A DNA stretch of 64,000 nt from contig CM000154.2 in assembly GCA_000004695.1 (NCBI GenBank), positions 1,536,001 through 1,600,000 of the forward strand, in the 5' to 3' direction. Each line of letters starts with the position of its first letter. Positions within the stretch are counted from its first letter, which is position 1. The notes under the pieces were generated by a model, which had not been told where the DNA came from, ran no database searches, and worked only from the letters and a program-made list of their open reading frames with translations. The position numbers were made by a program, and so were the translations under genes. This DNA is from Dictyostelium discoideum. Its lineage: Eukaryota. Positions 1 to 64,000 of this stretch are shown here, one piece after another.

Positions 1-3000
1 AAGTATTGTTATTGGGTCATCAGCTCCAATTCAACCAACTAATGCAGGTTTTTACAGTGAATTGAGTGGTGGTGAATATACAATTACAACCATCGATAAT
101 GAATGTGGAGAAAGAAGTATTTCAGTGGAACTGAATCAAGTAGCACCATCATATCATGTAGAATTTGTTGATTTCTCTTGTCCAACTTCACCAAAGATGC
201 AATTAGTAATCAATACCACTCAAAGCTATCAAATTTTTAAAGGAGATGAACCTATATCGAACCCATTTACAGCAGATTATTACGATTCATTTTCAGTAGA
301 ATTGGAATGTGGAGTTAGTTTTGACCTTATTATAAATTTTCCAGATTCATTTCCCCTACTTCAATACACCTATGAAGAAAGTGATTATTGTCAACCATAT
401 ACCATTAATATAATTGGATACAACTCAACACTTTTTCCATCACTTTCAGTTAGTCAAGAAGATTCAACTATCGGATTAGATGCCAATAATTCATTTGAAG
501 CAACAACTGGTAAAATTTATATCTTGCAAGATAATTGTTATAGTTCAGTATTGAAATTTGGTAGAACCTATCCAAAACCAATATATAAATATCTTAATAA
601 CTCTGATTTTTGTGTTGATACTGTTGATATTCAAATTTATAACGCTCAAGATTTCTATTACATTTCATTGGCTCCATTCCAAGGTGAAGGATCAATAAGT
701 TCAAAAAGATATTCAATAAAAGATGGTATTTTTAGAAATGTTACAAATCAAAGACTATACTTGGAGTACAGTTATAGAGGTTGCTCAGATATCTATGGTT
801 TTGAAATTGGTAATAGTAATAGAATGGATAATGATAATTTAGATGTTGAATACAACATTACAAGATATCCAACATGTTATTATCTCTTTGGTGAAGCAGA
901 TGTTAAATTCTATAAAAAGAATACCACTGAATTGGTAGCTTCATTTACTCAAAGTTTTTTCTATTATGGTGAAGGTGCTACTTTTGGTTTCTACAGAGAT
1001 TTCGAATATAATTGTGATGGTTCAGTAAATGGTCTCAATCTTGGTGATTTTAAATTGGAACAAGCTCATGTTAATGTTACAACAGAAACTCAACCAATAT
1101 GTAAATATTCTCAAAATGAAACTACTATACGTATCGATTCAAATACTGAAATTGCAACTTTTAAAATCAATGGTGCCAATGTTTACCCATACAATACCAA
1201 TGGCAATACTTATTATTTTGAATGTAACTCTGGTAATATCACCATTGAACTAACATTCTCAAGACAAACAGAATGCAAACAAATGACAATTTATCATTTG
1301 GTTGAACCAAAACAAGATTTCCACCTTTCATATCAAACAAACAGCGTTACAGATTGTACAATAATGGATGGTTCTATGTTTATTGATGGTTGGGATAATT
1401 TCACCTCTTTACTCATTGATGGATCTCCATATGTCCCAGGTCCAGATTTTTGGCTTGTTGATTTACAGAGTAAAGCTTATTTAATTAATTTTGTAAAAAC
1501 CTTTAGTGATGGATCAACATGTACTGGCTTTGAATATATTTTCGTACCAAGTTTACCTGCTGATATATCCTATACAATCATTAATCAACCACTATGTAGT
1601 AATGATCAAACTGGTACAGTTTCATTTGAATATGCTTCCAACTTCCCAAATCAACCAAATAGAATGCCAATTCAATATGTTTCTCGAGGTGGAATTCAAA
1701 TCAAAGGTACAATTGCAGAAAATTATTACCCTGGAACTTATTTATTCAATGTTTCATATGGTACTTGCTCTTGGGGTGTACCGGTTACATTTAATGAAAT
1801 ACCAATCGATATAACCTATAAACAAGTTTGGAATTATCTTGATGAATCTTGTCAAATTCAAGTTGGTTATCAATTCAGTGCAAATAATTCAATAGCATCA
1901 GGAAATATAGCCCCATATTCCGATGGTTTTACTTCTGTTGGTGGATTATTGTTTGGACAAGTAACAAATTCTTATTTTAATGTCGAAGTTTATTATGCCC
2001 CCTATCAAGCTTGTAAAAAGACATTTGAAATTTCATCTTATGATTCTTATGACCTTTTATATCCACAAGTTTATTATAGCATCGTTAGGAAACCAGATTG
2101 TATGTCATCTGATCATACATATGATATTAAAATTACAAATCCATCAAAATGGGCAAGTGTATCAGTTGGTGGTATGTCAATGGATTCAAATGGTATTATT
2201 AAAAATGTTGTACCCTATATGAAAATGGAAGGAACAACTCTTGGTACCAATTGTAAATATTCTAGTTTATATCGTGATGAAGAGTACAATGAAATTGCGA
2301 TTGAAAGTATTATTACCGATGAGACTTGTCATGGTAGTAAAAATGGTCAAATTCAATTCCCAGATGATCAATATGATTATTATGCATTCAGTATGGTTGA
2401 TGATGAAAGAGTTTTGCTACCATTGGCAAACCCACAAGATAAATATACATTTAAACAAATAACAAGTGAAAGCGTTGACATTGGTAGAGTGGGTAAAAAT
2501 ATATTAAAATCAACTTGTATGCCATTTGCCAATGCAACAATTCAAGGTAGTGAACCAACATTAATTGAAAATATTAATGATCAATGTACAGCAGATGGTT
2601 TAGGTTCAATCAATTATGAAACTTCAATTCTAGGTTTAAATCTCTTAGGTTACATTTATTTAAATGATTCTAGTGAACAACAATTTAATGGTACATTAAA
2701 TGGTATAATACCAGGTTCATATAGAGTTGCAAATTTAAGAGTTACAAATGATTATTGCAAAAGAAGTTTCAATTTATTAGAAGTAAACGTGGGTTCCTCA
2801 ATATTCTCTATTAATATTAATTCATCAATTTGTGAATCAGTTATTATTACACCATTATCTATTTCTTCAAGTTATCCAAATGCTACCTATCAATATAATA
2901 TTACATCACCCACAAATAATTTGCAGCAATACATTCAACCCGATTTATTAAAATTAGATTCATTTGAAGAATTTGGTTTATATACAGTTGCAGTTTCAGA

Positions 3001-3274
3001 TAGTCATTGTATTCAAACTCAAGTTTTCAATATTACCAAATGCCTAAAACTAATTGATGGTAGTAGTGATGATGATGGTGGTGTTAACCTAGGTTTAGCA
3101 ATTGGTTTACCAATTGGTTTAGTAGGTTTAGGTGCAATTATTGCTGCTAGTATTTTCCTTTATAGGAAACGTCAAAGTCCAATTAAAGCAAACCAATTAC
3201 CAGCACTTTCACATGAAATGGAAACAGTTTCAACTTTCCAAGGTGGTCGTGTTGTTGAAATAGATAAATTTTAA
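1..3274 (+). CDS. 5'-truncated type I transmembrane, Cys-rich, heavily N-glycosylatable surface protein. The reading frame is open from base 2; the track 'M' at 62 is a TTG.
   Basis: Continuous ORF from the window edge to the stop at 3274. Many NxS/T sequons and regularly spaced Cys. C-terminal glycine-zipper TM helix (GLAIGLPIGLVGLGAIIAASIFLY) is followed by a basic stop-transfer (RKRQ) and a ~35-aa cytosolic tail. No family assignment possible by eye. Confidence 0.6.
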   Translation, partial: SIVIGSSAPIQPTNAGFYSELSGGEYTITTIDNECGERSISVELNQVAPSYHVEFVDFSCPTSPKMQLVINTTQSYQIFKGDEPISNPFTADYYDSFSVELECGVSFDLIINFPDSFPLLQYTYEESDYCQPYTINIIGYNSTLFPSLSVSQEDSTIGLDANNSFEATTGKIYILQDNCYSSVLKFGRTYPKPIYKYLNNSDFCVDTVDIQIYNAQDFYYISLAPFQGEGSISSKRYSIKDGIFRNVTNQRLYLEYSYRGCSDIYGFEIGNSNRMDNDNLDVEYNITRYPTCYYLFGEADVKFYKKNTTELVASFTQSFFYYGEGATFGFYRDFEYNCDGSVNGLNLGDFKLEQAHVNVTTETQPICKYSQNETTIRIDSNTEIATFKINGANVYPYNTNGNTYYFECNSGNITIELTFSRQTECKQMTIYHLVEPKQDFHLSYQTNSVTDCTIMDGSMFIDGWDNFTSLLIDGSPYVPGPDFWLVDLQSKAYLINFVKTFSDGSTCTGFEYIFVPSLPADISYTIINQPLCSNDQTGTVSFEYASNFPNQPNRMPIQYVSRGGIQIKGTIAENYYPGTYLFNVSYGTCSWGVPVTFNEIPIDITYKQVWNYLDESCQIQVGYQFSANNSIASGNIAPYSDGFTSVGGLLFGQVTNSYFNVEVYYAPYQACKKTFEISSYDSYDLLYPQVYYSIVRKPDCMSSDHTYDIKITNPSKWASVSVGGMSMDSNGIIKNVVPYMKMEGTTLGTNCKYSSLYRDEEYNEIAIESIITDETCHGSKNGQIQFPDDQYDYYAFSMVDDERVLLPLANPQDKYTFKQITSESVDIGRVGKNILKSTCMPFANATIQGSEPTLIENINDQCTADGLGSINYETSILGLNLLGYIYLNDSSEQQFNGTLNGIIPGSYRVANLRVTNDYCKRSFNLLEVNVGSSIFSININSSICESVIITPLSISSSYPNATYQYNITSPTNNLQQYIQPDLLKLDSFEEFGLYTVAVSDSHCIQTQVFNITKCLKLIDGSSDDDGGVNLGLAIGLPIGLVGLGAIIAASIFLYRKRQSPIKANQLPALSHEMETVSTFQGGRVVEIDKF

Positions 3275-3442
3275 AAGATTTAAAGATTTTTGTAATAAAA
3301 TAATAAATAAATAAATTAAATAAATAATATAAATTAAAATAATTAAATCTTTTTCTTTTTTTCTTTTTCTTTTTTTATTGTGTACATTAAATATTATTTC
3401 GTAGAGTTATTTTTATTATAATATTATTTATTTCCAGTTTAT

Positions 3443-3552
3443 TTAAGGACAATGCTTTGGATCATTATAAATTTTACAACCAGAATCTAAATTTAATTTT
3501 ATAATAAAAAAAATTTTGTTAGTAATGGTGTTTTTGTTATTTTTTTTTATTG

Positions 3553-3584
<32 letters not shown>

Positions 3585-4566
3585 TTATACATACCAGTTG
3601 CAATTAAAACAACTATTAATATAATTAAAATTACAATGCAAACAATCATACAAGTACTACCAGCATTTTGTTTTATTGTTTCCATTCTACGATTTGCATT
3701 TCTTAATCTCATTGAAACGGCATCAGTTCCAATTTCAACATCATCCAACATTTCATTATGTTGATCCAATTCATTACTCATTGCATGGGCCATATTCTTT
3801 TGTCTCATAATAGATTGTGATAATAAATCTAATGATTCATCTTGTTCTCTCATAATATGTTGTTGATTTGTAAATAATTGTTGATTATCAAATTGTTTAG
3901 TTGCCTCTGTTTCTTTTGGTTTACCAAATTGTCTATTACTATATCCAATACCTACACCATTATTATTACCCATTAATTCATTCCTTTTTTTTTTTTATTT
4001 TATTATTATTTTATTATTAATAATAGAATATTAATATATAAAATATTAAAATATTATATAAATAATAATAATTAATAATAATAATAATAATACAAACTTT
4101 TGTGATGTATTATTTATTGCAGCATCTAATGTTGAATTTAATTGATTTTTCATTGATATTAAACTTTCGACTTTATTCTTTCTTCTTAGTAATTCTTTTT
4201 CCTGTCTATTTGATTTTTGATTTATAAATAAATAAATTAATATTAAAAAAAAAAAAAAAAAAAAAAAGATAAAAGTGATCTAATCTTGAGAATGATGTAG
4301 GTAATAGATATCTATTATGAAATGAATATGAATGAATGAATGAAAATAACCTACATATTTCTATTATTACCATATGTTAAACTATCTTGTAATCTTAAAA
4401 TTTCATTTGTAATATGAACTAAACCATTTCTAAGTTTAGCTGGTGTATTCTTTTGAACGATACCAGGATTATTTCTTTGTTGAATTGAATATTCTTTTAT
4501 ATCTGCTGTTAATGAATTTATAAGTTTTACAATATTATCATGTTCATTTAACCAATAGTCACCCAT
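3443..4566 (-). CDS. Syntaxin-8-like Qc-SNARE, spliced. Proposed model: complement(join(3443..3983, 4098..4205, 4355..4566)). The 3' end is unresolved: the ORF reads past the TM anchor into a poly(A) run, and a GTATGT donor sits right after the TM at ~3594.
   Basis: N-terminal exon MGDYWLNEHDNIVKLINSLTADIKEYSIQQRN recalls the syntaxin-8 N-terminus (DPW...IQQRN). The SNARE core SQSIMRQKNMAHAMSNELDQHNEMLDDVEIGTDAVSMRLRNANRRMETIKQ with the central Gln recalls the Stx8 core (SRQKQMGQEIGNELDEQNEIIDDL...KLRNEARRVNMV). It is followed by the TM anchor CMIVCIVILIILIVVLIATGMY. A middle exon (KELLRRKNKVESLISMKNQLNSTLDAAINNTSQK) sits between AG and GT sites in a consistent phase. Some donors are non-consensus (GTAGGT, GTTTGT), so boundaries are approximate. 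Confidence 0.55.
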
Positions 4567-4990
4567 TTTCTTTATTTATTTATTAATTTATTTTATTTTA
4601 TTTTATTTATTATTTATCTCTATATAAATAAAAATTATTTTGTTGAATTGGATATATTATATATTATGATTTTTATATGTATTAAAAAATTTTATAAGTG
4701 TGAGTTTTTTTTTTTTTTTTTTTTTTTTATAAAGTAAAAAGAAAAAATTGTAAGAGATATTTTTTTTGTCTGGGTGTGATCGTTGATATAAATAAATAAT
4801 AAAAAAAAAAGAGTGAGATAAGAATAAAAAAAAAAATTAAAATTTTTTAAAATAATTATTTTTTTTTTTTTTTTTTTTTTTATTTTTTTCTCCCAAAAAT
4901 TCATTTTTTTATTTTTTTTTTTATTTTTATTTTATTATTTTTCATTCCTAAAAAAAAAACATTTAATTAATAAAAAAACAAAAAAAAAAA

Positions 4991-5369
4991 ATGGAAAATT
5001 TAAAATTATTAAAAACCTATAAAATAGATAGAAAGAAAATAAATGATAGGTCATTTGGTATTGATAATAAAAAGGTAATTGAAGAATTAATTGAAGTTAC
5101 ATCAACGGAAAATGGATTTATACCAGAAGTAATGCAATTCTTAAGTAAACAAAATAAAATACCAATTAAATATTTAGAGAATAGAATGGTTTGTGAAACT
5201 GCTCATGCAATGAATGCTCAAGAAAAATATGATGATGCAACAAGATATTTTTTAAAAGCAGCTTCTCAAGGTTCTGCTGAAGGTAAATATTTTTTTTTTT
5301 TTTTTTTTTTTTTTATACTTTCATAACCCCTCCCCCACCTCAAAAATTCTAAAAATAATTATTAATTTT

Positions 5370-5404
<35 letters not shown>

Positions 5405-5919
5405 TAGGTTGTTTCTTTTTAGCATCAATGAAATATTTAGGACAAGGTTGTGATGTTAATTTACCAATGGCACGTAAATTATTTGAAAGAGGTGCAAATA
5501 TGGAACCATATATTGAATGTGAAGATGAATTTTTATTAGAGAATAAAAATGTATTAGATTGTTGTAAATGCTTAAGTGGATTTGCACAAGAGGGTGTTGG
5601 TGGTGAAATTGAATTAGAGACTGCTTTTAAATATTATTCAAAAGTTTTAAAAACTAAAGAGAATGATTTAGATGCAATTCATAATATTGGTATATTACAA
5701 TGTGATCTCAAAAAAGATTTACAAGAAGGTTTAAAATTATTTAAAAGGGGTATGCAATTAGGTAGTGTAGAATGTACCTTTAGTTATGGTGCTTATACTT
5801 TTGATTCAAATCCAACCGATGCTTTCAAATATATTCAACGTGCTGCAAATGATGGTAACGAAGAAGCAATTTTTAAATTAGATGAATATAAATCTAAATT
5901 AAATTTATTAAAAAAATAA
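4991..5919 (+). CDS. Sel1-like repeat (SLR, TPR-like) protein, 2 exons join(4991..5282,5408..5919)
   Basis: Exon 1 ends ...SAEG with a G|GTAAAT donor at 5283. The intron is 125 bp and AT-rich. Acceptor TTTATAG at 5407. Exon 2 continues in phase 1 (G+GT=Gly) through CFFLASMKYLGQGCDVNLPMARKLFERGANM..., with SLR-like A..Y..AA.QG...G...LG..Y..G.GV motifs. Stop at 5919. Confidence 0.7.
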
Positions 5920-6058
5920 AATAAATAAAATAAAATTAAAATAAAATTAAAAAAAATCCAAATTTAGTAAATCCAACGAAAATTTAAATATCTTAAAAAA
6001 TAAAAAATTAAAAAAAAAAATTGAAATTTAATAATAATAACGAAAAAATAAATATCTG

Positions 6059-6091
<33 letters not shown>

Positions 6092-6152
6092 ATGACATTA
6101 AAAAATAAAAAATAATAAAAAAAAATTAAAAAAACGAACATTTCTCGAGAAA

Positions 6153-6176
6153 TTTACTGCCAAACATCGAAAGAAT
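6153..6176. promoter_or_regulatory. Perfect 16-bp palindrome AAATTTCTCGAGAAATTT, about 170 bp upstream of the second Sel1-like gene
   Basis: The palindrome is seen directly in the sequence, and the TTCTCGAGAA core is heat-shock-element-like. Its function is inferred only. Confidence 0.25.
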
Positions 6177-6339
6177 TTTCTTTTTTTATTTCATATTTTC
6201 ATTTTTTTTTTTTTTTTGCATTTCTTTTTTCTTTTTTCATTTTTTTTAAAATATTTTTCTATTTTCTATTTTATTAATTCTAATACAATATTTTATATAT
6301 ATATATAAATAAATTTAAAAGAAAAAAAAAAAAAAAAAA

Positions 6340-7229
6340 ATGGATGTAATTAATTTATTAAAAGAATATCCAGTTTCAGTTAATTCAATAAATTTTGGAA
6401 TTAGAGATGCAGCAGTTGAAAAAGAATTATTTGAGGCAGTATGGATTCAAAGAAAAGAGCCAACCTATAATTATGAAGCAGTATTTGTTTTGAGTGAAAT
6501 GTGGAAAGTTCCAATCAATTATTTAGTTGGTCGTTTAAGATGTGAAGCAGCCCATAAATTATTATTGATAGAGAAGAATATGGAAGAGGCATTGTATTAT
6601 TATAAATTAGCAGCATCAGAGAACCAATCGGTTGAAGCATTATTTTCATTATCAAATTTGAAATTGAATATCATTCAAAATTTACAAGCATATGAAGAAT
6701 CTTTAGTACACCTTAAGCAAGCTGCAAACTATCCACATAAAATTAAATACGATGATCAAGTATCAATAACAAATAAATATATTATCGAATCTCAATTAAT
6801 GTATGCTAATTTATTATTCGAAGGTTTGTCTGGTAAAAAAGATTTAAATGAAGCAAAGAAATATTACGATTTGGCTTGTGAGGGAAGTTTAAAAAAGAGT
6901 GCACCATTCGCAAAGTATGCTATCATCCTTTGTAGAGGTGATGGTGGTGATATCATTCCAAAAGATACCGAAAAAGGTTTGACAATTTTTAGAGAGATCA
7001 TAGAAGATTCTGGTATTGAAAATACTCAACCAGGTATCCTTTATTTATATGGTACTTTTTTATTTGAAATTAATAAAAATGAAGGTATTCAATTCATTAG
7101 AGTCGCTGCTAAATTTGGTTATCCAACTGCAAAAGAAAATATACTCGAATTTGAAAAAAAATTAAATGATAATAATAACAACAATAATAATAATAATACC
7201 GAAAATGATAATAATAATAGTAATAGTAA

Positions 7230-7274
<45 letters not shown>

Positions 7275-7314
7275 GAAAAATAGTAAACAGACCAAAAAGA
7301 ATAATTTATGTTAA
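6340..7314 (+). CDS. Sel1-like repeat protein, tandem paralogue of the 4991..5919 gene, with an Asn-rich C-terminal tail
   Basis: Shares N-terminal architecture with the upstream gene (KVPINYLVGRLRCEAAHKLL vs KIPIKYLENRMVCETAHAM) and carries repeated SLR-like motifs (YYYKLAASENQ..., KYYDLACEGS...). The C-terminal polyN is encoded by AAT repeats. Confidence 0.7.
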
Positions 7315-7577
7315 ATAAATATATTTTCAAATGTATTTTAATCAAATATTTATACTATACACTTCCTTTTTACTCTTTTTTTTTTTTTTTTCTTTATTAA
7401 TAATTAAAGTCCAAAACTTAAAAGATATTTCAATTCGTAATAAAATAAAAATAATAATTAATATTTATAATTTTAATAATAATAATAATAATAATCATAA
7501 TAATTTTAAGAATATTATAATAATTACAATAATTTTTTTTTTTTTTTTTTTTTTTTTTTTCACTAATTTTTTAATCT

Positions 7578-7600
7578 AGATCATCCACCCACTCCCACAC
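7578..7600 (+). promoter_or_regulatory. C/A-rich element (CATCCACCCACTCCCACACACG), about 270 bp upstream of the PKS start codon. Candidate G-box/CAE-type developmental promoter element.
   Basis: An isolated GC-rich island inside a >90% A+T promoter region. Similar CACCC-type islands occur at 26095..26180 and 39540..39566, upstream of other genes. Confidence 0.3.
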
Positions 7601-7866
7601 ACGAATTTTTAAAATGCTCAAAGATTTAATTAAAATTGTTTTTTTATTTTTATTTTTTGTAATTTTTTTTTTTAATCTGCCACGATTTTTGATCTTTTAT
7701 AAATAGAATCACATCATTTTTATCATTTGTAACTTTTTTTTATTTCTAAAACAGTTTTTTTTATAATATTTTTTTTTTTTTTTAACATTCAAATTAATTA
7801 TTAAAAAAAAAAAAAAAAAATATTTATTTTTTTTTATTATCTTATAAAACAAAGAAAACAAATAAA

Positions 7867-8505
7867 ATGGAAACAAATAATAATAAGAATATTCAAGAAG
7901 ATATTGCTATAATTGGTTTTAGAATCCCAGGATGTCAAGATAATACCCCATCAGAGTTGTGGAATAATTTAATGAATAAATTTAGTGGTGTTGGTAAAAC
8001 TACTGAAAGATGGAGTGACAATTATCATTTATCTGGTGATATTAATAATGGAAATTCCGGTTTATTACCATTGAAAGAGTGGAAGAAATTCGATCCTGCT
8101 TTTTTTGGTATTAATCCTACCATGGTTTCCACAATTGATCCACAACAACGTATTCTATTAAAGTGTACATGGGAAGCATTGGAAGATGCTGGAATTGATC
8201 CAATTAAATTACGTGGTTCAAATACTTCAATTTTCATTGGTTGTTCAACTGGTGATTATCTAGACATGGTTAAGAGTAACAATGAAATCCAGACAAATCT
8301 ATTTGGTTCAGTTAATCATTCATTATCTAATAGAATTTCTTATTGTTTTGATTTCCATGGTGCTTCAATGACTATTGATTCTGCATGTTCTTCTTCATTA
8401 AACACAGTTTTATTAGGCTGTCAATCAATTAATCAAGGGAAATCTAATTTATGTATAGCTGGTGGTGTAAATTTTATTTTAGGTAAATAAGAATAAAAAA
8501 AAAAA

Positions 8506-8553
<48 letters not shown>

Positions 8554-11500
8554 ATTAACAAATAATCTATTTTATTTTATTTTTTAATAATAAAAATAGA
8601 TACCACTATTCCAACTGCATTTTCATTTTTAAATATATTAAGTAAAAATGGAAAATGTATGACATATGATGAAGGTGCTGATGGATTTGTAAGAGGAGAG
8701 GGAGCAGGTTTGGTTGTTTTAAAGAGTTTAAAAGATGCAATTAAAGATGGAAATAATATTTATTGTATAATTAAAGGTGGAAATACAAATGTTGATGGTA
8801 ATGGAAATGCTGATAAAGCAAACTTCTTTCAACCATCCAAACAATCGCAGTCAGATAATATTAAATTAGCATTGGAATCTATTAAAAAGAAAAGTATGCT
8901 TGATATCGATATTGACTATGTTGAAACTCATGGTACAGGTACACCCACTGGTGATCCAATTGAAGTTGAAGGTATATCAAAGGTTTTTAAAGAAAATCAT
9001 TCACCTGAAAATCCATTATTAATAGGTTCCCTTAAATCAAATATTGGTCACATGGAAGCAGCATCCGGTGTTACTTCATTAATAAAATGTTGCCTAATGT
9101 TCAAAAATAAATCTTTTGCACCAAATGTAAATTTTCAAAAGATTAATCCAAAAATCAAATTAGATGAATGGAATATTAAAGTTGTAACTGAGGCAATTCC
9201 ATTTAAAAAAAATAAAATAACATCAATGGTTGTAAATAGTTTTGGTGTAACTGGTTCAAATTGTTGTTTAGTTTTAACAGAGTCTATTAATAATAATAAT
9301 AATAGTAATGTTGATAAAATAACAAAGAATGAAAAAGAATATTTAATCCCATTTTCAGCAAATTCTAATCAATCATTAAAGAATTATATAGAGGAAGTTT
9401 CTAAAATTGATGAATCTTTACAATTTGAAGATTTTGTTTATAAACAGTTATCAAATAAATCAACATCTTTATTTCAACGTTTTGTAGTGACATCAAAGGA
9501 TTGGAAAGAATTAAAATATAAATTGTCTCAACCTTTACCTTTAAAAGAGATTTCTTCTAGTATTTCAGTTAAAAAACCTAATCCAATTACTGTTTTTGTA
9601 TTTTGTGGTCAAGGTTCACAGTTTAATAAAATGGGGTTAGAATTATATAATAATGATAAGAATTTCAGAAATTATATCGATAGATTTGATAAGAAATTGT
9701 TGGAATACTATGGTTATTCAGTAATATCAAAGTTAAGATCAATTGATGATAACGATTTAATTACAATTCATGATCCAATAATTGCACAACCTGCAACAGC
9801 AATTTTACAAATTTCATTATTCGAACTTTATAAACATTGGGGTATTAATCCATCATTTATAGTTGGTCATAGTCTAGGTGAATTACCAATGGCCTTTTGT
9901 TCAGGTATGATAGATTTTGATACGGTTTGCTATTTACTTTATCATAGATCTTTAGCTCAATCAAAAACCAATGGATGTGGTAAAATGTTATCTTGTAATA
10001 TTAGTAGTGAAGAGTTTGTTAAAAACTATTCACCTCGTTATCCATTTTTAGAAATTGCTTGTTATAATTCGCCAAACTCAATTGTAGTGGCTGGTAAAGA
10101 ATCAATCCTATTAGAACTATCAAAAGAATTTAAAAATTCTGGTATATTTTGCGCAATGTTAGGTTCATTATCATCATTCCATACAAGTAGTCAATTAGAA
10201 GTAAAAGATCATATCTACTCTTTAAAATTTGAATCAAAGGAACCAGTAATACCAACATTTTCAACAGTAACAACTCATTTATTCAATTCAAATAAACTAT
10301 ATGATAATGATTATATTTTTCAAAACATTATGAAACCTGTATTATTTAATGAAACAATTTCAAATCTTTATAAACATGTAGAAAATAATCAACTTGGTAG
10401 TGAGATGATTTTCATTGAATTGGCACCTCATCAAACTTTATCATTTTATTTGAAACAATTAATACCAAAAGATTCAAATTATTTCAGTAATAGTAACTCA
10501 ATTACAATTTTATCCCCTCTTCATAAAAAGAAAAATGATTATTTAGAAATTCAACAAACAATTTCAACTTGTTATTGTAAAGGTTATGATGTTAATTTTA
10601 AATCACAGATCCTCATAGAATCTAAAACAAATATATCGAATAAATCTTTACCACTTTATCAATGGGATGATAAAGAGTTTTGGAAAGATTTAGAAAAACA
10701 AAAAAGAATATTACAAGGTCCACCGATGGATACATTGGGTTTTTCAAATGAAAAATCACCAATTTTAAAATCATTTGAAACCAAAATTGATATAAAGAAA
10801 AAACCATTCCAATATTTAAAAGGTCATATTGTAAAAGGTAAAATTTATTTCCCAGGTGTTGGTTACATAGAGAATTTATTGAAGATGTATCCTTCACAAG
10901 ATATTGATATAGATTCCATGGAATTTGAAGCACCTTTAATTTTAATTGAAGGTATCGTTACATGTTTACAATCAAACGTTTATAAAATAGGAAAGAATGA
11001 ATTCAAAGTACAATTTCATTTCCAAGATCAAAAAACAAAACAATGGATTCAATCTTCATTTGCCAATTATCATTTATCTCATAGAGATGACTTTGATCCA
11101 ACTACCAATAAATTAAACATTCAAAATTTAATTTCAAATAATTGTAATTTAACCAAATTATCAAAGAATCAATTTTATAATTTCATAAAGGCAAAAGCAG
11201 GTTTATCTTATAATGGAGAATTTCAAGGTGTTGAAAAATGTTATTTAGGTGATAATTGTTCATTGGTTGAAATTCCATTTGACACAAGTAATCAAGATGT
11301 TGAAACCAATATTAACATGATTCCAATTTTAGATTCATGTTTACATGGAGTTCATATTCTTTATGTTGAACAATGTCAAATGGTTTTAGAAAAGATTGAA
11401 GGATTAAAATACTATTCATCAACACTCATATTATCAAAACAAAAAGAACAACAGAAATTATATGTTTTCACAAGAATTGAAAATAAAGATTTAATAAACA

Positions 11501-14500
11501 ATTCAATTTCAGCATCAATTATTGTTATGATTAGCGATGGTACAGTATTTTTTGAAATTGAATCAGTATCTCTAAAATCTTTAATTCCTTTAAAAGATCC
11601 AATATCAATTGAAAATCCAACTGATGAATTATTTTCTTCTTACCTTCAATCAATTGATTCTCTAATTTCTGAACCATCATCATATAAATCGATTTATAAA
11701 AGAAATGAATTTATTTCAAGTGGAATGAGTGATTTATCAAGATCAGATTATCAACAATTTATTTCAACTTTATTATATACAAATTTAATTAAAAGAAATC
11801 AATCAATTGAAAGTGATTTAAGAAACCAAATTGAATTTGAAGAAATTAAAGCAAAATATTGCAAAAATTCAAAATTTGAAAGATTATTTACATTTGTTAT
11901 TGAAACCATTAAACAATATGATGGTATAAATGGTAATCTTAATAGTTGGAATGAAGGTAATATTGATATTTATAAAATTTTAATAAAATCAACAAGAATC
12001 ATTTCAAAATTATTATTCCCATTACAAGGTGAAGATACAACAATTGATACACCTCAATCTTTATTTGAAAATAATCTTTTAGATGACTTTTATAATATTA
12101 ATGGTAACACAGTTATTCAAAATCAATTGGTTGGTGAAATCATTACACAATCTATAAAACCATTAATTAATGAAAAGATGGTATTTAGAATATTAGAATT
12201 TGGAGGTGGTGTTGGATCTTTATCAATCGTAACATTGAATAAAATAAACCAATTACTTGAGCAACATCCAAACTTTCAAATTGATATAGAATATACATGG
12301 ACAGATATCTCACCTTCATTCATTCCAGATGCTAAAAAACTTCTTTCAAACATAAAAGGTGTTACTATTATTTATAGATCATTGGATCTAGAAGAATCAT
12401 TGATTGAAAAGCAATTATTAAAACCATCCTATTATGATTTTGTAATAATGTCAAATGTACTTCACGTTATTAAAGAAATTAAATTTGGTATTGATGAGAT
12501 CTATAAAGTATTATCGCCAAATGGTCAATTATTGTTCATTGAAACTCCTTATAGAATGTTAATATGTGATAGTATTTTTGGTGTATTCGATCAATGGTGG
12601 GGCTTCACAGATACTGGAATTAGAGTTGACAGATGTTGTATGAAACAAAAAACTTGGTTTAAATTACTATCAGAAAGTAATTATCAAGATATTATAATGT
12701 CGGATGATATAAAAGATTGTTGTTTTGTAATTCAAGCTAAAAAACCATCAATTTCATCATTAGAATATAAACTTAAAATTGATAGTCAAGAAAATGATAA
12801 AATAATTGTTTTTGGTGAAAATGATACTTTTATGAAATACTTAGAGAATAAATCAACAAAACAAATTATAAAAATTAAAACATGCCAACAATTTAGTGAT
12901 TTGATTACTAGTAATTCAAAAGAAATAAATAATCAATCAATTATTTATTTCATTAAAACATTAAATCAACTTTTAATTGAAAACTTTAAAGAGATAACCT
13001 TGGAATATATTCAAATAAATCAATTACTATTATCATCTGGTTTATCATGCAAACATATTTTACTTTTAAATCAATCCACAAGTGAAAATTATTTAGGTTC
13101 ATCAATTTCAGGTGCAGCAAGATATTTTGATGAATTCCCACCATTAAAACTGTATTCATTTGATTTTGATAAATACTCTTTAAATAATGAATCGATCAAT
13201 ATTATTGATGATATTATTGAACCAATTATCAAATCTATGAATAATTCAAATATCAGAAAAGAATTATTAGTTAGAAATAATAAAATTTTCTTTGAAAGAT
13301 ATAAACAAGAAAAAAGAATTAAGGAAAATTATAAATCAACATCATTCGAAAATGATAAATCATTATTTGTTCATTTAAATGCAAATCTGGAATATGAATT
13401 AAAATCTAAACAAGTCAAATTAAAACAAAATGAAATTGAAGTTAATGTAAAAGCAACTGGAATTAATTATAAAGATTATTTAGTTTATACTGCTATGACA
13501 CCAAGTGAATTAATAAATCATAAAGGTGAATCAAATCCAGAATTTGGCCACGATTTTTCAGGTATTATAACTCGTATTGGAGATGATGATGGTGATAATG
13601 ATAATGAATTTAAAGTTGGTGATCAAGTTTATGGTATTTGGTTCAATACTACTGCAAGTCATATTATAGTTGATAAAGAATTCCTTTGTCATAAACCAAG
13701 TAAACTTAGTCATACCATTGCATCTTCAATACCAGTTGTTTATATTACATCATTATATAGTTTATACAATATAGGTAATATTCAAAATGATGAATCTATA
13801 TTAATTCATTCAGCATCAGGTGGAATTGGTTTATCAGCATTAAATATATTAAAATGGAAGAATCACAAATCTCATATTTTCGTTACAGTTGGTTCAAAAG
13901 AAAAAGAAAAATATATTCATGATACTTATGGTGATTTTATTACAGGAATTTATTCAAGTAGAAATAAAGATTATTTAAAACTTATTAAAAGAAAGTTAAC
14001 AGAATTAGGATCAAATAAAAAGGGAGTAGATATTATATTGAATACTTTATCAAGTAGTGAACATATGGTATCAAATTTCAAATGTTTGAATCATAGAGGT
14101 AGAATCATTGATTTATCAATAACTCATTTAAACCATAATGAATATACTTGTAATAATAATTTCAAATACAACTATGGTTATCATAATGTTGAAGTTTTAT
14201 TTGTTAAAGGGGATATAATTTCAAAACTATTGAAAAATATTACCTCAGCAATTGAAAATGGATCATTATCCACTGGAATTCCAATCATTGAATTCAATGA
14301 TTCAGATTGTTTTAATGCTATTGAATTTATTAATAAACGTCAACATATTGGTAAGATTGTTGTTAACCATAATAAAGAAAATTTAATTCAAGAATTAATT
14401 AAAAAAACGAATTTACCAATTATCAAATCAAATTATCAAATCAATAGTGATCATCTAGGTAAAAATATATTGGTTACTGGTCAATCTGGTATTATATTGG

Positions 14501-15579
14501 AAATTTTGAAATGGATAGTTAAATATTCAACAAATGTTGAAAACATAATTATCCTATCAAGATCATCATTGAAATGGGAATTGGAATTATTAGTAAACAA
14601 AAATAAAAACAAATTGAATTTCATTTACAAAAGCGTTGATGTTGGTAATTCATTGGAAATTGAAAAAGTAATTGATGAAATTTTAATGGAAAACCCTCAA
14701 ATCAATAATGTAGATTCAATCTTTCATTATGCTTTTACTCAAATCTCTTGTAAAGAACATGAAATTGATCAAGTACATTTAAATGTATCACATCAAGCAA
14801 AAACCATGGGTGCAATTAATTTACATAACCAATCAATTAAAAGAAATTGGAAATTAATAAACTTTATAATGGCATCATCAGCAGCGGGTCTTATTGGATC
14901 AACTGATCAATGTTCATATGTTTGTTCAAGTAATGTTTTAGATACATTTTCAAAATATCGTAAACATGTATTAGGATTACCTTCAATTTGTATAAACTAT
15001 GGTTTAATTGAATCCACTGGTTTTGTATCTCGTAATCAATCAGTTGCAGTGATGTTGGATGGTCAAGGTATTAGACCAATGCAAACAAATCAAATTTTAG
15101 GATCATTAGATTTATTTATTCAAAATCCTTCAAAATCTACCAATATAATTTTAACCAGTTTCAATTTTAATGAATTTGCAACAGGTAATCTCCAACAATC
15201 AAATGTTCATAAATTTGATTTCCAGTTTAATTGTTGTTTATCACAAAAATCAAAATTAATGGCAAACAACCAAGCAAGTGAAAATCCTGTTAAAGATTTA
15301 TTAATCAATAATATATGTGAATTATTATCAATTGATGAGTCAAAATTAAACATTGATATTAGATTAATTGATTATGGTTCAGATTCATTAACAATTGTTC
15401 AAATTAAAAATTTAATTGATAAAAATCTATTAATACCAAATTTAATTTCAATTCAAATGTTACAAAATAACTCAATCTCTGACAATATAAAAATTTTAAC
15501 AGATTCCTACAACAAAAAGAAACAAAATGAACAAAATGAATTAAAAAATATAAAAGTTGGTTCATTTACTAAAAAATAA
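7867..15579 (+). CDS. Type I iterative highly reducing polyketide synthase, join(7867..8482,8600..15579). Domain order KS-AT-DH-cMT-ER-KR-ACP.
   Basis: KS motifs: [10 protein letters not shown] (active Cys), [21 protein letters not shown]: GHSLGE. DH: [14 protein letters not shown] (HxxxGxxxxP). C-methyltransferase: [12 protein letters not shown]: [16 protein letters not shown]: [10 protein letters not shown] Rossmann. ACP: [14 protein letters not shown] (Ser attachment). One phase-1 intron (G|GTAAAT at 8483, acceptor AATAG at 8599) splits the KS domain; the spliced frame reads [19 protein letters not shown]...[18 protein letters not shown]. No TE or chalcone-synthase domain follows the ACP. 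Confidence 0.85.
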
Positions 15580-15649
15580 TAATTTAATAGTTAAATAAAT
15601 AGTAGTGATTTTATTATTCATTTTCTTTACCATTTCTTTTTTTCTTTTT

Positions 15650-16802
15650 TTAATTTTGTAATGGATAAACATCATATAACTGAGAGGAGGAATCAAGTTT
15701 AGAACCTGAATAAAAGTAATAGGTATTTTGGAAAGTTGCAAAAGGCATAGAAGGAGAGCATAGTTCCTCAATATCGGAAATAAAATCTAAACCAAAAGTT
15801 ACATGATCACCATTATCAATACCAAATCTACCACTATGGTAAGGGTTTCCATCTTTATAAGCTCCATCATATGGGATCTAATTATTAAAATTGTTTTTAA
15901 TAGTTAGTAGAAAATAAAAAGGAGACACTATTGTAAAAAAAAAAAAAAAAAAAAAAAATACTTACCCAACCAATTGATTGATGATAAAATTCACATTTAA
16001 CGTGAGGTTGAGTATCTTTAATAGCAATTTTACTTCCTCTACCATATAAAAGACGAACTGGAATATTATTATATCTTAAAATACTTGAAAAGAACCAAGA
16101 ATGAACACCACAATCACCATGTCCAAATTTAAAAGCCTCAGTTGGTGTACCATCATGACTATATGGATTTTGATATTTCAAATTCTTATAAATAAACAAT
16201 GAAACTCTATATGCAAATTCTAGTATACCTTCAATATCTCCACCATCATTATGAGGGTATAATCTGTTAGCTTCAATGAATTGTTGAAATTCTGGTGTAT
16301 TAAAATTAATCTTTGTTGTAGGTCTTAAATAAACTTCAATCTCTTTATCTGTAATTGGTTCAACTTCAATTATTTCATTTGGATCTTTAACTTCGGTTAA
16401 ATGAACTTTATAAAGATCTACATCAACTCTATACTTTGCTATTGTAGACTTTATATTATGCACACTTTCAAATTTATGACTAACCCTATAAATATCGTTA
16501 TGTGATGACCCAATAATTTCAGAGTCTACCAACAATTCATCATTACCACCATTATGAAGTGTAAATGATGAATATCTAACTTGTTGATTATTAATTGATG
16601 GTGGTACTGATAAGTATTGTTTTGTCCAAGAAAGCTCTAAATAAAAAAAAAATTAAAAAAAAATTAATATTGAATAATTCTCATCATATAAAATACCATA
16701 AAAATAACATACTTGTATTTGAATAGGTCATAACATTTTGATATACAGCAGTAACTGAATTGTTATATATTTTTGAAAGTTTAAATCTTTTATTTCCCCA
16801 TA
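15650..16802 (-). CDS. Transglutaminase-like domain protein, cassette A, complement(join(15650..15877,15966..16636,16713..16802)). May be the 3' half of one long gene continuing into cassette B.
   Basis: TGase-like core GDCGVHSWFFSSILRYNNIPVRLLYGR followed by a His motif (TQPHVKCEFYHQSIGW). Donors GTAAGT (15965) and GTATGT (16712); acceptors TAG at 15878 and 16637. Last exon translates IPYDGAYKDGNPYHSGRFGIDNGDHVTFGLDFISDIEEL...YPLQN with stop at 15650..15652. The exon-by-exon structure parallels cassette B. Confidence 0.6.
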
Positions 16803-16817
16803 CTAAATAATTTAAAT

Positions 16818-19978
<3,161 letters not shown>

Positions 19979-20157
19979 CTAAAAATAAAAAAAAATTAAA
20001 AAAAAAAAAAATTAAAAAAATTAAAATTTTTTTTTTTTTTTTTATTAAAATCTTTAAAAAAAAAAAAAAATTTACATTTGAAATCAAATTGGTTATTTTT
20101 TTTTTTTTTTAGTAAAAACAATGAGGTATTAAAAAAAAAAAAAAAAAAAAAAAGCAA

Positions 20158-20197
<40 letters not shown>

Positions 20198-20679
20198 CCA
20201 AAGCACAAAAAAAAAAAAAAATTAAAAAAAAAAATTTAAATGGGTAAAAAATCCTAACTTTTCAGGAATAAAATGTAGGAATCATTTTTTTTTTTTTTTT
20301 TTGCTCGAGATATTTTGCGAGTTTTTAGATTTCATTTTTTTTTATTATTATGCAGAAAAAAAAAGAAGAATAATTATTTTTTTTTTTTTTTTTTAAAACA
20401 TTGTTTATAAACTAATATTTATTTTTAAAAACTTTTTTATTTTTGCAATTTGGTTTTTAAATTTGTAATTTTATTTAATTTAATTTTGTAATTTAAATTT
20501 TTTTTTTTTTTTTTTTTTTTATTTTTTTTAACCCATGATCATTTTTTTTTTTTTTTTTTTTTTTTTTATTTTTTTTTTTTTATTTTTTTTATTAAATAAT
20601 GTTTCAAAATTGAACCACATAAAAAATCACAATACACACACAACCATCCAATCCAAAAAAAAAAAAAAAAAAAAAATTA

Positions 20680-21035
20680 ATGATAAAATTAAATTTCTGG
20701 ATAAAATCCATTATTATTGGATTAGTATCATTTATTTATATTTATTTATTTGTGTTTAGTGTAAACAAAACAAAAGATTTGGAAAAATTAGAAATTGAAA
20801 ATAATAAATTAAATTTTGAAAATGAAAAATCAAATATATCAATATTAAAATATATAGAAACTATTAATAATTTAAATAATACAATTAAAAATTTAAATTT
20901 TTCAATTGAACAATCAAAACAACAATTAATTCAAATGGAAAATAGTTTTAATAAAGATTTAAAATTATTACAAAATTCATTAAATGAATGTGAAGAAATT
21001 AAAAATAAATTAAAAAATAATAAAAACAATAATAA

Positions 21036-21094
<59 letters not shown>

Positions 21095-22176
21095 TATTAT
21101 TAAATAATAAAAATGAAATTATACCGATTTTAATACCAACATATAATAGAACAAATTATTTAGAAAAAACAATTAAATCAATTTTAAAAATTAGAGATAA
21201 AAATAAAGAAAAAATTAAAAAATTCCCAATAATAATATCACAAGATATTTGTAAAAAGAATGATAATCAAAATGAAAATGAAAATTGTAAAGAAATGAAT
21301 GAATATTTAGAGGAAATTAATTTAAATTATCAAGGTATAATAGTATTAAAGAATTTACAAAATGGTAATTTAGTGTTGAATTCAACATATGAATCAATAT
21401 CAAGACATTATAAATGGGCATTGAGTCAAATATTTGATAAATTATCATTTGATAAATTATTAATTGTTGAAGATGATTTAGAAGTTTCATTAGACTTTTT
21501 AGATTATTTTGAAAAGGTATCACCATTATTAGACATTGATAAATCGTTATTCTGCATTTCAGCATGGAATGATAATGGTAAGAAACCATTAACAAATGAG
21601 AATCAAAAACAAGCGATTACTCAATTCTATAGAACTGATTTCTTCCCTGGACTAGGTTGGCTCACAACTAATAGATTCTGGAATGAAATTAAGGATAACT
21701 GGCCCACCCAATACTGGGACGACTATTTAAGACAGCCATCAGTGATTAAAGGAAAACAGTGTATCAGACCAGAGATATCACGTGTTAAAAATATTGGTAT
21801 CAGTGGTGCAACCAGTCAACAAGTTTATGAAAATTATATAAAAGAAATCATTAGTATCACAGATGACCAATACCCAATTAATTATAGTGATGTTGATATC
21901 CATCAATTAATAGAACCAACATATTCAAATAAATTAAAAGAATCAATAACAAATGCAAAATTAATTTATCCATATGAAATTGAAACTTTTGGTTACAAAA
22001 ATCAAACTTTAAAAATCATATTCAAAGATCAATATGATTATCAAATGTTAGCCAAACAATTTGGTTTAATTGATGACCAACGTGAAGAAATTCAACGTAC
22101 ATCTTTTAAAAAAATAGTTTCATTTTATTTTAAATCAAATTTAATTTATTTTATACCAAATCAAATTAATTGGTAA
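20680..22176 (+). CDS. Alpha-1,3-mannosyl-glycoprotein beta-1,2-N-acetylglucosaminyltransferase (GnT-I / MGAT1-like, GT13). Type II membrane protein, single exon.
   Basis: N-terminal signal anchor (IIIGLVSFIYIYLFVFSV), an Asn-rich stem, then GT13 motifs. These are ISRHYKWALSQIF, LIVEDDLEVSLDFLDYF (EDD), SAWNDNG, FFPGLGWL, WDDYLR and CIRPEISR. Confidence 0.85.
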
Positions 22177-22210
22177 AAATAATAAAATAAATAAATAATT
22201 ATTACTATTA

Positions 22211-22487
22211 TTATTGTTGTTGTTGCTGTTGCTGTTGTTTATTCTTCATCATTTCTTTAAAATCTAATTCTCTTAAATAACTTGAACTTAATTTAACATC
22301 ATCACCTTGATGGGGTGTATCGAAATAAGAGATTGAATAAATTTCTAATGGTTTTAATTTTGTTTCTCTTCTTACAGTATTAATTTTAATTGCTGTTTTA
22401 TAAACTTCTGGTGATATTACAATACATTCTAATTTTTTACTTGTCATTGTATTTGCATATGGTTCAACTAATTTTAACATCTATTTT

Positions 22488-22544
<57 letters not shown>

Positions 22545-23553
22545 TTAGTGAATGAAATTTACATATGTATATATAATGTAAATTTCTACTTACATTATAT
22601 TCAACAGATGGATTAATTGATTTTAAGAAATTTAAAGTTTTTTCAGATCTAAATTCAAATGGTGTAATTAATTCACTATACTTTTTTGAAGTTAAAATTG
22701 AATTATCAGTAATACCAACTTCCATATAATCAGAACAAACCAATGCTGCCATCGTTAACATTACTTTATGACCTGGATGCATTCTATCAAATGTACCACC
22801 TAAAACAACACCTCCAAATGGTGGTGTCCATTTCGTTAAATTCTTTCCAATTTGAGATGGTTCATAAAAATGTTTTGGATAACTGAAATCAATATTTATC
22901 GACGTAGAATCAATTGACTTTATTGAATTATTACTATTTATAAATTTCTCATTAATTAATTTAAGTTCATTCTCTTGTTCAAATAGATTCATTGAACTAT
23001 CTAAAAATAAAATATCAATTTCATTATTATTTTGAGTATAATTATTATTATTATTATTATTATATATTTCTTTATCTTTTTGATTAATTAAATCTAATGG
23101 AATAATTGAAACATTTAATCTTGGATTTTCATTATAAAGTATTTGATAATAATTAAAGAAAATATTTTCTAATCTTTTTAATGGTTCTATATTTGCTGAA
23201 ACTATTAAACTTGGTGATTCTGAATCATCCAATTCAATTTGTTGTTTCTTTTCAATTTTCATTTTTTTATCAATCTCTGACCAACTAAAAAAGAGATCAT
23301 TATAAATCTTTTCAACCTTTTCATTAATCTCTGAGGATCCTGTTGTTGTTTGTTTACTAATTTGTTGTGTTGGTGAATTTAATGAACGATCGAAATTAAT
23401 GTTATTATAATTCACTAATTCTATATATAAATGATCTTTAACCTTTGGTGCAATCGATATTAATCTACCAACATTATAATAATGTAAATATAAATCATGT
23501 CTATTCTTTGCTTCAAAATTAAATAATAATCTAATTAATCCTGTTTTATACAT
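22211..23553 (-). CDS. Phosphopantetheine adenylyltransferase-domain protein (CoA biosynthesis, COASY-like PPAT), complement(join(22211..22480,22594..23553))
   Basis: The nucleotidyltransferase signature GGTFDRMHPGHKVMLTMAA (compare human COASY GGTFDRLHNAHK) lies in the C-terminal third. Donor AAT|GTAAGT at 22593, acceptor AATAG at 22481, phase 0. The second exon (MLKLVEPYANTMTSKKLECIVISPEVYKTAIKINTVRRE...) continues the PPAT fold and ends in polyQ. Confidence 0.7.
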
Positions 23554-23729
23554 TATAAAATTTTACTTTTTTTTTTTTTTTTTTTTTAATATTATGTATA
23601 TGAAAGTATGTGTGTGTGAATGTATGTGTGTATGTGTGAAATGTTTTTTTTTTTTAAAAAATGAAATTTAAAAATTAAATTAAAAAAACTTAAGTGTTGA
23701 AAAAAAAAAAAAAAAGTAAAAAAAATAAA

Positions 23730-23760
<31 letters not shown>

Positions 23761-23881
23761 TAAAAATAAAAATAAAAATATCTAGACACCTAATCAAGAA
23801 TTATTAAAAATTTGGAAAGTGTGGAAATGATGAACAATTTATTGTTTAGTTTTTATTTTGTTTTTTTTTTTTTTTTTTTTT

Positions 23882-24160
23882 TTATGGAGAAGCTTGGGCA
23901 AAACATTGAATTGAACAGAAATAATGATTTGCTTTTGGTGTTTCTTTAACTATAAAAGGATTTGAAATTGAAGATTGACAAACAAAACAACATGATAAAA
24001 CCTTGTTTAATTTTTTAGAAGAGGATGGGGATTTTTTACTACTACTACGATGTTTTTTACTTGGTGTCTTAATTGGACTATTATTAACAATGATGTTATT
24101 AATTGATGGAGAAATTGAAATGGTTGCTGTGATTGTAGCAATTTGTGGTTGTTGTTGCGG

Positions 24161-24237
<77 letters not shown>

Positions 24238-24427
24238 GATGTTGTAGTAATGGATGTTGTTGAGATTGTTGTGGTTTATTATTCTCTTGGGTTTGATAAT
24301 AAGAGTAATGTGATTTTGGGATTTTATTTATTGAAATGCCATTATTAGTATTATTATTATTATTATTATTATTAGTCGGTATTGGTTTAGAGGAGGAATA
24401 TGGTAATCTCATTTCTGCAGTTGTCAT
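23882..24427 (-). CDS. Small Gln/Asn-rich protein with a C-terminal FCS-like zinc-finger motif (CCFVC...HYFCSIQC)
   Basis: 181-aa ORF. A long (CAA)n-coded polyQ is flanked by Ser/Lys-rich sequence. The C-terminus has CxxC-x(n)-FCSxxC Cys spacing. The antisense poly-Cys and poly-Val ORFs on the + strand (24003..24348) are artefacts of the same repeat. Confidence 0.4.
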
Positions 24428-24807
24428 ACGGTAGAAGAAAGAAGAAAAGAAAGGAAAAAAAAAAAATATATAAAGAACTTTGGTTTAAATTTGAAAAGCG
24501 TGTGCTATCTCTTTTTGATGATTTAATTCAATAATAATAATAATAATAATAATTTTAATTCATAAAATATTATTATTGATTTTGTTATTTTGATATATAT
24601 ATATTTATATTCGAAATTAGCCAATTCCCTTTGGTGATGGATTAAGATAAAGTACAACTAATAATAGTGTATCTCTTGCAATCTTTATCATGAAATGTAT
24701 AATCCAAAAAAATTATTTAAATTTTCTATTAAATTATTATATATAAATATATATATATATATATTATAATTTTTATAAATTTTTAATAAATAAATAAATA
24801 AATAATA

Positions 24808-24842
<35 letters not shown>

Positions 24843-25284
24843 AAAGAATTTATATTTTAAATTTTTGATTGATGTTATCGAATAAATTATATATAATTGA
24901 ATGGAAATAAAAAAATATAAATAAAAAAAAAATATTAAAAAAGTAAAATAAAATATTATATTAGTATTTAAAATTTTTTATTTTTAAAACTATAAAATTT
25001 TTTAAAAATGATAGGCTAATAATCAAAGACAAGAGAATGGCTTTTTATAAATTATTTTTTTTTTATATTTTTGTGTATTTATGAATTGTCAAATAATGCA
25101 TCATTATTAATTTTATTAAAATTTTTTTTTTTTTTTTTTTATTTTATTTGTGTGGCATCAATATAAAAATTGAACGATAATAAATAAACTGTTTTTTTAC
25201 AACAACAACAAAAATAATAATAATAAAAATACTAACAACAATTAATTAATAATTGTATTTGTGGAAAGGTAGATTTATGTTTTG

Positions 25285-25319
<35 letters not shown>

Positions 25320-25756
25320 TAATAATAAAATGGGGTTTGATTTCAATTAGAACACAAAATAAAAAAAATATAATAGTAATAATTTAAATGGGGTTTATGT
25401 ATCTGTATATATGTGTGTACGTGTGTGTATAAAAAAAAATTCGTATTTGATTTTTGATGATTTGATTTGATTAAATTTTTTGGTAAAAAGGTATATATAT
25501 AGTATGTGTGAGTGTGTTGGATTAACATTGTTTTTGTAGTTGTTTATTTTTATGTGGATACAAACAATTAAATTATGATAAAGATTTCAACAAATGATGA
25601 ATAGGAAAAAAAAAAAAAGAAAAATTGATTTCCTATATTTTTTAATTTATTATGGTATAATGTATGAGTGTTTATTTTTATATCTAGTATATTTATATGA
25701 GTGAGTGTCTTGTGTGTGTGTGTATGTTTATTTCTGAAAAAAAGAATTATAAAATT

Positions 25757-25788
<32 letters not shown>

Positions 25789-26626
25789 TAATAAGATTTT
25801 TATAAAATGAAATAATATAAAAACAAATTAATTTTTCCCCAATGTTATAAAATATGTAAATATAATAATTATAATAATAATAATAATAATAATAATAATT
25901 ATAATTATAAAAAGTAAAAGATAATAAAAATAATTCTTTTAACAACTAATTTTTAATATACAATTTTAAAAAATAAATAAAAAAAATAAAATAAAAAATA
26001 AAATTTTTTAAAATAAAATTAAAATTAAAAAAAAAAGATTTAAAAAAACAAACAAATAATAAAATATTTAAATATTCGATACCTATAAATACCACACGGT
26101 ATACTTTTCAACACACACACACCCCCCAAAATTAAACCCATTTTTAAAAGTTTTTCGTCCAACCCACTCGACATCCAACCCACCAAAAAAAAAAAAACTA
26201 AACAAAAAAAAAAAAAACACATAAAAAAAAAAAATAAATAAATTCTATCTCTAAGAGATAAATTAATTTATTCAGGATCAACTAATACCACACACTCCAA
26301 CCTTTTAAATTTTAAAAAACAATAAATGTTTTTGTTTTGTTATTAAATTTTTTCTTTTTTTTTTTTTGTTTTTGTTTGGGGTATCACCATTTTTTTTTTT
26401 TCTATTCAATTTTTTTTTAATATTATAGTTTGGTGATTTAATATGATGTTTTTATGATTATCTTCTATTTTTATTTATTGATAGCAAAAGATAATCTTGA
26501 TTCTATCTTAAAGTCATATATAACAATGATATAATATACATAATAAACTTTTTTTTTATTGACAATTATTTTATGATGCTTCTCTTCTTTTTTTTTTTTT
26601 TGTTTTTTTGTTTTTTGATGTTGGAG

Positions 26627-26673
<47 letters not shown>

Positions 26674-27183
26674 AAAGATAACAAATATTATGCATCCTAC
26701 CTTTGTATTATATGTATAATATATATTTCTTCCCAAAATAAAAATAAAAAAAAAAAAATATATTTATAAAATAAAAAAAAAAAAAAAAAAAAAAAAACAA
26801 AAAACAAAAAACAAAAAAAGGTCCGAAAATTGGCAACCAGGAATCAAAAACGGTTAAAAATTTATTTCAAAGTCTGTGTTCGTTTTTTTATATTTTTTTT
26901 TTCATTTTTGATATAATCAACTAATTTTAAAAATAAAATCAAAAAGAAAGTTAACCATTTTTTTTTTTATTTTTAATTATTTTTAAAATTGTTTGGTATT
27001 GAGAAAAAAAAAAAAAAAAAAAAAATAAAAAAAAAAAAAAAAAAAAAAAATTAAATTGTAAAAAAACGATAAATTTCATTGATACAACATTATTTTCACA
27101 TGAAAAAAGAAAAAATCTAAAAAACTTTTTTTTTTTTTAATTTAAAAATTATATAAATTATATAAATTATATAAACTCAAATT

Positions 27184-30066
27184 ATGATAAGATTGATTGG
27201 TTTCAACACCAAAAGATTTTATTCGTCTCTTAAAATAGCCCGAACTGAAAATAACACAATAACAAAATCATTTAAAAAATTAAATACTGACGACCCTTTA
27301 TATCAAAACTCTTATCAATCTTTATTAAAATTAATTCAAGAACAAAAAGAAATTAAATTAAATAATAATAATAATCCAAATAATAATAATATTAAAAATA
27401 AAGATAATTATTATAATAACAATAATGAAAATAAAAATGAAAATTTAAAATCAACATCATTAGAATTATTATTTGAAACAAATGATAAATTTAATTTTAA
27501 AAATATTAAAATATATAATTATGATATTGTATTAGTATCATTAAGAAAGAATGAACCAATATTAGGATTTGTAAAGAGTAATGGTGGTGGTGATGGTTCA
27601 TCAATGATTATACAATCTAAAAAAAAGGATCTGGTGGTTTCAGCTGAGGATGTATTACTTACAATACCAACATCACATCTTAGGGAGAATATAGATCAAT
27701 TATTTGATGAACTTTTAGAGAATTTAAAATTAATTTCTCAACATTATGGTTTACCAGATTCACCATTAAATAATATAAAATTTGATTTGGCAAAAACAGA
27801 TTTCAAAAAATTAAAAGATTCATTTAAAAGAATTAAACAACAACAACAACAAAAAAGATTAAATAAAGAAGATGAGGATAAACTATTTATAGAATTATTC
27901 CCAAAGATTGAAAGTGATCCATATTCTTTAGTTGCAAATATAATTGAATCAATTTTAACAAAGATTGTAAAGTCAGAACATTGGAAACAATTATCAGAAA
28001 ATGTTTATAATAATTTTAAGAAATTTAATCAAGAATCAACCACATCAAATGGTAAAATTTGGTCAGATCAACAAAAACATTATGATTATATTGAAGTTAA
28101 AAAAGTTACAGAGTATTTATTTGGTGGTGGTGGTGATAATAATAATAATTCATGGATTAATTTATTTCATCATTATTGTGTAATTGATATGTTATCATAT
28201 TATGATTCATTTTATTTATTTAATTCAGAATATTTTTATTGTCAAACTGAGAAATATATTGAAGATTATAAAGCTGATATTAAACAATTACAAGAATCAT
28301 CAACGATGGAAAAGAAAATATTTTTAAAATATGCATCACAATTACTGATGACATCGGATGACCAATCATTTAAACCAAATCTTTATATTCATGGTGATAA
28401 GAGTATTACAGATATTAATAAAATGGATCCATTATCAATACCTAAAGAGTTACAACAACCATTTGAATGTTTTAAAAGATTACTTTATACTCTATTAATA
28501 TTTTCAAATGATCATTCAGAATTTAGAGAAATCATATCAAAAGAATTAGTTTATCCAATTAAAATTTCAAGTAATTCACAAATTGAATACCTTTTACAAA
28601 AATTGGGTAAAATTAATTTAAACAAAGATAATTCATATTGTTTTTCAATTTTTGAAAATCGTTTAAAATTAATTGGTAATAGATTAATTGATCCACCAAA
28701 TCATTTAAATGATTTACCAATTGGTACTAAAGTAGATAAAAATGAAAATATATTATCAATAAATTCAATAATTGATAATGATGGTAGAATTATAATTAAT
28801 GATAAATCATTTGCAATTGATTCAGAGAGTACTAAAGATGTTGATGATGCAATTGGTTTAATTGATGAAGGTAATGGTGAATATTCAGTAATAGTTCATA
28901 TTGCAGATGTAACTGATATTGTCAAACCACATAGTGATCATGATAAATGGGGTCAATTTAAATCATCTTCAATTTATTTACCACATAAAACTTATTTCAT
29001 GTTACCAAATTCAATCACTAATCATCTAAGTTTATCACCAAATAAATCAAATAAATGTTTATCATTTCAATTCAAAGTTTCAAATAAAGGTGAAATTATA
29101 GATTATAAAATTTTCCCATCAATTGTAAATAATTTAATAAAAACAAGTTATAATAAAGTTGAAAATTCTTTATTAGATAGTAATAGTAGTAATAATAATA
29201 AAAATACAATTCATTCAATTGATGAAATTAAACAATTAAAGAAATTATTTGAAATTTCAACATTATTAAAAGAAAGAAGAGAAATTAATAAACCATATAG
29301 AATCGATTTACCATCAATTAAAATCAATGTTGATAATAATGGTTTAATTGATGTATGTCAAGATCAAAGAGAAAATGAAATTTCAAATCAATTAGTATCA
29401 GAATTTATGATTGCAACTGGATATATATCATCATTATTTGCAATTGAAAATGGTATTGATATTCCATACAGAGTTCAAAGTAAACCAGTGATTACTGGTG
29501 AATACGATCTCGAGAATGAGATTGAAAAATTACATCCAATAACATCGTTATTGGTTGCATCAAGAATCCAAGAATCTGGTGAGGTCTCAATTAGCAATAT
29601 TGGCCACCACTCATTGGCATTGGACAATTATACATGGGCAACCTCACCGATTAGACGTTATCCTGACATAATTGTGCATTCTCAAATTAAAAGTTTTTTA
29701 AAAAATAAAAATCAAGTTTACTCATATCAACATTTAAATAAAATTATACCAACTGTGAATAGAAATTTAATGGCAATTAAAAAATTACAAAGAAATATCG
29801 AGAAAGAATATCTTTTACATTATTTTTATAATCAACAAATTTTATATAAAAATAGAACCATTCAAAGACCAAAATATAGAGCTGTGATTCAATCATCTTC
29901 AAATTCAAAAAATGGTTCTGAACCATTATCAGTTTTCTTATTATTAGATTATGGTTTATTTGAAGTTTTTGTAAATGATGATATTCCAATTTCAGATAAT
30001 ATTTTCATTTTAACTACTTCTTTTAATTATAAAAATCAATTAGAATTTAAAGTATTAAATAAATAA
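27184..30066 (+). CDS. RNB-domain 3'-5' exoribonuclease (RNase II / Dss1-like), probably mitochondrial
   Basis: Catalytic RNB motifs: FAIDSESTKDVDDAIGLIDEGNGEYSVIVHIADVTDIV, and HHSLALDNYTWATSPIRRYPDIIVH. The N-terminus (MIRLIGFNTKRFYSSLKIARTE) looks like a mitochondrial presequence. Single 960-aa ORF with an Asn-rich insert. Confidence 0.8.
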   Translation: MIRLIGFNTKRFYSSLKIARTENNTITKSFKKLNTDDPLYQNSYQSLLKLIQEQKEIKLNNNNNPNNNNIKNKDNYYNNNNENKNENLKSTSLELLFETNDKFNFKNIKIYNYDIVLVSLRKNEPILGFVKSNGGGDGSSMIIQSKKKDLVVSAEDVLLTIPTSHLRENIDQLFDELLENLKLISQHYGLPDSPLNNIKFDLAKTDFKKLKDSFKRIKQQQQQKRLNKEDEDKLFIELFPKIESDPYSLVANIIESILTKIVKSEHWKQLSENVYNNFKKFNQESTTSNGKIWSDQQKHYDYIEVKKVTEYLFGGGGDNNNNSWINLFHHYCVIDMLSYYDSFYLFNSEYFYCQTEKYIEDYKADIKQLQESSTMEKKIFLKYASQLLMTSDDQSFKPNLYIHGDKSITDINKMDPLSIPKELQQPFECFKRLLYTLLIFSNDHSEFREIISKELVYPIKISSNSQIEYLLQKLGKINLNKDNSYCFSIFENRLKLIGNRLIDPPNHLNDLPIGTKVDKNENILSINSIIDNDGRIIINDKSFAIDSESTKDVDDAIGLIDEGNGEYSVIVHIADVTDIVKPHSDHDKWGQFKSSSIYLPHKTYFMLPNSITNHLSLSPNKSNKCLSFQFKVSNKGEIIDYKIFPSIVNNLIKTSYNKVENSLLDSNSSNNNKNTIHSIDEIKQLKKLFEISTLLKERREINKPYRIDLPSIKINVDNNGLIDVCQDQRENEISNQLVSEFMIATGYISSLFAIENGIDIPYRVQSKPVITGEYDLENEIEKLHPITSLLVASRIQESGEVSISNIGHHSLALDNYTWATSPIRRYPDIIVHSQIKSFLKNKNQVYSYQHLNKIIPTVNRNLMAIKKLQRNIEKEYLLHYFYNQQILYKNRTIQRPKYRAVIQSSSNSKNGSEPLSVFLLLDYGLFEVFVNDDIPISDNIFILTTSFNYKNQLEFKVLNK

Positions 30067-30142
30067 ATAAATAAATAATAATGGTTATGATTTTATTTTT
30101 TTTTTTTATTATTTTTATTTTATTTTTTATTTTTATTTATTT

Positions 30143-31891
30143 TTAAGGAATTAAAATCATTGATTCAGAATCATTATCTGGTTTTATATATGCTAATAAT
30201 TTTTCACCAAATAAATCAAAAAGTGATTGATATTGAATTTTTAAAGTTTTTAAAATATTTTCACGTGAAAACTCTGTTATGATTGGTAAAGAGATTGGTT
30301 GCTTTTTTGAAGTTGTATCATCTTTTAAATCTAAAACTGAGAGAATATTTTCACCTTCTGATACCCAAATTAAGAATTTACCAGTTGCATCTATGATTGA
30401 ATTTAAAACTCTATTGGCTTCCATTGATTTTATTGGATTTGATAAATTATTATTTAATTCTGGTTCCAAGAGTTTATAATATTTTGGTACATAAGGTAAT
30501 AATAAAAATTGTATAACATTTCTACCTAAACCTGATAAACCAACGATTGCACCATAATGAGTTGTTAAAGGTTTGGTTGTATCATGTAATGTTTGTACTA
30601 ATGTTTTGGTTATTCTACCTTGTAATGAACTATATACATCTCCAAATTTTCTACAAACAAATGATACCAATCTTGCTGCGAAATCTCTTAATTCCCAATG
30701 ATTCTCTGATGGTGAATTACATAATTTCTTACCAACTAAACATGTTAAAATTGATGGCATTAATTGATGTAACTTTTCAAAAAAATAAATAAAATTAATA
30801 TTAATATTAATGTTAAATAATTTATTTTTGTAAATATTATATGTTAATTAATATAAAACACATACATATAATTCAGGTTTTAAATGTTTACTTTCTAATA
30901 TTGCTTGAGCCATTTTCATTAATCTATTTAATAGTTCTAAATTTGTTAAATTTTGAGTAACTTGAACTGATATAAAATTTATAAAATAAGGTAATAATTG
31001 ATGAAGACTACTATCACTCTTTAAACTATGTAATGCAGCATCAAATAGTTTTTGATTATCACTTTTTACAGAGTTTGTGATTTTCTCATAAAACATTTGA
31101 ATTTCTTTTGATAATACATGTTTAACGGTTGGTTTGACAATGGTTGATGTATTTGAAGGTAATGTATGTATACCAGGTATTGATGGATCTTGTTTTTGTA
31201 AATTATTTCCACCCAATACTGTATTAATTCCATTTAATTGTGCCATACCATAAATCATATTACCATTGTTATTGTTACCATTGTTATTGTTATTATTATT
31301 ATTGTCACCACTTTTTTCATTACCTTTATTTTGTTGTGTTAATAATGCTTGTGCTTGTTGTTCCAATTGAAGTGCTTTCTCACTCTTGAATTTTTTATGT
31401 AAATTTTTATGATGTTCTTCAATTTCATAGGGTGATGGATTTTGAGGAATCAATGGTTGCACACCTTCCAATGCTAACCAATGTGCTGAAAGTGATGGAT
31501 CACGTGGTACCTTTGGTAACGGTTGTGATGCAATCTCTTGAAATGTCATCTCTTTATCATTTAAAAAATAGATGGCCTGTGTTGTTGTTGTGGTTTTTTG
31601 AAATTTTAATAAACTGTGATCATTGGCACTACAACTATAGCCATAGAGTTGCTCAATATTTCTTAAACCTAATGCATTGTTTATATCATCGGTTGAAAGG
31701 TGATCTCTTTTTGAATGTTTCATAAATTTAATCGCTTCTTGTGCAATCTCTCTAATTCTATATTCTACATCCGATGCTAATTGTTGTGCTATTTCATCTG
31801 GTAAATTTGAAATACCTGCTGATTCCGCTATAATTTTAATTGTATCATTTGGTAAAACTGACATCTTTAATTTAAATTTTCCATATATCAA
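30143..31891 (-). CDS. taf6: TFIID subunit TAF6, complement(join(30143..30772,30866..31891))
   Basis: N-terminal histone-fold region DTIKIIAESAGISNLPDEIAQQLASDVEYRIREIAQEAIKFMKHSKRDHLSTDDINNALGLRNIEQLYGY matches the TAF6 H4-like fold. Exon 1 ends ...KPELY|GTATGT (30865), acceptor AAAAG at 30773, phase 0. Exon 2 begins LHQLMPSILTCLVGKKL...HWELRDFAARLV, the conserved TAF6 HEAT region. Confidence 0.8.
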
Positions 31892-31937
31892 TCTATTAAT
31901 CTATCTTTTTTTTTCTACAAATACAACGCTAATTTTT

Positions 31938-31980
<43 letters not shown>

Positions 31981-32556
31981 AAATTTTTTTTTTATTTTTA
32001 TTTTTTTATTTATTTTTTTTTTATTTTATTTTTTTTTTTTTGATATTCCTAAAAATGGTGCTCAATTAACAAATAATTTTTCCAAAAAAAAAAAAAAAAA
32101 TTTAAATATTCATTGGTATAATTAATTTAATAAGTATAAAAACAATTCTAATGGAATTTAGATATTGAATAAAATAACAATATTTCATATCTTTTGTGTA
32201 TTTTTGAGTGCTCTATTTTTAAACACAAATTCATATTAATAATAATAATTATTGAAAAAAAAAAAAATGGTTTCATTTTTCAAGTGTCAAATTTGGGTAT
32301 TTTATTTTTTATTATTTATTTTTTTTTTGGAAAAATGGAAATGAGGTTAACATTTATTTTTAGAAACAATCTTAAAATAATAATAATAATAATAAAATAT
32401 AAAAAATAAAAAAATAAACAAATTAATTTTAAATTCAGAAAAGTTGTTCTTTGTATTTCATTGAATAATAAAAATATAATATAATGAAACTTCGGGTAAT
32501 TGTAAATTGTTTACAAAAGTGTCATGACAATGGTTAAATACCAGTTAGTTATGAGT

Positions 32557-32594
<38 letters not shown>

Positions 32595-33034
32595 TAAATT
32601 CAAGAAAATCAATTTAAAATACAACCTTTGATCAAATAAAAATAGAGAAAAAAAAATAAAAATAGAAAAAAAAGGAAAAAAAAAAAAAAAAAAAAAAAAA
32701 ATGAAAATAAAATAAAAAAAAATAAAATTTGAGTAATTTAAAAATTAAAAAAACCACACACACTGTGTGCTTGAAAATTAAAAAAAAAATAAAATAAAAA
32801 TTAAAAAAAAAAAAATAAAAATAAAAAAAAAAATAAAAAAAAAAAATAAAACAAAAGCAATAGTTCCACAACACACAGTAACAATAAAACTTTATTTATA
32901 TTTATATGTAACCAAATAAAAAAAAAAAGAAAAAAAAAATAAAAATTAAAAAAAAGAAAAAAAAAACAAATAAATAAATAAATAAAAAGTAAAAAGAAAT
33001 AGAAAGAGAGAAATAAAGAAAAGGAAATAGGAGT

Positions 33035-33439
33035 ATGGGTAATAATAGTAGTAGCTCTTATAAAAATAATAATAATAATAACAATAACAATAATAATAAT
33101 AATAATTCCAATGGTAATTTCAATAGTTTTCATACACCCATGCAATTGAATGGGACAAATTACACAAATCCAAAATGTAAAAGCAAAGAAGAGATTTTAT
33201 CAGTCCTAAATAAACAACCATTCCCAATAGCAGAAGAAATAAATGATTTAATTATATCATTGAGACAATCATTCTATGAAGGTCATATAGATACTCGACA
33301 ACTACTATCAAGATTAGAATACATTTTTTATGCATCTGAAGATTTTGAAAAAGTAAAATCATATTTTGTATCATTATCAAAACCAGTTTGTTGTAGTAGA
33401 GGTATGTTTTAATAAATTATTATTAAAAAAAAAAAAAAA

Positions 33440-33470
<31 letters not shown>

Positions 33471-33878
33471 ACAAATAATTAACATAGTTTTTTTTTGAAA
33501 AAAAAAAAAAAAAAGTATGGGGATCATCTTATGAAAATAAAGATACAAATAAAAATTTAAATTTTTTTTATAGATGTAAAACATGTGCATTATCACCAAA
33601 TTCAAGTATATGTTTTGAATGTTTTAAAGCAGGTCCACATGAAAGAGAGAAACATGATTATTCAATGAGTTTTGCATCCTATGGTGGATCATGTGATTGT
33701 GGAAGTTTGGATTCTTGGAAGAGAAGTGGATTTTGTTCGGAACATGAACATCCAGAAGTTGATTATTCACCATCTGGTGATATGGATAAATTACATTTAC
33801 TCACTACTCATTTAGTATTACGTCATATCTTATTAATCTTTTTAAATATAACTTTTGATCTTCATTCAAATAATAGTA

Positions 33879-33909
<31 letters not shown>

Positions 33910-33994
33910 TTTAACATCATTTACAACAAATACTACCACAACAACAACTACAACTACAACAACAACCACTTCTACATCTACGTCACCAACAAAG

Positions 33995-34042
<48 letters not shown>

Positions 34043-37000
34043 ATAACATTAAATACAATAGAAACAAAAGAAACAATTTCAATTAAAATTTTAAAATGGA
34101 TTAATGATATTGCACATGTTTCAAGATCAATATCACATGTATTATCAGAGGAATTGTGTTATCAATCATTGGATCCGATGTCATTAGATCCAAATAATAT
34201 TAAACCATTGATCTTTACATGTATGGAATATCAACTTGAATTAATTAAAAATTTACAACAACAACAACAAGAAGAAGAAGGACAAGAAGATGAAGAAAAA
34301 GAAAAAGATTCATTAAAATTAACAAATGAAGAAATTGAATTTTTAAAATTTGAATTTAAATTACCAAATGAATTTTCACCACCATTAAAAAGAATATTAT
34401 TTATTGAACAAAAGACAATTAGACAAGAGTATATGTTTATATTTTTATTCCTATTATGTGAACATACATTCAAATTTGGATTTTCACAATCGTATTTAAA
34501 TGTTTACAAGAGTTTATGTTACAAAGACACTGTGGATATATTGTTTAGATTCTCACCTCAAGTGTTTTCAGTTTGTTCAGTTAGTGAACAGTTTTCAATT
34601 GGAATGGAATTTGGTTTTTTGGATTGTATATTCGAATCGTTGTTCTTTCATTTACAAGCATCCGATAAGTTGGATAAGAATCATATTGCCATCGTATCCG
34701 ATTTAAAAACCATTCTACAACATAGGAATATAGCCCATCATATGATCTTTGAAAAGAGAAAGTATTTGAAATATTATATCAATTTGCTTCAAATTATTCA
34801 ATCCACAAGTAATGATATCAAAAGTGGTGGTATTGGTGGCGGTGGTGGCGATGAGCTCAATGATGAGGACTATTACTATCATCATAGTAACAACGACGGT
34901 ACCAACAATGGCGACTATCAAAGACGTTACATCGATACTCATATACCGTATGAAGATATCAATTGGATACAATTCTTTCAGATTGATACCGAGTTGAAGG
35001 ATATTTCAAACATTTTAATCGACTCTTTATCCACTCAAGACACATTGCAAGGCTTAAGAGATATGATTACTTTCATAGCGACTAATTTAATCACAGATCC
35101 ACAAATTCAAGAGTTACAGCCATACTACAATGTAATGGTTTCAAAGAAGGATATCTATTTGGGTGAGAAATCTATCACTACCACTCTACCCTTTCATCGT
35201 TTTTTGGGTGTAACCACTCATAAGGTCATCCAATTGTATAGTGGAATGGTGACAATTAAAGAGTTGCTTCCAATTGATTTCAATTGTTTTGCTTTCCTCT
35301 ATCCTTTGTTAAATGCTAATGTTTACACTCAACAAGTCAATTCCAATTATTGGGTTAGAAATGGTGATGTCAATGTAAAGAAGAAGGCATATGTTTACTC
35401 TTTGTTCTTTTTGGAAATGGATTTATCATTGATTCAAATGATCGCCTCTCTTATAAATGTAAACGATTTTTGTATTTTCACTTCAAAGGAGTTTGGTGCC
35501 CTCTTACCATACGGTTCAACCACTGTCATTGGAGGTAATGAGAAAAACAATTTATTTAGACCATCTTCAAATGTTTCACTCTCTTCCAATCATCATAGAT
35601 ATAGTCATTTCTTAAAGTTTATAATCGAGGTACTACAAGAACGTCTTTTCTTTATGACACCAGATCAACACACAAAATACACTTTGATTCAAATACTTTG
35701 TTCAAAACCAAAAACTCATAGTCAAATTGATTCCGTTATGAATTATGTTGAGCGTGAACTCAAGTATGAACATATTCTAAAGGAGATCTCTGATGAAATT
35801 CCACCTTCTGGTGATAATCCTACAAACTATAAAATGAAGAATGAATTTTGGAAGAATTTCAATCTCTACTATCCAATTTATACTCCTTATATTTTGGGTG
35901 AAGAATCACTTCAAGCATTTTTTGAATATAAAAAACAATTAAAAATTTCTTATCAAAATTCTTTACCAATGCCACCAAAATATGAAAATTTATCTTCAAT
36001 TGAATTTGAAAAATCATCACCATCATCATCGTCATCATCATCGTCATCATCATCATCATCGTCATCATCATCAACACCAAAAATAATAGAAGAATCTGTG
36101 GATGATAATTTTCCAACTACAACAACAACAACCACAACATCCACTGCAACTACTACAATCACAACTACAAATAATAATAATAATAATATTATTATTAAAA
36201 AAGATAATGATCAAATTAAATTCTTTGAAATTATGAATTCAGATTATTTACATTTTATGATTACAAATATTTTGTTATCATTCATTCAAGGTAGAGAAAC
36301 AAATGAAATTGGTTGTGGTATAAATGATGCATTTTATTTATTAGTTTTAATTTTAGAGAATAAAATTAAATTAAAATCATCATCGTCATCATCAACAACA
36401 ACAACAACAGAATTAATAAAAACTGAAATACCATGGACAATTTTAGATCAACCATTAAATTCATTTTCAACTTATGGTGATGCAATTTTATGTATACTTC
36501 AAAAGTTTAATTTCTTTGGTATTGGTAGATCAACATTAGATGTTTTGTTAGAGTATTATCAAGAATCTTATACCAATAATATTTATTTAGATAAAAAGGA
36601 ATACATTGATAAATGTTTATCAATACTTTATAATATTGATGAATCTATAGCAAAAAGAATAAAAACAAGATCACCAACTTTTTCACCAATTAAAAATTTA
36701 TCACTAAATAGTGATGGTAGCGTCATTTCTTCAAATGATGATAATAGTAACAGCAACAACAACAACAACAACAACAACAACAGCAATAATAATGGTGGTA
36801 ATCAAAATAATAATCAAAATAATAATAGCAATGAAGATGATGGTGATGAAAATAATAGTGGTAAACGTGATAATGAAAAGAAATTAAAGGATGCAAAGAA
36901 ACGTCAAGCTGAAATTATGGCAAAATTTGCAAAACAACAAACTCAATTCCTTCAAAATGTAGATGATTTAGGTTATGATGAAGATGACGATGAAATGGAT

Positions 37001-37672
37001 TATAGCTATAGCGCGCATAATAGTGGTAAAAAGAATAAACAAACTCCAATTTCATCACCTGGAAAAACCACTTCCACCACTGCAACATCTTCACCATCAC
37101 CATTTGTTAATAGTAGTAGTAGTAGTAATGGATTTGAATCAATTTCAAAGAGTAAAGAAATATTCAATGATAATATAAAGAATCAAAGTTGTGTATTGTG
37201 TTATGAATCTCATATTAGTGATTCTGATCCATTATCATTGATCTCATTCCTTCAACCAAGTAAAATGATAGCATACTCCAAGTGTCAATACGTTGAAAGA
37301 AAGTACCCCGAATTAACAAAGTATGATTTCTTTGTTGGTAGTGAACCAACCTATTACAATTTCCCACAAAAGAGAGATATGAATACTTTAAACTATATGT
37401 CATCATTACACATTCGTAGTTGTGGTCATTATATTCATAAGAAATGTCATTCAATTTACTTTTTAAAGGTACTCACTCAAGAACAGGATGAAAACTTTAA
37501 ACCATCTCTCAAGGAATTCTTATGTCCATTATGTAGAAGAGTTGCTAATATCATTATGCCAACCTATACTGAATCATCAGTGACATGTTCTCCAATCATC
37601 TCTTATTTTGATATTACCAATAGTACTAATAATAATAATAATAATTCAAATAATAATCTAAATAATAATCTA

Positions 37673-37703
<31 letters not shown>

Positions 37704-38048
37704 GTAATAGTAATAATAATAATATTAGTGGTAGCAATGGTTTAACAAATAGTAATGGTATTGGAAGTAGTAGTAATAGTGTTAACAATAGTCCAAATTT
37801 TGGTGGTAATGCCAATAATCTATCTATTTGGGTCGATTCATTAAAAAAGAGATTAAAAGATTTAGTAGTCATTGAACCAAGAAGTAAACTATTTTTCTCT
37901 GATTGGTTATCAACTTTAATACCTTCAATGATTGAAGGTATTACACCATGGGTACTTTATCAAATTGTTTCAAAAAATATTGAATTTTTAGAATTAGCTT
38001 CAAGATTAGTTGAATTATCACCATCATCATCATCAAATAATAATAATA

Positions 38049-38124
<76 letters not shown>

Positions 38125-39345
38125 GACAACATATCCAATTGGAAATGAATTATTTAGTAGAGATATGTTAACAATTCATACATTATTTAATTTAATTGGT
38201 TCATTAAATCAATCTTCAATTGATAGTAAATTTAAAGAAAGATTAGTTGATATAATCAAAGGTAAATCTGGATCAATTTTATCGGTTGATCCATTTTCAT
38301 TATTCATTGTTTTAGTTTCAATATTGGGTACACCAACAAATCAAGATGTTGAAATCATTACAACTTTGGTTTTAAATTTATTCATTACTCAATTTTATTT
38401 AACAAATTTATATTTAGAAAAAGGTATTAATTTATTAATTAAATTATTGTTTAATATAATTTATAAAACAACTAACATATTTCATAATATTATTTTTTTT
38501 TTTTTTTTTTTTTTCATTAAATTTTAGAAATTAATAAAAAACAAGTTAAATCAATATCACAAATTTTTCAACAAACATATACAGCAGCATCAACATCAAC
38601 ATTAAGAATGAAATATGAAGATAGATTAAAGAAAGTTATGGAACCATTAGCAAGATGTTTGTACATTGCATATCAATTCTTACAACCACCTCAAATTAGT
38701 GGTGATGGTATAAACTATATAAACAGAGAAGACCTTACCAATAAGGAAAAGATTTACTCAAGATTAGGTATAAATTCAATGGAAGAAATAGTCAATAGAG
38801 CATTATTTAACAATCCATACTTGAGTCAATGGTTATCACAAATGGAGAGTAAGAAAGTGGATCCATTCTTTATTGTAGAATATAGACGTCCAAAATTCAT
38901 AACACTTCCAGAGAGTTTTGAAGACTTTTTCGTTTCAAGTGCCCAAAGAGAATGTATGAATTGTAAGACTAAACCAGAGTTTTCTGCAGTTTGCTTACTT
39001 TGTAATCAATTGGTATGCTCTCATAGGAGCGAATGTTGTAATGATGATGATAAACATTATAACATATCCGAAGGCTATAAACATACTTTGAAATGTGGCA
39101 GTTTTAAGGTTGGTTTCTTTTTAGAAACTAAAGCTCCTCGAATCGATATCCTACGTGATCATAGAAAGAGTATTTTTAATAATGGTTACCTCGATCAATA
39201 TGGTGAATCCGATCCAACTTTGGATCGTGGTAAACCATTATTAAGAAATGATAATAACTTTCAAGATCTTTGGAATTGTTGGATTACTCATTCAATTGAG
39301 GATCGTTTCCTTTCAAACTCAACACTTTCTTCTAGAACTTTTTAA
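33035..39345 (+). CDS. UBR-box N-recognin E3 ubiquitin ligase (UBR1/2-like), join(33035..33401,33516..38423,38528..39345), about 2030 aa
   Basis: The UBR box is split by a phase-1 intron (G|GTATGT at 33402, acceptor AAG at 33515). The spliced sequence is VCCSRVWGSSYENK...YRCKTCALSPNSSICFECFKAGPHEREKHDYSMSFASYGGSCDCGSLDSWKRSGFCSEHEH. A RING-like region follows (CVLCYESH...SCGHYIHKKCHSIYF...FLCPLCRRVANIIMP). A second intron (G|GTATTA at 38424, acceptor TTTTAG at 38527) joins the C-terminal UBR autoinhibitory domain (CMNCKTKPEFSAVCLLCNQLVCSHRSECC...GYLDQYGESDPTLDRGKPLL). Long polyN/polyS/polyT tracts lie inside. Confidence 0.8.
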
Positions 39346-39451
39346 ATATATAAATATATAAAAAAAAAATAAAAATAAAAAATAAAAAAAAAATAAAAAA
39401 AAAAATTAGATTTTTTTTTTTGGAAGTGTTTATTAAAAAAGTTTAAAAATA

Positions 39452-39484
<33 letters not shown>

Positions 39485-39885
39485 TATTTTTTTTTTTTAA
39501 AAAATAGTTAATTAAAAAAAATATAAAGAAGAATATCCAAAATCACCAAAAACCCACCCATAAAAAAAAACATATGAGCTAACCTATTAAAGCTCGAAAT
39601 TTATTCATATATCTTGAAAAATAATATTCTTTTTTTTGATAGTCAAATGATGGGGTTGTGCAAAAAAAAAAAAAAATAAAAAAAATAAAAAATAAAAAAT
39701 ATCTTCATCAAATGTTTTATTAGAATTATTATTTTAAAATCTTTTTTTCCCACATTAAACTTCACATTCGCACTTAAAAAAACTAAACAATGTCCACCTT
39801 TATTTTAATTTTTTTTTTTTTTTTTTTTTAACTTCACTATTTAAACTTTAATTTTATTATAATTATTTAATAAAGTTTCAAAAAA

Positions 39886-42800
39886 ATGAAGTATTCAAGT
39901 TTTTTATTACTTTTTATATATATATTTTTTATTTTAAATAATGTAACTTTTTAAATTTGGACTTTAAAAAATAAAAAATAAAATTAATATAGGATTTATT
40001 AATAGTTTAATAATTATTTTAATTAGATAAATGCTCAATCATGTCCATCTACTAGTTCAACATGGAGACCAACAATGGCATCATTTGTAACACCAACATC
40101 TCCATCAATTGCAACAATTCAACCACAATTAGACTTTTTATTAGGTAAAAATAATTTGGTTTTTATGGGTCAATATGGTTACTCTGCAACTTCGATTACT
40201 GATGGTCCAACAGGTGTAGCAAATTCATTCACTATGAATTATGATACTTGGGGTCCAGCAATGCATTGGTTGGTTGTAAAGACACCTGTTCCCGCTCTTA
40301 AAGCAAATCAAAACTATGAATTTAGTTTTGGTTTTAAATTGGGTCAAGTTTTAGGTAGCTATAATAAAATTGCAAGTATTTCAGTAAACTTTTTTAATCC
40401 AGCCGATATTACAGATCCAAATGGAGGAAGTCAATATTTTGTAACTCCAGCACACCCAGCAGTATATAGTAAAACCGTTACCACTGGTTCGTGGACTTCA
40501 TCTACAACATTTGCCCAAAACATCATTACTCTTACACCTACTGTTGATATTGGTTTATCAATAATGGCAATTCAAATTACTCGTACCTCCCAAACTGGTC
40601 CAGCTATTACCACTATGTTTGTTAGTAACATGAAATTATCAATTCCATCCAGAACCGTTCCAGCTCCACCAACCAACTTAATTACCAAAGATTCCGAATT
40701 AATTGCTATTCCAAAACCATTATCAAGTCTTGATGCTCAAGATTCAACAACATGTCCATACTTAGCAACCGATTTAGTTCACTGGCACGACCCAACAATT
40801 TGGACTAGTGGTGTTGTACCATTACCATCAACTTCATCAAACATTATCATACCAGCAGGTAAAAAAGTTTTAATCTCACCATGCTCAATCAACCAAACCG
40901 GTATTTATCAAAAAATTACTATCCCAGCAACTTCTGAATTAATATTTGCAGATGCAAGCTTAACAATGAATATTCAAGATATTTATGTCCAAGGTAAATT
41001 TATCATGGGTACAACTAAATGTCGTTACAATGCCAATATTAATATTGTATTCAATGGTGCAATGACAACTGTTGATACAATTGCTCAATATTTTGGTTCA
41101 AAAGGTATTGCTGTTGCTTCAGGTGGTTTTATAAGTGTTCATGGTAGACAATACCATAATACTTGGACTAAATTGGCTGCCACTGCTTGGTCTGGTGATA
41201 ATGTTATCTATATTCAAGATGATGTTAATTGGATTGTTGGACAACAAGTTGTAGTTGCAACAAGTGTTTATCAAGATGAGAAATATCCAGAGAATGAAGT
41301 AATGACAATTGCTGCCATCCAAGGAAAAGTTATACAATTCACTGAACCACTTAAATACTATCATTATGGTGGTCAAGAATATCAAGCTGAAGTCGCTCTC
41401 CTAACAAGAAATATCGTTTTCCAAAGTGAGTCTTCATCTGCTGCTTCATCATTTGGTGGTCATGTTCTTGTAAGTGGTGAAGGTCAGTTTGCTGGTATTC
41501 AACTCATTCGTATGGGTCAAAGAAACATAAAAGGTCGTTATCCATTACATTTCCACATGGCAAACACAGTTAGCAAATCCTACATTTCTGATTGTTCAGT
41601 AGTCAGTAGTTATTATCGTTGTTACACAATTCATGCCACTAATAATGTAACTGTTACAAGAAATGTTGCATTTGATGTAAATGGACATTGTTATTATTTA
41701 GAAGATGGTGTTGAAATGGATAACACTCTTTCATTCAACTTTGCTTCATATGTTCATACGATTGGAACTCCAGCAGCAGGATATAATCAATATGGTCAAG
41801 ATTTTACCCAATCATCTTCACTTGCACAACCAGCTGATGTTGCTGCTGGTGGTTTCTATATTACAAACGCATGGAATTCATTTATTGGTAATGCAGCAAG
41901 TGGTGGTTGGGCAGGTTTTTCATTCCCAAACTTAGACGCACCAATTGGTAATTCAATTAATGTTCCAATCGTTCCAAAACAATTCACAACTAAAGTTTTC
42001 CAAGGTAATACAGCACATTCAAGTGGATACTTTTTTGAATTTGGTTCATCCATTTATGTAGGAGGCGATTTATCAACAGGATCAGATGGTTTATTGGTTT
42101 ATAATAGTGGTAGAATTTCAAGAGAAACCTATTTAAATGGTGTTGAATCTGGAGGTGAAATTTGGATGAGATTTAACAATACAAAAGTTTATCTTTCCAA
42201 TAGGGGTATTGGTATGTGGGGTGAACGTGTTGAAGTTATTTTATTAGAAAGTCATGACTCCATTCGTCCAGGTTCATTATTTGGTGAAGCATGGTTATCA
42301 GATGCAATTGTAAATGGTCAAACTGGTAATTTATTGTCTAAAACCACTGATTATTCAAGACAAGGTTTCCAATTTTATGATACTTATGTAAAGACAATTT
42401 TAACCAATATCATTTTCAGAAACTTTGTTCATAATCCATTATCAACAAGTCCAGAAGATGACAATAGAGTGATCATCAGTATGACCCATTCCGATGAATT
42501 TAAACCACAATTTATCTCTGCTACAAAGAATATTACCATTCAAGGTACAGCTGTCTCTCAATATATTGGACATCGTATTTTTGATACTGGTTCAAGTCGT
42601 CAATTTAATTTTGTAGATTATGACGGTACCATTTCAGGTAGAAGTGTTCCAACTATTTTTGGCGCACATGATAAATGGTGGCAATTCGATAACACTTGTA
42701 CATACAATAACGATTGGAATTCTTGGGTTTGTAATAAGGGTACTTATGAAGTTGCAAGTGTATCTGTTGAAGTACCAGGCTATATGGATCGTTCAGGTGA

Positions 42801-43329
42801 ATATGATGCAACATCCAATGTCGGTTATATTTATTTATTCGGTAGTGGAATTACAGATTCAAGAAGAATGAATGTAACAAGAAATGTTGGTATCACTGGT
42901 ATTTCTGACTTTGGATGGTATTTATATTGGACTGTAGGTACACCAAGTTATATTAAACTTTGGTTATCAGAAGTTCCATATGGCCACTATGTTTTCTTTG
43001 CAATTCCATACCCAGCAAGTACAACCTTTAAAGTTTCATGTGAATATAAATATAACTCTCAACATTCTTATAATTTCACACAAGCCACATCAGCCGCTGC
43101 AGTTAGAAGTGGTGATGGTAAGAAATATTATTTCAATGGTACTCATCTTTTTGTTAAAGTTATCAACTTTGTCTTAAATGGAAGTGAATACTTTAGTCGT
43201 GGAGGTGCCAAAATCAATGATGTATATTGGGAGTTCATTGTTCACATTACAGCAACCAATACCGTAAAACCACCTGTAAATGGATTTTATACTGGTTTAA
43301 CAGATGTATTACCTTCAAGTACACTTTAA
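39886..43329 (+). CDS. Secreted large right-handed beta-helix-type protein (G8/PbH1-like architecture by inference), join(39886..39942,40027..43329)
   Basis: The short first exon encodes a signal peptide MKYSSFLLLFIYIFFILNN, with donor AAT|GTAACT and acceptor AATTAG at 40026, phase 0. The mature region is Ser/Thr/Gly-rich with repeated hydrophobic-x-hydrophobic beta-strand periodicity. It contains segments such as GQRNIKGRYPLHFHMANTVSKSYISDCSVVSSYYRCYTIHATNNVTVTRNVAFDVNGHCYYLEDG and many NxT/S sites. The family call is tentative. Confidence 0.55.
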
Positions 43330-43460
43330 TAAATCAAAATAATAAAATAGTAAAATAATTATGTTTAATATACAAAATTAAAAATAATGTTTGTTTTTTT
43401 TTTTTTATAATTTTGATGTTCTTTTTATTTTAATATTTTTTATTTAATACTTTGAAATTC

Positions 43461-43760
43461 CAAAGTGGCAGTTTTAAGGTTGGTTTCTTTTTAGAAAATA
43501 AAGCTATTCGGGTGGATATCCTACGTGATAATAGAAAGAGTATTTTTAATGATGGTTCCAATACTGTGAATGTTGGCATCACTGGTATTTCTGACTTTGG
43601 TTGGTATTTAAATAAATAAGTAAATTGGACTGTGGGTGCACCAAGTTATATTAAACTTTGTTTATCAGAAGTTCCATATGCTCGTTATTTGAGAAATTGA
43701 AAAAAAATAATAAAATAAATCAAAATAAAATAATAATAAAATAATTATGTTTATTTTTTT
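43461..43760 (+). pseudogene. Mosaic of decayed gene fragments copied from the two upstream genes: a UBR last-exon piece, a beta-helix-gene piece, and a 3'UTR piece
   Basis: 43461..43560 is ~88% identical to 39101..39196 (UBR C-terminal exon, GSFKVGFFLETKAPRIDILRDHRKSIFNNGY region). 43567..43690 matches 42884..42995 of the beta-helix gene (NVGITGISDFGWYLYWTVGTPSYIKLWLSEVPYG), with a 13-bp insertion. 43718..43760 repeats the AAATCAAAATAATAAAATAGTAAAATAATTATGTTTA motif that follows the beta-helix stop (43330..43368). The piece has no intact ORF. Confidence 0.65.
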
Positions 43761-43846
43761 AATTATTTAATCAATACCTCTAAAATAATTTCAGTAATTT
43801 GTAAATAGTTGATTTATTTTTTAGTTTTGATGTTTTTATTTATTTT

Positions 43847-43898
<52 letters not shown>

Positions 43899-44011
43899 AA
43901 TTATTATTAATTATTATTAATTATTATTAATTATTATTAATTATTAATTATTATTAATTATTATTATTTATTATTATTATTACTTATTATTATTATTATT
44001 ATTTTTAAAAA

Positions 44012-45925
44012 TTAAAATAATTCATCATCATCATCCTTCTTTTTCAATTTTTTTTCTAAATTCTTATTTTTGTTTTTATTTTGTTTGATTTGTTTATTTG
44101 ATAAACCTTCACCAGATACTGGGGCCAATTTGAATCTTTCTTCTTTTTCTTTTCTCTTTCTCTCTCTTTCTCTTTCCTCCTCTTCAAAAAGATCTAATTG
44201 AGCCTGAGTGATATTTTCTTTTGCCAACTCTTTTTGAATTTCCATTCTTTTTAAGGTTGCAGCAACGGAAGCAGCAACTTGAACTGGATCGGCATCAAGA
44301 CCCAACTCATATAAACGATCGATTTCATCTCTTTCCAATTTCTCTTTTAATCTCTCGGCTTCAGTATTCTCTTTCCTTTCAATTCTTTTAAGATGTTCTT
44401 GTCTCTCTTTAACTGTTAATGGTTGATAGAAACGACTAATGAGTAGACCATTTTTTTCAACATTAGTTTGAACCCTACCAATACCTTTAACCAAAGGTTC
44501 TAAAAGAGCGAAAATCTTTGGACCCTCTTGTGCCACTGGAGAATTACTATCTAAGACAATTCTATCTTTTTTGTCTTGGGGTGATTGTTTGTAGGTGATT
44601 GTAACTTCAACGCTGTGTCTTTTCAAAAGGAATTTAACAATCTGATCAAATTTAACGGCTCTGTCATTTTCATTGATATTTGAAGAGATGATAACACCCT
44701 TAGTTCCTTTGGTAGCATGATCAACTTTTCTTTCTCTCTCTTGTTCTAACCTTTTCTCTGAGATTTTAATGAAATCTTCCAAAGTGACAAGTCTTCCATA
44801 TACATTACCATTTTGACCAAATGTTAAAACGATATCCAACTTTTTAGTGTATGCGAGTCTATAAGCTTGTGGACCACTCATCAAGCCAATGTTAGTACCA
44901 TCGACATTAATCACTTGAACAGAATTTAGATTGATAACATCATCATTGAATTTTGTACGATTGTCTTTAAGTTTATCGACTTCATATAATCTAACACTTA
45001 ATTTTTTGATATCTCCATGATTTGAGAAAACTTTATTTGTAATATAGTTTGAAGGGCTTTTTGGATCACCAACTAAATCTTGATTTTTTGGAAACATTTC
45101 TGAAATCTCTTCATCAGCGAAACCAACCTCTGACAATAGTTTTTTCCTTCTATTCATTTCATAGTTGATTTTATATTCCAAAATCTTACTATTTTTCTTC
45201 TCCCTCATTTTTAAAAGGTTTGCTTTGTGTTCCATTGGTAATCTATCTTCTTGATACACCCTTCTCCCCCTTCTACGTCCATAAGCATCGTCTTCATCAA
45301 AATCGTCCTCTTCTTCTTCTTCTTCTTCTTCTTCTTCTTCAAAATCCTCCTCTTCTTCAAAATCCTCCTCTTCTTCTTCAATATCCTCTTCTTGATCTTC
45401 ATACTCCTCTTGATCATCGATTTCATTTTTTTGACGTCCATCATGAATTGGATTTTGTTTTGGACGAGATAAACTTGTCTTACCAAAATTTTTCTTTCGT
45501 GGTGGGAAAACGTGTAATTGATCATCATCTACCAAATCAACTTGTGGTTCTTTAAAATTTTCAGTTTCATCCAAATAGATATCAAATGATGAAATTTTAA
45601 TCTTTTTCTTTTGGTTAATTTCACGTTTTGATTTTTCAATCTTTGGATTTAATTGTTCTTCAATATATTTTTCATCTAAATCCATCTCTAAATCTTCAGC
45701 TCCCTCTTCTAAACCCATTGCACTTTTAATTTTTTCAGGTTCATAATTTGGAGTAATTGAAATTGAAGGTTTTTTAATATAATATCTATTTAAATTAATT
45801 TTATCATTATTAATTGAAACTAATGACAATGATGATGATGATGATGATGATGATGATAATGGTGTGAAAATTAATTTATTTAGGTATTGATTATTTCTTA
45901 AAATTTTATTTGTTACTGATAACAT
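44012..45925 (-). CDS. Acidic-tract protein with IF3-like N- and C-domains, possibly a mitochondrial translation initiation factor 3 homologue
   Basis: The N-terminus MLSVTNKILRNNQYLNKLIFTPL is presequence-like. A long Glu/Asp run (EEEEEDFEEEEDFEEEEEEEEEEEDDFDEDD) follows. The central region KLSVRLYEVDKLKDNRTKFNDDVINLNSVQVINVDGTNIGLMSGPQAYRLAYTKKLDIVL resembles the IF3 N-domain, and KGVIISSNINENDRAVKFDQIVKFLLKRHSVEVTI resembles the IF3 C-domain. The assignment is from memory and tentative. Confidence 0.4.
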   Translation of the reverse strand: MLSVTNKILRNNQYLNKLIFTPLSSSSSSSSSLSLVSINNDKINLNRYYIKKPSISITPNYEPEKIKSAMGLEEGAEDLEMDLDEKYIEEQLNPKIEKSKREINQKKKIKISSFDIYLDETENFKEPQVDLVDDDQLHVFPPRKKNFGKTSLSRPKQNPIHDGRQKNEIDDQEEYEDQEEDIEEEEEDFEEEEDFEEEEEEEEEEEDDFDEDDAYGRRRGRRVYQEDRLPMEHKANLLKMREKKNSKILEYKINYEMNRRKKLLSEVGFADEEISEMFPKNQDLVGDPKSPSNYITNKVFSNHGDIKKLSVRLYEVDKLKDNRTKFNDDVINLNSVQVINVDGTNIGLMSGPQAYRLAYTKKLDIVLTFGQNGNVYGRLVTLEDFIKISEKRLEQERERKVDHATKGTKGVIISSNINENDRAVKFDQIVKFLLKRHSVEVTITYKQSPQDKKDRIVLDSNSPVAQEGPKIFALLEPLVKGIGRVQTNVEKNGLLISRFYQPLTVKERQEHLKRIERKENTEAERLKEKLERDEIDRLYELGLDADPVQVAASVAATLKRMEIQKELAKENITQAQLDLFEEEERERERKRKEKEERFKLAPVSGEGLSNKQIKQNKNKNKNLEKKLKKKDDDDELF

Positions 45926-46463
45926 TTTATTTTATTTTATTTTATTTTTTTTAAAAAAATAAAAAAAAAAATTAAAAAAAAAAAAGATTATTATATGTTA
46001 AAAAAAAAAAAATTTAAATAAAAAAAAAAATTTGTGCAAATATGTGAATATACAAGACAATGGGTGGAAATTAATAAAAAAAAAAATAAAAATTAAAAAA
46101 AAAAAAATTATTAAGTTCAAAAAATTTATTGAAATTAAAATAAAAAAAAAAAAAAAAAAAAATTAAAATAAAAAAATTAAAAATTGTGACTTCAAAAAAA
46201 AAAAAAAATTAAGAAATTTGGAAATTAATTTCAAATAAAATAAATGATTTTATTATATTTATTTTAAAAATATAATAAAAATAAAAAATGATTTATGAAA
46301 ATAATAATAATGATTATAAAAATAATAAAAATAATTATAATAATGGTGATCAAATTTTTTTTTTTTTTTTTTTTTTTTATCATTTATGATTTATGAAAAT
46401 AATAATAAAAATGATCAAATATTTTTTTTTTTTTTTTTTTTTAATTTTGTCAAAATAATTTTA

Positions 46464-47167
46464 TTATTTTTTTAAAATTGATAAAACTGATTTAGTAGCT
46501 CTAAATAAATTTAAAGATTTGATTGTTGATTGAGAGATTTGTTGTCTTCTTTGAAATGCACCAAGTACAGCAGAGGTTGAATAAGTACGATCATATTTTC
46601 TAATACCAGCATTATCGACAGAAGATAAATAGAAAGAACCTGGGAACATATTTGTAGTTTCATCAGATGGTACATAATTTTTAAGATTATGTCTAGTTTC
46701 ACGAAGTGATAATTTCTCTGTGAAAATCTCTGGTTCAACACGAACTCTTTTAGCTAAACGATTCTTTAAATCAACTTTTTCAACGATATGATTAATTGGT
46801 TTTTCAACTTTGAATGAGAATGCAGATGCAGCCAAACCAGAACCATATGAAAAGGTTAATACTCTCTTACCAACTAAATCATTTGATTTTTCATCAAGTA
46901 ATGATAAAAGTCCAGAATAGGTTGAACCACAATAAGTATTACCCAATTGTTTGGCTAATAAAGTGGTTGGTGCAACCTTGGTAGCATAATCATTCTTGGT
47001 GATTGCTGACAATGCTTTTTCAAGTACACTATCGAAATAAGTATCTTCTGGTTTAACATTCTTATAAGCTTCCAATGATGCATATCTTGAATCATTTGGA
47101 TTATTTAAAAAGTCATTATATAACTAAATAAATAAATAAAAAAATAAATAAATAAATTTAGTTAATA

Positions 47168-47199
<32 letters not shown>

Positions 47200-48009
47200 T
47201 TTTTTTTTTTTAATATTTACCATTCTACCAAATGATTTTTGAACCAATTTATTGTATGGTGAATGGAAAAGAGCAAAATCAACTTGATCGAGTGAGAAAG
47301 ATTTACCATATTTCTTTTCAAAGGCTTTGGCATAACGATTGTAACAATTATCGATAGCTCTGAAATAGCAAGAGATTGAGAGTTTACCATCGACACGTGG
47401 ATATTCGGAATCCATATCTGGTTTATAGAAATCGTAGACATTTTCCATATGGACACCACGAAGACCAGATTCAAAGGTGATTGGTGCATTTGGACCAATT
47501 AACATTGCAACAACACCTGCACCACCAGTTGGACGAGCTGGACCTTTTTCATAGACTGCGATATCACCAGCGACAACAATAGCATTACGGCCATCCCAAT
47601 AGGAGGATTCCATCCATTGGAGTGCATTATGGAGTGCAGATGTACCACCATAGCAAGCGTTAATAGTGTCAATACCATCGATTGAAGTATTTCCATGTTT
47701 GGCAAAGAGATCCATTAAAACGGTTTTAACTGATTTGGATTTATCAATAACAGTTTCAGTACCGACTTCAAGACGACCAATTGAGTTTGGATCAACATTG
47801 AATTTATCCATTAAATTATTGACTGCATTTAATGAGAGCGAGTAGATATCTTCTCTGTCACCACAGAATGCCATATTAGTTTGACCGAGACCTAATGTGT
47901 ATTTACCTTGGCTGACACCATCGAATTTTTCTAAATCTTCTTGTGCGACATAAGTACTTGGGAAGTAAACTTCAATTCCGTGGATACCGATATTTTCTGG
48001 TTTTGTCAT
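46464..48009 (-). CDS. hgsA: Hydroxymethylglutaryl-CoA synthase, complement(join(46464..47123,47221..48009)), about 482 aa
   Basis: N-terminal exon [60 protein letters not shown]... carries the catalytic Cys region of HMGCS. It ends ...SFGRM|GTAAAT (47220). Acceptor TATTTAG at 47124. Exon 2 reads [22 protein letters not shown]...[15 protein letters not shown]...[13 protein letters not shown]. The hgsA/hgsB paralogue cannot be told apart by eye. Confidence 0.85.
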
Positions 48010-48891
48010 TTTAAAATTATTCTTTTTTTTTTTTTTTTTTTAAAAAAATTATTGATTGTTTGATTTTTTTTTTTTTTTTAATAAATAAAATTATGTAAAA
48101 TATTGGAAAATAAATAATAATAATAAATTTTTTTTTTTTTTTTTAATTTAAATTAAATTTAATTTTTTTTTTTTAAATATATATAAATATATAAAATACA
48201 AATGTTTAAGAAATAATATATCAAGTCGAAAAAGTTAATTGAACAAGATATAAATTAAGTTTTTTTTAATAATTAAAGATTGTCGAGATTAAATTGAACA
48301 ATTTTTATAATAAAAAAAAAAAAAAGGAGTGTTAAATGACAAAAAAAAAAAAAATTATTTTTTGTATTAGAAGGGTGGTGTGGTGATATACTAAATGTGA
48401 AGTGTCGGAAGTTTTTTTAAACAAAAAAGAGATAACTAGAAAAAGTAACAAGAATTATAATTTTTAGGTTATAATTTATTAGTATACTTTTGAATTAAAT
48501 TATTTCTATTAATGTGTGTGTGAATACTTGTTGGTAGTGATGAGGAAAAAAAAAAAAAAATGAAAAATAATTTAGTTTAAATATCGGTCGAATGAGCAAA
48601 GAAAAAAAAAAAAAAATTATGAAAATAATAATTTTATAAAAAATAATTATTTTTTAAAAAAAAATAAAAAAAATTAAAAATAAATAAAAAATATCTTCAT
48701 CAACCCAATTGTTTTCTTCACTCATAGGAGCTGGTTTTTCTATTTTTTAAAGTTTTTATTGGGGCCACAATGACGATCAGTAGGGCTGGGTGGGTTTCCA
48801 TTTTTTTAAAAAAAAAAAAAAAAAAAAAATTTTAAAAATAAAATTAAAAAAAATTAAAATATGAATTTACCACCAATCCCAATCCCAAAAT

Positions 48892-48934
<43 letters not shown>

Positions 48935-49840
48935 TTTTAAAAATGAGTGTGCACAAAAAAAAAAAAAATAATTATAAAAAAAAGTGTTTAGAAAAAAAAA
49001 AAAAAAATAATAAAAAAAAAAAAAAAAATAATAGGTTATATTTACATACCTATTATGGATTGGTACAATATTTAATGTTCAATTAAAAATTGAAGGAATA
49101 GTTTTTTTTTTAATATTTTATTTTAAATTAAATAATTAATTTTTTTTTAAAAAAATTAAAAAAAAAATATAAAAAAAATTAAAAATAAATTCCAACTTAA
49201 AAAAAATAAAAAAAAAATTTATTGGATAATTAAATTTTAAATAATAAAAATTTCAATCAAAGTAGTGGTTAAATAATGGGACCTAAAAATGTAAATAAGG
49301 TTGAATAATATTTTATATTTTTTAATATGAAAATAAGATAAGATTTTCCCCCTTTTTCATTTCAAATCACCAACAAAAGTCTAAATTTGAAAAAAGAATA
49401 AATAAAAAAAACAAATAGATATTGAAAAAAAAAAAAGAAAAAAAAAAACTAAAAAAAAAAAATATCAAAAGATTCAACTTTTTTTTTTTTTTTTTTTTTA
49501 ATATCCAATAACCGACTAGATTCTATTTTATTTTTATTTTTTTTTTTATTTTTTTTCATATGAAAAAAACAAAACATTTCAGATAATTTGTCTTTTTCAT
49601 TTGTGAAAATAAAGAAAAAAAAAAAAAAACTTTAATTAAAGCTAATAAAGGTTTTTTTTCACTTTATCCAAGGTATATATGCCACATATTAAAAATTTTT
49701 TTTTTTTTATAACAACAATATTGTTATCGGTTTATGAATTTAAATATACAATTTTTTTTATTTTTTATTTTTTGTCTTTTTTTTTCTTTTTCTTTTCTTT
49801 CTTTTCTTCTTTTATAGATTATTTTTATAAATTTTTGTAA

Positions 49841-50316
49841 TTAGTGGACAATAGGCTTCATCGGCTCTGCTATTATCTCTTTTAGGTTTAATTTTTTATC
49901 TAATTCATCATCTACTTCCCCTATTACAGCCCTATATTTTAATATTTGGAAGTAAAGTTTTTTTTTATTTTTTTTTTTATCTGTTAGTTTTTTTTTTTTT
50001 TTATGTTATTTTTAATTTTATTGTTATTATCTTTTTATTTTTTATTTTTTTATTTTTTAAAAAAATTTCTTAAATCTCTTTTATCTTTTATCTGTTTTTT
50101 TTTATTTATTTTTTAAAAGATATTCAAATAAAAAAATAAAATAAAAAAAATATATGTATATATAATATACATACACATCATCACCTTTTATTAAATGTAC
50201 ACCCAATGGAATAACTTCAATTCCTTCATCAGAGTAAACTCTTTCATGACACTTTTCTAAAACTACATTAATGGTTTGATCAATTCCTCTCAATGTACCC
50301 TATTTATTTATTAAAA

Positions 50317-50402
<86 letters not shown>

Positions 50403-50699
50403 CGATATTGATAGATTTTGATACGATATTTAATAATTTTGACATATTTATATTATTAGTATATGCTAAATTGAGTAGAAGTTGATTTGATAAAAATGAA
50501 TGTAAAATATTTTATTTAATAAATCCACATACAATTATACTTCTACCATCTGCTGTTAAAACAAGGACTTGTTCTGAAAAAAATAAAAATAAAAATATTA
50601 ATATGATAAATTGGTGATTTGAATAAGAAAAAAAAAAATTTTATATGTGTGTGGGATGAGAAATATATTACTCTTTAAATATGATTCTAACATTGCCAT
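49841..50699 (-). CDS. lsm8: U6 snRNA-associated Sm-like protein LSm8, 4 exons: complement(join(49841..49931,50175..50299,50533..50573,50672..50699)), 95 aa
   Basis: Spliced product MAMLESYLK-KQVLVLTADGRSII-GTLRGIDQTINVVLEKCHERVYSDEGIEVIPLGVHLIKGDDV-AVIGEVDDELDKKLNLKEIIAEPMKPIVH*. It aligns along its whole length with human LSm8 (...SDGRMIVGTLKGFDQTINLILDESHERVF...RGDNVAVIGEIDEETDSALDLGNIRAEPLNSVAH). Donors GTAATA, GTATGT and GTATGT, with acceptors TTCAG, AATAG and TATAG, are all phase-consistent (1, 0, 2). A (TTA)n microsatellite at 50305..50400 lies in intron 2. The ORF track sees only a 63-aa piece. Confidence 0.75.
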
Positions 50700-51123
50700 T
50701 TTTTTATTTTTTTATTAATGTTATATATAAATAATAAACATATAGGTATATATATTCCTTAATTGGTGATGATCGAATTTAATAAAATGAAAAAAATATG
50801 AAAAATGAAAATTTTATAAAAAAAAAAATAAAAAATTTTAGAAAAAAAAAAAAAAAATAAAAAAAAAATAAAAAATAAATTAAAATTAAAATTAAAAATT
50901 ATATATATATATATATGTCCAATAAAATCAAAGTAATATTAGAAACTATAGTTTTTTTTTTAATTAATTTTTAATTTTCTTTTTTCACAAAAATTAATTA
51001 ATTTTTTATTTTATATTTTTTTATTTTTTTTAATTTTTTTTTTTTTTTAATTTTTTTTATTTTTTTTTTATTATTTTTTTTAATTTTTTTTTTTTTTCAG
51101 TGAACATCCACAAGGCATTGAAA

Positions 51124-51540
51124 ATGTTTAATTTTAATAGATATTTAGGTTCCAGTACAAGACCATATAATTGGTTATCAAATAATAGTAATAATATATC
51201 AAAGTTTACAATAAATAATAAAAATAATAATAAATTATTATTTACTTCCACATTTTCAAATATTAATAATCTCAATAATAATAATAAATACAATGAAATA
51301 AAATTTTATTCAACTACACCACCAAATTCATCAACTCCACCACCAATTCCACCAACCCATGGAAAGATTTCATTTTTTTTCACACAAACTTTTGATAAAG
51401 GAAATGGTTCAGTAAGTAATAAATTTTTAAATTTAGTTGGCTTAACAATTGTTTCATCAGCTCTTTTCTCTTTGGTAATGTACTTTTTTGATAATGCAGT
51501 GCAAGATGATGAATACATGTATAGAATTTTAAATTATTGT

Positions 51541-51613
<73 letters not shown>

Positions 51614-52567
51614 TTAATTTATTTACTAATATATAATTTTTTGTAATTATTATAGTTCCATCAACACCACCATTTTTATTAATGGATAAAAAAGGATACA
51701 TTAAAAAATTAGTTCAAGAATATAAAGAAGGTACAATTTCACCAACAGGATTAAAAATTATTGCATTGATTGCATCAACATTAGATGGTGATAAATATTT
51801 ATTAAAATATGATATGTTTGATATTGTTTGTGAAAAAGTAATCTCAAAAAAAGAAACAACTTTAAATAATTCTGATCAAGATTTTTTCATTCTCTTTCGT
51901 TTATCATTTAACTCAAAAAAAGCTGTACCAAATGAAATCGTTCAAAAAACTGAAAAAACTCATTTCTATAGATTTTTTACAGGTAAAAACATTTAAATAT
52001 ATATTTTTTAATCAAATTTATTAAAAAATAACTTTTAATTAACTTTTATTTATTTATATTATCATTTATTTTATTACTTGGGGGGAAAAAAAAAAAAAAG
52101 AAAATGAAAAAAGATTATCAGAATTAGAAGGAATGGTAGATTCATTTAAAATTAATTCAAAAGATGTTTTGTTATCTTTAATAGTTGCACCAATATTCGC
52201 ATTTGCAATTTTTTCCAGAAGAGTTTCACCAACAACTCTTTTTAATTCAATGAAAAGAAGTGCGGTCACATCAGGAATGGTAATGAGTGGTCCATTGCTT
52301 AGGGATTATATGAATGAAAATCTATTTGAAAATTGTGAAAACTTTACATGTCATGCATTGAAATCACAACTTCCATTCGTAGGTTATGGTTTGTTTTTAT
52401 TACAGTGCTCCCATTTTTCTTTTATCAGTTGGGTTTTGCCAGTTTTTACAACTTTATTTATTACAAAATCTTTTGAAGCCTACAGATACATTCCCAAAGT
52501 AACAGAGTTTTTACGTAAAAAGAAACCAAGAGATACTGATTTTTCAGTTGAACAAAAAAGTATTTAG
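51124..52567 (+). CDS. Hypothetical 3-exon protein with a presequence-like N-terminus and several predicted TM helices, putatively mitochondrial. Model join(51124..51538,51656..51982,52101..52567).
   Basis: The first in-frame ATG is at 51124; the track ORF at 51100 begins on GTG. Exon 1 ends ...RILNY with T|GTAATT (51539); the intron holds a (TTTA)n array. Acceptor TTATAG at 51655, phase 1. Exon 2 ends ...FYRFFT with G|GTAAAA at 51983. Acceptor AAAG at 52100 gives E-NEKRLSELEGMVDSF..., continuing the third track ORF. No homology recognised; the splice model is moderately supported. Confidence 0.45.
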
Positions 52568-52756
52568 TTTAATATCCTTTCTTTTATAAAAAATGAATAA
52601 TAAATAAAAATTATTGTTTTTTATTTTTTTTTTAAACTAAATCATTTTTAAAAGTTTTTTTCCAAACATTATCACCAACATTGTATAATGGAACCAGGGT
52701 TTGAGTTTATAATTGATTCCTCAAGAAAATCGAAATAATAATTATTTACCAGATTA

Positions 52757-52757
52757 T

Positions 52758-52797
<40 letters not shown>

Positions 52798-55700
52798 TAA
52801 TAAATCTTTGTACTTTAATGGAGATAGATAATTATTAATAAGTTTATTTATGGATTTTTAAGTTTTTTTTTTTTTAAATACCAGTAAAGTTAAATAAATC
52901 GATTTTTGATTATTTAAAAGAAGATGGTATTTTTTTTTTTTTTTTTTTTTTTAATATTGGATTAACAAGATTGATATATGTCCATCTGTGTTAATACGAG
53001 TTTTTATTTAATATTTATTTATAGGCTTATCATTTAAGCTGAAGGGTTATTTTAATCATATGAATTGATCAAAAGATATAATATTTGGGAGAGATGATTC
53101 TGGAATACAATAGTAATTAGCTGTTGTTTTTCTTAGCTTAATCGTTGAGGTGAGAAGGATCTTAGGATCTTTGAAATTATTATGGTCTTTTGCTGATAAG
53201 TTTTTCAGATCTTTTGCTTTTTTGATGTATTCTAGAGTGGCCAATTTGTGCCATTTCTTTAGAAGGGAGCTGTATGATAATGATTCATTTGTTAAAGGAT
53301 CTTCACTGTATATTTGATTGCAAATCCAAATCCAAATGTTGTGGAGGATAAGGGCCATTAGGTTTCTATATGCGAATGATCTGGTTAGATCATAGTCTAT
53401 TGCTTTATAGTTCCATTCAAAGTATTCTTTGTGGAATCTGTGGTTGGCGTAATCTGCATTCACTTCTTGATCTTTTTTGGCTGTCGGTGATAATTTTGGA
53501 GTTATTCTATTAATGAAATTGTTATTTTGCCTAATTCTTGTATGATGCCAGTTTTTACCTTTGCCTGTGGTAATATAGATGAAATTTTTGAGTTTATTTA
53601 TTTTTATGAATTGTTTTGTTTTCTTGCATGAGAAGAACAGGTGACCGTATGGGTCTTTGCTCATATCTTCTTTGCAGAGTGGGCATTGTTTGTTGTGAAG
53701 GTAGTTTATTGGAAGGCATCTGGCATGGAATCTAAACATTGTGTCTCTTGTTTTAGGGTCTTTTATCTTCAGTATGTTGTTGAAGAGTTGATTATAGCTG
53801 TAGCCTCTTAAGTTTAGAGATGATTGGAATTCCGTTTTAGGGATGGTTGGATTTTGGTCTTGAATTGTGGTATACCATTCTGCCAGTGAAAGTGGTTGTC
53901 CATTTTCGTTTTTTATGGATGTGAGATTATTGTTGAAGATTGCTTTTTTGATTCTTATTTTGTTCCATTCGTCTAAGTTTTCTTTTAGGTATCTGGATGT
54001 GAATTTGTTTTTTTGGATTTGATATTCCCAGCTTTTGTGATGAGATGAGTTTGTTTGTTTGGTTTCTAGTGCTAGGATGAATTGGTTTATGATCCAAAGT
54101 TTCTGCGCCAGTTGTCTCAATTCTATATTCCAAATGTTCCAGCCCCCTACTTTTAGTGGGTATCTTGCTCTTTTGGTTCTCATTAAATTAATAACTTGAA
54201 ATCCACTAGCATTTTTGTTGTTTGGTGCCGATAAAAACCATTCGACTAATTTATTGATTTGGTTTAATTCCTCTTCCTTAAAGTTCTCTACATATGAATA
54301 GTAGGTTAATTTAGAGAGTGCGAATGCTTTGAGGATGTTGGTTTTGGTTTTGATTGTTGAGTCAGTGGTTTTCCATAGTACTAAGGATGATCTTATTGTG
54401 TTTAATATTTCTGGCATTTTTCTTGTTATCCCTTTGCCTGTGAAGAAGTATCCCAAGTATCTTTCTGGATTTGTAGATATTGGAATTCTTTGGTTGGTAT
54501 TGTCTGGGTTGCCTATAAGAATTGATGAAGATTTGTCGATGTTTAGTTTTGAGGAAGTGGCTTTGCAAAATGAATTGAAGTGTTGTANNNNNNNNNNNNN
54601 NNNNNNNNNNNNNNNNNNNNNNNNNNNNNNNNNNNNNNNNNNNNNNNNNNNNNNNNNNNNNNNNNNNNNNNNNNNNNNNNNNNNNNNTGGTTGACTTCAT
54701 TGTTTGACTGGATTTCCTCGTTCTTGCGTTTATGTGATGGAGGGATGTTTAGTGTCTTCTCTCTGTTTTCCGAGGATGAATGGATGTTAGTGCTTGTTTT
54801 GTTGGCATTGTCTTTTTGGATGGCGTTGGATGTTGTGGTAGTGGTTGTGGTGGGTTTGACAGATTGAGATTCTGCTGGGTTTTTGGGGGGAAGAGGTTGA
54901 GATGACTTTTTTGCTTGGGCTTTTTTCTCTTGTGTTGATTGTTTATCAGACTGATTGTTTGCTGGGTTGTTTGTTTGTTGTTGTGGTTTTGGTTGAGAGG
55001 ATTTGATTGCTATCCTGTTTTGGGTGTTAGGAGGATCTGTCATCTCATCTTCTAATGGTTCCTCCGTGTTGTTTGTCTCTACTTTCTTGTTTTTCTTTTG
55101 TGAGGAGTAGGTTTTGGTGGCCGTTCTGATGGTAAAGTTTGCGATTTCTGTAATGTGTTGGCCAGATTTCATTTGATCGCCTATTTTGCATTCTATTAGA
55201 CCGAATACTATGAGGTGGTCGGTGGAGTATATAGTATTGTATATTGCATAGGGTATTTCTTCTGCAAAGGCAGTTTTGATGAGGGCGTCCACTATTCCTG
55301 CCTTTTCTCTGGGAATTCTTACTCTTCCTGTGAGGACGTGGAAGTCTCTACTGGAGGTGATGAAGGTTCCCAATTTGCTTCTATCTCTAATGATATTTAG
55401 GAGAGATTGTTCGTTTTTAATCATCAGGTGGATCATTTTTCTAGTTCCTTTGCCTATGTATATCTTGTCGATTGGGATATCGTAGTTTGAGAGTGTTTTT
55501 CTCATTTCTTCTAACCCCTTGAGATCCATTTTGGGGAATTCGAGTGTAATTGGGTAGAATCCGTTGTTCTTCTCGTAGGTTGAGAGCGCAGTCATGTTCA
55601 ATATGGTCTCGCAGTATTTGGAGATGTCTTTGAGGCCTATTGATAGTTTGGGGTAGGTCTCCTTTATCTCTGCTGTTTTTGTGGAGAATTCCTTAATGAA

Positions 55701-55990
55701 GTTCTCCGATGCCTCGTCCATATGGGTGGAGGGGTTGGCCATTTTAGCCGCGTCTGCGTAGGAATTCATCTCGATGGGATTCCTTTGAATCGGCGATTTG
55801 GTAAGTTAGATCTGTAGATCGTGGTGGATTGGTGATTTTTTTTGAAAGATTGGTTAAAATTGACCGAGATTAAGGATAGAAAAGGATGAATTACTTTTCA
55901 CGTGTATCTTGTATCCTCTTGATCGCGGTACGGGTTTTTTAAGATGGTATTGATCTATATCAAATAGTCTTCTGATTGTTTGTAATATGG
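52757..55990 (-). mobile_element. TRE-type (tRNA gene-targeted) non-LTR retrotransposon, orientation minus. Placement ~90-150 bp downstream of a tRNA gene is consistent with the TRE3 class. An assembly gap interrupts it internally.
   Basis: ORF1 (54688..55769, gag-like, MNSYADAAKMANPSTHMDEASENF...) is followed by the C-terminal part of ORF2 (53056..54587), which ends in a CCHC-type zinc knuckle (CPLCKEDMSKDPYGHLFFSCKK). The RT core is missing behind the N gap. The 5' UTR (55770..~55990) is GC-richer than the genome. Plus-strand poly(T) runs at 52757..52792 and 52925..52950 would be oligo(A) on the element strand. The boundaries are approximate. Confidence 0.65.
54588..54687. other. Assembly gap: exactly 100 N inside the retrotransposon, between ORF1 and the ORF2 C-terminal fragment
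   Basis: A run of n characters. A 100-N placeholder implies unknown true length, so the missing APE/RT domains of ORF2 probably lie here. Confidence 0.95.
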
Positions 55991-56073
55991 TGAAATAATA
56001 AACAAAATTTGGTTACGCAGTTGTTTTAATAAGGAATCGATCATGTATACTTAGGTATGGTCCTATAAAATTT

Positions 56074-56146
56074 CGCCTAGACATGGGATCGAACCATGGA
56101 CCTAGCGGTTAACAGCCGCTCGCTCTGCCTACTGAGCCATCCAGGC
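56074..56146 (-). tRNA. tRNA-Asn (anticodon GUU), 73 nt, no intron
   Basis: Minus-strand sequence GCCTGGATGGCTCAGTAGGCAGAGCGAGCGGCTGTTAACCGCTAGGTCCATGGTTCGATCCCATGTCTAGGCG. Acceptor stem GCCTGGA/TCTAGGC (one G-U). D stem GCTC/GAGC. Anticodon stem AGCGG/CCGCT with loop CTGTTAA. T arm CATGG-TTCGATC-CCATG. Discriminator G. TTTT terminator 3 nt downstream. Confidence 0.9.
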
Positions 56147-56236
56147 ATTTTTATATTTTTTTATAAATTTAGCTCCTTCTGATTTTTGATAAAGAAATAA
56201 TAATAATAATAATAATAAAAAAATAAGAATAACAAG

Positions 56237-56278
<42 letters not shown>

Positions 56279-56349
56279 ATAAATAAACTCTCCTAGAACA
56301 CACTCAAATTGAGTGATGTTATTAAAAAAAAAATTTTTGATAAAGAAAT

Positions 56350-56427
56350 GTATACGGCCATACTAGGTTGGAAACACATCATCCCGTTCGATCTGATAAT
56401 TAAATCGACCTCAGGCCTTCCAAGTCC
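56350..56427 (+). pseudogene. 5' two-thirds of a 5S rRNA (retro-fragment), bracketed by direct repeats AAAATTTTTGATAAAGAAA
   Basis: GTATACGGCCATACTAGGTTGGAAACACATCATCCCGTTCGATCTGATAATTAAATCGACCTCAGGCCTTCCAAGTCC has the 5S helix I-III signature (GGCCATAC...CCCGTTCGATCTGA...) but stops at ~78 nt. The flanking motif TTTTTGATAAAGAAA occurs at 56184, 56333 and 56441. Confidence 0.55.
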
Positions 56428-56474
56428 AATTCAAAAAAAATTTTTGATAAAGAAAATTTAATTTTTTTTTTTTT

Positions 56475-56668
56475 TTGATAAATTACCAAATAAGCTTTTT
56501 TTTTTTTCTTTCTTTATTTTAGCTCAAAGCAGATTTTTTATTTATAATGCCTTATCTATTTAAAAAAACATCTTTTATAAACCATCAAATAAGCTTTTTT
56601 ATATTCTTTTTTTATTTTAGCTCAAAGCCAATTTTTTATTTTGGTAATTTATTTCCATAATAATAAAC
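56475..56668. repeat. Two tandem copies of a ~95-bp repeat (CAAATAAGCTTTTTT...TTATTTTAGCTCAAAGC(A/C)NATTTTTTATTT)
   Basis: Copy 1 is about 56475..56570 and copy 2 about 56581..56668, with the shared core visible by eye. Probably a terminal or internal repeat of a decayed element. Confidence 0.5.
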
Positions 56669-56880
56669 ATTGCACAAATTAGCTAGAATTTAAAAAAGAG
56701 AAAATTAAAAACTAACTCTTGAACGGACCAGAGAAATTTTAAATATCCAAATGAATTCCTTAAACAAATAAATAAATTAAGAAAATTTGTTTGAAAAGTT
56801 TATTGTATTCCAGAATAAGTGTTTCCAAGCATAGTATCCTTCGAGCAATTTAATAATTACAACTTATTATTGAATTTGTT

Positions 56881-57047
56881 TATTCAGAGGGTATGTTGCC
56901 ATCATATAGAATAGTTCTGGATACTACTTCAATCACCATTACAAAGAGAGTAGGTGATAATGGATCTCCCTGTTTTACTCCTCTTTTTATAGTAAAGGGG
57001 GGTGTGGGTTTTCCATTGATTTTTATCCTGGTTTGAGTCTGTCAGTG
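56881..57047 (-). mobile_element. Remnant of a non-LTR retrotransposon reverse transcriptase, ~55 codons, truncated on both sides
   Basis: The minus strand translates TRIKINGKPTPPFTIKRGVKQGDPLSPTLFVMVIEVVSRTILYDGNIPSE*, the canonical LINE RT block (GVRQGDPLSPLLF). It is bounded by a stop upstream and a stop after ...PSE. Confidence 0.6.
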
Positions 57048-57365
57048 GTTTCATAATTAGGTTTGTTAGGTTGGTGAGAACTTTGATATGTTGAAGCGTT
57101 CTAAGTATTGATTTGGAAAGAGTTATTTATCTCTGATTTTTTTTTTTTTTTTAATATTATAAAATCAGTGTTTATCCATTAAAGGAAATAAACATTAAAT
57201 AATAGTTTTATTTATGAATTTTAATTTAAAAAATAAAGTGGTTATTCTTTTTTAATTTGAGTTATCAAAGAGTTTTAATTTTAAAATGAAGTGTAGTTAA
57301 AATTGGTTTTGTGAATTGTTCGATTGGGGTTAGATATAATTTCAGTTATTTTTTTTATTTTTTTT

Positions 57366-57613
57366 TATTTTAGTTTATGATAATGAAAAGAGAGAATGAA
57401 TGTATAGAAAATGGAGAAAAAAGAAATAATGTAAATTCATTTAATAGAATCATTAAGCTAACAGTAACTGATGGTATTGAATATAGTGAATTATTATTTT
57501 GGAAGATATTTAGAAATATAGTGACAATAAAATAATAATGTCAATTATTTCTTTTTTATTTCCAAGATATATTTTCGCAATTTTTTTATAATTTCTTTTT
57601 ATTTTTTAATTTT

Positions 57614-57650
<37 letters not shown>

Positions 57651-57790
57651 CATGTATTAATAATAATGACCAATCAGATTCAGCATCTCCTTCAATTACC
57701 ATTCAAGATATTGAAACATTTATAAAAATAACACCAAAAGAAAAATTAAAATCAACATTAGAAACCCAATAAATTCCAACTTTAATAATA
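57366..57790 (+). pseudogene. Truncated, internally deleted duplicate of the 5' part of the downstream gene (58285..60861)
   Basis: 57370..57555 is ~96% identical to 58270..58455 (MKRENECIENGEKRNNVNSFNRIIKLTVTDGIEYSELLFWKIFRNIV then a stop). 57658..57790 matches 59283..59412 (DQSDSASPSITIQDIETFIKITPKEKLKSTL). About 830 bp between the two blocks is missing in the copy. Confidence 0.65.
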
Positions 57791-57975
57791 ATTATCATTA
57801 TTAATAAGTTATAAAAAAAAAAAAAGGCGCTCTTTTGAATAATCAAAAAATGAAATGAATTATTATTATTATTATTATTATTAATAAGTTATAAAAAAAA
57901 ACAATGGGAGAGGGGTGATTTTTACTTTTTTTTGTTTATTTAATTATTTAATTATTTAATTATTTATCTATTAAT

Positions 57976-58134
57976 TTGCATCCATATTAATTTCAGCAGT
58001 CATATTAATTTCAGCAGCCATATTAATTTGCAACCATATTAATTTCAGCAGGCTAAAATAAATATGACTATTAAGTTGCAGCCATATTAATTTCAGCAGC
58101 CATATTAATTTGTAACCATATTAATTTTGGCATG
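57976..58134. repeat. Minisatellite of ~8 tandem units of a 16-18-bp motif CCATATTAATTT(C/G)(A/C)A(G/A)C(A/C)
   Basis: Units such as CATATTAATTTCAGCAG(T/C), CATATTAATTTGCAAC and CATATTAATTTGTAAC are directly visible. The array lies between the pseudogene copy and the intact gene start. Confidence 0.75.
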
Positions 58135-58284
58135 GGACATTCAGTGCGAAAAAAAAAAATAAAAAAAAAAATAAAAAAATGAATAAAAAAATAAATAAAA
58201 AAATAAAAAAATAAAAAAATAAAATAAAAAATAGTATATTGCAACGTAATAAACTATTTTTTTTATTTATTTTAGTTTATAATA

Positions 58285-59059
58285 ATGAAAAGAGAGAATG
58301 AATGTAAAGAAAATGGGGAAAAAAGAAATAATGTAAATTCATTTAATAAAATCATTAAGCTAACAGTAACTGATGGTATTGAATATAGTGAATTATTATT
58401 TTGGAAGATATTTAGAAATATAGTGATCAATAAAATAATAATGTCATTCATGGATAAACGATTTACACCAAAATATAAAACAATTTCAGATGGAGCTGAA
58501 ATGATTCGAAATAATCAATTCAGTCTATTAAAAGATAAAATTAAAATAAATTGCAGATATTTACATTTTTATGACAAAAAAGGTTGTGAGATTGAAATTT
58601 TAAATAAATTATTCAAAACAATCATTAGCGATAATGAATTTTACAGAAAATTCTTTAGAAATCACCTTTTTGAATTTACTAATAGAAAAGTAATCATTTC
58701 ATTAATTACATCAAAGAATTTACAAGTATATCAAATATTTATAGAAGAGTTTAATCATATACCAACTGTTTATGATCTAAAAATAGCAATTTCAGTTGGT
58801 GCTAACAAATTCATTAGATATCTATTAGAACAATCACAACTAGAACAATCAAAATTTAAAATAAACATATCAAAAGATGATTTAGATAATTATAATTCAA
58901 TTGATACAATAGTTGCTCCAAATAAAGTTATTTCAAATTTAAGAAAAATTATTTTAAAAAATTCTTCTAAATTTTTTTTTCCATTTAAATTATTAAATTT
59001 AAAGAGAGATATGTTTAAAGGATTACTATGCTATTTTAATTGTTATCAAAGTTTAAGAG

Positions 59060-59155
<96 letters not shown>

Positions 59156-59770
59156 TTCAAGAACTAACGATTGATACTCTTTTGAGTATTCATTCGAATA
59201 GAGAAAATGAGTTGATAATAAAATCAACATCAACAATAAAATCACTAATTAGAGTTTGTATATTAATATTAAAATTAAAAGCAATGACGAAAACAAACGA
59301 CCAATCAGATTCAGCATCTCCTTCAATTACCATTCAAGATATTGAAACATTTATAAAAATAACACCAAAAGAAAAATTAAAATCAACATTAGGAAACCCA
59401 ATAAATTTCAACTTTAATAATAATGTCAAGTATGATGATGATGGTGATGATGAACAACGTTTTTCTAAATTAATAACATACCAAATTAAAGAATATAATA
59501 GTAATAGAAATAGAATACCACGGAAAGTATTCTATAAATCAAAAAGTGGTCAAATGGTTCAATTAATTTGTAAACATTGTGGAGATTCAAGCTTTACAAC
59601 ATTTTGTTCTTTTTTACTTCATTATCGATACGATCATTCTCGTATGGATTTTCCACAGTTTGAAGACGCCGAAGAAGTTAGTATTAATCCCGGTGGCGAG
59701 CTTGAAATATTATTATATACACCCGATTTAGACAGTAGTTTTTTCAAAAGATTTAATAAACAATCAGAAG

Positions 59771-59863
<93 letters not shown>

Positions 59864-60861
59864 GTTGTAGGTCTAATGATGATGATGATGAACATAAAAC
59901 CTTTATAAAGAAATTATTGGATGAATATTATTCAATATTTTGTAAAGATAGATCAGCCATTATATATTATTATTATTACGATGGATTTAATAATATCAAT
60001 TTAGAAAATAAAAGTTTATACAGTGTAGATTTAAAAGAATATTATGAATCATTTAGATTTGGAATTCCAACATTTGACTTGGTTGGTCATTTTCTTTATG
60101 ACCACCTTAATTTTATATCATTGATAGATATCATGAGATATCCAGATAAAAAGTCAATTTATATTTTATTCTCAAATTGTACAGATAGATTAAAAAAGAT
60201 TCAGTTTATAGATAAAACCATTCAATCAATAAAATCAAATGGTTTACGAAATGTTGAAAACCAATTAACGAATTTCTTTTATATGGTTGTCATGCACGAC
60301 GATTTAGAATTAATAAAGTATTTTTTCAAACAAATAAATGGTTATCAATTACATTTGGGTGGTGGGGGTGGAGATTTACATTACTTATATATGTTTAACC
60401 CAACAATTTATATTGGTTCGGTAGATGTTTTAAATTATTTATTTGAAAATCATAGAGAATATTTTATTGATGATAATTATAACTATTATTCCTATTTCAA
60501 GAATTTAAAATTATTAAAACACTTTGAAGCATTAACACTCAAAGTTCCATCAACATTAAGAATTTGTGAATACTTGGACCACTATACCAGAGGTGATAAT
60601 TTTCAAAATTATATATCACATATCATCAGAAACCGTTTGTATTTGAGTATTGATTTGATTGAATCAATTTTTTGTTTCTCTCCAAAGAATACATTATTCT
60701 CAACCAATTCTCTTCAATCTACAACTATTAATTTTAAAACATACAAACTATTAGCAAACATCTTTTTTTCACAAAAAAAACGCAGAACAATAAAAATTTG
60801 GCCATCACTTTACCAAAGATTTTTTAAACTTTTTAGATTGGATGTTTACAAATCATTTTAA
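58285..60861 (+). CDS. Hypothetical protein with ankyrin-like helical repeats, two long polyN tracts and one C2H2-type zinc finger (CKHCGDSSFTTFCSFLLHYRYDHS)
   Basis: 858-aa ORF. The repeat-like blocks YLHFYDKKGCEIEILNKLF / LKIAISVGANKFIRYLLEQ resemble degenerate ankyrin repeats. CxxC-x12-H-x4-H finger spacing. (AAT)n-coded polyN. Confidence 0.5.
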
Positions 60862-61321
60862 TAAAATGAAAAAAGGAGCAAGGTTTTTTAATTCGGATAA
60901 ACAGTTACAACTATTTCTTTTTCTAACTAACAGATTAAACATTGGTGACATTATTGATTTCGATGAACTTAGATTCATTGTTAATGATATTGAATTTTCA
61001 CCTAATATTCACCATTTGTTAGATTTGATGTTAAAAAATGTTAAAAATAATGAAATCTTTTTAAGGGTTCTAGAAATTGCTATTGTTAATTCAAGATTAC
61101 ATATTTTAGAATTTGTTAATGAAAACAGTGGCAACCTTTTAAAAGAAATAAAGAATCTTGGCGAACGATTTGATGTTTTTCTATATCGCGTATTTGAAGG
61201 TGATAATGTAAGGGTATCAGAATTTCTACTTCAATTTATCAACCAAGTAGATTCAGAAAAATTATTTGGTCCAAAATCATTATTATATATTTCAAATAAA
61301 TTAAAATCTTTAAATAAATAA
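60842..61321 (+). CDS. 159-aa ORF in the +1 frame overlapping the last 20 nt of the previous ORF. It carries the same ankyrin-like repeat style, so it is likely a frameshifted C-terminal continuation of the 58285 gene.
   Basis: Codon usage is real (ggc, cgc, ttc, ctt). Blocks such as LEIAIVNSRLHILEFV / HHLLDLMLKNVKNNEIFLRVL match the repeat style upstream. The upstream stop (60859..60861) sits 6 nt before the in-frame ATG at 60867. Confidence 0.4.
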   Translation: MFTNHFNKMKKGARFFNSDKQLQLFLFLTNRLNIGDIIDFDELRFIVNDIEFSPNIHHLLDLMLKNVKNNEIFLRVLEIAIVNSRLHILEFVNENSGNLLKEIKNLGERFDVFLYRVFEGDNVRVSEFLLQFINQVDSEKLFGPKSLLYISNKLKSLNK

Positions 61322-62389
61322 ATAAATAAAAAAATTTAAAATAAAAATATTAACTGGGTTTAGAAAAAAAATAATTAAAAAATATATTATTAAGCAATTT
61401 CAAGTTGATCTGTGTAATCATTGATGCAGAATGGTCTGCAAAACTTTGGAACTTTTATCTTTGATCACTATCATTTAGTTTAAATGGATAAACACTGATT
61501 AAACAATATTAAAAAAAAAAAAAAATAACCATTCTCAAAAAAAAAAAAAAAAAGTGGTTAATTATTATTTTTTTTTTTTTTAATTTTGAAATTTTTTTAT
61601 TTGTTTTCAATATATTTTTTTTTTACTTCAAAACATAAAAATTCTCTTTAAAAATGGAAAGTAGTATTTCTAAAAAAAAAATTAAAGTTTTTGATGTAAG
61701 TAATCAGATTTTAAAAAAAAAAAAAAAAATATTAAGATTTCAAGATTCTAAGTGTAAAAAAAAAAAAAAAAAAAATAGTCTTATCATTTACATTCTAGAA
61801 CTGGTCAGAGATTTGTTTTTGCTACATTTTTTATTTTTATCTTTGATTATTTTAAAAAATAATCGAAATCATGTTTAAAAAAAAAAATCAAAAGTTAAAA
61901 AAAAAAAAATAAGAAAAAAAGGAAATAAAAGTAGTCCAAAATAAAAGAAATATTAAAAAAAAAAAAAAAAAAATAACAAATCAAATTTTAAACGAGATTT
62001 TTTAAATCATAAGGAAAATATTTTAAAATAAACATGATAGAATAAAAAACATATTTTTAAGACAGGGGATAGGTATCGAGCTACAATTATCTCTTTTATA
62101 TCTCTTTCACCCACTTTTTTTTTTTTTTTTTTTTGTTTTTTTTTTTATATTATTTTTTTTTTTTTTTTTTTTTTTTAATGAACCAGTTATTATAATATAC
62201 ACTTTTTATAAATAACTTTTATTAAAAAGAGTAATTTAATTATTTTTTAAATTTTATTTAATTTTTTTTTTTTTTTTGGATAAAATAAAAAAAAAAAAAT
62301 AAAAATTGACAATATAAAAAAGAATTTTTTTTTTTTTTACAATTATTTGTATTTAATAATAATTAAAATAAAAAAACAAAAAATTAGAA

Positions 62390-62713
62390 ATGGCAACAAT
62401 AAAAACAAATGAAACTGATAATAGATGGAATTTTTTAGATAACCAAATAAAAGAATATTTAAAAGAAAAACAAGAAAAAGTAAAACAAATTGGAAATTCA
62501 TGGGAATTTGTTGAACAAATTTATCCTCATTACAATAAAATTGATAATATTAATTATAAAAGAATCGATTTTATTAGAGATATTAAACCAATTTTTATGG
62601 TATGTAAATATTTTTTATTTTTTATTTTTTTTTTTTTTGATGTAAATATTAATATTTTTTATACTAAATTAAAGGAATTTTGCTATAAACATAAAATTAA
62701 TCCGGAAATATAA
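62390..62713 (+). CDS. Small hypothetical 2-exon protein, join(62390..62599,62675..62713), about 82 aa
   Basis: Exon 1 ends ...DIKPIFM with ATG|GTATGT. The 75-nt AT-rich intron ends TTAAAG at 62674. Exon 2 reads EFCYKHKINPEI*. The track ORF reads through the intron only because its length is a multiple of 3. Confidence 0.4.
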   Translation: MATIKTNETDNRWNFLDNQIKEYLKEKQEKVKQIGNSWEFVEQIYPHYNKIDNINYKRIDFIRDIKPIFMVCKYFLFFIFFFFDVNINIFYTKLKEFCYKHKINPEI

Positions 62714-63422
62714 TAATTTTCCTGAATTGAAATATAATAAAAAAAAAATAATAAAAAAAAAATAAACAAATATGACATCTTTTTTTTTTTTTTAAAAAAA
62801 AATCATTCTTTTTAATGAACTATTTGTTTCAATTAATATATGATATAGAACTATTAAATAATTCTCAAATCTAAGGTAATTTTTTTTTTTTTTTTATTTT
62901 TTTTTTTTATTTTTTTTTTAGTTTAAACAAAAATATCAATTTAATAGATCCTTTTCAAATAAAAAATAACATTGAGTATTAATTTTAATTTTAATTTTTT
63001 TTTTTTATTAAATTTTATTTTTTTTTTTTTTTTTTTTTTAGAACTATGATATGAAGTCTGGATATTTTTTTTTTTATATTTTTTTTTATTTTTTTTTTTT
63101 TTTTAAAACAATTTTTTTTTTAAAAATTAATTTTTTTAAAATACTAAAAAGGAAATTTTGTTTATTTATAGAAATTTTTAAGGAATCTAAAGTAAAAAAT
63201 CTTTTGTTGTTTTTTTTATTTTTTTATTTTTTTTTTTTTTTTATTTTTTTTTTTTGGAAATTGGTTTAAAAAAAAAAAATCCAAGTATTTTAAAATCATT
63301 AAAATAATTATCATTTTAATAAAAACCAACAAATAAATATTCTATAGAATAATTAATTAATAATTAAAATTAAAAAAAAAAAAAAAAAAATATTAAATAA
63401 TAATAAAAAAAAAAAAAAAAAA

Positions 63423-64000
63423 ATGTCAACAATGTATGCACGAGAATATGCTGGAAATCCAATTAAACCAGATGTTAATATCTTTCAAAATAAATCATTT
63501 AAACAAGGTGAAAAACCAAAAAAGTTGGATGAAGATTATTTCCTCTACTCGTTGAAATCTCTTTTCAAAGATAATTTGAATGAATATCCAGGTAAACAAT
63601 TAGACAGACCAAACAAACTCGATATTACCGCCGCCGATGATAGAGAATTGAATTTTCTTGAAGAGAAGAAATGGGATGAGAAAGAACTCCTTAAAGAACA
63701 ACGTGCTGAAACATTCAAGAATTTCACCTTCCCACCACATATGTCAATCCAAGAGAAATGCGTAGACCAATTGCAACAAGATTACGACGATTTCCATATG
63801 CTTTGCTTAAGAGATATGTTCCGTGATAAAGAATGTGATTTGGAAGGATTTAGTCGTACACCAGCTCAAGATAAAGATGAACTTAAAGAAATGAATCTTA
63901 CTCATGAATCATTACTAAAGGAGAAATCCAAACTTCCATTAAAGAAACAACAACAAAATAAATCCTCAAATAAAATCAATGGTAAATTAAATAAAAAGAA
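63423..64000 (+). CDS. Hypothetical protein, 3'-truncated by the window end (ATG at 63423, open to base 64000); absent from the ORF track
   Basis: 192 sense codons without a stop. Codon usage is biased toward ttc/ctc/gcc/cgt/aag, as in highly expressed Dictyostelium genes. It begins [26 protein letters not shown].... The 60-aa antisense ORF 63545..63727 is spurious. Confidence 0.55.

Follow-up and report, generated by a model that had tools for sequence, protein, structure and literature searches.

The pks26 gene and its surroundings

In the window, by which we mean the whole 64-kb stretch of DNA that was analysed, a polyketide synthase (PKS) gene lies on the plus strand, with its start ATG at 7867 and its stop codon at 15577-15579. 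An earlier sequence-only reading had placed it at 7867-15579, and these boundaries proved exact. Joining 7867-8482 to 8600-15579 gave a 2531-aa protein, residue-for-residue identical to XP_636757.1/Q54IX3 of D. discoideum AX4 (DDB_G0288457). The locus is D. discoideum AX4 pks26, "Probable polyketide synthase 26". The exact identity confirms Dictyostelium as the organism and settles which paralogue this is, since the gene already carries a name; both gene and name were known, and there is nothing new about the gene itself. Database entries describe it only as a 'probable polyketide synthase' or a 'hypothetical protein'.

Exon 1 (7867-8482) contains codons 1-205 and the first base of codon 206, and encodes the N-terminal half of the ketosynthase (KS) including its catalytic Cys174, while exon 2 (8600-15579) completes codon 206 and runs on through codon 2531 and the stop. 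The sole intron (8483-8599, plus strand) is 117 nt long, GT..AG, in phase 1 and almost pure A+T, and its removal yields exactly the annotated protein. It splits codon 206 within the KS, between Cys174 and His316, and is thus the single KS intron that had been proposed. The reading frame is unbroken over 7.6 kb.

In the 13% G+C intergenic region upstream, composition and motif scans picked out a C/A-rich island on the plus strand, CATCCACCCACTCCCACACACGAA, at 7582-7605, which is 262-285 bp before the ATG and is a putative developmental enhancer of pks26. Within it lie two heptamers, at -282/-272 with a spacing of 10 bp, which match the GBF response element, whose consensus is (T/G)G(T/G)G(T/G)G(T/G) (PMC2257962). 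The heptamers are short; paired clusters of this type number only 5 in the whole 64-kb window. The 'C/A-rich promoter island ~270 bp upstream' described earlier is thus a real element, better regarded as a pair of GBF-type sites (G-box/CA-rich element) than as a core promoter. The upstream regions of the orthologues were compared by motif scan and not by alignment, which is unreliable because these intergenic regions are too A/T-rich and repeat-laden, and similar same-strand GBF-type sites were observed upstream of all three pks26 orthologues. The paired sites suggest post-aggregative developmental expression of pks26.

In order to survey the neighbourhood, every ORF of at least 150 aa in the 64-kb window was compared with Pfam. 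The gene types found were Sel1-repeat, SNARE, transglutaminase-like, GNT-I, RNB, TAF6, UBR1-like, CEMIP/G8 and HMG-CoA synthase, and no hydrolase, acyltransferase, P450, O-methyltransferase or other tailoring or release enzyme was among them. We therefore rejected a local biosynthetic cluster around pks26, its neighbours being housekeeping or unrelated genes. The pks26 stop is not followed by any plus-strand ORF of at least 80 aa; the gene that comes next is convergent. Directly downstream, at 15897-18101 on the minus strand, are two convergent transglutaminase-like genes with a Cys-His-Asp core. The pair is syntenic with pks26 in all four species compared, which are so close that this synteny is uninformative.

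Domain order and catalytic residues

A Pfam scan of the protein returned the order KS-AT-DH-MT-ER-KR-ACP, at E-values between 1e-65 and 1e-5 and with no domain beyond the ACP. This is the order that the sequence-only reading had derived from motifs, and the domain set bears out its call of a highly reducing type I PKS with a C-methyltransferase (cMT). Each domain family is represented by one stretch, making pks26 a single module, and the presence of one KS through to one ACP implies iterative use.

We compared the catalytic residue columns across a family alignment of 106 relatives; all domains lie on the plus strand. The intron-interrupted KS with its C-terminal extension spans 7897-9480 (residues 11-499, the KS being 11-384 and the extension running to 499; PF00109/PF02801/PF16197). 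Its catalytic triad, C174 (DSACSSS), H316 (HGTGT) and H356 (NIGH), falls in columns that are invariant or nearly so among the 106 relatives. The AT (9592-10560, residues 537-859; PF00698) has Ser630 in GHSLGE, the carboxylate-binding Arg655 and SSFH with Phe732-His733, and by AT motif rules it is of the malonyl type. The DH (10783-11583, residues 934-1200; PF21089/PF14765) shows HxxxGxxxxP as H948-IVKG-KIYF-P957, together with Tyr1076 and D1117-SCL-H1121.

The MT (12187-12618, residues 1402-1545; PF08242/PF13489) carries the SAM motif I ILEFGGGVG at 1403-1411 and a His1494/Glu1520 dyad, the two residues aligning to their His and Glu counterparts in the CMT structures of CurJ (5THY) and PksCT (5MPT). 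In the ER (13426-14364, residues 1815-2127; PF08240/PF00107/PF13602) the NADPH motif IHSASGGIG at 1941-1949 is intact, and the domain aligns over its full length to the ERs of Pks16, CurK and CurF. Missing catalytic residues in the ER or cMT had been named beforehand as what would change the predicted reduction and methylation pattern; the catalytic and cofactor motifs of both are intact. The ACP (15265-15540, residues 2428-2519; PF23297, 5e-29, and PF00550) has its phosphopantetheine site at Ser2468 in GSDSL. pks26 is thus an apparently intact fatty-acid-synthase-like PKS with a methyltransferase domain.

The catalytic subdomain of the KR (14470-15012, residues 2163-2343; PF08659) was aligned to Pks16 and human FAS. 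It carries a TGQSGI loop, Lys2273, Ser2298/2299 and Tyr2312, and four residues after this Tyr it has Ser2316 where the usual K-S-Y-N tetrad has Asn. This serine, which lay outside what the sequence-only reading had reported, is the sole active-site deviation in pks26. At the same position 61 of the 106 relatives have Asn, 41 Cys and 3 Ser, Ser being common only to the three closest orthologues of pks26. At Tyr+5 pks26 has an Asn, as do the 41 Cys-bearing relatives. We considered the TGQSGI glycine loop as the mark of a dead KR and discarded the idea, since a loop of the same type occurs in Pks16, a functional FAS. It is likely, judging from these residues, that the KR is active.

The protein stops 12 residues past the ACP, and there is therefore no thioesterase (TE), reductase or chalcone-synthase domain; accordingly, the Pfam scan detected neither PF00195 (chalcone synthase) nor PF07993 (NAD_binding_4 reductase) nor a TE after the ACP, as the earlier claim of a missing C-terminal release domain had it. 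Paralogues of about 2900-3100 aa do have C-terminal chalcone-synthase or thioester-reductase domains, whereas pks26 is neither a Steely-type PKS (FAS-type III PKS fusion) nor a TR-terminated dictyostelid PKS.

Conservation and known relatives

Three orthologues of pks26 in close species share 92, 87 and 81% identity with it and have an intron at the same position, 79-86 nt in length. Across the four genomes, dN/dS of pks26 against its orthologues was 0.15-0.20 overall, about 0.15 for the KR and 0.06-0.08 for the MT, the lowest value of all the domains. Purifying selection acts on every pks26 domain. A syntenic D. purpureum orthologue was looked for and none was found; DICPUDRAFT_147748 of that species falls near pks26 in a neighbour-joining tree of KS-AT sequences, and its locus is not syntenic. 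Dictyostelid PKS families are known to grow and shrink in a lineage-specific manner (PMC3188802). pks26 itself is a conserved singleton locus.

D. discoideum has 40 PKS genes (DdPKS), activated by DiSfp, whose products are mostly unknown (PMC12625978), in agreement with the large family of mostly uncharacterised pks genes that had been claimed. Only a few of them have a reported product (PMC12625978, PMC12828403), published AlphaFold 3 models cover all 40, and their architecture and off-loading have been discussed (PMC12828403). Searches for pks26, DDB_G0288457 and 'polyketide synthase 26' gave no match in open-access full texts or in the supplementary material on the structure of Pks16, and no report on its product, expression or knockout was found in the open-access literature.

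Two family members are informative for comparison. Pks5 (DDB_G0271520), the D. discoideum synthase of the polyene dictyodene (PMC9618038), is 2512 aa long, has about 53% identity to pks26 over 99% of the query, and shares with it the KS-AT-DH-MT-ER-KR-ACP order, the lack of a release domain and intact cMT motifs. The two differ in the ER motif, which is degenerate in Pks5 (LGSDGFG), consistent with its polyene products, and SASGGIG in pks26; at KR Tyr+4, where Pks5 has the canonical Asn and pks26 Ser; and in setting, Pks5 lying within a tandem array of PKS genes. Pks16, D. discoideum's principal fatty acid synthase (PDB 9NJU; PMC12828403), is the best solved relative, its match spanning residues 5-2512 of pks26. 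Both have a KR loop of the TGQxGI type and an intact ER motif, and neither has a thioesterase after the ACP. The structures of LovB and MAS were also among the PDB matches; this relation is distant and significant mainly over KS-AT.

Outside the dictyostelids, the lovastatin diketide synthase LovF, whose product is released by the acyltransferase LovD, and the mycobacterial mycocerosic acid synthase (MAS), whose product is released by PapA5, are likewise single iterative modules with a full reducing loop and no release domain in cis. LovF has the same KS-AT-DH-MT-ER-KR-ACP order; MAS, which has no MT, takes its branches from methylmalonyl-CoA. Fungal PKSs of this kind have their partner transferase in the same gene cluster, whereas no such gene lies near pks26.

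Predicted chemistry of pks26

Taken as a whole, pks26 is very probably a single-module, iterative, highly reducing type I PKS of the animal-FAS-like dictyostelid family, with a chemistry which we infer entirely from sequence and enzyme class. DiSfp, an Sfp-type transferase, would attach phosphopantetheine to Ser2468 of the ACP, the AT would load malonyl units, the KS would condense them repeatedly, and the chain would then be reduced by the KR, DH and ER. We expect the product to be an acyl chain that is largely saturated and probably methyl-branched; sequence does not show how long it is or in what pattern it is methylated. With no domain beyond the ACP, off-loading would have to fall to an enzyme encoded elsewhere or proceed through transfer by the AT or KS, and the same must hold for the FAS Pks16, which also has no TE.

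Some bacterial polyketides are released by amide synthases of the N-acetyltransferase fold, which offers an analogy for a transglutaminase-like release of the pks26 product. The ACP-ending dictyostelid PKSs, Pks16 and pks26 included, may share an undescribed off-loading route in which, at pks26, the adjacent transglutaminase-like pair could act as acyl-transfer or release enzymes in trans; adjacency is the one observation behind this idea, and we consider it very improbable. Such genes were rejected as partners of release-domain-less PKSs in general, being absent at the loci of Pks5, Pks16 and D. purpureum P0008.

The reading of pks26 as a methylating, fully reducing enzyme has to be weighed against one in which pks26, its cMT being silent, works in effect as an additional fatty acid synthase and, like Pks16 and Pks17, makes saturated straight acyl chains. 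Pks16 does have the same fold and domain order and matches pks26 over its whole length, and the ER and KR motifs of the two are alike. The MT of Pks16, however, is inactive, having lost its SAM motif and catalytic His (IIDLSSIY..., LLLVS), whereas pks26 keeps ILEFGGGVG, His1494 and Glu1520. Since the MT is also the most constrained domain of pks26, and identity to Pks16 is far below that to methylating paralogues, a silent cMT appears improbable. It is still harder to regard pks26 as a decaying or non-functional paralogue: its family turns over quickly, with the lineage-specific expansion and contraction noted above (PMC3188802), and a syntenic D. purpureum orthologue was not found, but the unbroken frame, the conserved intron, the full set of catalytic motifs and the low dN/dS across four genomes make such decay scarcely credible.

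A less remote alternative, which we nevertheless think unlikely, is that one of the reductive domains does not work or seldom acts, whether the KR through Ser2316 or the ER through programming, so that reduction would be incomplete and the product a polyene, keto or hydroxy polyketide resembling the Pks5 dictyodenes. The absence of the usual Asn at KR Tyr+4 is consistent with this, and the programming of an iterative enzyme is not readable from sequence. Even an intact domain may be passed over in some cycles or in all of them, which has been reported for the MT and DH of Pks5, and some Pks5 domains act only at certain chain lengths (PMC12828403). On the other hand, the KR of pks26 retains its Lys, Ser and Tyr, a family-typical NADPH loop, the Asn at Tyr+5 and a dN/dS of about 0.15, and the ER has an intact NADPH motif, unlike that of Pks5. 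Death of the KR is further disfavoured because the DH and ER, which would be left without substrate, are both under purifying selection.

The AX4 reference annotation has included pks26 ever since publication of the genome, and as a discovery the gene carries little weight. Its value is that of a well-characterised member of a 40-gene family which is for the most part unexplored, and our analysis adds that it is a conserved singleton under purifying selection, with an unusual KR serine and GBF-type upstream sites. Unlike Pks5, with its degenerate ER, and Pks16, with its dead MT, pks26 is predicted to be active in both cMT and ER, and is therefore a reasonable candidate for making a methyl-branched saturated lipid; the GBF-type sites hint at when in development its product may be looked for.

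Gene model and domain order of pks26

The window is A/T-rich throughout (G+C about 13-40%), and a poly(A)-rich stretch lies between two + strand ORFs, at 7867-8490 and 8659-15579. In the splice reconstruction, exon 1 (7867-8482, +) is joined to exon 2 (8600-15579, +) by removal of a 117-nt intron (8483-8599, +; GT at 8483, AG ending at 8599), which gives an unbroken 7596-nt frame encoding 2531 aa. By exact-sequence look-up, this product was identified as XP_636757.1 (EAL63254.1, UniProt Q54IX3), whose record is titled 'hypothetical protein DDB_G0288457 [Dictyostelium discoideum AX4]' and which carries the name 'Probable polyketide synthase 26'. Since the proteins are identical, the coordinates (7867-15579), organism and gene model of the sequence-only reading were exact, and the region is Pks26 itself, already annotated and named, and correctly interpreted. 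The searchable literature does not mention pks26 by name.

Domain boundaries were assigned by Pfam, which found the ketosynthase (KS) including its C-terminal extension (residues 11-499), acyltransferase (AT, 537-859), dehydratase (DH, 934-1200), methyltransferase (cMT, 1402-1545), MDR-type enoylreductase (ER, 1815-2127), ketoreductase (KR, 2163-2343) and ACP (2428-2519). The KS-AT-DH-cMT-ER-KR-ACP order read earlier from the sequence is thus borne out, as is its single intron within the KS, which splits codon 206, downstream of the catalytic Cys codon and upstream of that for the first catalytic His. No thioesterase (TE), thioester reductase or chalcone-synthase domain was detected by Pfam between the ACP and the protein end at residue 2531, as had also been claimed, and no + strand ORF of 80 aa or more follows the stop, the next gene being convergent. 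Since roughly half of the dictyostelid PKSs recovered by homology search likewise have no release domain, and Pks16, the main D. discoideum fatty acid synthase (FAS), also lacks a TE and faces the same release problem, the arrangement is normal for that part of the family and not a peculiarity of Pks26. Fungal highly reducing PKSs of the LovF type, whose products are off-loaded in trans, have a parallel architecture.

The closest characterised relatives of Pks26 are Pks5, the dictyodene synthase, and Pks16. Pks5 has the same architecture and about 53% identity but a degenerate ER, while Pks16, for which a structure is solved (PDB 9NJU), has a dead MT in place of the intact motifs of Pks26.

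Active sites, orthologues and selection

Pks26 was aligned with 105 dictyostelid relatives found by homology search and with solved structures. In the family alignment the KS retains C174, H316 and H356; the AT has S630 within GHSLGE, R655 and an SSFH signature at F732-H733, which under published AT motif rules we take to specify malonyl units; the DH carries HxxxGxxxxP with H948 and D1117xxxH1121; and the ACP has S2468 within GSDSL. Missing catalytic residues in the cMT or ER, named earlier as the finding that would alter the predicted reduction and methylation pattern though not the PKS call, were not seen, the motifs of both domains being intact. The cMT retains the SAM motif ILEFGGGVG, and in alignment its H1494 and E1520 fall on the catalytic His-Glu pair of the CurJ (5THY) and PksCT (5MPT) C-methyltransferase structures, whereas the Pks16 MT has lost both the SAM motif and the catalytic His. 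The ER motif, IHSASGGIG, resembles that of Pks16 and is unlike the degenerate LGSDGFG of the polyene maker Pks5.

The KR is likely to be active as judged from its residues: K2273, S2298/2299 and Y2312 are kept, and the glycine loop TGQSGI, odd against mammalian FAS, is the family norm and of a type common to the functional Pks16. The Tyr+4 position, Asn in human FAS and Pks16, is Ser2316 in Pks26. Of the family sequences, 61 have Asn in this column, 41 have Cys and three have Ser; the Ser group consists of Pks26 with its two nearest orthologues, and the D. firmibasis residue is Cys. Cys- and Ser-bearing KRs, that of Pks26 among them, carry Asn at Tyr+5. By the motif that follows the catalytic Tyr (Pks26 residues 2312-2317, window ~14917-14934), dictyostelid PKS KRs divide into two classes: Y-x-x-A-N in 61/106, including Pks16 and Pks5, and Y-x-x-x-C/S-N in 44/106, including Pks26.

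Three orthologues were identified: that of D. cf. discoideum is 92% identical, that of D. citrinum 87% and that of D. firmibasis 81%, and identity falls to ~55% for the next best relatives. In all three a single intron occupies the same codon position and the transglutaminase-like pair is kept downstream; a large gene, a SNARE gene and two Sel1-repeat genes are kept upstream. Nei-Gojobori dN/dS against the orthologues was 0.15-0.20 for the whole gene and below 0.32 for each domain, with the MT most constrained (0.06-0.08). These values speak for a functional cMT and against decay of the paralogue. Neighbour-joining on the KS-AT region places the orthologues next to a group whose members include DICPUDRAFT_147748 from D. 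purpureum and several reductase-terminated PKSs with a degenerate MT. DICPUDRAFT_147748 is at most a possible orthologue, since its locus shows no synteny with pks26, which fits the lineage-specific turnover reported for this family (PMC3188802).

Upstream island and genomic surroundings

The C/A-rich island placed ~270 bp upstream of pks26 is real and lies at 7582-7605 (CATCCACCCACTCCCACACACGAA), in intergenic DNA of 13% G+C. Two heptamers, CCACCCA and CCACACA, stand 10 bp apart and match the GBF-type site (T/G)G(T/G)G(T/G)G(T/G). In a motif scan the 64-kb window yielded no more than five paired clusters of this kind, and same-strand matches occur upstream of 3/3 orthologues (-245 to -235, -586 to -550 and -647/-541), although the upstream intergenic DNA of pks26 and its orthologues does not align. 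On these grounds the island is probably functional, and the label of candidate GBF-type developmental element suits it better than that of core promoter. The other four clusters lie at 23609-23631 (-), 25412-25428 (-), 26111-26128 (+) and 60356-60371 (-); the 25.4-26.2 kb group falls within a long, very A/T-rich intergenic stretch of extreme GC skew.

Every larger ORF of the window (150 aa or more) was scanned with Pfam, which recognised Sel1-repeat, SNARE, transglutaminase-like, GNT-I, RNB exonuclease, TAF6, UBR1-like, CEMIP/G8 and HMG-CoA synthase genes around pks26, and no hydrolase, acyltransferase or tailoring enzyme. Pks26 is therefore a singleton, outside any biosynthetic cluster or tandem PKS array, whereas Pks5 and Pks16/17 each adjoin another PKS gene. 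The HMG-CoA synthase gene (46464-48009, -), a thiolase-fold enzyme of primary metabolism with its Pfam N- and C-terminal halves on two ORFs across a short intron, lies ~31 kb away, with no evidence tying it to pks26.

Directly upstream are the two neighbouring Sel1-repeat genes (4991-5919 and 6340-7314, +), whose order is unchanged in the three related species; between the two ORF pieces of the first lies a C-rich tract (5325-5346), probably intronic. Convergent to pks26 is a tandem pair of paralogous coding segments of transglutaminase-like type (PF01841; 15897-18101, -), which in those three species forms part of one long gene call of ~1250-1330 aa. The ORF at 18479-19822 (-), encoding a Pro/Gln/Thr-rich low-complexity protein with repeated 'SKRPPSQxFKLPP' and long poly-Q, has no Pfam match and may be the N-terminal part of that gene, as in the related-species annotation. 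Retrotransposon-like ORFs at 53056-55769 (-) start ~300 bp past the 3' end of a tRNA-Asn(GTT) gene (56073-56147, -), a position which suggests a TRE3-type tRNA-targeted non-LTR element. They comprise a Gag-like ORF and one with a C-terminal CPLC...H...C zinc-knuckle, without Pfam matches at E<=0.001, in a region of raised G+C (0.33-0.40) and marked strand skew broken by an N run (assembly gap) near 54.6 kb.

Proposed mechanism and product

The gene model, domain order, active-site motifs and selection were demonstrated by our analysis; the steps of the mechanism are inferred from FAS-like iterative PKS enzymology and the Dictyostelium literature (PMC12828403; PMC12625978). S2468 of the ACP would be primed by DiSfp, the Dictyostelium Sfp-type phosphopantetheinyl transferase, after which the AT would load malonyl units and the KS extend the chain. 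In some cycles the cMT would methylate the alpha-carbon at the beta-keto stage, before reduction by KR, DH and ER, and the chain would have to be released in trans or via the AT or KS. Because the cMT and ER both appear active, the product of Pks26 would most likely be a largely saturated, methyl-branched acyl chain.

Follow-up and report, generated by a model that had tools for sequence, protein, structure and literature searches.

In the 64,000-nucleotide stretch of Dictyostelium discoideum DNA analysed here, referred to as the window, the spacer behind a gene for a G8/beta-helix protein contains short stretches that resemble parts of two neighbouring genes. This raises the question of how such a patchwork came to lie there, and whether it is what is left of a former second copy of the region, the product of a single complex rearrangement, a captured or retroposed piece of DNA or a small functional element. 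The original prediction took it for an old tandem duplication collapsed by deletions, a reading that is borne out by the tandem geometry of the pieces, by nested and complementary deletions among strains and by outgroups that lack the relic. Most probably, the relic is what remains, without function, of the second copy (copy 2) that a tandem segmental duplication produced.

The spacer between the G8 and IF3-like genes

The relic, about 400 bp long (43447-43860), follows the G8/beta-helix gene in a 682-bp spacer that separates the convergent DDB_G0288475 (G8) and IF3-like genes (Table 1). One of its coding sources, slice A (39083-39208), falls within the last exon, encoding PRT6_C, of a gene for a UBR1-like ligase; the other, slice B (42883-42982, possibly to about 43004), lies inside the main exon of DDB_G0288475. 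Pfam matches bear out the identities originally given to both source genes, namely a UBR ligase and a beta-helix gene. The 1084-codon ORF of the latter matches G8 (8.8e-33), CEMIP_beta-hel (1.8e-50) and CEMIP_X. Its gene name comes from members of the homologue cluster, and its tblastn match in the D. discoideum assembly L002 is 100%. The annotated protein has 1119 aa, part of them encoded by a short exon further upstream; judged by the L002 offset, the annotated model begins near 39886, about 189 bp before 40075. A literature search for DDB_G0288475 returned no papers. As for the IF3-like gene, its sole Pfam matches are IF3_N (6.1e-6) and IF3_C (3.4e-3), both under the curated cut-offs.

Table 1. 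Positions in the window of the relic pieces and of the genes that surround them
Feature	Position	Strand	Description
UBR1-like ligase, upstream ORF	33665-38527		Pfam UBR1-like_wing match
UBR1/PRT6-type E3 ubiquitin ligase, last exon (ORF)	38608..39345	+	Pfam PRT6_C, E 3.9e-36
G8/CEMIP beta-helix gene DDB_G0288475, main exon	40075..43329	+	UniProt Q54IW5
C, copy-1 3' flank of the G8 gene	43328..43445	+	AATAAA terminator region plus 'TTTTGATGTTC..TTTTAAT' tail
A'	43447..43571	+	Diverged copy of UBR last-exon slice 39083-39208; solid to 43557
B'	43569..43680	+	Diverged copy of G8 slice 42883-42982; weaker homology on to about 43693
Spacer element AAATTGAAAAAAAATAATAA	43694..43713	+	B'-to-C' junction, common to all four relic-bearing strains
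C'	43714..43860	+	Second copy of the G8 3' flank; then ancestral poly-T, (ATTATTAATT)n
IF3-like gene	44012..45925	-	Putative organellar translation initiation factor 3, convergent, downstream; weak Pfam matches

The first piece, A', aligns to its source with 109 matches, 10 mismatches and 13 gap columns in an explicit local alignment, which amounts to an identity of 91.6% without gaps (109/119) and of 82.6% with them. Its core (43462-43557 against 39091-39187) reaches 90.7% with an E value of 6.5e-32 in DUST-filtered blastn. The UBR slice first proposed (39101..39196) is real, the actual A' starting 14 bp ahead of the 43461 first given and including a 6-bp insertion. This insertion, TCCAAA at 43459-43464, is specific to AX4 and absent from the relic of strain FIW, and a 7-bp deletion lies near the end of A'. 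Around it (43449-43466), the insertion turns ACTTTGAAATGTGG into ACTTTG-AAATTC-CAAAGT, a perfect 6-bp inverted repeat, and it looks more like a quasi-palindrome (foldback template-switch) mutation than like simple slippage.

The second piece, B', is identical to its source at 95/100 positions (5 mismatches; blastn E 4e-24), apart from 12 inserted bases. The beta-helix slice of the original prediction stands; the insertion that it carries measures 12 bp, and not 13 as had been counted. This AT-rich insertion (about 43611-43623), with an in-frame TAA at 43617-43619, is again AX4-specific and is absent from the relic of strain FIY. In tblastn, A' matches UBR residues 159-193 and B' matches G8 residues 935-973. 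Both are joined via a TGAAT/AAT microhomology, with GTGAAT retained at the junction, and B' ends about 330 nt ahead of the position of the stop codon in the G8 gene.

Behind B', the spacer element is similar to that of the FIZ locus, which is of the pre-duplication type, and leads into C'. Against 43328-43445, C' shows 103 matches, 15 mismatches and 29 gap columns (103/118 without gaps), in AT-rich, indel-prone sequence where the homology is secure for about 40 bp only. Its head (43714-43753) agrees with 43328-43367 at 37/40 positions and is the sole other match within the window, with 0 expected from shuffles; the predicted repeat of the G8 3' flank motif is confirmed by this unique match. 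Taken whole, C' is AT-rich and does not rise above the AT-rich background of the window. The 25-nt tail of C has no second ungapped match at 3 mismatches or fewer and pairs with C' only in gapped alignment. C' is conserved in strains FIY, FIR and FIW. The remaining spacer (43849-44005) consists of a run of about 50 T (poly-T about 43849-43897) followed by a (ATTATTAATT)n-type repeat, the length of which varies between the window and L002 (spacer identity 98.1% with gaps) and among all strains.

As had been proposed, A', B' and C' are all direct and collinear with the genome order, with the intervening kilobases missing; A' starts at 43447 and the copy-1 flank C ends at 43445. Copy 2 of AX4 lacks 39209-42882, and also the stretch from roughly 43004 to about 45 bp past the stop codon.

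Several controls speak to the specificity of these similarities. Permissive blastn (word size 7, without DUST) against the window was swamped by AT-rich matches, and DUST-filtered blastn with explicit local alignment was used instead. Against the two coding sources, the alignment scores of the spacer are 154 and 143, while shuffle nulls have means of 24-26 (sd 2-3). A' and B' are coding sequence outside low-complexity DNA, and their identities of 91.6% and 95% lie above the 70% below which the original prediction would have been doubted, as it would for AT-only similarity. Self-BLAST of the window returned six internal repeat pairs only, two of which are A/A' and B/B'. Neither the window nor any locus of 15-20 kb has more than one copy of the relic. 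The relic is 100% identical in the independent assembly L002 and has homologues in three more assemblies, so that the probability of an assembly artefact is practically negligible.

Two other repeats of the window lie away from this locus. Positions 57354-57543 copy 58257-58446 (96.3%), including the ATG of an 858-aa ORF (58285-60861), and 57665-57792 copy 59296-59424 (97.7%), collinearly and with about 850 bp between them missing. This second patchwork (57354-57792) looks like a younger collapsed partial duplicate, about 0.5 kb upstream of its parent gene. In addition, 16287-16394 and 17775-17882 form a 110-bp direct repeat (81%) in the adjacent minus-strand ORFs 15897-16535 and 16818-18101, and may mark paralogous neighbouring genes or exons.

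Alleles of the relic and their age

Nine orthologous loci (L001-L009), taken from the 90%-identity homologue cluster of the G8 protein, were compared. They comprise D. firmibasis (L001), D. discoideum (L002), D. citrinum (L003 and L009), D. dimigraforme (L004), the strains FIY (L005) and FIZ (L006), both labelled 'D. cf. discoideum' (locus tags ACTFIY and ACTFIZ), and the D. discoideum wild isolates FIR (L007) and FIW (L008; locus tags ACTFIR and ACTFIW). The Dictyostelium assemblies come from Holland et al. 2025 (PMC12745789), which assigns CR116C and OT3A to D. discoideum and regards M4B and S6B as potential cryptic sister species. Assemblies of this kind are Nanopore-based, with small homopolymer errors possible and large differences unaffected. 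The window proteins are all 100% identical to L002, which puts the window in the AX4/AX2 lineage of D. discoideum. A neighbour-joining tree of the ungapped 3252-nt G8 ORF gives ((((AX4,(FIR,FIW)),FIY),FIZ),citrinum),dimigraforme, in agreement with the published species grouping (PMC12745789). The IF3-like gene is syntenic in L001, L002 and L005-L008. Its protein is 87% identical to that of AX4 in FIR and FIW, 82% in FIY and 74% in FIZ, with 97-98% for the G8 protein across these strains; the IF3-like gene is either fast-evolving or rich in low-complexity sequence.

Among the nine loci, the relic is present only in AX4/L002, FIR, FIW and FIY. In FIZ, D. firmibasis, D. citrinum (both loci) and D. 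dimigraforme, blastn found no coding remnant, and the scores of the FIZ and D. firmibasis spacers against the coding sources are within the shuffle null (about 25, as against 154/143 in AX4). The FIW relic consists of 39083-39123, 'GTGATCAT' (from 39146-39153) and 42951-42982, then the common junction and C'. That of FIR begins with 39104-39123 and continues as in FIW, the first 21 bp of A' being additionally lost. In FIY, there is no UBR slice; the relic is made of 42683-42759, a 15-bp gap, an 18-bp piece and 42901-42980, followed by the junction and C'. The 18-bp piece (L005 9634-9651) is 100% identical to the FIY gene at 8894-8911.

These alleles are both nested and complementary. The FIW and FIR relics can be derived from an AX4-like state via further nested deletions, a later deletion in both spanning the place of the A'|B' junction of AX4. 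AX4 keeps 39083-39208 and 42883-42900, both missing in FIY, and FIY keeps slices from 42683 to just before 42883 that are missing in AX4. Their common ancestor therefore held a larger copy that contained both sets, which means that the ancestral copy comprised at least A' plus 42683-42982. The junction 'ATGCTC(G/A)TT(A/C)TTT...polyA...TAAATC', with TAAATCAAAAT after the A-run, is common to AX4, FIW, FIR and FIY, so that the deletion from B' to the spacer predates the split of the four strains. The comparison of orthologous loci that had been proposed as a check supports duplication followed by collapse, and no genome compared keeps an intact second copy: neither an intact nor a near-intact one was found in any of the nine loci, and the approximately 3.5 kb between 39209 and 42682 is absent from copy 2 in every locus compared.

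The ends of the duplication are less sharply set by these data. The FIY copy-1 flank runs through poly-T into ATT repeats ahead of the relic, unlike those of AX4 and FIW, which suggests that the right boundary of the duplication lies beyond 43445. Likewise, 39083 may be a later deletion end point and not the original duplication junction. The 240-bp spacer of D. firmibasis is too diverged to be aligned with C or C', so that it does not polarise C versus C'.

The spacers of the relic-free loci have features of their own. In D. citrinum and D. dimigraforme, the interval from G8 to IF3 holds another gene block (L003 9530-13220, L009 9528-12787, L004 10702-13934) encoding a poly-Asn protein with an 'ELLFWKxFRN' motif and a cytochrome P450. 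This block is absent from the window and from the discoideum-clade and D. firmibasis loci, which would make the G8-IF3 spacer a synteny breakpoint. In FIZ, the spacer (L006 9560-10095) has about 520 bp of unique sequence with a small inverted repeat, TATAATCAAA...TTTGATTATA, and no counterpart in the other eight loci aside from two short AT-rich matches. The possibility that the FIZ spacer itself contains a C/C' duplication was rejected, as its alignment to the FIZ genes is within the shuffle null and diagnostic sites date the duplication after FIZ. Two similar AT-rich elements in this spacer look like an older local repeat, with some uncertainty.

Source slices from all nine genomes were aligned with the relic alleles in search of such diagnostic sites. 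The relics and the genes of the four-strain clade have three derived states in common (alignment B columns 52, 239 and 274), for example GAC TTT (Phe) in the clade, as against GAT..G/ATG in FIZ and the outgroups. Columns 74 and 245 of the same alignment are ancestral in the relics. The sites point to a single origin on the stem of the clade of AX4/AX2, FIR/FIW and FIY. Mismatches of the AX4 relic number 8 to its own gene and 9, 9 and 9 to those of the other strains for A', and 6 as against 6, 6 and 7 for B'. Recent gene conversion is not indicated, since relics are no closer to the gene of their own strain.

The Jukes-Cantor distance between relic and source is 0.067-0.072, and that between the AX4 and FIY relics is 0.083. 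Distances at third codon positions, a rough neutral proxy only, are 0.10-0.11 for AX4-FIY, 0.135-0.14 for AX4-FIZ and 0.46 for AX4-D. firmibasis. Such values are expected of a copy that has evolved neutrally since an origin after the FIZ split and before the FIY split, its age corresponding to about 1/4 of the discoideum-firmibasis divergence. With a loose estimate of 50-100 My for the latter (PMC12745789), the relic would, as a rough guide only, have an age of the order of 10-30 My. The duplication predates the D. discoideum crown group.

Proposed duplication and decay, and rival explanations

The proposed history would begin with one duplication on the clade stem, after FIZ had branched off and before the clade diversified. 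At least 39083..43445 (4.4 kb or more) would have been copied, a unit that runs from the end portion of the UBR last exon across the promoter region between the genes to the entire G8/beta-helix gene with its 3' flank. The outcome would have been a second G8 gene, complete at first, preceded by a truncated 3' end of the UBR gene. We infer the full 4.4-kb duplicate and its exact original end points from the pieces that are observed. Copy 2, being unmaintained, would then have been whittled by successive deletions of 15 bp to more than 3 kb, mostly flanked by microhomologies of 3-5 bp or short direct repeats, together with small AT-rich slippage insertions. The deletion from the 3' end of the second G8 gene to the spacer would have preceded the clade split, the other deletions being lineage-specific. 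In D. discoideum, indels arise at twice the rate of substitutions, deletions outnumber insertions 4.5-fold and many indels are 3n (PMC7466956). The indels observed in the relic (+6, +12 and -15 bp) are all 3n, and their pattern fits this mutation spectrum.

The same patchwork could have arisen in one step, through serial microhomology-mediated template switching of the MMBIR/FoSTeS type, after breakage of a replication fork or of both DNA strands where the G8 3' flank ends. Patches would have been copied from upstream and trimmed by later small deletions, and a complete second copy would never have existed. The patches are indeed short, a complete copy 2 was found in none of the nine loci, and microhomologies lie at the junctions (TGAAT/AAT at A'|B', and AATTC, which the FIY junction carries). 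However, template-switch products are often inverted or out of order, and here the patches are direct and strictly collinear, with a first junction that sets copy 2 exactly after the copy-1 flank, as a simple tandem duplication does. The strain series indicates a larger ancestral copy that shrank by ordinary deletions in every lineage, and if ordinary deletion is extrapolated, no special event is needed to account for the patchwork. Not all strains have the same junctions, and the B'-to-spacer one predates the others, which denotes several sequential events, with which a complex founding event is compatible. Strict collinearity and the demonstrated ongoing stepwise loss make this one-step origin less parsimonious, and it is unlikely. 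A patchwork of fragments of two genes, with an A-rich run after B' (43699-43706), could also suggest that a mobile element captured gene fragments, or that a transcript, either read-through or chimeric, was retroposed. Yet the pieces derive from the directly neighbouring genes and follow their genomic order, the relic occurs as a single copy in the window and in each 15-20 kb locus, and an inverted-repeat scan returned low-complexity A/T pairs only, with no specific terminal inverted repeats. Against retroposition, C' is non-transcribed flank or flank behind the poly(A) site, the A-run matches the ancestral spacer element in FIZ, and the GTGAAT at A'|B' means that this junction is not a splice product joining exon to exon. 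Such an origin is extremely improbable. On the same grounds (two genes plus post-stop flank, adjoining the parents, with an ancestral A-run and a junction that is not exon-exon), classification as a processed (retro)pseudogene was rejected.

A functional element, either a small chimeric ORF or a locus producing antisense RNA or siRNA that would target the mRNAs of the UBR ligase and G8 genes, was considered as well. A' and B' share a single reading frame (...KSIFNDGSNTVNVGITGISDFGWYLNK*VNWTVGAPSYIKLCLSEVPYARYLRN*), the spacer that contains the relic separates the convergent G8 and IF3-like genes, and 90-95% identity over about 100 nt would permit cross-targeting. Nevertheless, an in-frame fusion has a chance of 1/3, and the only ORF of the relic, of 55 codons, starts with TTG, has no ATG and is broken by the TAA at 43617-43619. 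It is not conserved in FIY, FIR or FIW, where the alleles are frameshifted or truncated; every strain deletes the relic differently, and the UBR slice is wholly gone in FIY. Eight of the 13 substitutions in the A'/B' core are non-synonymous (6/8 in A' and 2/5 in B', counted by hand), and the divergence of the relic is near that of third positions; the substitutions are compatible with neutrality. Against Rfam, nothing rose above threshold, the sole match being mir-1006 (22.8 bits, E 0.14, gathering score 64), and the L002 annotation calls no gene at the relic. The chance that the relic is a functional element is very slight. A chimeric new gene formed by exon shuffling was rejected in view of the TTG start, the TAA interruption, the lack of conservation in other strains and the absence of a gene call in L002. 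Judged from the sequence, the relic would be without transcription or function, as it has no intact ORF, no conservation and no match to an RNA family.

A more speculative reading keeps a role for transcription. The relic might be transcribed on both strands in AX4 and feed RNAi, with small RNAs dampening the UBR ligase, G8 or both; its bases are the convergent position of the genes and the stretches of about 100 nt at 90-95% identity to two expressed neighbours. In a milder variant, the poly-T/ATT-repeat spacer between the G8 and IF3 genes would be a recurrent breakage hotspot, of which the discoideum-clade duplication, the block of foreign genes found in D. citrinum and D. dimigraforme and the unique 520-bp insert in FIZ would be signs. 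Dual-strand RNAi, with the hotspot as its milder variant, is very unlikely.

Kinship with known systems and meaning

The relic is an ordinary unprocessed (duplicated) pseudogene fragment, of a well-known kind, as seen from its homology, its adjacency and orientation, its derived distribution and its disabling lesions. Like other such fragments that stem from tandem segmental duplication, it adjoins its parent in the same orientation, is collinear and includes non-coding flank; it also carries disabling lesions and neutral substitutions and is absent from outgroups. Unlike typical unprocessed pseudogenes, it takes in pieces of two adjoining genes, retains about 6% of the unit and is represented by four orthologous alleles at different erosion stages. 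With MMBIR/FoSTeS rearrangements it has in common that nearby sequences are joined at microhomologies in a patchwork, but its pieces are strictly collinear and direct and the strain series displays stepwise loss. Neutral relics that are 'dead on arrival' serve to measure DNA loss, in analyses of the Petrov type. The relic resembles them as a neutral copy that gains deletions faster than insertions; unlike them, it is one locus, in which a few large deletions dominate, and by itself it yields no rate estimate.

Closer parallels come from Dictyostelium itself. Partial tgr genes undergo repeated gain and loss by local duplication (Holland et al. 2025, PMC12745789) and, like the relic, are partial-gene remnants left after local duplication, in the same organisms and the same genome set. 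However, the tgr locus is a hypermutable multigene allorecognition hotspot with recombining members, whereas the relic comes from a single duplication among single-copy, housekeeping-type neighbours without family expansion. The chromosome 2 duplication of AX4, a segmental duplication of the laboratory strain (PMC12745789), is likewise a tandem or segmental duplication of D. discoideum. Laboratory-strain duplications, however, are of hundreds of kb, recent, strain-specific and intact, whereas the unit of the relic is about 4.4 kb, older and almost erased.

The value of the relic is that of a worked example, in which one dated duplication can be traced through four alleles at different stages of erosion. 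The series illustrates how fast and by which events D. discoideum sheds redundant DNA, namely 3n insertions rich in AT, and microhomology deletions whose sizes range from 15 bp to over 3 kb. It complements mutation-accumulation estimates, which point to low duplication and deletion rates and to indel-rich, deletion-biased small mutations (PMC9849192, PMC7466956). Spontaneous gene duplications are reportedly rare in D. discoideum, with very low rates of gene duplication and deletion (PMC9849192), and natural duplications with a datable history are therefore of some value. For annotators and read-mappers, the G8-IF3 spacer contains near-identical short pieces of the UBR ligase and of DDB_G0288475, with 15 or more positions at which the relic departs from its sources. 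Finally, a genome-wide census of such relics could give a DNA-loss rate for a compact, AT-rich genome.

Follow-up and report, generated by a model that had tools for sequence, protein, structure and literature searches.

TRE insertions at the tRNA-Asn gene

A cluster of retrotransposon sequences surrounds a tRNA-Asn(GUU) gene in the window, a stretch of 64,000 nt of Dictyostelium discoideum DNA (24% GC). The evidence supports reading this locus as a repeatedly targeted integration site of tRNA-gene-targeted non-LTR retrotransposons (TREs), for which the gene would have served as a repeatedly used landing beacon. At least four TRE hits at one tRNA-Asn gene were recognized, very probably two TRE3 events downstream and two TRE5 events upstream, one of the latter being a 5S/TRE5-A chimera (Table 1). 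This is known, ordinary TRE biology, to which the chimera makes a modestly novel addition. Coordinates, identities, target-site duplications (TSDs), tails, distances, orientations and the 5S breakpoint are direct observations. Target-primed reverse transcription is assumed for every insertion, and the proposed order of the events, like their independence, is deduced from a single allele.

The minus-strand tRNA-Asn(GUU) gene reported in the first-pass annotation was recovered by both search programs, with limits at 56073-56147 (ARAGORN) and 56074-56146 (Rfam). The position-specific integration and the multiple use of the site proposed there were also borne out: the TRE3 element lies 133 bp downstream in the same direction, and the TRE5 inserts lie upstream in the opposite orientation.

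Table 1. Features identified around the tRNA-Asn gene (window coordinates; family assignments are putative).
Feature	Position	Strand	Basis or remarks
A34 tail of older, 5'-truncated TRE3-like insertion	52759-52792	-	T34 run on plus strand
Older TRE3-like 3'-UTR stub, second family	52793-52878	-	5' limit approximate; 75% identical to L004 15087-15190
TRE3-A TSD, distal copy, AAGATGGTA(TT)	52921-52929		Same 9-11 nt at 55941-55951
TRE3-A A23 tail	52930-52952	-	T23 run; alignments to full-length copies stop here
TRE3-A 3' part: ORF2 C-terminal 509 codons and 103-nt 3' UTR	52953-54587	-	Alignment to copies in an independent assembly
Assembly gap, 100 N	54588-54687		Sole N run in window
TRE3-A 5' part: 5' UTR (55940->55770), ORF1 from ATG 55769 into gap	54688-55940	-	
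TRE3-A TSD, tRNA-proximal copy, AAGATGGTATT	55941-55951		Abuts 5' end of element
Candidate external B box, GATCGATTCC	56042->56033	-	31 nt after tRNA end; 8/10 match to GTTCGAATCC
tRNA-Asn(GUU), Pol III target	56074-56146	-	ARAGORN; Rfam RF00005, 64.3 bits
15-bp TSD copy 1, TTTTTGATAAAGAAA	56183-56197		37-51 bp upstream of tRNA +1
TRE5-family 3' end, 136 bp, ending in A10	56198-56333	+	5'-truncated; opposite orientation to tRNA
15-bp TSD copy 2	56334-56348		Repeat family D14
Chimeric retrocopy: extra T, 5S nt 1-76, CCAATTC, A8	56349-56440	+	Rfam and alignments
15-bp TSD copy 3	56441-56455		Repeat family D14
AT-rich direct repeat, two copies of ~47-60 nt, 98-bp spacing	56487-56641		Families D5, D10, D11
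Decayed TRE3-like ORF2 C-terminal fragment (...KVYCIPE*VFPSIVSFEQFN)	56654-56862	+	Alignment and translation
Decayed TRE3-like RT fragment (...IKRGVKQGDPLSPTLFVMVIE...)	56893-57125	-	Translation; nucleotide alignment
A16 tail (57137-57152) and ~100-nt 3'-UTR end, second TRE3-like family	57137-57253	-	Family D7

The downstream TRE3 element

The first inspection had described a two-ORF non-LTR element whose 5' end lay about 100-150 bp from the tRNA 3' end. The measured distance was 133 nt (position 55940), in the same orientation as the tRNA, and ORF1, the 100-N gap and the ORF2 C-terminus with its zinc knuckle were all found on the minus strand as described. Alignment to full-length copies from an independent D. 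discoideum assembly placed the exact ends at 55940 and 52930, with a TSD of 9-11 bp and an A23 tail. The element thus stops at 52930, and positions 52759-52878 are a separate, older fragment with an A34 tail of its own.

When aligned end to end (55940..54688 and 54587..52930), the element was 97-99.9% identical to the copies in the independent assembly. The 5' part showed 97.4-99.3% identity to L005 8830-10085 and to the copies in L006, L007, L008, and L009, and the 3' part 99.0-99.9% identity to L005 12427-14083 and the same four loci. ORF1 was 96-99% identical to the ORF1 proteins P0021 and P0022 (417 and 358 aa, respectively), and the C-terminal part of ORF2, open from 54585 to a stop at 53056 and carrying the CCHC knuckle CPLCKEDMSKDPYGHLFFSC, displayed 99% amino-acid identity to DDB_G0285835. 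The flanks of the gap map to L005 10085 and 12427, so that it stands for at least 2341 bp of the element; judged from the full-length copies, the missing sequence would cover the ORF1 end, the endonuclease domain and the greater part of the RT domain. The reference ORF2 contains Exo_endo_phos (35-280), RVT_1 (551-798; E 1e-33) and a C-terminal CCHC motif, and lies in the -1 frame with a 79-nt overlap with ORF1, an arrangement reported for TRE3-A (PMC5911963). The copy is apparently young and full-length. Since head-to-tail TRE3-A arrays are present at the sister loci L006, L008, and L009, further copies could be hidden in the gap, or the sequences on its two sides might derive from different copies.

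Sister copies were located 62-96 bp downstream of tRNA-Ser, tRNA-Phe, tRNA-Cys and one tRNA left untyped by ARAGORN, all in the same orientation as the tRNA; the five TRE3 copies in all are thus found 62-133 bp downstream. Published TRE3 integration takes place 40-150 bp downstream in the same direction (PMC5911963), which supports the assignment of the two-ORF element to TRE3 at its published position and orientation.

The family letter was inferred from length, abundance, frameshift, position, and orientation. No substantive difference from TRE3-A (formerly Tdd-3) was found apart from the interruption by the assembly gap: ORF2 follows ORF1 in the -1 frame and encodes endonuclease, RT and zinc-knuckle domains, and there are an oligo(A) tail, a short TSD, and a length of 5230 bp vs. 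a consensus of 5229 bp. It is unlikely that the element belongs instead to TRE3-B or another TRE3 subfamily. The family was assigned by features rather than by alignment to a named reference, and TRE3-B is of similar size, published consensus lengths being 5229, 5279, and 4734 bp for TRE3-A, TRE3-B, and TRE3-C, respectively (PMC5006619 Table 1). Nevertheless, the four full-length TRE3 copies found elsewhere measured 5230-5231 bp without the tail, within 2 bp of TRE3-A and 48 bp short of TRE3-B, and the high copy number (at least nine ORF1 gene models in AX4 and 37 cluster members) fits TRE3-A, the most abundant TRE3.

The older fragment beyond the TRE3-A tail belongs to repeat family D7 of the window repeat search. 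It could be aligned with window positions 57153-57253 and with L004 15470-15700, and all of these, L004 15087-15190 included, terminate in ...GATTNATNAATATT-A(n), which points to a second TRE3-like family and not to TRE3-A. The unique flank that follows its A34 tail (in sense) also occurs in Logan contig L001, and CTGGTA(W) is possibly its decayed TSD. In the proposed order, the first downstream event would have been the insertion of this second-family element, about 170 nt from the tRNA, of which some 86 nt and the A34 tail are left; TRE3-A would then have inserted between this stub and the tRNA, 133 nt from the tRNA end.

For the external B box that the first-pass annotation suggested looking for downstream of the tRNA gene, there is a weakly supported candidate, GATCGATTCC. 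Across the window, matches of 8/10 to GTTCGAATCC turn up roughly every 4 kb on each strand. B-box-like motifs were present at a comparable offset after tRNA-Phe (GGTTCAATTCC in L007) and tRNA-Ser (AGTTCGGGTCC in L005).

Two probable TRE5 insertions in one target site

Upstream of the tRNA gene, the items listed in the earlier inventory were all present, although a fragment of TRE5 type and a 15-bp TSD present in three copies had been overlooked. Three exact copies of TTTTTGATAAAGAAA bracket two insertions, and no further copy was found in the 64 kb even when one mismatch was allowed. Elements of the TRE5 group (TRE5-A, TRE5-B/C) integrate 44-54 bp upstream of tRNA genes and opposite to them; a distance of 47 bp is by far the most frequent, and the identical position can be hit repeatedly. 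The window inserts agree with this pattern in their opposite orientation, severe 5' truncation, 15-bp TSD, and a 5' junction 51 bp from the tRNA +1.

The proximal insert was 89-91% identical to L004 18972-19115 and L009 16159-16025. The L004 copy is located 47 bp upstream of tRNA-Ile and the L009 copy 46 bp upstream of tRNA-Thr, each in opposite orientation and with its own TSD. The ORF2 tail of the L009 copy is homologous to that of TRE5-A (39% identical, E 4e-46), and the proximal insert represents a non-A TRE5 family (B or C). The proposed history comprises two successive TRE5 events that used identical staggered nicks, 36/37 and 51/52 bp from the tRNA +1, each duplicating the same 15-mer. 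The distal chimera would be the older event, dead on arrival, and the proximal 136-bp non-A copy the younger.

A single insertion followed by unequal crossing-over or replication slippage might also leave three TSD copies and two inserts; the 23-bp A8-plus-TSD units are 100% identical (family D14) and tandem structures are common at the TRE loci compared. We regard this as very unlikely, as the inserts share no sequence relationship and each terminates like a different TRE5 family, a pair that duplication cannot create. Moreover, repeated hits at an identical position are documented for TRE5-A (PMC5391098), and an analogous tandem of two TRE5-A ends with the same TSD exists in L006.

The 5S/TRE5-A chimera

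The distal insert contains the 5S rRNA fragment previously listed as debris. The fragment is indeed present (Rfam match at 56350-56433, plus strand, 36.4 bits, E 1.8e-5, just below the gathering score of 38), but it forms part of a polyadenylated, TSD-flanked retrocopy with a putative TRE5-A 3' terminus. The insert consists of one extra T, 5S nt 1-76 (56350-56425), CCAATTC (56426-56432) and A8 (56433-56440). The 5S part matched a full-length dictyostelid 5S gene (L010 2073-2191, 95.9 bits) at 75/76 positions, and similarity broke abruptly from nt 77. The following 7-8 nt, which read TCCAATTC when the shared T is included, and the poly(A) equal the 3' terminus of four of the five independent TRE5-A copies (...GCGTTATCCAATTC-A(n)). 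It is through these 7-8 nt, the only TRE5-A sequence in the insert, that TRE5-A appears to be implicated; the probability of such a match by chance is about 4e-5, an estimate given the base composition for a match noticed post hoc. The 15-bp TSD at the TRE5 integration site brackets the whole insert.

By analogy with mammalian LINE-1/5S chimeras, which have a 3'-truncated 5S part, TSDs, and a proposed template-switch origin (PMC13174262), the insert is best explained by a template switch of the TRE5-A reverse transcriptase. The enzyme would have primed on the poly(A) of TRE5-A RNA, copied the last 7-8 nt, switched to 5S rRNA at nt 76 and continued to the 5' end of the 5S. As in mammalian U6/L1 and 5S/L1 cases, a small RNA, here with its 5S part 3'-truncated, is joined to a LINE 3' end in a single-event bipartite insertion that has a poly(A) and flanking TSDs and occupies a target site of the LINE itself. 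The window chimera differs in that its LINE is a tRNA-targeted amoebozoan element contributing 7-8 nt only. Its 5S part has the sense orientation and a break at nt 76; in human 5S/L1 chimeras the antisense orientation prevails and the breaks fall at about nt 46 or 90 (PMC13174262). If the template switch is true, the TRE5-A enzyme is able to jump onto cellular RNA.

Formation of the junction before reverse transcription, by RNA ligation or recombination, with normal retrotransposition of the fused RNA, seems improbable. Template switching and RNA ligation have both been proposed for U6/LINE-1 chimeras and both yield same-orientation fusions (PMC13174262), and the internal breakpoint at nt 76 with a microhomology of only 1 nt, which counts against template switching, would be in keeping with the ligation of a 5S cleavage product. 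This route requires, however, a TRE5-A RNA cut 7-8 nt from the poly(A) and still recognized by the reverse transcriptase, and RNA ligation in Dictyostelium is a hypothetical step. The DNA product of a chimera, taken alone, looks the same after template switching and after RNA ligation.

There is also little to recommend the 5S piece as a member of a SINE-like family mobilized by TRE5-A. 5S-headed SINEs are known in other eukaryotes (cited in PMC13174262), and a 5' 76-nt 5S head with a LINE-matching tail follows the SINE blueprint. Against this, no second copy of the chimera was detected elsewhere in the window, nor in tRNA-rich loci of another isolate totalling 162 kb, and the 5S piece scores below the Rfam threshold. 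Box C of the 5S promoter lies at roughly +80 to +97; by this textbook structure, a piece stopping at nt 76 would be without it.

Least credible of all is an origin unrelated to retrotransposition, in which sequence of the rDNA palindrome would have been captured as DNA, for instance as break filler. The extrachromosomal rDNA element reaches about 100 copies per cell (PMC5391098), and the T preceding the 5S +1 in the chimera is also found at position -1 of the genomic L010 5S gene. Yet the fragment begins no more than 1 nt away from where 5S transcription starts and has no further rDNA flank, and it ends in the TRE5-A terminus and poly(A) inside a perfect 15-bp TSD at a TRE5 site.

TRE3-like remnants, AT-rich repeat, and LTR elements

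Farther upstream, the RT remnant with GVKQGDPLSP noted before was confirmed (about 57125->56893, minus strand); it contains stop codons and at the nucleotide level was 70% identical to the RT region of TRE3-A (L005 12102-12315). TRE3 elements do not occupy positions upstream of a tRNA, so the remnant does not qualify as a hit on the tRNA-Asn target site. The neighboring ORF2 fragment was 62% identical to TRE3-A (L005 13746-13964) and 70% to L004 14840-15009, and the 3'-UTR end was 80.5% identical to L004 15056-15175. No other tRNA or tRNA relic was detectable near these three scraps (56654-57253); lying on the wrong side of tRNA-Asn for TRE3, they leave the hotspot partly unexplained.

The tandem repeat of about 95 bp described earlier corresponds to two partial copies of 47 nt at 56497 and 56595, 89% identical and 98 bp apart. 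Tandem Repeats Finder made no call on 56487-56641, and none of the repeat is transposon sequence. It is similar to the 5' flank of the tRNA itself (56145-56175 vs. 56593-56623, 84%).

The Dictyostelium LTR retrotransposons DGLT-A and Skipper-2 share with TREs the targeting of tRNA genes and the same "safe haven" logic, whereas the window elements have no LTRs, integrase or RNase H. No LTR element was present at the tRNA-Asn gene of the window; at L004, one of the loci used for comparison, an LTR element resembling DGLT-A lies 14 bp upstream of tRNA-Ile.

Insertions Downstream of the tRNA Gene

At least four independent, precisely placed integrations by three TRE families have taken place at a single tRNA gene of the window, in an order that we infer. 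The first-pass annotation had read this site as one struck repeatedly; this reading stands for the TRE3 element downstream of the tRNA but needs revision upstream, where there are a 5S rRNA retrocopy and a TRE5 fragment that had gone unseen. The G+C content of the window was 24%, its sole gap consisted of 100 N at 54588-54687, and its retroelement proteins were 96-99% identical to Dictyostelium discoideum proteins. The tRNA-Asn(GTT) gene (56074-56146, minus strand, 64.3 bits) was called by both ARAGORN and Rfam where the annotation had placed it, and was the single tRNA in the 64 kb. The surroundings of the cluster are an ordinary, single-copy and gene-dense context, with a two-exon gene at 46464-48009 (minus strand) whose translation we take to resemble hydroxymethylglutaryl-CoA synthase. 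A B-box-like motif, GATCGATTCC (56042->56033), lies 31 nt past the tRNA end; as a match at 8 of 10 positions (chance about 0.03 within the 122-nt spacer), it is only suggestive of an external B box downstream of tRNA-Asn. Motifs resembling a B box also follow the tRNA at a like offset in two comparison loci from another D. discoideum assembly (L005 and L007).

Retroelement features around the tRNA-Asn gene (TSD, target-site duplication)
Feature	Position	Strand	Remarks
Older TRE3-like stub	52759-52878		86-nt 3'-UTR part plus own A34 tail
TSD AAGATGGTA(TT)	52921-52929 and 55941-55951		Flanks the TRE3-A copy
A23 tail	52930-52952		Of the TRE3-A copy
ORF2 C-terminus	54585->53056	minus	Carries knuckle CPLCKEDMSKDPYGHLFFSC
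ORF1	ATG 55769 into gap	minus	
Insert 1	56198-56333	plus	Between TSD copies 1 and 2
Insert 2 (5S piece)	56349-56440	plus	Between TSD copies 2 and 3
TRE3-like ORF2 C-terminal fragment	56654-56862	plus	62% to TRE3-A, 70% to L004 14840-15009
RT remnant	57125-56893	minus	...IKRGVKQGDPLSPTLFVMVIE..., with stop codons; 70% to TRE3-A
3'-UTR end plus A16	57253-57137	minus	80% to the second TRE3-like family

The two-ORF element described downstream of the tRNA (ORF1, the 100-N gap and an ORF2 C-terminus with a zinc knuckle) was borne out by comparison with sister copies in loci of the D. discoideum assembly GCA_054883475.1, which were reached via proteins homologous to ORF1 and ORF2. Identity to these copies was 97.4-99.3% for 55940-54688 and 99.0-99.9% for 54587-52930. 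The gap flanks are 2341 bp apart in full-length copies, and the 100 N therefore stand for at least 2341 bp. The four full-length sister copies measured 5230-5231 bp, tails excluded, and the published consensus is 5229 bp long in TRE3-A, 5279 bp in TRE3-B and 4734 bp in TRE3-C (PMC5006619, Table 1). We conclude that the element is a TRE3, most probably TRE3-A, with length as a surrogate for alignment to a named reference. For annotation, this means that the gap conceals 2.3 kb or more of a TRE3-A that is probably intact and that the stub farther downstream is a distinct element.

In the L005 copy, which covers the region lying in the window's gap, an ORF1 of 429 codons stop-to-stop occupied frame 0 and ended at element nt 1422; ORF2, with 1261 codons, was in the -1 frame (frame 2), was open from nt 1344 and overlapped ORF1 by 79 nt, in agreement with the -1 frame of ORF2 relative to ORF1 reported for TRE3-A (PMC5911963). 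This ORF2 gave an Exo_endo_phos match over the whole profile span but weak (E = 0.0018), a strong RVT_1 match (E = 1e-33) and a C-terminal CCHC knuckle. A Pfam search with ORF1 and the ORF2 tail of the window itself found no significant match; the endonuclease and RT domains sit in the gap. The non-LTR architecture is made up of ORF1, the CCHC end of ORF2 and the A23 tail in the window, together with the endonuclease and RT seen in the L005 sister. The ORF1 family is abundant (37 cluster members, with at least nine AX4 gene models), all its members being named 'hypothetical protein'.

[quoted passage not shown] The window element starts 133 nt past the tRNA end, in the same orientation and within this range, so the TRE-type distance and orientation first proposed for it hold; for the sister copies, all likewise in the same orientation, the distance past the tRNA was 96 nt with tRNA-Ser in L005, 86 nt with tRNA-Phe in L007, 88 nt with tRNA-Cys in L008 and 62 nt with the tRNA in L009. 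Three sister loci contained head-to-tail arrays of two to three near-identical TRE3-A copies past a single tRNA (L006 5322-13906, L008 9830-20341 and L009 4534-15082), from which it follows that the gap could conceal more than one TRE3-A copy. In L005, a relic of about 40 nt of TRE3-A 3' UTR (8780-8829, ...AATAAATATTAAATAAAACTCGTATT-A12) directly upstream of the full-length TRE3-A is what remains of a copy that had occupied this site earlier.

Past the distal TSD copy there are about 40 nt of flank and then the older stub, whose counterpart is the 3' end of a second TRE3-like family, also present in L004, and not that of TRE3-A. The start coordinate of the first-pass annotation, 52757, belongs to this other event, with its own A34 tail. 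A Logan contig of 1.2 kb, matched by the neighbouring 144-aa ORF, terminates in this A34 tail. Before the arrival of TRE3-A the stub would have stood about 170 nt from the tRNA, which would be within published TRE3 ranges. As the stub is a separate TRE3-like event, there are two downstream insertions, the younger one closer to the tRNA.

Insertions Upstream of the tRNA Gene

Three exact copies of the 15-mer TTTTTGATAAAGAAA were found upstream of the tRNA (at 56183, 56334 and 56441), and none elsewhere in the window even at one mismatch. TRE5 elements are reported to insert on the upstream side of tRNA genes and opposite to them, at a distance of 44-54 bp (most often 47 bp), and the identical nucleotide is struck repeatedly (PMC5911963, PMC5391098). 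The first copy of the 15-mer, 37-51 bp upstream of the tRNA +1, occupies the TRE5 integration site, with a 5' junction 51 bp upstream and a TSD of 15 bp.

Insert 1, of 136 bp, has the layout (TAA)n-AAATAAGAATAACAAG-A40-CTATAAATAAACTCTCCTAGAACACACTCAAATTGAGTGATGTTATT-A10, and fragments in L004 and L009 matched it at 89-91% identity. The L009 copy of this family (1185 bp) is opposite to tRNA-Thr; its 5' junction lies 46 bp upstream of that tRNA, and its TSD is TTTTGCTTTAT. The L004 copy has its 5' junction upstream of tRNA-Ile, at 47 bp after subtraction of a DGLT-A-like LTR element, and its TSD starts GTCATAAAA. The ORF2 tail of the L009 copy and the C-terminus of TRE5-A ORF2 shared 39% identity (E = 4e-46), a relatedness which refers to the L009 copy, the window fragment being untranslated 3' end only. 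The 3' terminus of insert 1 (...GAGTGATGTTATT-An) differed from that of TRE5-A (...GCGTTATCCAATTC-An). Terminus, position and the ORF2 tail of its relatives together show that insert 1 is a severely 5'-truncated TRE5 other than TRE5-A, i.e., a putative TRE5-B or TRE5-C. The LTR element of L004 (16141-18734) is internally deleted; its two LTRs, of 259 bp each, are 100% identical, and it has a primer-binding-like site, TGGCGACATCG. It lies 14 bp upstream of tRNA-Ile, a DGLT-A-like behaviour, and has displaced an older TRE5-type fragment from the tRNA.

Insert 2 contains the 5S rRNA fragment that had been noted on this side of the tRNA (56350-56433, plus strand; at 36.4 bits slightly below the Rfam gathering score of 38, with E = 1.8e-5 and 43 model positions absent). 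Its presence was confirmed, but its reading as debris was not, for it is a polyadenylated retrocopy flanked by TSDs. The comparator was a full-length 5S gene (95.9 bits) retrieved in a metagenome scan on contig L010 (Ga0307414_10074637, 2073-2191), presumably from a dictyostelid rDNA element; scanned bacterial genome contigs gave no match for the 5S piece. The window fragment corresponds to 5S nt 1-76, identical to the L010 gene at 75 of 76 positions, and diverges completely beyond nt 76, where CCAATTC, A8 and the TSD follow, with no TSD between the 5S and TRE5-A parts. An extra T at 56349 equals the -1 base of the L010 gene, and could be a non-templated addition or a start one base early.

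Copies of TRE5-A were recognized in L003, L006 and L007 by repeated 5' and 3' UTR segments and by position, the L007 copy being opposite in orientation to tRNA-Phe and some 50 bp upstream of it. These UTR segments are presumably the named TRE5-A modules. A-, B- and C-modules have been named for TRE5-A in PMC5911963. The 3' end reads ...AATTGCGTTATCCAATTC-A(n) in four of five independent TRE5-A copies and ...CCATTTC in the fifth. Insert 2, which occupies a TRE5 target site, is accordingly composed of the extra T, 5S nt 1-76, the terminal 7-8 nt of TRE5-A and a poly(A) stretch, its tie to TRE5-A consisting of these 7-8 nt, which were spotted post hoc. It has the make-up of a chimeric retrocopy, with a cellular RNA in sense orientation joined to a LINE 3' end (a LINE part of 7-8 nt), A8 and perfect 15-bp repeats, and lacks that of a functional 5S gene (full-length at about 119 nt, helix I closed, complete internal promoter). 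Since it stops at nt 76, without the 3' strand of helix I, insert 2 is a dead retrocopy and not a gene. A second copy of the 5S piece was found neither in the rest of the window nor in 162 kb of tRNA-rich loci, and a text search of papers for the 5S sequence gave no match. The 5S fragment was also considered as the target of the adjoining TRE5 fragment and rejected, as the 3' end of the latter faces the 5S sequence and the distance is 16 bp, not 37-41 bp.

Origin and Order of the Upstream Insertions

Insert 2 would have begun by target-primed reverse transcription on TRE5-A RNA; after 7-8 nt the RT would have switched to a 5S rRNA at nt 76 and run off the 5' end of the 5S. For mammalian LINE-1/5S and U6/LINE-1 chimeras, small-RNA retrocopies like insert 2, a template switch has been proposed, and in these, too, the 5S part is truncated (PMC13174262). 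Template switching is the most economical account of insert 2. Ligation of the two RNAs before reverse transcription, which has also been proposed for U6/LINE-1 chimeras, would yield the same product (PMC13174262).

Because the inserts bear the termini of different TRE5 families, a simple duplication is excluded, and two TRE5 families have reused an identical pair of nicks. TRE5 distance is set from the tRNA, so that the proximal insert should be the younger; we infer that insert 1 came after insert 2 and reused the TSD copy nearer to the tRNA, which dated from the insertion of the 5S chimera. On the minus strand of L006, at 1990-2580, two 3' ends of TRE5-A stand in tandem with the TSD CTTCTGTGAAAT after each (TSD-insert-TSD-insert-TSD), an independent case of TRE5 integration repeated at identical nicks.

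The arrangement of TRE3 and TRE5 elements is textbook knowledge for Dictyostelium and contributes little in itself. The sequence of the chimera is direct evidence of the co-mobilisation of a cellular RNA by a target-specific LINE of an amoebozoan; the phenomenon is known from LINE-1 of mammals, and the chimera is a new example of it in such a LINE; the literature searched contained no report of LINE/cellular-RNA co-mobilisation in Dictyostelium. The chimera points to a genome-wide screen in which sites about 47 bp upstream of tRNA genes would be searched for TCCAATTC-A(n) preceded by non-TRE sequence. We consider it rather improbable that switching onto ribosomal or Pol III RNAs is a habit of TRE5-A RT during integration at Pol III genes, 5S/TRE5-A chimeras being a recurrent uncatalogued class or even the starting point of a SINE with a 5S head; if true, such chimeras would be a natural read-out of the RNAs near the TRE5-A integration complex.

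Scraps, Repeat and Local Rearrangement

The RT remnant reported upstream of the tRNA is there, with stop codons, but does not count as a strike on tRNA-Asn: it and the other two decayed TRE3-like scraps are on the upstream side, which is not a TRE3 position, and none of the three was counted. Neither a tRNA nor a tRNA relic that could explain them was detected in 56400-58300, even at E<=10, and a hidden tRNA as the source of the scraps in 56654-57253 was discarded. Twin priming was rejected for the opposed fragments in 56654-57125, since the sense/antisense order does not fit and a terminal poly(A) is absent.

What had been called a tandem repeat of about 95 bp amounts to two partial 47-nt copies, 89% identical and spaced 98 bp apart; the 95-bp repeat was not called by Tandem Repeats Finder, and it was dismissed as a transposon module because it had no match among the TRE copies. 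This AT-rich repeat (56593-56623 and 56497-56527) resembles the 5' flank of tRNA-Asn at 56145-56175 (GCATTTTTATATTTTTTTATAAATTTAGCTC vs. GCTTTTTTATATTCTTTTTTTATTTTAGCTC, 84%); the copies could be what is left of duplicated regions upstream of a tRNA, or the likeness could be due to chance in AT-rich DNA.

A homology search with the 858-aa product of the neighbouring ORF (858 codons, 58285-60861) returned paralogues only, swamped by low-complexity words. Two short pseudogene-like pieces, at 57377-57535 and at about 57655-57770, copy parts of this ORF; one piece reads MKRENEC.ENGEKRNNVNSF..IIKLTVTDGIEYSELLFWKIFRNIV and the other NDQSDSASPSITIQDIETFIKITPKEKLKSTL. These duplicated pieces (57377-57770) point to a local partial duplication or rearrangement beside the transposon scraps.

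Follow-up and report, generated by a model that had tools for sequence, protein, structure and literature searches.

The DNA upstream of a tRNA-Asn(GUU) gene of Dictyostelium discoideum raises the question of how a piece of 5S rRNA came to lie there between direct repeats. The window, meaning the whole 64-kb stretch that was analysed, had received an initial annotation in which the piece was regarded as a retro-copied 5S fragment, produced by template switching of a TRE reverse transcriptase onto 5S RNA, or else as a filled-in repair patch. The retrocopy reading gains support from the 51-bp distance to the tRNA gene and the TRE5 orientation, as well as from the start at the 5S +1, the CCAATTC followed by oligo(A), the target-site duplication (TSD) and the absence of the insert from three strains. 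Neither the tRNA-Asn gene nor the CCAATTC tag was mentioned in the initial annotation. Between repeat copies 2 and 3 the insert consists of a T, 5S nt 1-76, CCAATTC and A8 (Table 1), and it is very probably a dead chimeric retrocopy made by TRE5-A of D. discoideum.

Table 1. Positions in the window of the tRNA-Asn gene, the repeat copies and the parts of the two inserts
Feature	Position	Strand	Remarks
tRNA-Asn(GUU) gene	56074..56146	-	Rfam tRNA 64.3 bits; ARAGORN; +1 at 56146
TSD copy 1, (A)TTTTTGATAAAGAAA	56182..56197	+	ends 51 bp upstream of the tRNA +1
Insert X	56198..56333	+	second poly(A) retro-insert, between TSD copies 1 and 2
TSD copy 2	56334..56348	+	TTTTTGATAAAGAAA
Extra T at the 5' junction	56349..56349	+	same base precedes the 5S gene in L001
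5S rRNA nt 1-76	56350..56425	+	75/76 identical; break inside loop E (between AGU and A)
CCAATTC, assigned as last 7 nt of the TRE5-A C-module	56426..56432	+	shared with six TRE5-A 3' ends
Oligo(A) tail, A8	56433..56440	+	final A may be part of the TSD
TSD copy 3, then native flank	56441..56455	+	TTTTTGATAAAGAAA

The identification of the segment at 56350 as a 5' fragment of 5S rRNA was upheld by both profile and alignment. The Rfam 5S_rRNA match at 56350-56433 (+) reaches 36.4 bits (E 1.1e-5). It lacks 43 model positions on the 3' side, which leaves it just short of the gathering score of 38, and for that reason the default Rfam scan reported the tRNA only. The reference for alignment was a 119-nt dictyostelid 5S gene on metagenome contig L001 rather than a D. 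discoideum rDNA record; it was obtained by an exact-pattern scan of metagenome contigs, which returned this one contig, and the gene is complete (119 nt, Rfam 95.9 bits). The contig itself, Ga0307414_10074637, is 2.5 kb long with the 5S gene at 2073-2191 between AT-rich flanks, and presumably stems from a dictyostelid rDNA element in an environmental sample. Over nt 1-76 the sole mismatch between the window and the L001 gene is G51->T at 56400 (blastn E 2e-36). The alignment begins at 5S nt 1, the mature 5' end, with one T before it, and the sequences diverge after T76, where the window continues with CCAATTC-A8 and the L001 gene with ACTCTGG. Alignment to 5S rRNA, which had been proposed for defining the truncation point, places it at nt 76 with the L001 gene as reference; the fragment originally given as ~78 nt of 5S stands as such, while its length is corrected to 76 nt, as the last two bases fit CCAATTC better. 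The extra T at 56349 represents either a non-templated addition or a chance identity with the rDNA base before the 5S +1.

A functional 5S gene would be full-length (~119 nt) and score above the gathering threshold. The segment is not such a gene, because it is 3'-truncated by 43 nt and falls below that threshold. The internal-promoter box C of other eukaryotes falls in the 5S region that is missing here, and the fragment is expected to be inert, with no cellular function. A search of papers with the 5S sequence string gave no match.

The heptamer between the 5S segment and the A8 tail connects the insert with a particular retrotransposon. GCGTTATCCAATTC-(A)10-14 terminates six TRE5-A copies in the sampled D. 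discoideum loci, among them a full-length element in L003 and an independent insertion at the orthologous tRNA gene in L006, and CCAATTC followed by an A-run occurs a single time in the window, at the 5S junction. The assignment to TRE5-A was made by element structure and by residues named in PMC3159450, not by alignment to a curated consensus. The full-length element at L003 1905-8302 shows the layout A-A-B-ORF1-ORF2(RVT_1)-B-C, with two A-module repeats, an ORF1 of 464 aa and an ORF2 of 1047 aa carrying RVT_1; its start lies head-to-head with a minus-strand tRNA-Phe, 45 bp upstream of that gene, and a 13-bp duplication, CAATTCCTTGGGA, brackets the element. Counted from its 3' end, the residues T15, C26, A35 and C38 are those named for the TRE5-A.1 C-module mutants (PMC3159450), and the last 54 nt of the element are predicted to fold into three stems holding these residues (z -3.1). 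Since layout, C-module residues and the three stems match, the L003 element is assigned to TRE5-A, with CCAATTC as its 3'-terminal heptamer. The duplication of this element (8303-8315) opens with CAATTC, the hexamer that also ends the element, which may reflect chance or priming microhomology. The C-module with stems I-III (at least 87 nt) is absent from the window insert, which has the terminal CCAATTC only, and TRE5-A retrotransposition needs the 87-nt structured C-module (PMC3159450). Because of this absence the insert is a by-product of TRE5-A activity and not a TRE5-A copy.

[quoted passage not shown] At the window locus the junction after 56197 is found at a TRE5-A distance from the tRNA-Asn +1, and the 5S +1 is tRNA-proximal with the oligo(A) distal on the plus strand, opposite to the minus-strand tRNA gene, so that both X and the 5S chimera show the position and orientation of TRE5-A. 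The insert is accompanied by a 15-16 bp exact repeat and an A8 tail; the TRE5-A copies sampled for comparison have duplications of 12-15 bp and tails of A10-14. The tRNA-Asn gene is the Pol III target that positions the insertions.

The direct repeat reported to bracket the 5S piece, together with a further copy upstream, was recovered in three exact copies. TTTTTGATAAAGAAA occurs exactly three times in the window (56183, 56334 and 56441), always at the 5S locus, the expectation for 64 kb with up to one mismatch allowed being 0.55. The repeat measures 15 nt, or 16 nt when the preceding A is added. Copies 2 and 3 are identical across 23 nt and look this long because an oligo(A) tail precedes each of them, A10 (56324-56333) before copy 2 and A8 (56433-56440) before copy 3. 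When the alternative raised earlier, a TSD or part of a TRE module, was examined, the repeat proved to be a target-site duplication. The interval 56456-56890 was considered as a 5'-truncated TRE5 with copy 3 as its duplication and was rejected, the flank from ~56608 onward being collinear with the orthologous loci L004 and L006 of other strains.

The orthologous locus was retrieved from four other assemblies (L004-L007) via the neighbouring gene DDB_G0294591, and the tRNA-Asn gene is kept in all four. L005 (GCA_054883475.1) is 99.6-99.8% identical to the window and contains the three repeats, X and the 5S chimera; within the insert structure only the internal A-run of X differs, with A27 in L005 and A40 in the window. 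As L005 is an independent D. discoideum assembly with the same arrangement, an assembly artefact is not the explanation. L004, L006 and L007, which are ~82-92% identical to the window, have neither X nor the 5S chimera; these three strains without the chimera are 8-18% diverged, and no intermediate with the chimera only was seen among them. In L006 (GCA_054859385.1) an independent ~133-nt insert is located at 11767-11940, 47 bp upstream of the orthologous tRNA-Asn gene. It comprises a TRE5-A C-module end (...GCAACTAATAATTGCGTTATCCAATTC-A10/11) between two copies of the 15-bp TSD ATTTTATCTAATTTT, and L006 minus this insert is collinear with L004. From the strain comparison, this tRNA-Asn gene is a recurrent TRE5-A target and the two inserts of the window are lineage-specific gains.

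Several other features surround the locus. A TRE3-type non-LTR element lies at ~52930-55940 (-), with its poly(A) end at ~52931-52953 and its 5' end 133 bp from the 3' end of the tRNA-Asn gene, downstream on the same strand; its ORFs of 408 and 466 aa gave no Pfam match, and ~2.3 kb of the L005 copy, with the RVT_1 ORF, has no counterpart in the window copy, the gap lying between 54587 and 54688. On the other side, the tRNA-Asn 5' half and its upstream flank were partially duplicated long ago, as seen at L004 11811-11880; over 66 nt the duplicate is ~85% identical to the real gene in both L004 and L006, and the window copies at 56485-56530 and 56583-56628 have decayed to CCAAATAAGC, a T-rich stretch and TTTTAGCTCAAAGC. 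Positions 56693-56851 hold a degenerate remnant with stops that resembles a TRE ORF2 C-terminus (47% to L002 9337-9495); it is likely older than the strain split, as L004 and L006 are collinear with the sequence around it. Further right, a 4.6-kb block (56888-61472) is absent from L004, L006 and L007, as is the TRE3 element. The block contains a frameshifted reverse transcriptase fragment at 56892-57111 (-) with the motif GVKQGDPLSPTLF; added to the DDB_G0294591 protein query for TRE5 ORF2, this fragment gave one weak match only. An 858-aa ORF at 58285-60861 in the same block belongs to a fast-evolving D. discoideum family whose paralogues are 32-43% identical and in some cases bear the name Rho termination factor N-terminal domain protein; short duplicates of the 858-aa gene are present (57354-57543 resembling 58257-58446, and 57665-57792 resembling 59296-59424). 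Look-up of the window ORFs of 858, 408 and 283 aa returned no exact record.

The additional repeat copy had been counted with the 5S insert; instead, it marks a separate poly(A) insertion, X. This insert is composed of (AAT)n and A-rich sequence at 56198-56236, A40 at 56237-56276, a unique 47-nt module at 56277-56323 and the A10 tail, and the module carries AATAAA and a predicted 3' hairpin (z-score -3.1). No other copy of X was found in the ~237 kb sampled, and no Rfam family matched over it. TRE5-A, TRE3 and rDNA were discarded as sources of the 47-nt module, which was unmatched in every sampled locus; X may derive from the 3' end of a different TRE5 family, or from an mRNA whose 3' end was retro-copied.

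We infer the order of the two insertions from their junctions, the most likely course being that the 5S chimera was inserted first at -51 and X later at the same distance. X would have entered at the same tRNA distance, re-duplicated the target and pushed the 5S chimera outward, and the locus has three repeat copies because the same target sequence was duplicated again. TRE5-A tandems form at identical positions, a new insertion at the tRNA distance of the resident producing the tandem (PMC5391098), and tandem insertion at one tRNA distance explains three copies of one duplication; the window differs in that the partners are the 5S chimera and X, neither of which has a recognisable TRE5-A body. 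Locus L002 shows two tandem TRE5-A 3' parts at 2990-3660 (-), with CTTCTGTGAAAT (12 nt) after each and tails of A14 and A10, and no tRNA gene was detected within this 21-kb locus; by analogy, it offers a precedent for the re-use of one target. As the tails in the window differ (A10 versus A8), no coincidence has to be assumed for two independent events at one site.

In the opposite order, which is unlikely, X would come first, at -51 and with a duplication of 15 bp, and the chimera would follow at the 3' junction of X, at a distance of ~202 bp from the tRNA gene. With the T-run opposite the X tail as primer on the TRE5-A oligo(A), the result would be a duplication of 23 bp (A8 plus TTTTTGATAAAGAAA) and no separate tail. 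This order is consistent with the 23 identical nucleotides shared by copies 2 and 3, with the pairing expected between a T8 primer end and an oligo(A) tail, and with the 37-211 bp at which TRE5-A copies of the reference genome lie upstream of tRNA genes (PMC5391098). It nevertheless requires a non-canonical distance, and a duplication of 23 bp exceeds the 12-16 bp of the other sampled TRE5-A copies. As the X tail is A10, the 23-nt identity merely reflects two tails of at least eight A, and L002 directly displays tandem re-use of one target with different tails.

The insert shows the organisation of a chimera: its two RNA-derived segments share one orientation and are enclosed by one duplication, the LINE end and poly(A) lie at the 3' side, and the upstream segment starts at the 5' end of its source RNA. 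We infer that the segments were joined by template switching during target-primed reverse transcription. TRE5-A proteins on genuine TRE5-A RNA would nick the DNA ~50 bp upstream of tRNA-Asn(GUU), the usual TFIIIB/TFIIIC-guided TRE5-A target, and target-primed reverse transcription would start on the oligo(A) tail of TRE5-A. Because the start would be made on genuine TRE5-A RNA, the C-module requirement (PMC3159450) would be satisfied. The reverse transcriptase would then copy, apparently, the terminal CCAAUUC only and continue on 5S rRNA at U76 through to the RNA 5' end, the junction T being provided by either template (1 nt of microhomology). One extra T would be added and the cDNA joined to the target, with a target-site duplication of 15-16 bp. 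The acceptor may have been a 5S fragment ending at U76 or an intact 5S rRNA entered internally. Pairing of the TRE5-A CCAAUU with 5S nt 82-87 was tried as a guide for the switch and rejected by eye, since its geometry misses nt 76.

Some observations weigh against the chimeric retrocopy. The break point within loop E (A74 G75 U76 / A77) makes the join internal to 5S, while end-to-end template jumps usually reach the RNA 3' end; a join at nt 76 therefore calls for an internal switch or else for a 5S fragment whose end is U76. The tie to TRE5-A consists of 7 nt at a single locus, for which a chance 7-mer match is ~1e-4, and no second 5S chimera was encountered in ~237 kb of sampled D. discoideum DNA. 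Processed pseudogenes are stated to be absent from D. discoideum (PMC3159450), so such retrocopy events must be rare.

The internal end of the 5S part could also be accounted for by ligation at the RNA level, in which a 5S fragment ending at U76 was joined to a TRE5-A 3' fragment and both were reverse-transcribed as one template. Among the routes proposed for U6/LINE-1 chimeras is RNA ligation (bioRxiv 10.1101/2025.02.02.635956); for the present insert it is improbable and weaker than template switching, because a 7-nt TRE5-A tag without the essential 87-nt C-module should not be recognised and selected by the TRE5-A machinery (PMC3159450), a problem that a switch after initiation on full TRE5-A RNA avoids. 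Capture at the DNA level, with a piece of the extrachromosomal rDNA palindrome serving as filler in break repair upstream of the tRNA gene, would have an abundant source in an rDNA element of ~100 copies per nucleus (PMC5391098), and the T before the 5S segment equals the base before the L001 5S gene, as a DNA-level copy would give, although this agreement concerns 1 nt. Such a capture is very improbable in view of a segment start within 1 nt of the RNA 5' end, a TRE5-A heptamer and oligo(A) that do not follow nt 76 in the 5S gene, and the presence of TRE5-A orientation, distance and duplication. The repair patch of the initial annotation is disfavoured on these same grounds, namely the RNA 5'-end start, the heptamer, the A-tail and the position, orientation and duplication of TRE5-A. 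The layout further calls to mind animal 5S-derived SINEs, which have a 5S head and a LINE-derived 3' end, and a 5S-derived SINE-like element with a LINE tail, mobilised repeatedly by TRE5-A, would likewise retain the 5S region up to nt 76. It is extremely improbable here: the region of box C is missing, the ~237 kb of sampled, TRE-rich DNA yielded no further copy, and the tail, at 7 nt, is far too short for mobilisation, which takes 87 nt of C-module (PMC3159450).

Among known insertions, the chimeric retrocopy resembles 5'-truncated TRE5-A copies (solo C-modules) in target window, orientation, duplication length, terminal CCAATTC and short oligo(A), and differs from them in that 5S rRNA replaces everything upstream of the last 7 nt; a copy of the solo C-module type is the one carried by L006 at the orthologous tRNA gene. 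In human, 5S rRNA/LINE-1 chimeric insertions were reportedly described in earlier work by Buzdin and colleagues. Chimeric insertions of 5S rRNA/LINE-1 and of U6/LINE-1 are documented in mammals (bioRxiv 10.1101/2025.02.02.635956). Like the window insert, the human 5S/LINE-1 chimeras have a 5S part starting at nt 1 and usually truncated, fused to a LINE 3' end with poly(A) and flanked by a target-site duplication; the human ones were inserted in one event, as the window insert probably was. Unlike the window insert, they are mostly antisense to L1, are truncated at ~nt 46 or 90 and contain long L1 segments, whereas in the window 5S is in sense, ends at nt 76 and is followed by a LINE part of 7 nt. 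The LINE is different as well, since in contrast to human L1 it targets tRNA genes, resides in an amoebozoan host and recognises its own 3' end stringently. U6 snRNA/LINE-1 chimeras, which are explained by template switching or RNA ligation, share the sense Pol III transcript located 5' of the LINE 3' end and the single duplication; their U6 is full-length, while the small RNA in the window is 3'-truncated, and host and LINE clade differ. The literature search found no paper describing such a chimera in Dictyostelium, and the process appears to be of a known kind that is apparently unreported in D. discoideum.

TRE5-A has been regarded as strictly C-module-specific, and this specificity was used to explain the reported lack of processed pseudogenes in D. 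discoideum (PMC3159450). In its sequence the locus gives direct evidence that, in vivo, the TRE5-A reverse transcriptase is able to depart from its own RNA and to copy RNA of the host. With it, the range of LINE/5S chimeras reaches beyond mammals to a tRNA-targeting LINE of an amoebozoan, at a single locus so far. Furthermore, the locus indicates that nested arrays sharing one target duplication arise by repeated insertion at one Pol III-defined position. Since TRE5-A reverse-transcribes directly at TFIIIB/TFIIIC-bound Pol III loci, it is conceivable, though decidedly doubtful at present, that its reverse transcriptase recurrently jumps onto local Pol III transcripts or their fragments (5S, tRNA) and that a small hidden class of Pol III-RNA/TRE5-A chimeras lies upstream of tRNA genes in D. 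discoideum genomes. If this were so, X might represent a similar capture, in its case of an mRNA 3' end, and the matter would grow in importance if the genome showed a class of such chimeras. With such a class, the published absence of processed pseudogenes would have to be qualified, and the chimeras would constitute a record of the RNAs present near TRE5-A integration complexes.
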